Shown here: piece after piece, positions 1-25,715 of the stretch | How the letters are laid out: every line of letters starts with the position of its first letter | Numbering within the stretch: position 1 is the first letter of the stretch | Assembly (NCBI GenBank): GCA_003554345.1 | Contig: PWGE01000009.1 | Coordinates: 1 to 25,715, forward strand | Length of the DNA stretch: 25,715 nucleotides | Direction: 5' to 3' | Source of the DNA: Candidatus Sumerlaeota bacterium | GTDB lineage: Bacteria; Sumerlaeota; T1SED10-198M | The notes under the pieces: model-generated | Database searches by the model: none | What the model saw: the letters and a program-made list of their open reading frames with translations, nothing else | Told to the model about the DNA's origin: nothing | Made by a program: the position numbers and the translations under genes

Positions 1-830
1 AATTCGCCGTTTGTGATTTCTGCTGCTTCTTGAAGTTGTAGGAAGTACTTCTGATCTGTTCTTTCTCGAGGGGGGAAAATGGATACTGAATCAATCTGTT
101 CCTTGAATATTATGGGAAAAATTGCCACATCATGCTCTTCTGCAAAGAACGCAGCCTCCAGAGGTTCGTATTGACCAAGATTTTGTTCACCATCGGTAAG
201 GAGAATAATATTTTTTGTTATTTCATCGTGAAGATTGGCAGGCAACAATTCTTCCAGATGTAGATAATGTTGTTGCACTATGATAATAGCATAATGTAAT
301 GCATCACCGATTGCTGTTCCCTGTTCGGCGGGTCCAGCAACTTCGACAGTATCTATTACCTGTTTAAGGTGAGTAATGTCGGAAGACAGGGGTGAGTTGA
401 GATGAGCAAAGGCAGCAAAGGTGATCAGTCCTACATCTCCCTGCCCGGCATGTTCTAAGTACTGTTGCAATGCTTTTCTGGCAGCATTCCACCGTGTGGT
501 GTGTGTGTTCATGTAATACACCGTTTCTTTCATACTTCCTGATCTATCAAGGAGTAACAGGGAAATAGAGGGGGGTGTGGGACTCGGTTTCCTTCTTTGC
601 TCACTTTGAGGTCGAAGTAAGACTCCTGTAAAAAGAGCAAGACTCAAGCTGTAGCACAAGAAAGGAAGCCAGAGTTTATATTGACGCCCCTTTTGTTTTA
701 AAGGTTTTCCCTGCATGATATGAGGCCATTTTATAGAGGTGAAGCCACGTTTCTTGAAGCCAGTATACAGATAAATGGTCAGGGAAAGAAATCCGAGGCT
801 GATAAGGAGAGGAAGTGGTTCTGTTATCAT
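1..830 (-). CDS. VWA (von Willebrand A) domain membrane protein, BatA-like; 3' end runs off the window edge
   Basis: Not in the ORF track; translated by hand from ATG at 830 (ATGA overlap with the stop of the upstream gene): MITEPLPLLISLGFLSLTIYLY...LLRPQ...LLLLDRSGSM...GTAIGDAL...IILLTDGEQN. It has the MIDAS motif DxSxS..T..D and an N-terminal TM segment, and lies downstream of moxR/DUF58. Confidence 0.9.
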   Translation of the reverse strand, partial: MITEPLPLLISLGFLSLTIYLYTGFKKRGFTSIKWPHIMQGKPLKQKGRQYKLWLPFLCYSLSLALFTGVLLRPQSEQRRKPSPTPPSISLLLLDRSGSMKETVYYMNTHTTRWNAARKALQQYLEHAGQGDVGLITFAAFAHLNSPLSSDITHLKQVIDTVEVAGPAEQGTAIGDALHYAIIIVQQHYLHLEELLPANLHDEITKNIILLTDGEQNLGQYEPLEAAFFAEEHDVAIFPIIFKEQIDSVSIFPPRERTDQKYFLQLQEAAEITNGE

Positions 831-1849
831 CTATGGACCCTGCCTTGAAATTCCCGGGAATAATAGCGGATAATTTTTTCCAGACGGTATAAAAGTGACT
901 CCTCATCTCCCTGTGGCACCGAAACCGGCGCATATTTCATAGTTTGAGCCCGCGATAAAAGTTTTATGATGAATTTTTTGTCTTCCTCTCGTAGAGGAAT
1001 AGTGAGGTGGTTATTTTTTATTATTTCTTCTATGGTCATTATTTGCAGGTTAATACTATGAGTTTGGTAGAGGAACTGTTTTATTGCCTGGATGAGTTTT
1101 GTATAAAAGAGTCGATTATCAACTTCAAAAAGTCTTTCTCTGCTTATTTCACTTAATGTGGTGAGCGGATATTCGGGAAGTGAAGAATGGGTGCCTTTTT
1201 GTTTGCAATATAAGAAGATAATAACGGTGCCTATGAGTCCGGTTATAGTGACAAAAAAGACGTAAAAAATTGGTCTTTGATAGAAAACCGGTGTGGAAGG
1301 TCTCATGATGTCGGGAGAAGGAGGAGAGTGTGGCGTTTGTGAAGAAGCTGATAATGGTTCCACCTGTACTGAAACAGAACAGAGAGAAAAGGAGTGTTGA
1401 CGGGCAGGAAGGTCAATTGCTGTGAAGTATGCCAGGGCATCTGATAAAGTAATAGTTCCACTTTGCAACGGTTGGAGTACTACATGGTATCCCTGTACAT
1501 TGGCTTTTTTAGATACAGAGGGTAAAGGGGAAAATGATTGTACATATAACTCGGGAAGAAAGAGGTGAGGACGTAAAAAAAGCTCATATTGGGTGTCATC
1601 TGTCTTTTGAGAAGCGACTAAAACGATCTCCCAGTTTTGAGATAAATGAATGGTATCCTCTTTATAAGCAATCCATAATGAAGGTGTTTGATGGTTATTT
1701 TCTATTTGCACATGATGCCATTTATTGTAGTGTTCATTAAGATAGCTTTGTGGCTCACCGGCCATGAGGAGCCATGTTCCAGGTCCACCTCCTGTAATGA
1801 CCATTATTACGATGAAAAGAATGGATGGGACAATACACTGGAAACTCAT
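827..1849 (-). CDS. Bat/MoxR-locus membrane protein (N-terminal hydrophobic signal, exported beta-rich domain, Pro-rich linker, TM helix, cytoplasmic tail); BatD/DUF4381-like
   Basis: 340-aa ORF with ATGA overlaps at both ends. TM segment IFYVFFVTITGLIGTVIIFLY; C-terminal 'FYTKLIQAIKQFL...MTIEEI...KYA' resembles the protein that usually sits between DUF58 and batA. Confidence 0.65.
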   Translation of the reverse strand: MSFQCIVPSILFIVIMVITGGGPGTWLLMAGEPQSYLNEHYNKWHHVQIENNHQTPSLWIAYKEDTIHLSQNWEIVLVASQKTDDTQYELFLRPHLFLPELYVQSFSPLPSVSKKANVQGYHVVLQPLQSGTITLSDALAYFTAIDLPARQHSFSLCSVSVQVEPLSASSQTPHSPPSPDIMRPSTPVFYQRPIFYVFFVTITGLIGTVIIFLYCKQKGTHSSLPEYPLTTLSEISRERLFEVDNRLFYTKLIQAIKQFLYQTHSINLQIMTIEEIIKNNHLTIPLREEDKKFIIKLLSRAQTMKYAPVSVPQGDEESLLYRLEKIIRYYSREFQGRVHR

Positions 1850-2724
1850 CTGACTGATCTTTTCTTTCTTTTTCTTAATAGGTGTAAGAGGGAAAGGAGA
1901 TAATTTTGGCGACTTGAAATAGAGATGAAATCGCCCCTGTTTTTTTGAAAAAGACGGCGAACCATTTTTTCGTGTTCCTCCAGATTTTCACCAATCTTTT
2001 GCCGGATCTTTTTTCGACTGAAATCCATCCAAACCCTCTTTTTGGTTTCCGGATCCTGGAATGGAAGGTATCCCAGGGGAGGAATCTCTTTTTCCCATTG
2101 ATCATACAACATGATACCGATGAGACTATTGCGGGCAGATAAAGAAGAAATTCCTTTATCAAAGTCTGAACTGAAAAAATCTGAAAGAAGAAAAATAATA
2201 TTATGACGGGTACGAAGATGCTGATAAAAATCACAGGCGGCTTGAATATTGGTTGTTGATGCAGAGGAGCGGGCGGTCAATATCTCCTCGGCAATTCTGG
2301 AGACAGGATAGCCGGTTTTTCTGGGTGGCAAATATGTCTGTACGTGGTCACTGAATAAAATCAATGCGATTCGATTATTATCATATAAAGCGGAAAATGA
2401 AAGTAAAGCACATATTTCAGCGACTCTCTCCCGCACAAGCCGTGCAGGATTAAAACTCATCGAAGGACTGATATCGACAAGAAAAAAAACATTTTGTCGA
2501 TGTTCTTCCTGGAAGAGCTTTACATGAGGTGTGCCCAGCCGGGCGGTTACGTTCCAGTCTATATGGCGAATATCGTCTCCATGTTGGAAGGGACGCACTT
2601 CGCTGAATTCTAACCCTTCTCCTTTAAAAGCAGAAGAGTAGATTCCGTGAAAAAGATGTTGAGCTTTCCAGGAAGAGGAGATCCGTAAGCGCTTGATTTT
2701 TTTCTTCAGCGCTTCGTTGCTCAT
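1846..2724 (-). CDS. DUF58 family protein (MoxR-associated, VWA-like)
   Basis: Motifs GxGLEFSEVRPFQHGDDIRHIDWNVTAR, FLVDISPSM and IFLLSDF; 1-nt overlap with the moxR stop. Confidence 0.93.
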   Translation of the reverse strand: MSNEALKKKIKRLRISSSWKAQHLFHGIYSSAFKGEGLEFSEVRPFQHGDDIRHIDWNVTARLGTPHVKLFQEEHRQNVFFLVDISPSMSFNPARLVRERVAEICALLSFSALYDNNRIALILFSDHVQTYLPPRKTGYPVSRIAEEILTARSSASTTNIQAACDFYQHLRTRHNIIFLLSDFFSSDFDKGISSLSARNSLIGIMLYDQWEKEIPPLGYLPFQDPETKKRVWMDFSRKKIRQKIGENLEEHEKMVRRLFQKNRGDFISISSRQNYLLSLLHLLRKRKKRSVR

Positions 2725-3740
2725 TATGGAACCTCAATCTCATTGAGAATGACATCCAGAATTTGGTCAGGTGTTATTTCATCCGCCAGTGCTTCATAAC
2801 TCATGATAATGCGGTGCCTCAGAACATCTTTAGCAACTGCTTTTATATCTTCGGGCAGAACAAAATTTCTTTGTTGAAGAAGAGCATAGCCTTTGGCAGC
2901 CAGGCATAAATAAACTGATGCTCGGGGTGAAGCGCCAAACTCAATACGTTCTTCAATTTCAGGAAGATTATATTCACCAGGTTTGCGGGTTGCTCGTACC
3001 AGTCTTATGACATAATCGCGAATTTTATCATCCACATAAATGGTATCAATCATAGATTTTAAATGGGAAAGAGCCGACCTGTTTATAATACTTTTCAGGT
3101 TCAGTGGGGGGGAAACCCTGGTCATCCGCTGGAGAATAACCTGTTCTTCCTCGCTGGTAGGGTAGGAAACCAGAACCTTCATCATGAAGCGATCAAGCTG
3201 TGCTTCAGGTAAAGGATATGTTCCTTCCTGCTCAATAGGGTTTTGAGTGGCTGCCACAAAAAAGGGGGTGGGTAAAGAATGAGTCTCTCTTCCTATACTG
3301 ACTTCTTTCTCCTGCATGGCCTGGAGAAGAGCGCTTTGTACTTTTGCCGGAGCGCGGTTGATTTCGTCAGCTAATAAAATATTTGTAAAAACAGGCCCTC
3401 TGGTAACCTCGAAACGCAATTCTTTCTGATTATACATCATGGTTCCCATGATATCTGCTGGTAAAAGGTCAGGGGTGAATTGAATTCTCTGGAAATCCAG
3501 GTTAAGAACCCGGGACAGGCACCTTACCATTAAGGTCTTGGCAATACCCGGGACCCCTTCCAGGAGGAGATGCCCTTCCGTTAATAGGGCTATGAGCAAA
3601 CGGTCGAGCATCTCTTCCTGACCGACAAGAACTCTGTGTATTTCCTGACGGGCTTGCTCTATGAGGGGGAAATATTCTTCAGAACAACGGGTATCAGAAT
3701 CTTTTTGTCTGTAAGGGGCCCTTGTATCATTGTTATTCAT
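2724..3740 (-). CDS. moxR: MoxR family AAA+ ATPase
   Basis: Walker A GVPGIAKT, RIQFTPDLLPADI, Walker B LLADEINRA, ATQNPIEQEGTYPLPEAQLDRF, GASPRA. Confidence 0.97.
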   Translation of the reverse strand: MNNNDTRAPYRQKDSDTRCSEEYFPLIEQARQEIHRVLVGQEEMLDRLLIALLTEGHLLLEGVPGIAKTLMVRCLSRVLNLDFQRIQFTPDLLPADIMGTMMYNQKELRFEVTRGPVFTNILLADEINRAPAKVQSALLQAMQEKEVSIGRETHSLPTPFFVAATQNPIEQEGTYPLPEAQLDRFMMKVLVSYPTSEEEQVILQRMTRVSPPLNLKSIINRSALSHLKSMIDTIYVDDKIRDYVIRLVRATRKPGEYNLPEIEERIEFGASPRASVYLCLAAKGYALLQQRNFVLPEDIKAVAKDVLRHRIIMSYEALADEITPDQILDVILNEIEVP

Positions 3741-5172
3741 TATCTACCACTATATATATGTTGGATCCTGCCCGGTGAACGACAAGAAGGATACGGGGTT
3801 GCTCCTGTACTTCTTCCAGAATTTGCTTCATTTCCTCAACGGTTGTTACTTCCTGTCTGTTAATTTCCATGATGATGTCTCCCTGTCGAACACCCTTTTG
3901 TTGGGCACTACTTCCTGGTTCTACCGATGTAACAACAACTCCTTCAATGTTGGGTGAAACATCCAGTTCTTCCCTTATTTCAGGTGTTAATTCCTGCAAT
4001 TCCATGCCGAGAATTCGTTCCGGGGTGACAATGCGTCCTGCTAACAGATCTTCCTGGGTGGGGCGAGCCTCTGTAGTCACTGTGTATTCTTTTTCTTCTC
4101 CATCTCTGTCAATGACGGTTATTTGCACTTCGGAACCAGGTGTGATCATGCTGATGGAATTAACCAGTTCACGGGTACTGCCGATACTTTGACCATCAAC
4201 CTCGACGACAACTTCATCTCTTGAGACCCCTGCTTTGTCTGCAGGACCATCCGGTACTACATCTGTAATGAGAACTCCTTCTTCTATATCGTAAAAGTCA
4301 CGCAGTTCATGGTCTATATCTTTTATGGTGATACCGATCCAACCACGCTGTACTTCGCCGTGCTCTATAAGATTGTTAATAACATTTTCCACGACGTTAC
4401 CGGCAATAGCATATCCTAACCCTATATGACCACCGTGTGTGGTGGAAATGATATTGTTGACTCCAACAACTTCTCCATGAATGTTGAGGAGAGGTCCGCC
4501 ACTATTACCGGGATTAATTGCGGCATCGGTCTGGATAAAATCCTGAAATTCAATACTGACTCCTCTGCCTCCACCTACGTCCTGCAGCTGTCTTCCGGTA
4601 GCACTGACAATTCCTAAACTTGCTGAATGCAGTTGACCAAAGGGATTACCCAGGGCAACAACAAAGTCACCGGGTTCTACTGTATTACTATCTCCAAACT
4701 CCAGGGGAGCCAGATCATCTGCCGGCACCTTCAGTAATGCCAGGTCGGTGTTTTCGTCGGTACCTAATATGGAGACATCACCCTTTTCATAAATGGTGCC
4801 GTCATGTAATTCAATTTCGATATCTGCTTCATCCACACCATCTATAACGTGTAAATTTGTCACAATATAACCATCAGTTGAAATGATGATTCCTGTTCCT
4901 AATGTGGTCCGGGGTTGAGGTTCAGGTCTGGGGAAACCACGAAAGAATTCTTCAAAGGGAAATCCGAAAGAGTCATCATCAGGAAAGAGCCGCCTTTGAG
5001 GGTGATCTTCAGGCTCAATCTCCCCCCTTATACATACCACCGAGGAAATGGAATCCTGAATGATATTACGAAATGTCTTGTTGGTAAGAGGAACTTCCTC
5101 TGTGCTTGTTAATGCGGGAGTTGCCAGAAAAAAAGTTGTTGCAATCACCAGAAGTATTAGTATCTTCTTCAT
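3733..5172 (-). CDS. htrA: HtrA family periplasmic serine protease/chaperone (DegP/DegQ type, two PDZ domains)
   Basis: Signal peptide; catalytic triad motifs VTNLHV, TDLALLK and QTDAAINPGNSGGPL; two PDZ repeats; strong SD (AAGGAGG) before the ATG. Confidence 0.97.
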   Translation of the reverse strand: MKKILILLVIATTFFLATPALTSTEEVPLTNKTFRNIIQDSISSVVCIRGEIEPEDHPQRRLFPDDDSFGFPFEEFFRGFPRPEPQPRTTLGTGIIISTDGYIVTNLHVIDGVDEADIEIELHDGTIYEKGDVSILGTDENTDLALLKVPADDLAPLEFGDSNTVEPGDFVVALGNPFGQLHSASLGIVSATGRQLQDVGGGRGVSIEFQDFIQTDAAINPGNSGGPLLNIHGEVVGVNNIISTTHGGHIGLGYAIAGNVVENVINNLIEHGEVQRGWIGITIKDIDHELRDFYDIEEGVLITDVVPDGPADKAGVSRDEVVVEVDGQSIGSTRELVNSISMITPGSEVQITVIDRDGEEKEYTVTTEARPTQEDLLAGRIVTPERILGMELQELTPEIREELDVSPNIEGVVVTSVEPGSSAQQKGVRQGDIIMEINRQEVTTVEEMKQILEEVQEQPRILLVVHRAGSNIYIVVDNE

Positions 5173-5208
5173 AGAAACCTCCTTATTCTATCTTTTGTCA
5201 TTAAAACA

Positions 5209-5224
5209 AGCAAGTAATGTGCCA
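5209..5224 (-). promoter_or_regulatory. sigma54 (RpoN) -24/-12 promoter for the htrA-moxR operon
   Basis: Minus strand reads TGGCAC-ATTAC-TTGCT, a full match to TGGCAC-N5-TTGCW with exactly 10 nt between GG and GC. Predicted +1 near 5198, about 26 nt before the htrA ATG. Confidence 0.8.
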
Positions 5225-5299
5225 GTTTTAGTCTGCATTTATCTTTTCTTCTCATATTAAATAAAATGCACTGAAATAAAAGGAATACCCTTAAATACC

Positions 5300-5327
5300 T
5301 TGCAATTAAGCTGGATAAATTTATAAT
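5300..5327 (+). promoter_or_regulatory. sigma70-type promoter for the pfkB-symporter operon
   Basis: TTGCAA (5300-5305), 16-nt spacer, TATAAT (5322-5327); 50 nt upstream of the pfkB start. Confidence 0.7.
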
Positions 5328-5345
5328 CTTTCTTAAAACAATCTC

Positions 5346-5355
5346 TAAACGTTTA
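5346..5355. promoter_or_regulatory. Palindromic putative operator (LacI-family-like core AAACGTTT)
   Basis: Perfect 10-bp palindrome TAAACGTTTA between the -10 box and the RBS of a sugar kinase gene. Confidence 0.45.
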
Positions 5356-5377
5356 AACCCTTAAAGAGGTTTCTCAA

Positions 5378-6346
5378 TTGCCAATGTATGATGTGGTCGG
5401 GGGTACATGCAGTTGTTTGGATCATGTTCTTATTCCCCGTGATAAATATCCAGTTAAGAATGAGAAGACCTTTTTGGAATCTTATACTACGGTAGGTGGT
5501 GGCGTTTCTGCTAATGCCCTCACCCTTTTATCACGTTTGGGTGCAAAGGCTGCATTCTTTGGCTTAGCTGGCAAAGACGCTGCAGGAGAAAGCCTGCGCA
5601 GGGAATTAGCCGACTTTGATGTAAATGTTTCCGGTTACACTCTTCGGGAAGAAATGAGGACACCTCACTCTTTCATTATTGTGGACCCTCAGACAGGTGA
5701 ACGTAGCATTCTGGCATACCAGCCCTCATTTCCTGTAAAGTGGTACGAGGAGGATAAATGGGAAGCTCTGTGCTCGCCTCTTCCCACCATCTTTTTATTT
5801 GATACGCATCATATATCTGTTAAAAAAAAACTGGGGGCGTGGGCGAAAGATCATGATGTTCCTGTTATATGGGATATAGGGACTTATAAAAAAGGGATCG
5901 AAGAACTCTTTTCATTTATGGATTACTTTATAGCACCTGATGATTTTTTACGGGGATATTATCAGAAGAAAGAAATATCCCATGAAAAAGAACTGGCAGA
6001 ACTGCTGCGTGATCTTCACGATCATGGGGGGTTCTCTTTCACGGCTATAACTGTTGGTGCAGAAGGAGTTTATGCGCTCCTGGAAGATGAGGTTGTTCAT
6101 TTTCCGGCAATGCCTTTATCCAGGGTGGTGGACACTACTGGTGCAGGAGACATGTTTCACGCGGGTTTTGTGTATGGTTTACTGCAGGATTGTCAGGTTG
6201 AACAATCTCTGGCATGGGGTATAGTGTGTGCTGGTGTTTCGTGCACTTATATGGGGGGACGTGCTGAGAATATGTGCCCTGAAGAACTTAAAAATGCATA
6301 TAATAATTTCAGGATACATACGAAAAGGAGGAGGGTGATATGTTAA
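5378..6346 (+). CDS. PfkB/ribokinase family carbohydrate kinase
   Basis: GGGVSANALTLLSRLG, GKDAAG and DTTGAGDMFHAGF (anion hole/catalytic Asp). TTG start with SD AGAGG 7-8 nt upstream; ATG at 5384 is an alternative start. Confidence 0.93.
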   Translation: MPMYDVVGGTCSCLDHVLIPRDKYPVKNEKTFLESYTTVGGGVSANALTLLSRLGAKAAFFGLAGKDAAGESLRRELADFDVNVSGYTLREEMRTPHSFIIVDPQTGERSILAYQPSFPVKWYEEDKWEALCSPLPTIFLFDTHHISVKKKLGAWAKDHDVPVIWDIGTYKKGIEELFSFMDYFIAPDDFLRGYYQKKEISHEKELAELLRDLHDHGGFSFTAITVGAEGVYALLEDEVVHFPAMPLSRVVDTTGAGDMFHAGFVYGLLQDCQVEQSLAWGIVCAGVSCTYMGGRAENMCPEELKNAYNNFRIHTKRRRVIC

Positions 6347-8538
6347 ACGACGTTGCGTACAATTATCCCGGTGCAATAGATTTAGGCATTATTATCGGGT
6401 TTATCTTAGTAGTGATTATTATTGGCGTGGTCATGTCTCGTGTGGCACAGAAAAGTACGAAAGACTATTTTACGTCGGGGGGGAAAACACCATGGTGGTT
6501 ATTGGGGACTTCTATGGTCGCGACTACATTTGCGGCAGATACGCCCCTCCAGCTGGCAGGCTGGGTCGTAACCAGCGGCGTTTCTCAGAACTGGTTCTGG
6601 TGGTGTCAGGTACCCTTAACCATGGGGGGTGTTTTCCTGTTTGCCCGCCTGTGGCAAAGAGCAAATATATTGACCGACCAGGAACTGGTATATGTGCGGT
6701 ATTCAGGAAAACCAGCCAATTACCTGCGAGGTATTAAAGCTCTTTATTTTGGACTCATTTACGGAGTGATTGTTATGGGGTGGGTTCACCATGCGATGAC
6801 AGTTGTGGTTACCCTTTGTTTTCCCAATATTCCCCGAGTGCCGGTAGTGGATGGTGTGATGAAGTGGCTTTATCTTCATACCCCGCTTTCAGCCGGCATG
6901 GATTCGGAAGTGAGAGAGTTGCTCAGAGCAGGTGAAATTAATGTCTGGGAGTTGGTTGATAAGTTTGAATTAACAGGCGAAAGGGTGATGCATCTGCGGC
7001 AGGCCTGGGAACAAAACCTGGATCCGGAAGTAATGACGGAAGCTCTGGGGATTGTGGATAAACTCCCTCAGCTGGAAATGCCTGCTGCAGCTACGATTCA
7101 TCCTCTTTATTTTCTATCTCATATTGCCGATGTATCTGCAGGTGTGAATGAATATAAGATACTTTTTGGCTTGTTTTTAATCACCATTACTTATACGGCT
7201 ATTTCAGGCTTGTGGGGAGTTATGATTACCGACTTCGTGCAATTCTGGGTGGCTATGCTCGGGGCTATCATATTAGCAATCCTGGCGGTAAATCATGTGA
7301 CTGATGGCGGAGGACTTTCTACCCTGATGGCTCAGCTTGGTGATACGTATGGAGAAGGCAGGGCTCTGGCGATGGTTTCTGTCCTGCCTGCACGAGATGC
7401 GGCGGGTATGGACCTTATGCCGTGGCACTTTTTTCTCATATTTATAGCAATGGTATGGTGGTCTGTTGGTTTTACTGATGGGGGTAGTTATTTTGCCCAG
7501 CGTATGTTATCAGCTAAGAATGAGAAACACGCTGCTATGGGTTACCTCTGGTACGGTGTGGCTCACTTTGCCCTCAGAATGTGGCCCTGGATTGTTGTGG
7601 GGTTTGCGGCAGCTGTCTTGTTTCCCTACCTCCCACATCCTGTGACAGGATATCAGCCCACTCCTGCAGATGCAGAAATGAACTATGTTCGTATGATGCT
7701 TACAGTACTGCCGGTGGGATTGTTAGGATTGGTTCTTGCCTCCTTTATGGCGGCTTATATGTCCACTATATCAACACAGGTAAATCTCTCGGCTTCCTAT
7801 GTGGTGAATGACTTTTATCGCCCTTTTATAAAGAAAGGTGCCTCGGAAAAACATTATGTTCGTGTTTCCATCCTGGCAACTCTTTTCGTGGCGTTTCTGG
7901 GAATTATCGTTGCCCTCTATTTTGAGACCATTGAAGAGGGCTGGTTTCTCCTTGCTACAATGAACGGTGGAGTAGGTGTGATTTATATTCTGAGATGGTA
8001 CTGGCACCGGGTAAGTGCCTGGACTGAAGCATCCTGTCTCTTTACACTTCTGGTTCTGGCGGTGCTTTTCCGGGTAATTAATATTATGGGATTGTTTGAA
8101 GGAACAGTTTTAGAAGTGGGACAGTTAACACCAGGCTATCCCATTAACCTGGTATTTACAGTACCTATTTCCGTAGGAATAGCAATTCTGGTTACCAAAT
8201 TTACCAGTCCAGTGGAAAAGAGCAAACTCAAGGATTTTTGCAAGCGGGTACAACCTGGCGGACCAGGCTGGCGAGTGATTGAAGAAGAAATTCGTGAAGA
8301 AGATCCCTCTTTTAAATCACGTTCACCTCTCAAGTGGAAGAATATTAAAGCCTGGATACTGGCATCTTTTACTATCTATCTCTTCCTTTTTGGAGTCAGC
8401 TGGATGCTTATTGGAGATACGCTCTATGATGAGACATTTATACCGCGGCGAATACTCGGAGCACTCTTCATCCTGGGTTCATTCGTAGCAGGTTGGTTTG
8501 TCGTGCAGAACTTTTCCAGTAAACACTGGGAAGATTAA
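6340..8538 (+). CDS. Sodium:solute symporter (SSS/SLC5) family transporter with a large insertion
   Basis: DYFTSGGKTPWWLLGTSMVATTFAADTP, YTAISGLWGVMITDFVQF, GGSYFAQRMLSAKNE, LASFMAAYMSTISTQVNLSASYVVNDFY; multiple TM segments. Confidence 0.95.
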   Translation: MLNDVAYNYPGAIDLGIIIGFILVVIIIGVVMSRVAQKSTKDYFTSGGKTPWWLLGTSMVATTFAADTPLQLAGWVVTSGVSQNWFWWCQVPLTMGGVFLFARLWQRANILTDQELVYVRYSGKPANYLRGIKALYFGLIYGVIVMGWVHHAMTVVVTLCFPNIPRVPVVDGVMKWLYLHTPLSAGMDSEVRELLRAGEINVWELVDKFELTGERVMHLRQAWEQNLDPEVMTEALGIVDKLPQLEMPAAATIHPLYFLSHIADVSAGVNEYKILFGLFLITITYTAISGLWGVMITDFVQFWVAMLGAIILAILAVNHVTDGGGLSTLMAQLGDTYGEGRALAMVSVLPARDAAGMDLMPWHFFLIFIAMVWWSVGFTDGGSYFAQRMLSAKNEKHAAMGYLWYGVAHFALRMWPWIVVGFAAAVLFPYLPHPVTGYQPTPADAEMNYVRMMLTVLPVGLLGLVLASFMAAYMSTISTQVNLSASYVVNDFYRPFIKKGASEKHYVRVSILATLFVAFLGIIVALYFETIEEGWFLLATMNGGVGVIYILRWYWHRVSAWTEASCLFTLLVLAVLFRVINIMGLFEGTVLEVGQLTPGYPINLVFTVPISVGIAILVTKFTSPVEKSKLKDFCKRVQPGGPGWRVIEEEIREEDPSFKSRSPLKWKNIKAWILASFTIYLFLFGVSWMLIGDTLYDETFIPRRILGALFILGSFVAGWFVVQNFSSKHWED

Positions 8539-8549
8539 TATTATTGAGG

Positions 8550-8585
8550 GAAAGGGGGAATGCTTATAACGGCATTTCCCCTTTT
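8550..8585 (+). terminator. Rho-independent terminator-like hairpin after the symporter gene
   Basis: GAAAGGGGGAATGC-ttataacg-GCATTTCCCCTTTT: ~13-bp stem with G-U pairs and a 3' T run, starting 11 nt after the stop codon. Confidence 0.7.
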
Positions 8586-8594
8586 AATCACTTT

Positions 8595-9689
8595 ATGAAA
8601 ATATCTGAATTAAAAGAACTTCAGTTTGGCTCTTCTGTGAAAGGAATATACGTTCTTCGCAACGGTGGTCTGAAATCATCTCGTGGTGGCGATTATTTTC
8701 TTACCGGTGTTTTACAGGATAACAGTGGCTCTATTCCTGCTGTTCAATGGGATGTAACTGATACAGCATTGTATGAAGTGTATCTGCAAAAATTCCAGGT
8801 GTTTGAGATTTCTGCTCGTCTGGATACCTATAAAGATGCTCCCCAGGTGGTTATTGAGGTGCTTTCTCCTGTAGAAAAAGTTACCCCTGAAATCCTGCGT
8901 ACTCTGCTTCCAACACTTCCTGAAAGTGAGATTGGCAGCTATATAGAAGAAATAAAAAAAATGAGAGAACTTATTGAAAATGAAGCCTGTTACCAGCTGA
9001 TGTCCCGAATGTTTGAAGATAAGGACTTTGTACATCTTTTTTCGCAAGCACCTGCTGCCGTCATGGTACATCATGCGTATTGTGGTGGGCTTGCCCAGCA
9101 TACTGCATATGTTATGCGAAATGCCTGGTATCTCTATCAACAATATAAACAGCAGTATCCTGATTTAAACGGAGATGTAATACTTTTAGGTGCTTTTTTT
9201 CATGACCTGGGCAAAATGGAGGAGATTCGGGTTGGGGCCCGTTTTGAGGCAAGTACAGAGGGACAGTTGCTGGGGCATCTGGTTATCTCTCTTGAAATGT
9301 TTACCAGGCTTGTAGAATCTATAAGAGGATTTCCACCTCACCTGGCAATGGCTATTAAACACTGTATTATAAGCCATCATGGTCAGCAGGAATGGGGGGC
9401 TCCTGTGGTTCCACGTACTATGGAAGCAGAGATTATATTTCTGGCAGATTATCTGGATAGTACCCTGCGACAGTTTGTAGAGACCATCCAGGAAAGTGGT
9501 GGAGAGAATTGGAGTCAGTATAATCGTTTTCTGCAACGTTCTGTTTTTTCTGCTGGTTATGAGAGATTACCGGAACGGGGAAAAATATGGAATTCAAAGC
9601 TCTTTGCCGCAAAATCTCCAGAAAAGAAAGAAACAAAACATGTTGATAAGAAAAATCCCCCTGATTTTAAAAAACACTCTTTATTTTAA
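8595..9689 (+). CDS. yhaM: 3'-5' exoribonuclease YhaM/Cbf1 family (OB fold + HD domain)
   Basis: N-terminal OB fold (YFLTGVLQDNSGSIPAVQW), APAAVMVHHAYCGGLAQHT, FFHDLGK, ISHHG...PRTMEAEIIFLADYLDS. ATG 8595 preferred over the track's TTG 8544, which would read through the terminator. Confidence 0.9.
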   Translation: MKISELKELQFGSSVKGIYVLRNGGLKSSRGGDYFLTGVLQDNSGSIPAVQWDVTDTALYEVYLQKFQVFEISARLDTYKDAPQVVIEVLSPVEKVTPEILRTLLPTLPESEIGSYIEEIKKMRELIENEACYQLMSRMFEDKDFVHLFSQAPAAVMVHHAYCGGLAQHTAYVMRNAWYLYQQYKQQYPDLNGDVILLGAFFHDLGKMEEIRVGARFEASTEGQLLGHLVISLEMFTRLVESIRGFPPHLAMAIKHCIISHHGQQEWGAPVVPRTMEAEIIFLADYLDSTLRQFVETIQESGGENWSQYNRFLQRSVFSAGYERLPERGKIWNSKLFAAKSPEKKETKHVDKKNPPDFKKHSLF

Positions 9690-10386
9690 CCTTCTCTTTC
9701 TTCTTGCCTGTGCCCAGCGACCGATGCCTGTTACTGTGAAACCCTCCGTACTCCCTCGACAGGACCTGATTGAGTGGGAGGTAATCTCAGAAGAGGTCTT
9801 TGAAGAGGCTGACCAATACAGAGCTTTTTTGAAATATCTTTCTCAAGATTTCGAGGTATTCCCGGAAAAGTTGCTTCAGGAATATCCGGCTGTTATGAAT
9901 GCTCTGCTTATCAACATATATTTGCAAGATGTTTACAATGAGATAGCACTTACTGAAAATGAATTGATTGCATTTTATAATGATAACCCGGAGATTTTCA
10001 CTGAGGAGTCATCTTTTGAACTGGTGGCGGTTTTTACAGAAGACCGGCAGCAGGCCCTGAAAGTGCTTCAGGAGGTGCAGGATGATAAAGAACTGATATC
10101 CATAGTGGAAAAGGAAAAGCCTGATATTCAAAAATTTCTGGATGGCAGGTATACCCTTCATGAGTTGCCTCACTTTCTCGAGGGGGTAGTTCAGACCCTG
10201 GAAGCGGGTGAAACATCGGGTTTGTACCAGACAGAAGAAGGCTTTTATATTATACATCTTATTTCTCGTCAGGAAGGAAAGCTGGAACCATTTGAGAATG
10301 TTAAAAGCGATATTCAACGAATGATCAGCCGACGAAAAATGGTTCAGCATATATCTGAAGTAATGAAAGGCGGTGAAAATCAGTGA
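9640..10386 (+). CDS. PrsA/PpiC-type (parvulin-fold) foldase lipoprotein, catalytic residues degenerate
   Basis: Start re-called at ATG 9640 (MLIRKIPL...LLFLLAC lipobox); 'ELIAFYNDNPEIF', 'LEAGETSGLYQTEEGFYIIHL' and 'PFENVKSDI' match the PrsA/PpiC architecture. Confidence 0.75.
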   Translation: MLIRKIPLILKNTLYFNLLFLLACAQRPMPVTVKPSVLPRQDLIEWEVISEEVFEEADQYRAFLKYLSQDFEVFPEKLLQEYPAVMNALLINIYLQDVYNEIALTENELIAFYNDNPEIFTEESSFELVAVFTEDRQQALKVLQEVQDDKELISIVEKEKPDIQKFLDGRYTLHELPHFLEGVVQTLEAGETSGLYQTEEGFYIIHLISRQEGKLEPFENVKSDIQRMISRRKMVQHISEVMKGGENQ

Positions 10387-11255
10387 AAAAAATATTCCTG
10401 ATATTTATGATAGTGCTTCTGTTATTACCGGGAGTATCGAAAAGTGGAGAAATTATTGAACGTACGGTAGCAAGGGTAGGCGGACATGTTATTACCGAGG
10501 GAGATATTAAATGGTTTTATTCTCTTTTTATAAATCCCGGTCAGCCACCTTTTTTTGGAGAGAGGGAGCGGGAATTCGTGTTGAACGAACTTGTGCAGTA
10601 TCTGGCTTTACAGGAGTACGTACAGACTTATCATTTTCACTTTGATGAATATGAAATGCAAAGTAGAGCAGGAAAGTTTTTGCAGGGTTTTCAGGAATCC
10701 TTTCCAACACGGGTGGATTATCTGATTTTGCTCAGGTTGCTTAATATGGAAGAATATGAACTCAGAGAAAAGGTTACAGAATATTTCATGACCATGCAAA
10801 AGATGGACATTGTACTGCAAAGTAAAATGCAGGAAGAACATGGTACTGAAATGGAACTTGTGGAAGAAAAAAGATATCTTTATGATTTGCTTATTCTACC
10901 TGCAGAACTTAAAGAACAGGAAAGATTATTTACGGTTCTTTTTAATACTTCCAGGCTGGAGGATGCTCATCATGCATTTCAGGAGAAGGGAATAGACAGC
11001 GAATTTCACAGGAATCAGATTGCCACAAAAGAAGAACTGAAAACCGGGCAGCTGGAGAATATACAAGATCTCTTTCCCGGCGGCATTTCTTTACCTTTCC
11101 TGGTAGGGGATGATTGTCAGATAATCCAGTTGCATGACATTGCCTGGCACACTCTGAAAAGGGAAGAGGTAGTAGGACCTGGTGAAATAGGCGTTTTTAA
11201 AGAAAAGTTATTGGAGGAAGCTCAGGAACGTTTCCCTGTAGAATATTATGAATGA
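10383..11255 (+). CDS. SurA N-terminal domain-like exported chaperone with a degenerate parvulin domain
   Basis: Signal peptide followed by 'IIERTVARVGGHVITEGDI', typical of the SurA N-terminus; GTG start overlaps the upstream TGA. Confidence 0.7.
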   Translation: MKKIFLIFMIVLLLLPGVSKSGEIIERTVARVGGHVITEGDIKWFYSLFINPGQPPFFGEREREFVLNELVQYLALQEYVQTYHFHFDEYEMQSRAGKFLQGFQESFPTRVDYLILLRLLNMEEYELREKVTEYFMTMQKMDIVLQSKMQEEHGTEMELVEEKRYLYDLLILPAELKEQERLFTVLFNTSRLEDAHHAFQEKGIDSEFHRNQIATKEELKTGQLENIQDLFPGGISLPFLVGDDCQIIQLHDIAWHTLKREEVVGPGEIGVFKEKLLEEAQERFPVEYYE

Positions 11256-12216
11256 TCTGTTAAATATTGAAGACATACAGGTGCAGTTTCACGTATGGAA
11301 TCGCATTTATCAGGCTGTTGATGGCGTGAGTTTTACCATTCCCCGCCGAAAAAGTGTGGCTCTGGTTGGAGAATCGGGTTGTGGCAAGACAGTCACTGCT
11401 CTTTCCATTATGCGCCTGTTACCAAGACCACAGGCGCATATAAAACAGGGAAAAATATATTTTGATAACCAGGACCTGCTGAAGATGTCCCTGCCCAGAT
11501 ATCAGAAATATTATCGTGGCCGCCTGATAGGCATGATGTTTCAGGACCCCCATTCCGTTCTTAATCCGGTGATATCTATTCAAACTCAGATAACTGAACA
11601 TGTCAAATATCATCTGAAAATGAAAACATCGGAGATTCTGGACAAAGCGAACAATATTTTTCAGCTGGTTAACCTCCCTGCCGGCGAGGATATTTTAAAA
11701 AAATATCCTCACCAATTGAGCGGGGGACAGATTCAACGCCTGATGATTGCTATGACCTTGATGACAGATCCTTCTCTTATTATAGCTGATGAACCGACTA
11801 CTGCTCTTGATGTGACAATTCAGAGACAGATTCTGGATTTATTGGTTGCTTTAAAATCGGAGAGGGATCTTTCTTATCTTCTTATTACCCATAACCTTGC
11901 TATTGTGCATTACCTGGTAGATATAGTTTGTATCATGTATGCCGGCCAAATTGTAGAATGGGGACCATGTGAAGCGATATTTCAAGAACCCTTACATCCT
12001 TATACCCGGGGACTGCTTGATTCAGTGCTTACCATTTCAAAAGAAACAAAGACAAAAATCCGCGGTATACCGGGCATGGTTCCCGAAGCATGTGATTTTC
12101 CCTCGGGATGTCGTTTTCATCCCCGATGTCCTGAAAAAATGAATATATGTTCTAAGGAAATGCCCATGTTATCAGAAAATAAAGAACATGCGGTGCGCTG
12201 CTGGTTATATGGCTGA
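11248..12216 (+). CDS. oppD: Oligo/dipeptide ABC transporter ATP-binding subunit (OppD/DppD)
   Basis: GESGCGKT, IGMMFQDP, YPHQLSGG, IIADEPTTALDVTIQ, HPYT, and a C-terminal four-Cys motif GCRFHPRC..C..C. Confidence 0.93.
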   Translation: MNDLLNIEDIQVQFHVWNRIYQAVDGVSFTIPRRKSVALVGESGCGKTVTALSIMRLLPRPQAHIKQGKIYFDNQDLLKMSLPRYQKYYRGRLIGMMFQDPHSVLNPVISIQTQITEHVKYHLKMKTSEILDKANNIFQLVNLPAGEDILKKYPHQLSGGQIQRLMIAMTLMTDPSLIIADEPTTALDVTIQRQILDLLVALKSERDLSYLLITHNLAIVHYLVDIVCIMYAGQIVEWGPCEAIFQEPLHPYTRGLLDSVLTISKETKTKIRGIPGMVPEACDFPSGCRFHPRCPEKMNICSKEMPMLSENKEHAVRCWLYG

Positions 12217-13174
12217 AAAAACAATTTTATCTCTCCATGATATCTCTAAAATTTTCCCCTTAAGGCTGGCTTTTTGGCAAAAATTGCTGGGAGTGACCCC
12301 TCGCGGTATTACGGCACTGGATAAGGTGAGCTTTAGTGTGCCTGAAGGTTCTATAGTAGGTGTCATTGGAGAAAGTGGCTGTGGTAAAACCACCCTTGCT
12401 AAAGTATTGACACGACTGGAAAACGCTGACAGCGGAGAAGTATATTATAAGCATGAAGACAGGAATTTGCTAGCTTTAACATCATCAGAGTTCCAAAAAT
12501 TCCGTCGCCGTATCCAGATGATTTTTCAGAATCCTTATGGGGCTCTTAATCCGCGGTTAAGCACTTTTCAGACCTTAAAAGAACCTCTGGAGATTTATAA
12601 AAAAGGAACAGGAATTGAAGAACAGGCTATCCATATATTGAATATGGTAGGCCTTACTGCTGATTATTTGCATCGCTACCCCCATGAAATGAGCGGTGGG
12701 CAACGCCAGAGGGTTAATATTGCCCGGGCTTTAACAGTAGATCCGGAAATATTGATTGCGGATGAGCCGGTGTCAGCACTGGATGTGTCAACTCAGATAA
12801 ATATTCTCAACTTGCTCAAAGAAATACAACAGAAGAATAATATAGCTCTTTTGCTTATTACCCATGACCTGGGAATAGCAAAATATATTTGCGACCGGAT
12901 TATTGTCATGTATCTGGGGGAAGTGGTGGAGTGGTCGGATAAAGACACGTTTTTCAAAAAACCCCTTCACCCTTACTCTGAGATGTTAATCGAATCAGTT
13001 CCCCGTTTTGAAGATAAAAACTCCGGAAAAGCAGGGGCATTGCCCAAAAAAATAAAACCGGACAAGGGATGTCTCTTTGCGCCCCGGTGTCCTTATGTTA
13101 TATCAGCCTGTCGTGAAAAAAGACCTCCCTTAAAAGACGGCTTTCCGAAAGTGCGGTTTATCCGCCATTTATAA
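12209..13174 (+). CDS. oppF: Oligo/dipeptide ABC transporter ATP-binding subunit (OppF/DppF)
   Basis: GESGCGKT, IQMIFQNPYGALNPR, YPHEMSGGQRQRVNIARAL, IADEPVSALDVS, HPYS. Start re-called at ATG 12209, overlapping the oppD stop. Confidence 0.93.
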   Translation: MAEKTILSLHDISKIFPLRLAFWQKLLGVTPRGITALDKVSFSVPEGSIVGVIGESGCGKTTLAKVLTRLENADSGEVYYKHEDRNLLALTSSEFQKFRRRIQMIFQNPYGALNPRLSTFQTLKEPLEIYKKGTGIEEQAIHILNMVGLTADYLHRYPHEMSGGQRQRVNIARALTVDPEILIADEPVSALDVSTQINILNLLKEIQQKNNIALLLITHDLGIAKYICDRIIVMYLGEVVEWSDKDTFFKKPLHPYSEMLIESVPRFEDKNSGKAGALPKKIKPDKGCLFAPRCPYVISACREKRPPLKDGFPKVRFIRHL

Positions 13175-13223
13175 TAACGGTTTGTGGCGTTGTTTTTAAA
13201 GAGGGAGTCAGGAAGTCTTCTTT

Positions 13224-14786
13224 CTACTGCTTCTCATCAGTAGGTTCTGATTGATTGGTAGCATGGTTATTGCCGGGCAGATAGAATTCGAAGAGTTCTC
13301 TTGGAGTATGTTCCCAGTTTTCTTTCTCCAGGTCAATATCTGTACGAGATGATATCATCCAGAAACTGTTTGACGGCAGGTCGTTATCAGATAGATAAGG
13401 AGCCAGATAGGTGGTAATATGCTGTCTGTACTCGGGAGAGAGGGAAAGAGCAAAAAAATCTCCATATGTATCAGTAATTACTGCCGTATATTCTTCTGAT
13501 AAATCTTCAAGCTTGTACAGGTCTGTTTGCAATAGGTTGGTGGTACGAGAGACCCGTGGAAAGTAATAAAAGGTTGCTATGATGAAAGAGTTCATAAAAA
13601 TGAAAAACACGATAGCTACTGATAACGTTAGATAGAAACGGGATGGTTCCTTCTGGTGTACCAATCGAACTAATATGAGGGCAGCCAGGATTGCCATGAG
13701 ATAAAGGGTGGCAATAAAAGGTATAAGAAAAGAAAAGTCTCCTTCTATATGTAAGAAGGTATAGGCGAGCAGGGGGAGAAATAACAAAGGGACTACCAGA
13801 CTCAGGGCAGGAAAACGAATGTTGCCCAGTACAGGCGCTATCAGCAAAATGGTTATAAAGATTGCCGTAAAGGGGTTATACAGATATGTCCCCGCCAGAA
13901 GAATACTTGCCAGTAAAAGGACTATGTATCGCCTGAGAAGCAGCGGGGCTTCTTTTTCTTTTTGTTGCTTCTCTTTTTTTACCTTTTTTTTCCCTTTTTT
14001 CATAACTTTAGTCAGGTAGAGATGCTTGATAAACCAGGGAGTGGCTATCAGCAGTAATGCAAAAGGGGCAAAGATTAAGTGATTGAGTCTTAAGTAAGAG
14101 CCACCGGCAAGTGCGATAAGATCGGTATTGATAAAAGATTGGGTTTGAAGGGTTATAAAACCTGTTATGAAAAAGAGCCCGAGAAATATCCACGGACTTA
14201 TAAAAAGAAGTTTAATCCCGGTGTATAGTGAAAAGGTCATTTTTTTATGAAAAAACACCATGAGAGCTGCAAAGGGTAGATACCATAAGCTTTCCAGAAT
14301 AAGGAGAAAAAGGGCGATTAGAGAGTAGACAATACGTTTAGGAGCAGGGACGTGTAAGTGTTCATTGAGATGATATAAGACCAGGCAAACCAGGAAAACT
14401 TCCAGGAAAAAAGGAGTGATTTGAGCTTGCAAGAACAGCCAGGGAGAGCACAACATAACAATAAAACATGAATTGACGGCTAACTCCCTGTCTTTGAAGG
14501 TTTTCTTTAATACATTATAAGAAAAGTAGATCAAACAGGCTGCAGCAAAAGTTTGTAGAATAAGGAGAGGACGGAAACCGAGAAAATGGGACCATGTAAA
14601 AACCCCGGTCAGAGGATTGATGAAAAAGGGTCCTTCTCCATTCTCTGAAAGATGCAAGGTGGCTTGTTCAAAAGATGATACAGCTATAGAAGGAAGAGAA
14701 ATTGTTAAAAAAGCAGAAAGAATCAGGAAGAAAAATAACATTGTGTAATTGGATGCTTCAGATTCAAGAACTTTTTTTGAGCGCAT
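13224..14786 (-). CDS. Polytopic membrane protein, ArnT/GT39-like (GT-C fold) glycosyltransferase homolog
   Basis: 520 aa with about 12 hydrophobic segments, 'NPLTGVFTW...RPLLIL', 'CSPWLF', and a short C-terminal soluble domain; SD AAGGA upstream. Family call is by overall architecture only. Confidence 0.5.
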   Translation of the reverse strand: MRSKKVLESEASNYTMLFFFLILSAFLTISLPSIAVSSFEQATLHLSENGEGPFFINPLTGVFTWSHFLGFRPLLILQTFAAACLIYFSYNVLKKTFKDRELAVNSCFIVMLCSPWLFLQAQITPFFLEVFLVCLVLYHLNEHLHVPAPKRIVYSLIALFLLILESLWYLPFAALMVFFHKKMTFSLYTGIKLLFISPWIFLGLFFITGFITLQTQSFINTDLIALAGGSYLRLNHLIFAPFALLLIATPWFIKHLYLTKVMKKGKKKVKKEKQQKEKEAPLLLRRYIVLLLASILLAGTYLYNPFTAIFITILLIAPVLGNIRFPALSLVVPLLFLPLLAYTFLHIEGDFSFLIPFIATLYLMAILAALILVRLVHQKEPSRFYLTLSVAIVFFIFMNSFIIATFYYFPRVSRTTNLLQTDLYKLEDLSEEYTAVITDTYGDFFALSLSPEYRQHITTYLAPYLSDNDLPSNSFWMISSRTDIDLEKENWEHTPRELFEFYLPGNNHATNQSEPTDEKQ

Positions 14787-14850
14787 AGTTCATCCTTTTT
14801 TTAGTATTATTATTTTGGTCATGTTGTAAATAATTGTTTTGAGTCTGAAT

Positions 14851-14878
14851 ATAATAGCGATAATTTGCCACTTTTCAA
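14851..14878 (-). promoter_or_regulatory. sigma70-type promoter for the 13224-14786 gene
   Basis: Minus strand: TTGAAA, 16-nt spacer, TATTAT. Confidence 0.5.
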
Positions 14879-14922
14879 TATTTCAAACTGTAGAAAAGGT
14901 GACATTTCAGTTGTGTTCGGGT

Positions 14923-14940
14923 TGTAATAAAGATATTACA
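14923..14940. promoter_or_regulatory. Palindromic putative transcription-factor site
   Basis: TGTAAT-aaagat-ATTACA, a perfect 6-bp inverted repeat 44 nt upstream of the minus-strand -35 box. Confidence 0.4.
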
Positions 14941-15062
14941 GTGAAACAAGATGATATGAGGTGTTTATGAATAGCATAAAAAAATTATCACCAGGAAAAG
15001 CTTAGTAAAAAGGCACTCGCAAAAAGAAGTTCATACAACAAGTAGATGCCGGCTAAAAACGT

Positions 15063-15917
15063 CTAATGATTTGATTTGAGTTCGTCCAGTTCATACACAA
15101 AAAGAATGCCGCGCAAAAGTTCCCAGTCTTGAGGAAATTCCGGGGTGAAACCCATTTGCACAGGTTTGAGGTCATTAAAAAAATCAATCATCTGTTCATT
15201 GGTATTCAAAAGAGGAACATCTGTAATATAAACACTTGTTTCAAAAATCAGACAATCAGGCAAAGAGAAAAAGTCTGACATATTATCAGAAATATTTAAT
15301 GCATTTCGGTTGTTAAGAAAATAACCCTGTAATTTTATAGTAGCTCTCTCCTTATAAAATGAGTGGAAATGAGTTTTATTTGTGGTTTTTAATAGTTCGG
15401 GATAGTCTTCCCCAAGATAATGTCCCCACATGTCACGGCTTGTCACTACTCCACTTACATAAACATTCTCCAACCCTATTTCAGTAAGGTGTTCTTTAAT
15501 GTCATTCCATGTAAAAGGTTCTTTGTGTTTCATATAAAGAATGGCAGAAGGAGTTCTGCCGGGATCTTTTAAGCCAAAACTGAAAGCAGATTGGAGAGGG
15601 ATGTTAAAGTCTAATATGGGGTGCCGACGTTCTGTGTCACCTGATTTTAAGCGGCTATTTTCAGGGTATTGGAAAAATGGTCCTATATTTTTTTTCTCGG
15701 CAATATATCCAAAACCACCACCCCAGTGAAAATCTTCATCAGGCTTGATCTGTTTGAAGTCCATGGGAGAATCCTTGACAAGAAATTGAGGTGATCCCCA
15801 ATAATGTAAAGTATATGTTTTATCTGTTTGGAGAATATTAACGATGTCACGCCCCCATAAAAATCCTGTGCTTAACAGTGTGATAATAATTAAAGCAAGA
15901 AAATATTTCTTAAACAT
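15063..15917 (-). CDS. Hypothetical secreted protein (284 aa)
   Basis: ATG 15917 with SD GGGAGG; Sec-type signal MFKKYFLALIIITLLSTGFLWG; no recognisable domain; overlaps the radical SAM stop by 8 nt. Confidence 0.75.
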   Translation of the reverse strand: MFKKYFLALIIITLLSTGFLWGRDIVNILQTDKTYTLHYWGSPQFLVKDSPMDFKQIKPDEDFHWGGGFGYIAEKKNIGPFFQYPENSRLKSGDTERRHPILDFNIPLQSAFSFGLKDPGRTPSAILYMKHKEPFTWNDIKEHLTEIGLENVYVSGVVTSRDMWGHYLGEDYPELLKTTNKTHFHSFYKERATIKLQGYFLNNRNALNISDNMSDFFSLPDCLIFETSVYITDVPLLNTNEQMIDFFNDLKPVQMGFTPEFPQDWELLRGILFVYELDELKSNH

Positions 15918-17355
15918 GAGAAAGCCTCCCGAGGTATTCATTGATCAAACTTTTCTGAGATTTGTCGCTACTGCACCAATCTTCAAAGAAAGACAGAAGA
16001 GAGGTGGGATAATTTGACAGAAGATACTGGATAAAATAAGAACGAATAGAATCGTAATCAAAAGAAAGTGAAGATAGATGTTTTTGCTGGTTTTTGAAAA
16101 ACCGAAAAGAAGTTTTAATCTCTTTCTCTTCCAGTAAAGGTGTTTTAGCCATCGGTGTTCTGGGTTTTGGAACAAAAATACCAAACTTGATAGTTATTCG
16201 TTTTGCTTTTCCTGTCTTTTTTGAACACTTTTTCACCATGTTATTCAGTATATGTAAAAAGCGGACAGTGTTGTTATGGGTTTCCTGATTTTCACCGGGC
16301 AATCCTAACATAAAATATAATTTCACTTGCTGTAAACCCCTATAAAATGCCTTTTCTACTATACTAAATATTTTTTCATTTACAATGTTTTTATTCAGAG
16401 AAAAACGCAGGGATTCATCGCCGGTCTCAGGAGCGAGAGTAAGACTCTGTTGTCCGGAATCGACTAAAAGTCCCAGTATTTCCTCATTAATTTCATCCAG
16501 ACGGAGGGAAGAGAAAGAAACCCGATATTGATGTTTACGGGAATAATTAATGAAATCAGTAAGACCTTTCCAGGACCCAATAGCTGAAGAAATGATACCA
16601 ATATTCTTATTGTTTTGCCGGGAGAGGACTTTTTTCACGCTTTTCCAGCTGCATTGACTGAAGGGAAATTGTTGATTCCCGATAAAACAGAAGCGGCAGC
16701 GGTAAGGGCAACCCCTGGTGACTTCAATGAGAAATTTGTTTTTGAAAGTGGTGCAGGGGGTGGTGATTTGGGAATGACGGGGAATAGAGCACCCTGAAGA
16801 TTTTTTTATAATCTCTCGGTAAGGGGGGCTGCACAATATTTCTTGCAGGTTTGCAAGGCGCTCCCAACGGGTATCTCCTTTTAAAAGCGCCTGGATTAAC
16901 CTTGAACCGTACTGTTCTATGTCCCCCGGTAACAAAAAATCAAAACACCCTTTTAGAGGAGAAGGGTTTATATTAATTGCAAGCCCACCTCCAATTATAA
17001 GGGGGTCACTGTTTTTCCGTTTTCTTTTATCAATGGTGATATTCTGTCGATGAAGAAACTCTATAGCTTTAAGATATCCTGGTTCAAAAGGAATGCTGAA
17101 TGCTATTACATCAAATTCGCTGGCCTTTCTTTGATTTTCAAAAGAGTAAGGGAGGGCTTTTTCGTAAAAAAAACGCTCACAATTTATTTCCGGGAAAGAG
17201 TTAAAATATCGATATACTACCTGAAATCCAAGGTTGGACATGGCGGGCTCATAGTTATCCGGGTAGATCAGAGCAATATTGCATGGCAAACCAAAAGGTT
17301 TCTGGATAGTGCCTTTTTCCCTGGTAATAAGATAATGATGACGGGATTCTTTCAT
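15910..17355 (-). CDS. Radical SAM protein with an N-terminal B12-binding-like domain (TIGR03960/COG1032-like)
   Basis: TRGCPYRCRFC (CxxxCxxC), IALIYPDNYEPAMSNLGFQVVY, FDVIAFSIPFE, LTLAPETG, VKLYFMLGLPGE, FVPKPRTP. Confidence 0.9.
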   Translation of the reverse strand: MKESRHHYLITREKGTIQKPFGLPCNIALIYPDNYEPAMSNLGFQVVYRYFNSFPEINCERFFYEKALPYSFENQRKASEFDVIAFSIPFEPGYLKAIEFLHRQNITIDKRKRKNSDPLIIGGGLAININPSPLKGCFDFLLPGDIEQYGSRLIQALLKGDTRWERLANLQEILCSPPYREIIKKSSGCSIPRHSQITTPCTTFKNKFLIEVTRGCPYRCRFCFIGNQQFPFSQCSWKSVKKVLSRQNNKNIGIISSAIGSWKGLTDFINYSRKHQYRVSFSSLRLDEINEEILGLLVDSGQQSLTLAPETGDESLRFSLNKNIVNEKIFSIVEKAFYRGLQQVKLYFMLGLPGENQETHNNTVRFLHILNNMVKKCSKKTGKAKRITIKFGIFVPKPRTPMAKTPLLEEKEIKTSFRFFKNQQKHLSSLSFDYDSIRSYFIQYLLSNYPTSLLSFFEDWCSSDKSQKSLINEYLGRLSHV

Positions 17356-17362
17356 GCGTCTG

Positions 17363-18823
17363 CTATTTTTTCTGTCCGGGAAATGAAGAGTCAGACAGAT
17401 TTTTTACAGTCAAGATTAAAAAAAAGAATACAAGGATAATATTCAGAAGCGGTGGAATCATTCTATACCATGGTAATGCGGGCGAAAGGGCGAGATGATA
17501 CCACCAGACATCGATATATCCATTACGGATAAGCCAGAGGTGGCCTGCAAGAGCTGATTGGTCCGGCACAAATAAAGACTGGTAAAACTGATGTGGTGAA
17601 AGATTTTTATAAGATATGAGATAGTAAAGATGGTAATCCATAAAGGAGGCGATACTACCGAGAAATTGGATAAAAAAACCGCTGATTGCTGTGATAATAA
17701 AGAGGGATTTTTGTTTCAGATTTTGCAGGGGATAGAGCAGGAACGCCACTCCCAGGAGAGGCACACATAGATATATATGACGGGGGCCCCAGTCCCAGCC
17801 ACCGGCCCAGTTTTGCCAGGCACTGTAAAATACAAAATAGATGATAACGGTAGCTATAAGAAAGTAAAAGAGCGGGCAGGAAAGCTTCTTTTTTAAAACA
17901 GGCAGGGTGAAAAGAGCGGGAATAAGAACCGGGGAGTAAAGGAAAAGGCTTCGTCCTGTGGAAAAAAGGAAACCGTAAATGCTGATGAGAAGAGGAGCGG
18001 AAAAAGCGATGCCTTCTTCTTGTGCCTCATAGCCGGTAATGAAAGGATTTCCATGATGCCGGTAATTTAAGTAAAGTATGAACGAACCAAATAGAATGAT
18101 GATAAAGGTGGTGAGACTGATTTTTCTCCATTCATGCCATCCCGCTTTTTTTAAGAAAAACAATAAAAAAAGAAAGGCCCACAGTAAACTATCCTGCCGT
18201 ACCCATAAGGCGATACCGGTAAGTATACCTGTAGAAACGGCAATTTTCCAGCTTATGGGGGTAAGCATGAAATAGAAAACCATTAAAAAGAGCAAGCCGA
18301 CCGCTGGCTCACTGAAGTAAGTCCGGCTGTACGGGAAAATAAAAGAGGCGCAAAGAAAAATAACCGTCATTGTAATGCTGCGCAAATGATTTCCTGTTAA
18401 TTTTATACCGATAAGGTAAAGCACCACTCCCATAAGTCCGAAAACGATGTGATTGAATAAGGAGACCCAGTGTCTAAGCCAGAAATGGCGTAATTCGGGA
18501 GGGTGAAAACGCTGGGTATCATGTCTGTAGACGTTTAACAGGTTTTCAGAAAGCAGCGGATAGGTTGCCTGGCCGATAAGGTATAGAGGGATAGATAAAA
18601 CTGAAATGCCCGGTCCATACTGGGGATATTCCTGGCCATCCTTGCCGGTCATAGTGCCGAATCCATGAACGGGTTCGATGGCAAAAGATTGTTCTGTTAC
18701 CAGACTTTCAGTGAGACGGAATCTGATTTCATCATCTTGAGGAAAAAAATGGCCACTATGAAAAAGAAGGGAGTAGAAAAAGAGGAAAAAAAAGAGCAAA
18801 ACTGATAACCTGGTTGGAGTCAT
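17363..18823 (-). CDS. GT-C fold membrane glycosyltransferase (lipid-carrier dependent, GT39/GT83-like)
   Basis: Acidic motif QDDEIRF after TM1, YPQYGPG, YSRTYFSEP, LFSTGRSLFLYSP, WAGGWDWGPRH; many TM helices. Confidence 0.75.
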   Translation of the reverse strand: MTPTRLSVLLFFFLFFYSLLFHSGHFFPQDDEIRFRLTESLVTEQSFAIEPVHGFGTMTGKDGQEYPQYGPGISVLSIPLYLIGQATYPLLSENLLNVYRHDTQRFHPPELRHFWLRHWVSLFNHIVFGLMGVVLYLIGIKLTGNHLRSITMTVIFLCASFIFPYSRTYFSEPAVGLLFLMVFYFMLTPISWKIAVSTGILTGIALWVRQDSLLWAFLFLLFFLKKAGWHEWRKISLTTFIIILFGSFILYLNYRHHGNPFITGYEAQEEGIAFSAPLLISIYGFLFSTGRSLFLYSPVLIPALFTLPVLKKKLSCPLFYFLIATVIIYFVFYSAWQNWAGGWDWGPRHIYLCVPLLGVAFLLYPLQNLKQKSLFIITAISGFFIQFLGSIASFMDYHLYYLISYKNLSPHQFYQSLFVPDQSALAGHLWLIRNGYIDVWWYHLALSPALPWYRMIPPLLNIILVFFFLILTVKNLSDSSFPGQKK

Positions 18824-18831
18824 AAGGTGTT

Positions 18832-19965
18832 TTAATTAAAAAAGCCTGTCTGAAAGATAAGAAAATAAAAGCCAAAAATGAGACCGCCTACCACCAGAAC
18901 GTTAAAAAAGGACTGAATTAAGACTGCCAGCGTGAGCTTCTTTCGTAATAATGGGGCAAAACGGGTTTCAACCATATCCCGGATCATTTGTTCTGATACT
19001 TTTTGTACTTCGAAAGGAAGTATATTAGAAATACTTTTTTTTACGGCCATTTCGGATAAAGATGGGAGCTTGGTATCAGCAACTCTGTTAACAGATTGGT
19101 CTGCCACTTCTTCAACCAGATTGACCAGCCTGTTACTTATCTCAGGAACAACATTTTTGGTGGCTTCTTCTACTTCACTTCTGGCCTGGTGCGGTAACAT
19201 GTCTTCCAGATGGTGGCGTATTTTTTCATGGGCTAATTCCGGGATAATCATGGCAGAAGCATTTTTAACTGCTTTTTCAGTACTTTCAGCGAGGATTTCG
19301 TCCAGTTGTTCGACTATCCGCCGGTCTACCATATTTTCTATCATTGATTCTGCTACGTGTTTGACTGTTGAACGAACCAGTTCCTGCTCTTTTTTTTCAG
19401 AAAGGTTGCAAACCATATTATTAACTTCTTCATCTGCCTTTTGAGAGACAATTTTAACAATTTGTTGCAATGATTTTTCAGCAATAATACGTGTTCTTTT
19501 ATCAACGGCTTCTTGAATTGCTTCCTCGGCAATTAATTGGATGTGATTTTCTGCAGCTTCCCGCAAATAAATTTCTGCGCGTTTTTTGATGTGCTTTTCT
19601 TCCAGAATGTTATTTATCTTGGAAATAAGATCCTGCTGATCAAATGGTTTGAGAATGTAACCATCTGCGCCACCCATGTTTTGAGAATAACGTTCATACA
19701 CTTCATCTTCATCCACCAGCAACATAACAGGCAACTCAAATGTTTTTTTGTGGTTTTTGAGCATCTTACAGATTTCTTCACTGTTTTCACCGCTGAGATT
19801 GCTGTCCAGAAGAATGAGGTCGATGTCCTGAATATCAGGATGTGTGATTGTTGCCAGTCCATTTGTTGCTCCGGAGACTCTGAATCCTGCACTTGCTAAC
19901 ATTTCCTGGGTTGTTTCTACAACCGACAGGTTGTCGTCTATGAGTAGAATATGTTCAAAAGCCAT
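18832..19965 (-). CDS. Response-regulator receiver domain fused to a long helical-repeat region and a C-terminal membrane anchor
   Basis: REC motifs ILLIDD, LILLDSN (phospho-Asp) and GYILKPFD in aa 1-120; about 230 aa of amphipathic helical repeats; terminal hydrophobic segment VLVVGGLIFGFYFLIF; SD AGGAG. Confidence 0.85.
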   Translation of the reverse strand: MAFEHILLIDDNLSVVETTQEMLASAGFRVSGATNGLATITHPDIQDIDLILLDSNLSGENSEEICKMLKNHKKTFELPVMLLVDEDEVYERYSQNMGGADGYILKPFDQQDLISKINNILEEKHIKKRAEIYLREAAENHIQLIAEEAIQEAVDKRTRIIAEKSLQQIVKIVSQKADEEVNNMVCNLSEKKEQELVRSTVKHVAESMIENMVDRRIVEQLDEILAESTEKAVKNASAMIIPELAHEKIRHHLEDMLPHQARSEVEEATKNVVPEISNRLVNLVEEVADQSVNRVADTKLPSLSEMAVKKSISNILPFEVQKVSEQMIRDMVETRFAPLLRKKLTLAVLIQSFFNVLVVGGLIFGFYFLIFQTGFFN

Positions 19966-19983
19966 GGTAATTCTCCTGATTTG

Positions 19984-21342
19984 TTACCAAACCTTTTGTG
20001 GTACCCGGTTTAGTTTCTTTTTATTCAGCCTTTCTAATTCATTTACAAGATCCTGATGCAGTTCTTTGTAAATCTTGCGAACCTTCTCTTCTCCTACTTT
20101 TTGAGTTCCAATCTGATAGATTTCTGAAAGGACCTCATGTAAAGCATGGATAATATCTTCCGTGGTATTGTTGAAAGACTCGACATTATCAGGGATAAAA
20201 ATCCTTAACCGCTCATATTTATGCCACTCCAGACCTTCACTTCCAAACTTGACGATATCAATTCGGGGATATTGCCGGATTTTTTCTTTCCAGAGATTGA
20301 TATATAATAAATGATCATCATCAGATTCAATGAACTCCGGAATCTGGGCTAAGTTGCCAAAGAAAAGATTATTGAAAAGAATGCAAACCCCGACAGAAGT
20401 TTGAATATTGTACTTATCGATTGGAAACCCTGTGTTTTTTTCATTAGAATTGTTGGAAAATCCAGCTAACTGCAGTAGTTTCTTGAAAGATAATCCCTTT
20501 TCTTTTACATTTTGTTTTTTCTGTTGAGCGATCTCTTCTGGCTTGAGTGGTTTCTGAGAAGGGTCTGCATAGGCTTCTTTTTCCATTCTTTTACTGTATA
20601 AGTCAAATTCAAAGAGATTTTGGGGACGGATCAGATCCAGCTTGATAAGGTTAAACAGGGCCCGATATAATTCGTATCTACTGGCATTATGGAGTTGTAA
20701 CAGGGAGTGGACTGAAAGCTTGCCCGAAATGAGTGAAAAAACCTTCCATTCGTTTAAAGAAAGATTAATGTTGTAGAAAAAAGTACTATCAACTTCTTTG
20801 TTGGCAAATATTAAATCTTCACTGTAAATTTCGGAAAGAAACTTGACCCATTCCTGACTTCTCCGGTTTCCTTCTATTACCAGAGGTTCTACTTCTATGG
20901 AAAGAGATGGGAAAAGACCGGGGTTTAATGTGTTGAGATTGTCAAATTTAAACTCGCCATTCTTAAAGCGAAATAAATCAAGAATTTCTTCTTCCAGGTA
21001 TAACCGTATAAAACTATTCAGTTCTTTTTCTGTTACAAAGCCATTCTTAATAACGAGTTCAGCCAGTGCTTGTGTATTAATAGAGTTTTCATCCATATTG
21101 TGATCATCAAGAAGATGTTTATAAGAGTTGTAAGATAGTTTTTCCTGGTGGAAAAGAATCTCTTTTAAGGGCAAAGGTTCTTCATTAGTGGTAAGAAAAG
21201 CAATGTTACCGTTATCAAAGTACACCTTAACCTTTCCTTTTTTTTCCAGGTTAAGGTTGCAGATGCCGGTAAGTTTTGAACTGGCTATGAACTGAAATAT
21301 TTCTGTAATATCAAAGGAAGAGATGCTGCCTTCAAGTTCCAT
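19984..21342 (-). CDS. DUF4388 (PATAN-related) domain protein with a winged-helix-like segment and an unknown C-terminal domain
   Basis: LEGSISSFDITEIFQFIASSKLTG...KVYFDNGNI...GEFKF...LVIEGNRRSQEW is the DUF4388 signature, followed by 'LSLNEWKVFSLISGKLSV...LYRALFNLIKLDLI'. Confidence 0.8.
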   Translation of the reverse strand: MELEGSISSFDITEIFQFIASSKLTGICNLNLEKKGKVKVYFDNGNIAFLTTNEEPLPLKEILFHQEKLSYNSYKHLLDDHNMDENSINTQALAELVIKNGFVTEKELNSFIRLYLEEEILDLFRFKNGEFKFDNLNTLNPGLFPSLSIEVEPLVIEGNRRSQEWVKFLSEIYSEDLIFANKEVDSTFFYNINLSLNEWKVFSLISGKLSVHSLLQLHNASRYELYRALFNLIKLDLIRPQNLFEFDLYSKRMEKEAYADPSQKPLKPEEIAQQKKQNVKEKGLSFKKLLQLAGFSNNSNEKNTGFPIDKYNIQTSVGVCILFNNLFFGNLAQIPEFIESDDDHLLYINLWKEKIRQYPRIDIVKFGSEGLEWHKYERLRIFIPDNVESFNNTTEDIIHALHEVLSEIYQIGTQKVGEEKVRKIYKELHQDLVNELERLNKKKLNRVPQKVW

Positions 21343-21348
21343 AATATT

Positions 21349-22656
21349 TCACCACCATTCTAATTCAGTTAATGCTCGTTGCTGGGCTTCATGGAGAGCC
21401 TGTTCAGGAGTAAGGGTAAGATTGAGCGACTTTTCCACAGCAGAACGAATAAAAGGCCGTATATTAGCCCAGTAATGGGCTCTGGGATCGTAATTCCCCA
21501 TTTCAAATTGTGATATCACAGCCTTATAAGCCGGGAAATCCTCAACATATTCCTCAAGTTCAGGTGTTTCCAGTACTGAATACCGGACAGGGGTGTAACC
21601 GGTTTCAATAGCCCATTTGAGATTATTTTCTTTATTGGTAAGGAATTTCAGGAACTCCCAGGCGTATTCCTGGACACGGGCACTGCGGGTATCCAGAATT
21701 CCTACATTTGTGCCCTCAAATAAAGTGGCTCGCTTTTTGTTACCAGGCATGGGGTAGGCCCCCCATTCAAAACGCATGGTACCATCGTCCCGTCGTAATG
21801 CTCTTTCAATAAAAGGTATGCCTGCAGAGCTTCCATAAAACATGCTTATGCGGCCTGTGCCAAAGAGTTGGCTCAGGTATCCCCTCTCCTGGAGTGAAAC
21901 ATTTTGGTTGTGGACAAGATCCACGATAAACTCCAGGGCTTCTATTGCTTCCGGGGAATTGAGCTGGGGCTGGCCTTCTTCGTCAAGGTACTGCCCGCCA
22001 TTCTGGTAAAGATACAGGGAAAAAGTGGCTTCTACAGGTCTTATACCCAGTCCAAATTGGTCGATCCGGTTGTTACCCGTCAAGTCCCTGGTGAGTTTCC
22101 TTCCGGCTTCTAATTTGTCTTCCCATGTGGTAGGAACTTCATCTATGCCCGCTTCCTGGAAATGATCTTTATTGACAAAAAAGACATAACTGCTTTTATT
22201 AAAAGGGAGGGTATAAAGTTTATCATCCCATGAATTATTCGATATAAATATGTCTATGAAGTCATCTAAGTCTTCCTGGAATTCAGGATCTTCATCGACA
22301 AACTTTTGAAGAGGTTGAATGGCGTCAGCTTCTATAAAAAGACTTGTCCATGTTTCATACATCTGGGTGATGACGGGAGGGTTTCCTGCCTGGATAGAAG
22401 CTATGAGTTTCTGATTCAAAGATCCGTAAGCTCCCTGATAAACAGGGATGATCTCTACTTCTTCCTGTTGTTCGTTGAAATCATCAGCGATTTCCCGGAG
22501 GAGTTCACCATGATCACCAGCCATGGAATGCCAGAATTCTATGCGTATTCGGCGGCCCTCATATTCGGAAGTCATATCCCCGCATGAAAAACAGAAAATG
22601 GTAAGGACGGCACATAAAAAAGTTAAACGTATCGAAACTTTCCAGAATTTCGGCAT
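21349..22656 (-). CDS. ABC transporter extracellular solute-binding lipoprotein (family 1, sugar/glycerol-3-phosphate type)
   Basis: Lipobox ..FCFSC; IEFWHSM, YQGAYG, AGNPP, LYTLPFNKS, AWEFLKFLT, WAIETGYTPVR. Confidence 0.92.
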   Translation of the reverse strand: MPKFWKVSIRLTFLCAVLTIFCFSCGDMTSEYEGRRIRIEFWHSMAGDHGELLREIADDFNEQQEEVEIIPVYQGAYGSLNQKLIASIQAGNPPVITQMYETWTSLFIEADAIQPLQKFVDEDPEFQEDLDDFIDIFISNNSWDDKLYTLPFNKSSYVFFVNKDHFQEAGIDEVPTTWEDKLEAGRKLTRDLTGNNRIDQFGLGIRPVEATFSLYLYQNGGQYLDEEGQPQLNSPEAIEALEFIVDLVHNQNVSLQERGYLSQLFGTGRISMFYGSSAGIPFIERALRRDDGTMRFEWGAYPMPGNKKRATLFEGTNVGILDTRSARVQEYAWEFLKFLTNKENNLKWAIETGYTPVRYSVLETPELEEYVEDFPAYKAVISQFEMGNYDPRAHYWANIRPFIRSAVEKSLNLTLTPEQALHEAQQRALTELEWW

Positions 22657-22700
22657 GCCGCTAAACCACCTTTTGTGTGGAATGAATGCGTGGATAAATA

Positions 22701-22886
22701 TTAGATCTTTTCTACCTTGCCGGCTTTAAGGCAACTTGTACATATATAAGCCTTTTTGGAACGACCGGCTTTTTTAATTTTGATGTGGCGTATATTAGCT
22801 CCAAAAATCCTCTTACGCCGGTTGTTGGAGTGGCTTACATTGTTCCCGATTAATCTTTTTTTACTGCAAATTTCACAAACAGCCAT
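22701..22886 (-). CDS. rpmB: 50S ribosomal protein L28 (zinc-ribbon C+ form)
   Basis: MAVCEIC...GNNVSHSNNRRKRIFGANI...ICTSCLKAGKV; SD AAGGAG. Confidence 0.97.
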   Translation of the reverse strand: MAVCEICSKKRLIGNNVSHSNNRRKRIFGANIRHIKIKKAGRSKKAYICTSCLKAGKVEKI

Positions 22887-22926
22887 AGTATTCTGCTCCT
22901 TCTTTTCTCATTATTAATATAATTTT

Positions 22927-22955
22927 ATTGTACAAATTTATTGTGCAAATTGTAC
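22927..22955. repeat. Short tandem repeat upstream of rpmB
   Basis: ATTGTACAAATT-t-ATTGTGCAAATT followed by a partial third copy (..AATTGTAC); the first unit contains the palindrome TTGTACAA. Confidence 0.55.
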
Positions 22956-22991
22956 CTGAAATTCTTTATTTCTCCACTTAATTTCATGATT

Positions 22992-24695
22992 TTAGTATTC
23001 AAAAGCACTTCGTCCAATAAATTCACGCAAGAGGGAGGTGGGAGGTACTTCGGTATCAGAAATATCCAGAAAATACGAAAGAAATTTTAATAAACGACGT
23101 ATTTCGCAATATTCTTCTCTGGTTTTCGGGACATCTTTGAGTATGGGTTCTGCAAAACGCTTTAATATTGCCAATTCATAAATAAGAGAAGAATTAAAAA
23201 TGATGTCGGCATTTTCCTGGAAAGGAAAAATCCAGCGTTCTTCTCCATCTCGAACGCTTGGCCATCTGCCAATGGTATCTAATGCACCATGACCGCGAAA
23301 GTGGTGGTCTCTGACCATTCTACGGAGTAAACGAAGATCAGTGGTTGGTATTCGGTTATGATTGTCAATATTGAGCTGAGTAAGAGCACTTACATATATT
23401 TTGTATTTTTGGTGGCCGGGAATCGAGGAGGTAAGCATGTTGTTCAGTCCATGAATGCCTTCGATGATAAGTATCTGATCTTCTTCTAAACGAATTTTGT
23501 TTCCGTCATAATATCGCTGACCACTTTTAAAATCAAATTTGGGGAGTTCGACACTCTTTTCTGCAAGAAGATCACGGAGGTTTTTATTGAGAAGTTCCAG
23601 GTCCAGAGCTTTTATGTGTTCAAAATCATAATTCCCATTTTTGTCCCGCGGAGATTTGGAACGATCAAGAAAATAGTTATCAAGCGATAAACTTATAGGA
23701 AAACGACCGTTTACCCGGAGATGGATGTTTAAACGCTTGGCAAATGAGGTTTTTCCAGAACTTGATGGTCCGGCAATGAGAACAATTCTGAGTCCTTTTC
23801 GCTTTGTGATTTCATCAGCAATAATGGAAAGCTTCTTTTCATGAAATGCCTCAGATACTTTTATGATTTCGCTGATTTCTCCGGAAACAATACAATTATT
23901 CAATTCACCTATGTTGGTTACACCCAATATCCGGCTCCATTTATGATATTCCCGGTAGATTTCGAATAATTTGGGTTGATCTATGGGACCGTTTTTTTCT
24001 TCAAATACTTTGTAGTCCGGTGCCCGTAAGATAAAGCCTTCCTGATAGGGTATGAGATCGAAATATCCAATGAATCCCGTTGAAATAGCAAGTGGGGCAT
24101 AATAGTAATCATAAAGGTCTCCCAGACGGCAAACACTCACCTGATGTTTTTTGGAATTCAGTAATAAATTGACTTTATCAGGATAATCTTTTCGGAATAA
24201 TTCAATGGCTTCTCCCAGGTTGATTTTTTTGCGTTCAATCGGTAAATCCAAATCAATAATTTCCTGCATTCTTTTTTTTATATTCTTTAAAACATTGGAA
24301 GTCACTTTTTCAGTTCTCAGGTCTAATTCTCCGTAAAGTCCTTTGTTTAGGGAATGATGGATGTAAAGAAAACCTTTGGGATAAAGATCCTTCATTGCTT
24401 TGAAGAGTATAAAAGTCAGGGTTTGTTTATAACATTCCAGTCCCGGTAAAGAAAGGATGGGAACCAGTTTTAAGATGTTGGTATTTTCGTGAAAACGATG
24501 ACTAAAACTGCGAAAGCGATTATTTAAAATGGCGCATATATATTTTTTCCGAACGTTGATCTTTTTTTTGTATAAAAAATCAATTATCATTGAGTTTCTT
24601 TCAACCCGGAACGTATTACCATTATAAAGCACATCTACGGGATCTTTTAAACTTTCTTTTTTCTTGCTGACACCTTTTTTGTTATTATCTTTCAT
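22992..24695 (-). CDS. Long-form uridine kinase family protein with N-terminal TGS and ThrRS/AlaRS second-additional-domain-like region
   Basis: P-loop LIAGPSSSGKTSF, ISLSLDNYF, YDFEHIKALD, IIEGIHGLN, RRMVRDHHFRG. Start re-called at ATG 24695 (SD AGAGG); ATG 24746 is possible. Confidence 0.88.
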   Translation of the reverse strand: MKDNNKKGVSKKKESLKDPVDVLYNGNTFRVERNSMIIDFLYKKKINVRKKYICAILNNRFRSFSHRFHENTNILKLVPILSLPGLECYKQTLTFILFKAMKDLYPKGFLYIHHSLNKGLYGELDLRTEKVTSNVLKNIKKRMQEIIDLDLPIERKKINLGEAIELFRKDYPDKVNLLLNSKKHQVSVCRLGDLYDYYYAPLAISTGFIGYFDLIPYQEGFILRAPDYKVFEEKNGPIDQPKLFEIYREYHKWSRILGVTNIGELNNCIVSGEISEIIKVSEAFHEKKLSIIADEITKRKGLRIVLIAGPSSSGKTSFAKRLNIHLRVNGRFPISLSLDNYFLDRSKSPRDKNGNYDFEHIKALDLELLNKNLRDLLAEKSVELPKFDFKSGQRYYDGNKIRLEEDQILIIEGIHGLNNMLTSSIPGHQKYKIYVSALTQLNIDNHNRIPTTDLRLLRRMVRDHHFRGHGALDTIGRWPSVRDGEERWIFPFQENADIIFNSSLIYELAILKRFAEPILKDVPKTREEYCEIRRLLKFLSYFLDISDTEVPPTSLLREFIGRSAFEY

Positions 24696-24764
24696 ATTGT
24701 TGCCTCTCTTTTTACTGTGTGCTTTACTATGTAAGTCTCTTTCCATGTATTAAACAAACCTCAT

Positions 24765-24792
24765 ATTATAGTTTTTTTCTGGAATATAGCAA
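24765..24792 (-). promoter_or_regulatory. sigma70-type promoter upstream of the uridine kinase gene
   Basis: Minus strand: TTGCTA, 16-nt spacer, TATAAT. Confidence 0.65.
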
Positions 24793-24954
24793 GAAGCAGG
24801 TAATGCACGCTTTCCTTGTTTGTTTTATTGTCGTTACAGAACATGTTGCAACCTCAATAAAAATCCTGGTAATAGAGCTTTTTTCTTTTTTAATAAGGGG
24901 AGTGAGTTTCCTTTACTATGAATAACTCAAAAAACTGCATACTCACCAGGTTTC

Positions 24955-25715
24955 TCAGGGGAAAGCACGGTGAAAATATTTATACGCCACTTGAAGGTTT
25001 TTTAAAGCAGGGGTGTTTTTTATGTTTATAAGATGAGTAGTGCCTAACCAGTTATCAGTCAGGATTTCACGGGCTGCTGCTTCTTCTTCTGTGTCTTTCC
25101 TTTCAAGGTAATATTGCAGATGGGTATAAATAAGTGCCACTCTTCTTTGAGACAGGTCAGTCAAATATGGGGCTTCGTGTTCTGTTTTAAGAATTGTTTC
25201 AATACTTTGTAAAAGATTGAACCAGGGATAATGGATAGAACGTGTGGATAGAGTACGGGCAAAATTCTCGACTTGCCTGTAACTGGATTCTCGCATGTCT
25301 ACCATCATTGTAGAGAAAGGTTGTGAAAGAAAGAGAAATTGAAAAAAGTCATCTATAGAATGCTCGGCTTGTCGAAAGTATTCCGGTTTTATTTGCAATC
25401 CCATTAAGGTGTGAGGCGGCACAGAGGGTTCGATATCGGCAAAATGCTCGAAAAGAGACCTAAGAGACCGGAAGGTAAAAAGAAATTCAATGTCATCTAT
25501 CTGTTCACTCCAATAAATATAGTCCTGGTAATAAGGGTTTTGATAAGGAGGATAATCGGCAATTATATCTATAAGAAAGGGGTATGATTCAGGTATATTT
25601 GTTGCCAGCCTGAGATATTGAATGAAATTCTGCAGGGAATGGTTATAGAACAGGGTTTGTCGGGCCAGACTTCGTGGGTCGTCTTCCCTATCGTCTACAT
25701 TGAGAGCCAACCCGT
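24955..25715 (-). CDS. Hypothetical protein, C-terminal part (5' end lies beyond the window)
   Basis: Frame stays open to the window edge (the TTG at 25710 is probably internal); helical, aromatic-rich; no motif recognised. Confidence 0.65.
   Translation of the reverse strand, partial: GLALNVDDREDDPRSLARQTLFYNHSLQNFIQYLRLATNIPESYPFLIDIIADYPPYQNPYYQDYIYWSEQIDDIEFLFTFRSLRSLFEHFADIEPSVPPHTLMGLQIKPEYFRQAEHSIDDFFQFLFLSQPFSTMMVDMRESSYRQVENFARTLSTRSIHYPWFNLLQSIETILKTEHEAPYLTDLSQRRVALIYTHLQYYLERKDTEEEAAAREILTDNWLGTTHLINIKNTPALKNLQVAYKYFHRAFP

Follow-up and report, generated by a model that had tools for sequence, protein, structure and literature searches.

The receiver gene and its product

Here we describe a membrane-anchored receiver protein, P0001, and the PATAN protein encoded beside it, on the reverse strand of the window, by which we mean the whole 25,715-nucleotide stretch of Candidatus Sumerlaeota DNA that was analysed (contig PWGE01000009.1, assembly GCA_003554345.1). 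The P0001 gene is an open ORF (18832..19965, stop codon included) that encodes 377 aa and starts at an ATG with AGGAG 8 nt upstream. Its product consists of a receiver (REC) domain (aa 6-117; 19615..19950, reverse strand; Pfam Response_reg, PF00072, E 1.5e-16), about 220 aa of repeated Pro-capped amphipathic helices (aa 120-342; 18940..19608, reverse strand), hereafter the arm, and one C-terminal transmembrane (TM) helix (aa ~344-372; 18850..18936, reverse strand), so that the bulk of the protein is cytoplasmic. The TM helix was recognised by hydropathy, with a Kyte-Doolittle mean of up to 2.3, and is preceded by RKK and followed by 5 residues. An initial annotation of this DNA had described the architecture correctly, and it is kept in 36 aligned relatives, all of which have one TM segment at ~345-375 after basic residues. 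The Pfam scan of P0001 returned the receiver domain alone and NCBIfam matches were confined to the receiver part, neither library showing the DNA-binding or enzymatic output that had already been reported as absent, and PDB profile and Foldseek searches with P0001 likewise gave matches on the REC domain only.

The REC domain has the expected fold (Foldseek TM 0.85-0.91 to the PhoB and DivK receivers) and retains the acid pocket (D10, D11), the phospho-acceptor D54 and K106, while the Thr/Ser switch site at the end of beta4 is occupied by V84, within PVMLLVD (aa 79-85); the initial annotation had read the kept Asp and Lys and the Val in the same way. Among the 36 aligned members D10 is found in 31, D54 in 32 and K106 in 34; N35, A38 and P107 are invariant (36/36) and P43 is present in 35. 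Position 84 is Val, Ile, Phe or Leu in every member and Thr or Ser in none, and the phospho-acceptor Asp is absent from 4/36. Because Thr/Ser is missing throughout and the Asp is missing from these four members, classical phosphorylation-driven switching may not apply to the family, and given the systematic absence of Thr/Ser any coupling between phosphorylation and output must differ from the Y-T mechanism of CheY.

The description of the protein as tail-anchored holds for P0001, in which only five residues lie beyond the TM helix, but not for the family as a whole. Some members carry Pro-rich tails of 40-100 aa past this helix (P0015, encoded at L023:8537-9952, and the proteins of loci L032, L034 and L038), and these are single-pass proteins whose tail is extracytoplasmic.

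Conservation across the Sumerlaeota

Four full-length homologues with 60-82% identity to P0001 were recovered by a word-indexed search, and an exhaustive search with aa 125-377 extended the family to 21 representative clusters at E <= 1e-3, most of them proteins of 370-430 aa with the same layout. In terms of full-length relatives, this amounts to four close and ~15 distant proteins. The family belongs to the phylum Sumerlaeota (BRC1), where 54 of the 61 sampled genomes contain a match, in one copy per genome except for one fragmented genome in which the match is split over two contigs. The carriers include Ca. Sumerlaea chitinivorans (genome G004), whose protein is letter-for-letter equal to AXA36774.1. 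Two other phyla were considered and rejected, Spirochaetota because the FlaA model matched only in part, in giant proteins, and Planctomycetota because FtsZ is present and PSD1 occurs in just one of five genomes. The genome from which the window derives comprises 2.55 Mb in 454 contigs and is 88% complete, and the DNA of the window is present in metagenome runs from salt and soda lakes, with no RNA run among those containing it. A search of the ESM Atlas yielded no usable relatives of P0001, and a scan of genome contigs for related loci gave nothing but unrelated receivers.

Every single part of the P0001 system described below is of a known kind. The combination, comprising a receiver joined to a PhiPhi-x-x arm and a TM helix, its pairing with a PATAN protein and its conservation across a phylum, is undescribed in the literature searched.

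Repeats and periodicity of the helical arm

The three peptides quoted in the initial annotation lie at aa 145-157, 204-216 and 323-335, and its Pro units IIP, MLP, VVP, KLP and ILP end at P242, P258, P274, P301 and P317, giving the spacings of 16, 16, 27 and 16 residues that it had listed. These units, with P338, make up a Pro-punctuated stretch (aa 239-338; 18952..19251, reverse strand) in which a 32-aa double "LP" unit occurs twice, and the prolines are well conserved over the members (P242 in 36/36, P258 and P317 each in 34/36). Comparison of the family profile with itself showed that the repeats exceed chance: aa 237-272 matched aa 300-342 with 94% probability (P 1.4e-7), whereas the reversed control gave 6%, and the two halves of the arm, aa 125-236 and 237-342, matched each other with 90% probability, the control here giving 3.7%.

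The hydrophobic residues of aa 120-342 recur with a period of 3.95 residues, rather than 3.5 or 3.6 (power 437, compared with 51 +/- 14 for shuffled sequences), and the same period was found in the family profile. When 2370 open segments of at least 150 aa from the source genome were ranked by periodicity, P0001 came first, its best 100-aa window scoring 248 against 113 for the next protein and 106 for the 99.9th percentile. Spelled out, the pattern is PhiPhi-x-x behind a PhiPhiP cap. With such a period the arm is unlikely to be a canonical heptad coiled coil; it could be an oligomeric bundle with a wide face, or else a solenoid built from short helices. An AlphaFold2 (AF2) model of P0001 built from a 36-row alignment (mean pLDDT 76.5, pTM 0.43) placed helices at 110-236 and 259-373 after the receiver. 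It gave solely long single helices for the arm, with low confidence at aa 220-258.

Comparison with DUF445, PopZ and RomR

The best library match of the arm at the family level is DUF445 (PF04286), which did not figure in the initial annotation. DUF445 comprises predicted membrane proteins of the E. coli YjiN type, whose function is unknown, and a search of the literature returned nothing on this bacterial family. In Pfam scans of the 36 members, DUF445 matched 19 at E <= 1 (best E 9e-9), and the model covered profile positions 92-343 of 368 on the genes of the relatives, two of which reach the gathering score of 33.8 bits, one with 35.2 bits and the other with exactly 33.8 bits. A direct hhalign comparison gave a weak 16%, but it used a DUF445 alignment of only four sequences and the Pfam model is the better test. 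The likeness covers the helical region in the middle of the protein and the TM helix at its C-terminus, whereas the N-terminal TM segment of DUF445 is absent from P0001 and its place is taken by the REC domain; P0001 itself has no DUF445 match, even at E 10. From these comparisons we conclude that the arm forms an array of LP-capped helices that is DUF445-like at the family level.

It could be argued from this that P0001 is a DUF445-type housekeeping membrane protein in which the N-terminal TM part has been replaced by a degenerate pseudo-receiver that serves for docking only, with no role in signalling. The extent of the DUF445 match and the two relatives at or above the Pfam cut-off fit such a protein, as do the receiver sequences insofar as all lack the Thr/Ser and a few have lost the Asp or the Lys. 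Yet D10, D54 and K106 are each kept in 31-34 of the 36 members, and bona fide DUF445 genes stand elsewhere in the relatives' genomes, apart from the family genes. A signalling role is also favoured by two results presented below, namely that the gene is strictly paired with one for a PATAN protein of the signalling type and that the partner is predicted to contact the receiver on its active-site face, and we consider the housekeeping reading very unlikely. The arm also has a distant match in P0032, a large protein (1008 aa) in which DUF445-like sequence occurs three times (E 3.8e-16), along with a repeat region that matches Fibrinogen_BP.

The initial annotation had instead compared the arm with the C-terminal parts of PopZ and RomR. 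To make these comparisons we built an alignment of the PopZ C-domain from 25 genomes matching PF10691, and one of 120 RomR-like proteins (REC, Pro-rich linker and conserved C-terminus), many of them labelled Desulfuromonadaceae; the RomR comparison thus refers to a RomR-like family and not to Myxococcus RomR itself. In both alignments the hydrophobic periodicity is strongest at 4.0 residues. With hhalign, the family profile matched PopZ-C with 62-64% probability (P 7e-5) over 68-70 columns, against 0.6% for the reversed control, and the alignment placed P258 on the "NLP" of PopZ. The RomR-like C-terminus scored only 18% (P 1.3e-3; reversed controls 0.9-3.4%), and it aligned to aa 278-315 and not to the IIPELAHE segment that had been named. 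DUF2497 (PF10691) matched 8/36 members at E <= 1 (best E 2.5e-5), and P0001 itself had no match at E up to 10. What stands of the proposed resemblance is therefore a common PhiPhi-x-x pattern with a period of ~4 residues behind a PhiPhiP cap; homology to RomR-C is not supported by these values, and neither is membership of PopZ/DUF2497. A relationship between the arm and PopZ-C is possible. A search by sequence for a solved structure of the PopZ C-domain found none. Positions 30-75 of the DUF2497 model, its second half with the LP-capped helix, were also matched at the ends of large proteins (500-990 aa) of Pseudomonadota (e.g. G099:C147, G143:C132 and G139:C10), so that the LP-capped helix motif is not confined to PopZ.

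In PopZ, AlphaFold 3 models supported by mutagenesis present the H3H4 part, which carries the PhiPhi-x-x pattern, as a trimeric coiled coil, and H3H4 forms trimers and filaments (PMC12999525). Since the arm of P0001 has the pattern of this trimer-forming helix, oligomerisation of the arm is a fair inference. The initial annotation went further and proposed a tail-anchored, self-assembling pole organiser, kin to RomR-C and PopZ, whose helical array polymerises at the cell pole under the control of an atypical receiver. The shared period, the profile match to PopZ-C well above its control, the DUF2497 matches and the behaviour of H3H4 all speak for this proposal, as do the small-GTPase and Roadblock genes found near the receiver gene in relatives (see below). 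Like RomR, which belongs to the Myxococcus xanthus polarity module with RomX, MglA and MglB, P0001 has an N-terminal REC followed by a non-enzymatic scaffold part and C-terminal helices with a PhiPhiP cap and PhiPhi-x-x periodicity; the genes of its relatives adjoin Ras-like GTPase and Roadblock genes. Unlike P0001, however, RomR is soluble and has a Pro-rich disordered linker, whereas the corresponding region of the membrane-anchored P0001 contains 2.7% Pro, is predicted to be helical and would form 220 aa of helix rather than a Pro-rich linker with a short C-terminal motif. PopZ resembles P0001 in its LP-capped helix with a 4-residue hydrophobic period, but it is a soluble protein of Alphaproteobacteria in which a single domain of this kind follows a disordered acidic stretch, and its prolines are spaced 11 residues apart where those of P0001 are spaced 16 apart. 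DUF445 is the better library match, P0001 lacks a DUF2497 match of its own, the RomR-like comparison is low and falls on another segment than the one proposed, and no RomR-like, PopZ-like, MglA or MglB protein was found in the source genome at its 88% completeness. A pole organiser of this kind is consequently unlikely.

A related and broader possibility is that the arm is an expanded, membrane-tethered form of the same oligomerising helix that makes up the PopZ core, gives RomR its C-terminal targeting motif and fills DUF445 proteins as well. We regard this as quite unlikely, but if it were true, one ancient "LP-capped, 4-residue-period" motif would underlie bacterial polar scaffolds that look unrelated, and the Sumerlaeota protein would be a receiver-controlled, membrane-bound polymer positioning a PATAN and small-GTPase module. 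On a practical level, the simple signature of a PhiPhi-x-x pattern, a 4-residue period and a PhiPhiP cap, which links PopZ-C, RomR-C-like motifs and DUF445, may be used to find further scaffold proteins.

The PATAN partner and its gene neighbourhood

The gene 18 nt upstream of P0001 (19984..21342, reverse strand) encodes P0002, a protein of 452 aa with a PATAN/DUF4388 domain (aa 4-165; Pfam PF14332, E 9.4e-19), a winged helix (aa 166-244) and a helical C-terminal domain (aa 312-452). The AF2 model of P0002 (pLDDT 82.5, pTM 0.72) shows the same division, with PATAN at aa 1-165. The winged helix gave weak matches to TrmB in 9/23 members and to MarR in 6/23, and a structural match with Z 8.1 over 76 residues, the fold being a common one. 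The PATAN gene lies directly upstream of the receiver gene in 19/19 relatives' loci that have sequence on that side, and in all loci PATAN and REC are separate ORFs.

Clustering of the flanking ORFs showed that in about 9 of 20 loci the pair ends a longer series of genes, arranged as TPR, Roadblock (348 aa), Roadblock (117 aa), Ras/Arf/Gtr1-like GTPase (390 aa), Roadblock (162 aa), PATAN and REC-TM. A link to cell polarity through a small GTPase, for which the initial annotation had suggested looking for mglA and mglB, thus holds in part: the PATAN gene always precedes the receiver gene and a GTPase/Roadblock cluster is found at these loci, but neither an MglA-like GTPase nor a Roadblock protein was found in the source genome at 88% completeness, and the GTPase link is accordingly not universal. 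The source genome at this completeness also gave no match to CheW, FliG or FtsZ_C and showed no RomR-like C-terminal motif and no PopZ. Genes for type IV pilus twitching motility have been reported in all Sumerlaeota MAGs studied (PMC8092238), and the source genome has 19 matches to T2SSE ATPases; no pilus genes lie beside the PATAN/REC-TM pair in the 20 loci examined. Five of the T2SSE matches (PilB/PilT-type) stand in a row on one contig of the source genome (C69:2-6104).

In the lineage of the window the neighbours are different, with an SBP gene upstream of the pair and genes for a GT-C glycosyltransferase and a B12-type radical SAM enzyme downstream. The whole run (15063-22886, reverse strand) reads SBP, PATAN, REC-TM, GT-C, B12-type radical SAM and an orphan of 292 aa, the genes lying 6-18 nt apart, and the portion from SBP to radical SAM is kept in three contigs of close homologues (60-82% identity) whose G+C content ranges from 28% to 40%. 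This arrangement raises the question of whether REC-TM and PATAN in this lineage regulate envelope biogenesis by controlling the co-transcribed glycosyltransferase and radical SAM enzyme. The preserved order and short gaps in three further contigs are consistent with such control, as is a PMT_2 glycosyltransferase gene that is convergent beside the pair in three Sumerlaea-type loci. Against it, PATAN and REC-TM are the only neighbours conserved phylum-wide, GT-C, radical SAM and SBP genes not being found beside the pair in the other loci, and PATAN proteins are not known to control glycosylation; we hold a dedicated envelope regulator to be decidedly unlikely. The PMT_2 gene (GT-C type; 569 aa; L031:6838-8544, forward strand, and also L034 and L041, all in Sumerlaea-type genomes), which converges on the REC-TM gene, is reminiscent of the GT-C gene that follows the pair in the window.

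Predicted complex and proposed function

P0002 and aa 1-343 of P0001 were both entered as alignments, and their complex was modelled in three runs, which reached ipSAE values of 0.64, 0.63 and 0.67, against 0.00 for the best of three controls. The ipSAE mark is reached by 58/80 solved complexes and 2/110 mismatched pairs, counts which are only rough here because the alignments were our own. At least 80% of contacts are common to the runs, and the pLDDT of the partner is 62. On the REC side the modelled interface involves residues 11-44, 56-74, 85-88 and 107-110, including N35, A38 and P43, and on the partner side residues 180-270 and 359-393, in the winged helix and the C-terminal helices, including the invariant W199, G207 and D362. 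In the model, the interface therefore consists of the rim of the REC phosphorylation site and of N35, A38 and P43, which are specific to the family. The prediction supports, but does not prove, binding of the PATAN protein to the active-site face of the receiver.

Our preferred reading, which we hold to be somewhat better than an even bet, is that P0001 is a membrane-tethered receiver scaffold that forms a two-protein unit with the PATAN protein encoded upstream. Together the two probably make up a so far unstudied switch with a link to the control of pili or of cell polarity. In this scheme, the C-terminal helix would keep the receiver at the membrane's inner face, on the end of a long and probably oligomeric arm that serves as a stalk or platform, and the winged-helix and C-terminal helical domains of the partner would clamp its phosphorylation face, as the complex model predicts. 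Whether PATAN stays at the membrane or is freed to act on its targets would then depend on phosphorylation of D54, or on mere occupancy of the REC face. The targets would likely be the pilus motor or, in many relatives, the neighbouring set of small GTPase and Roadblock proteins.

The closest known systems are the PatA-type regulators of cyanobacteria (PixE, PixG and PatA). Their PATAN domain serves as the output, has PilB1 and PilC as binding partners and is frequently encoded close to mglA/mglB (10.1101/2021.06.11.447907; PMC4316618), binding of the pilus motor being known for PixE (10.1101/2021.06.11.447907). Because PATAN elsewhere binds PilB/PilC and adjoins MglA/MglB, we liken the Sumerlaeota pair to a PatA-type (PATAN-REC) regulator that would act as two chains, anchored to the membrane. 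Both have PATAN followed by REC in the same order, PATAN as the likely output module and a link to type IV pilus machinery and an MglA/MglB neighbourhood. They differ in that PatA-type regulators are one polypeptide, whereas in the Sumerlaeota there are two, with a predicted contact between the chains, and in that the Sumerlaeota PATAN chain also contains a winged helix and a helical domain, and the REC chain a 220-aa helical arm and a membrane anchor.

To our knowledge, PATAN, Roadblock and MglA modules are widespread but almost untested outside Myxococcus, Thermus and cyanobacteria, and we know of no studied cell biology in the Sumerlaeota. At stake is how such modules connect to the membrane and to two-component signalling, a question for which the family provides a defined two-gene unit found across the phylum, whose predicted interface, on the phosphorylation face of the receiver, can be tested.

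Other genes at the loci

Two further gene arrangements were noted. In Ca. Sumerlaea chitinivorans and two relatives, the PATAN gene is adjoined by a gene for a 1149-aa fusion of Hsp70, TPR and Ser/Thr protein kinase (L031:11399-14845, forward strand, and loci L034 and L041). In the window itself, positions 1-5224 of the reverse strand hold an overlapping Bat-like operon encoding an HtrA protease, a MoxR AAA+ ATPase, DUF58 and VWA proteins, the domains of which were confirmed by Pfam.
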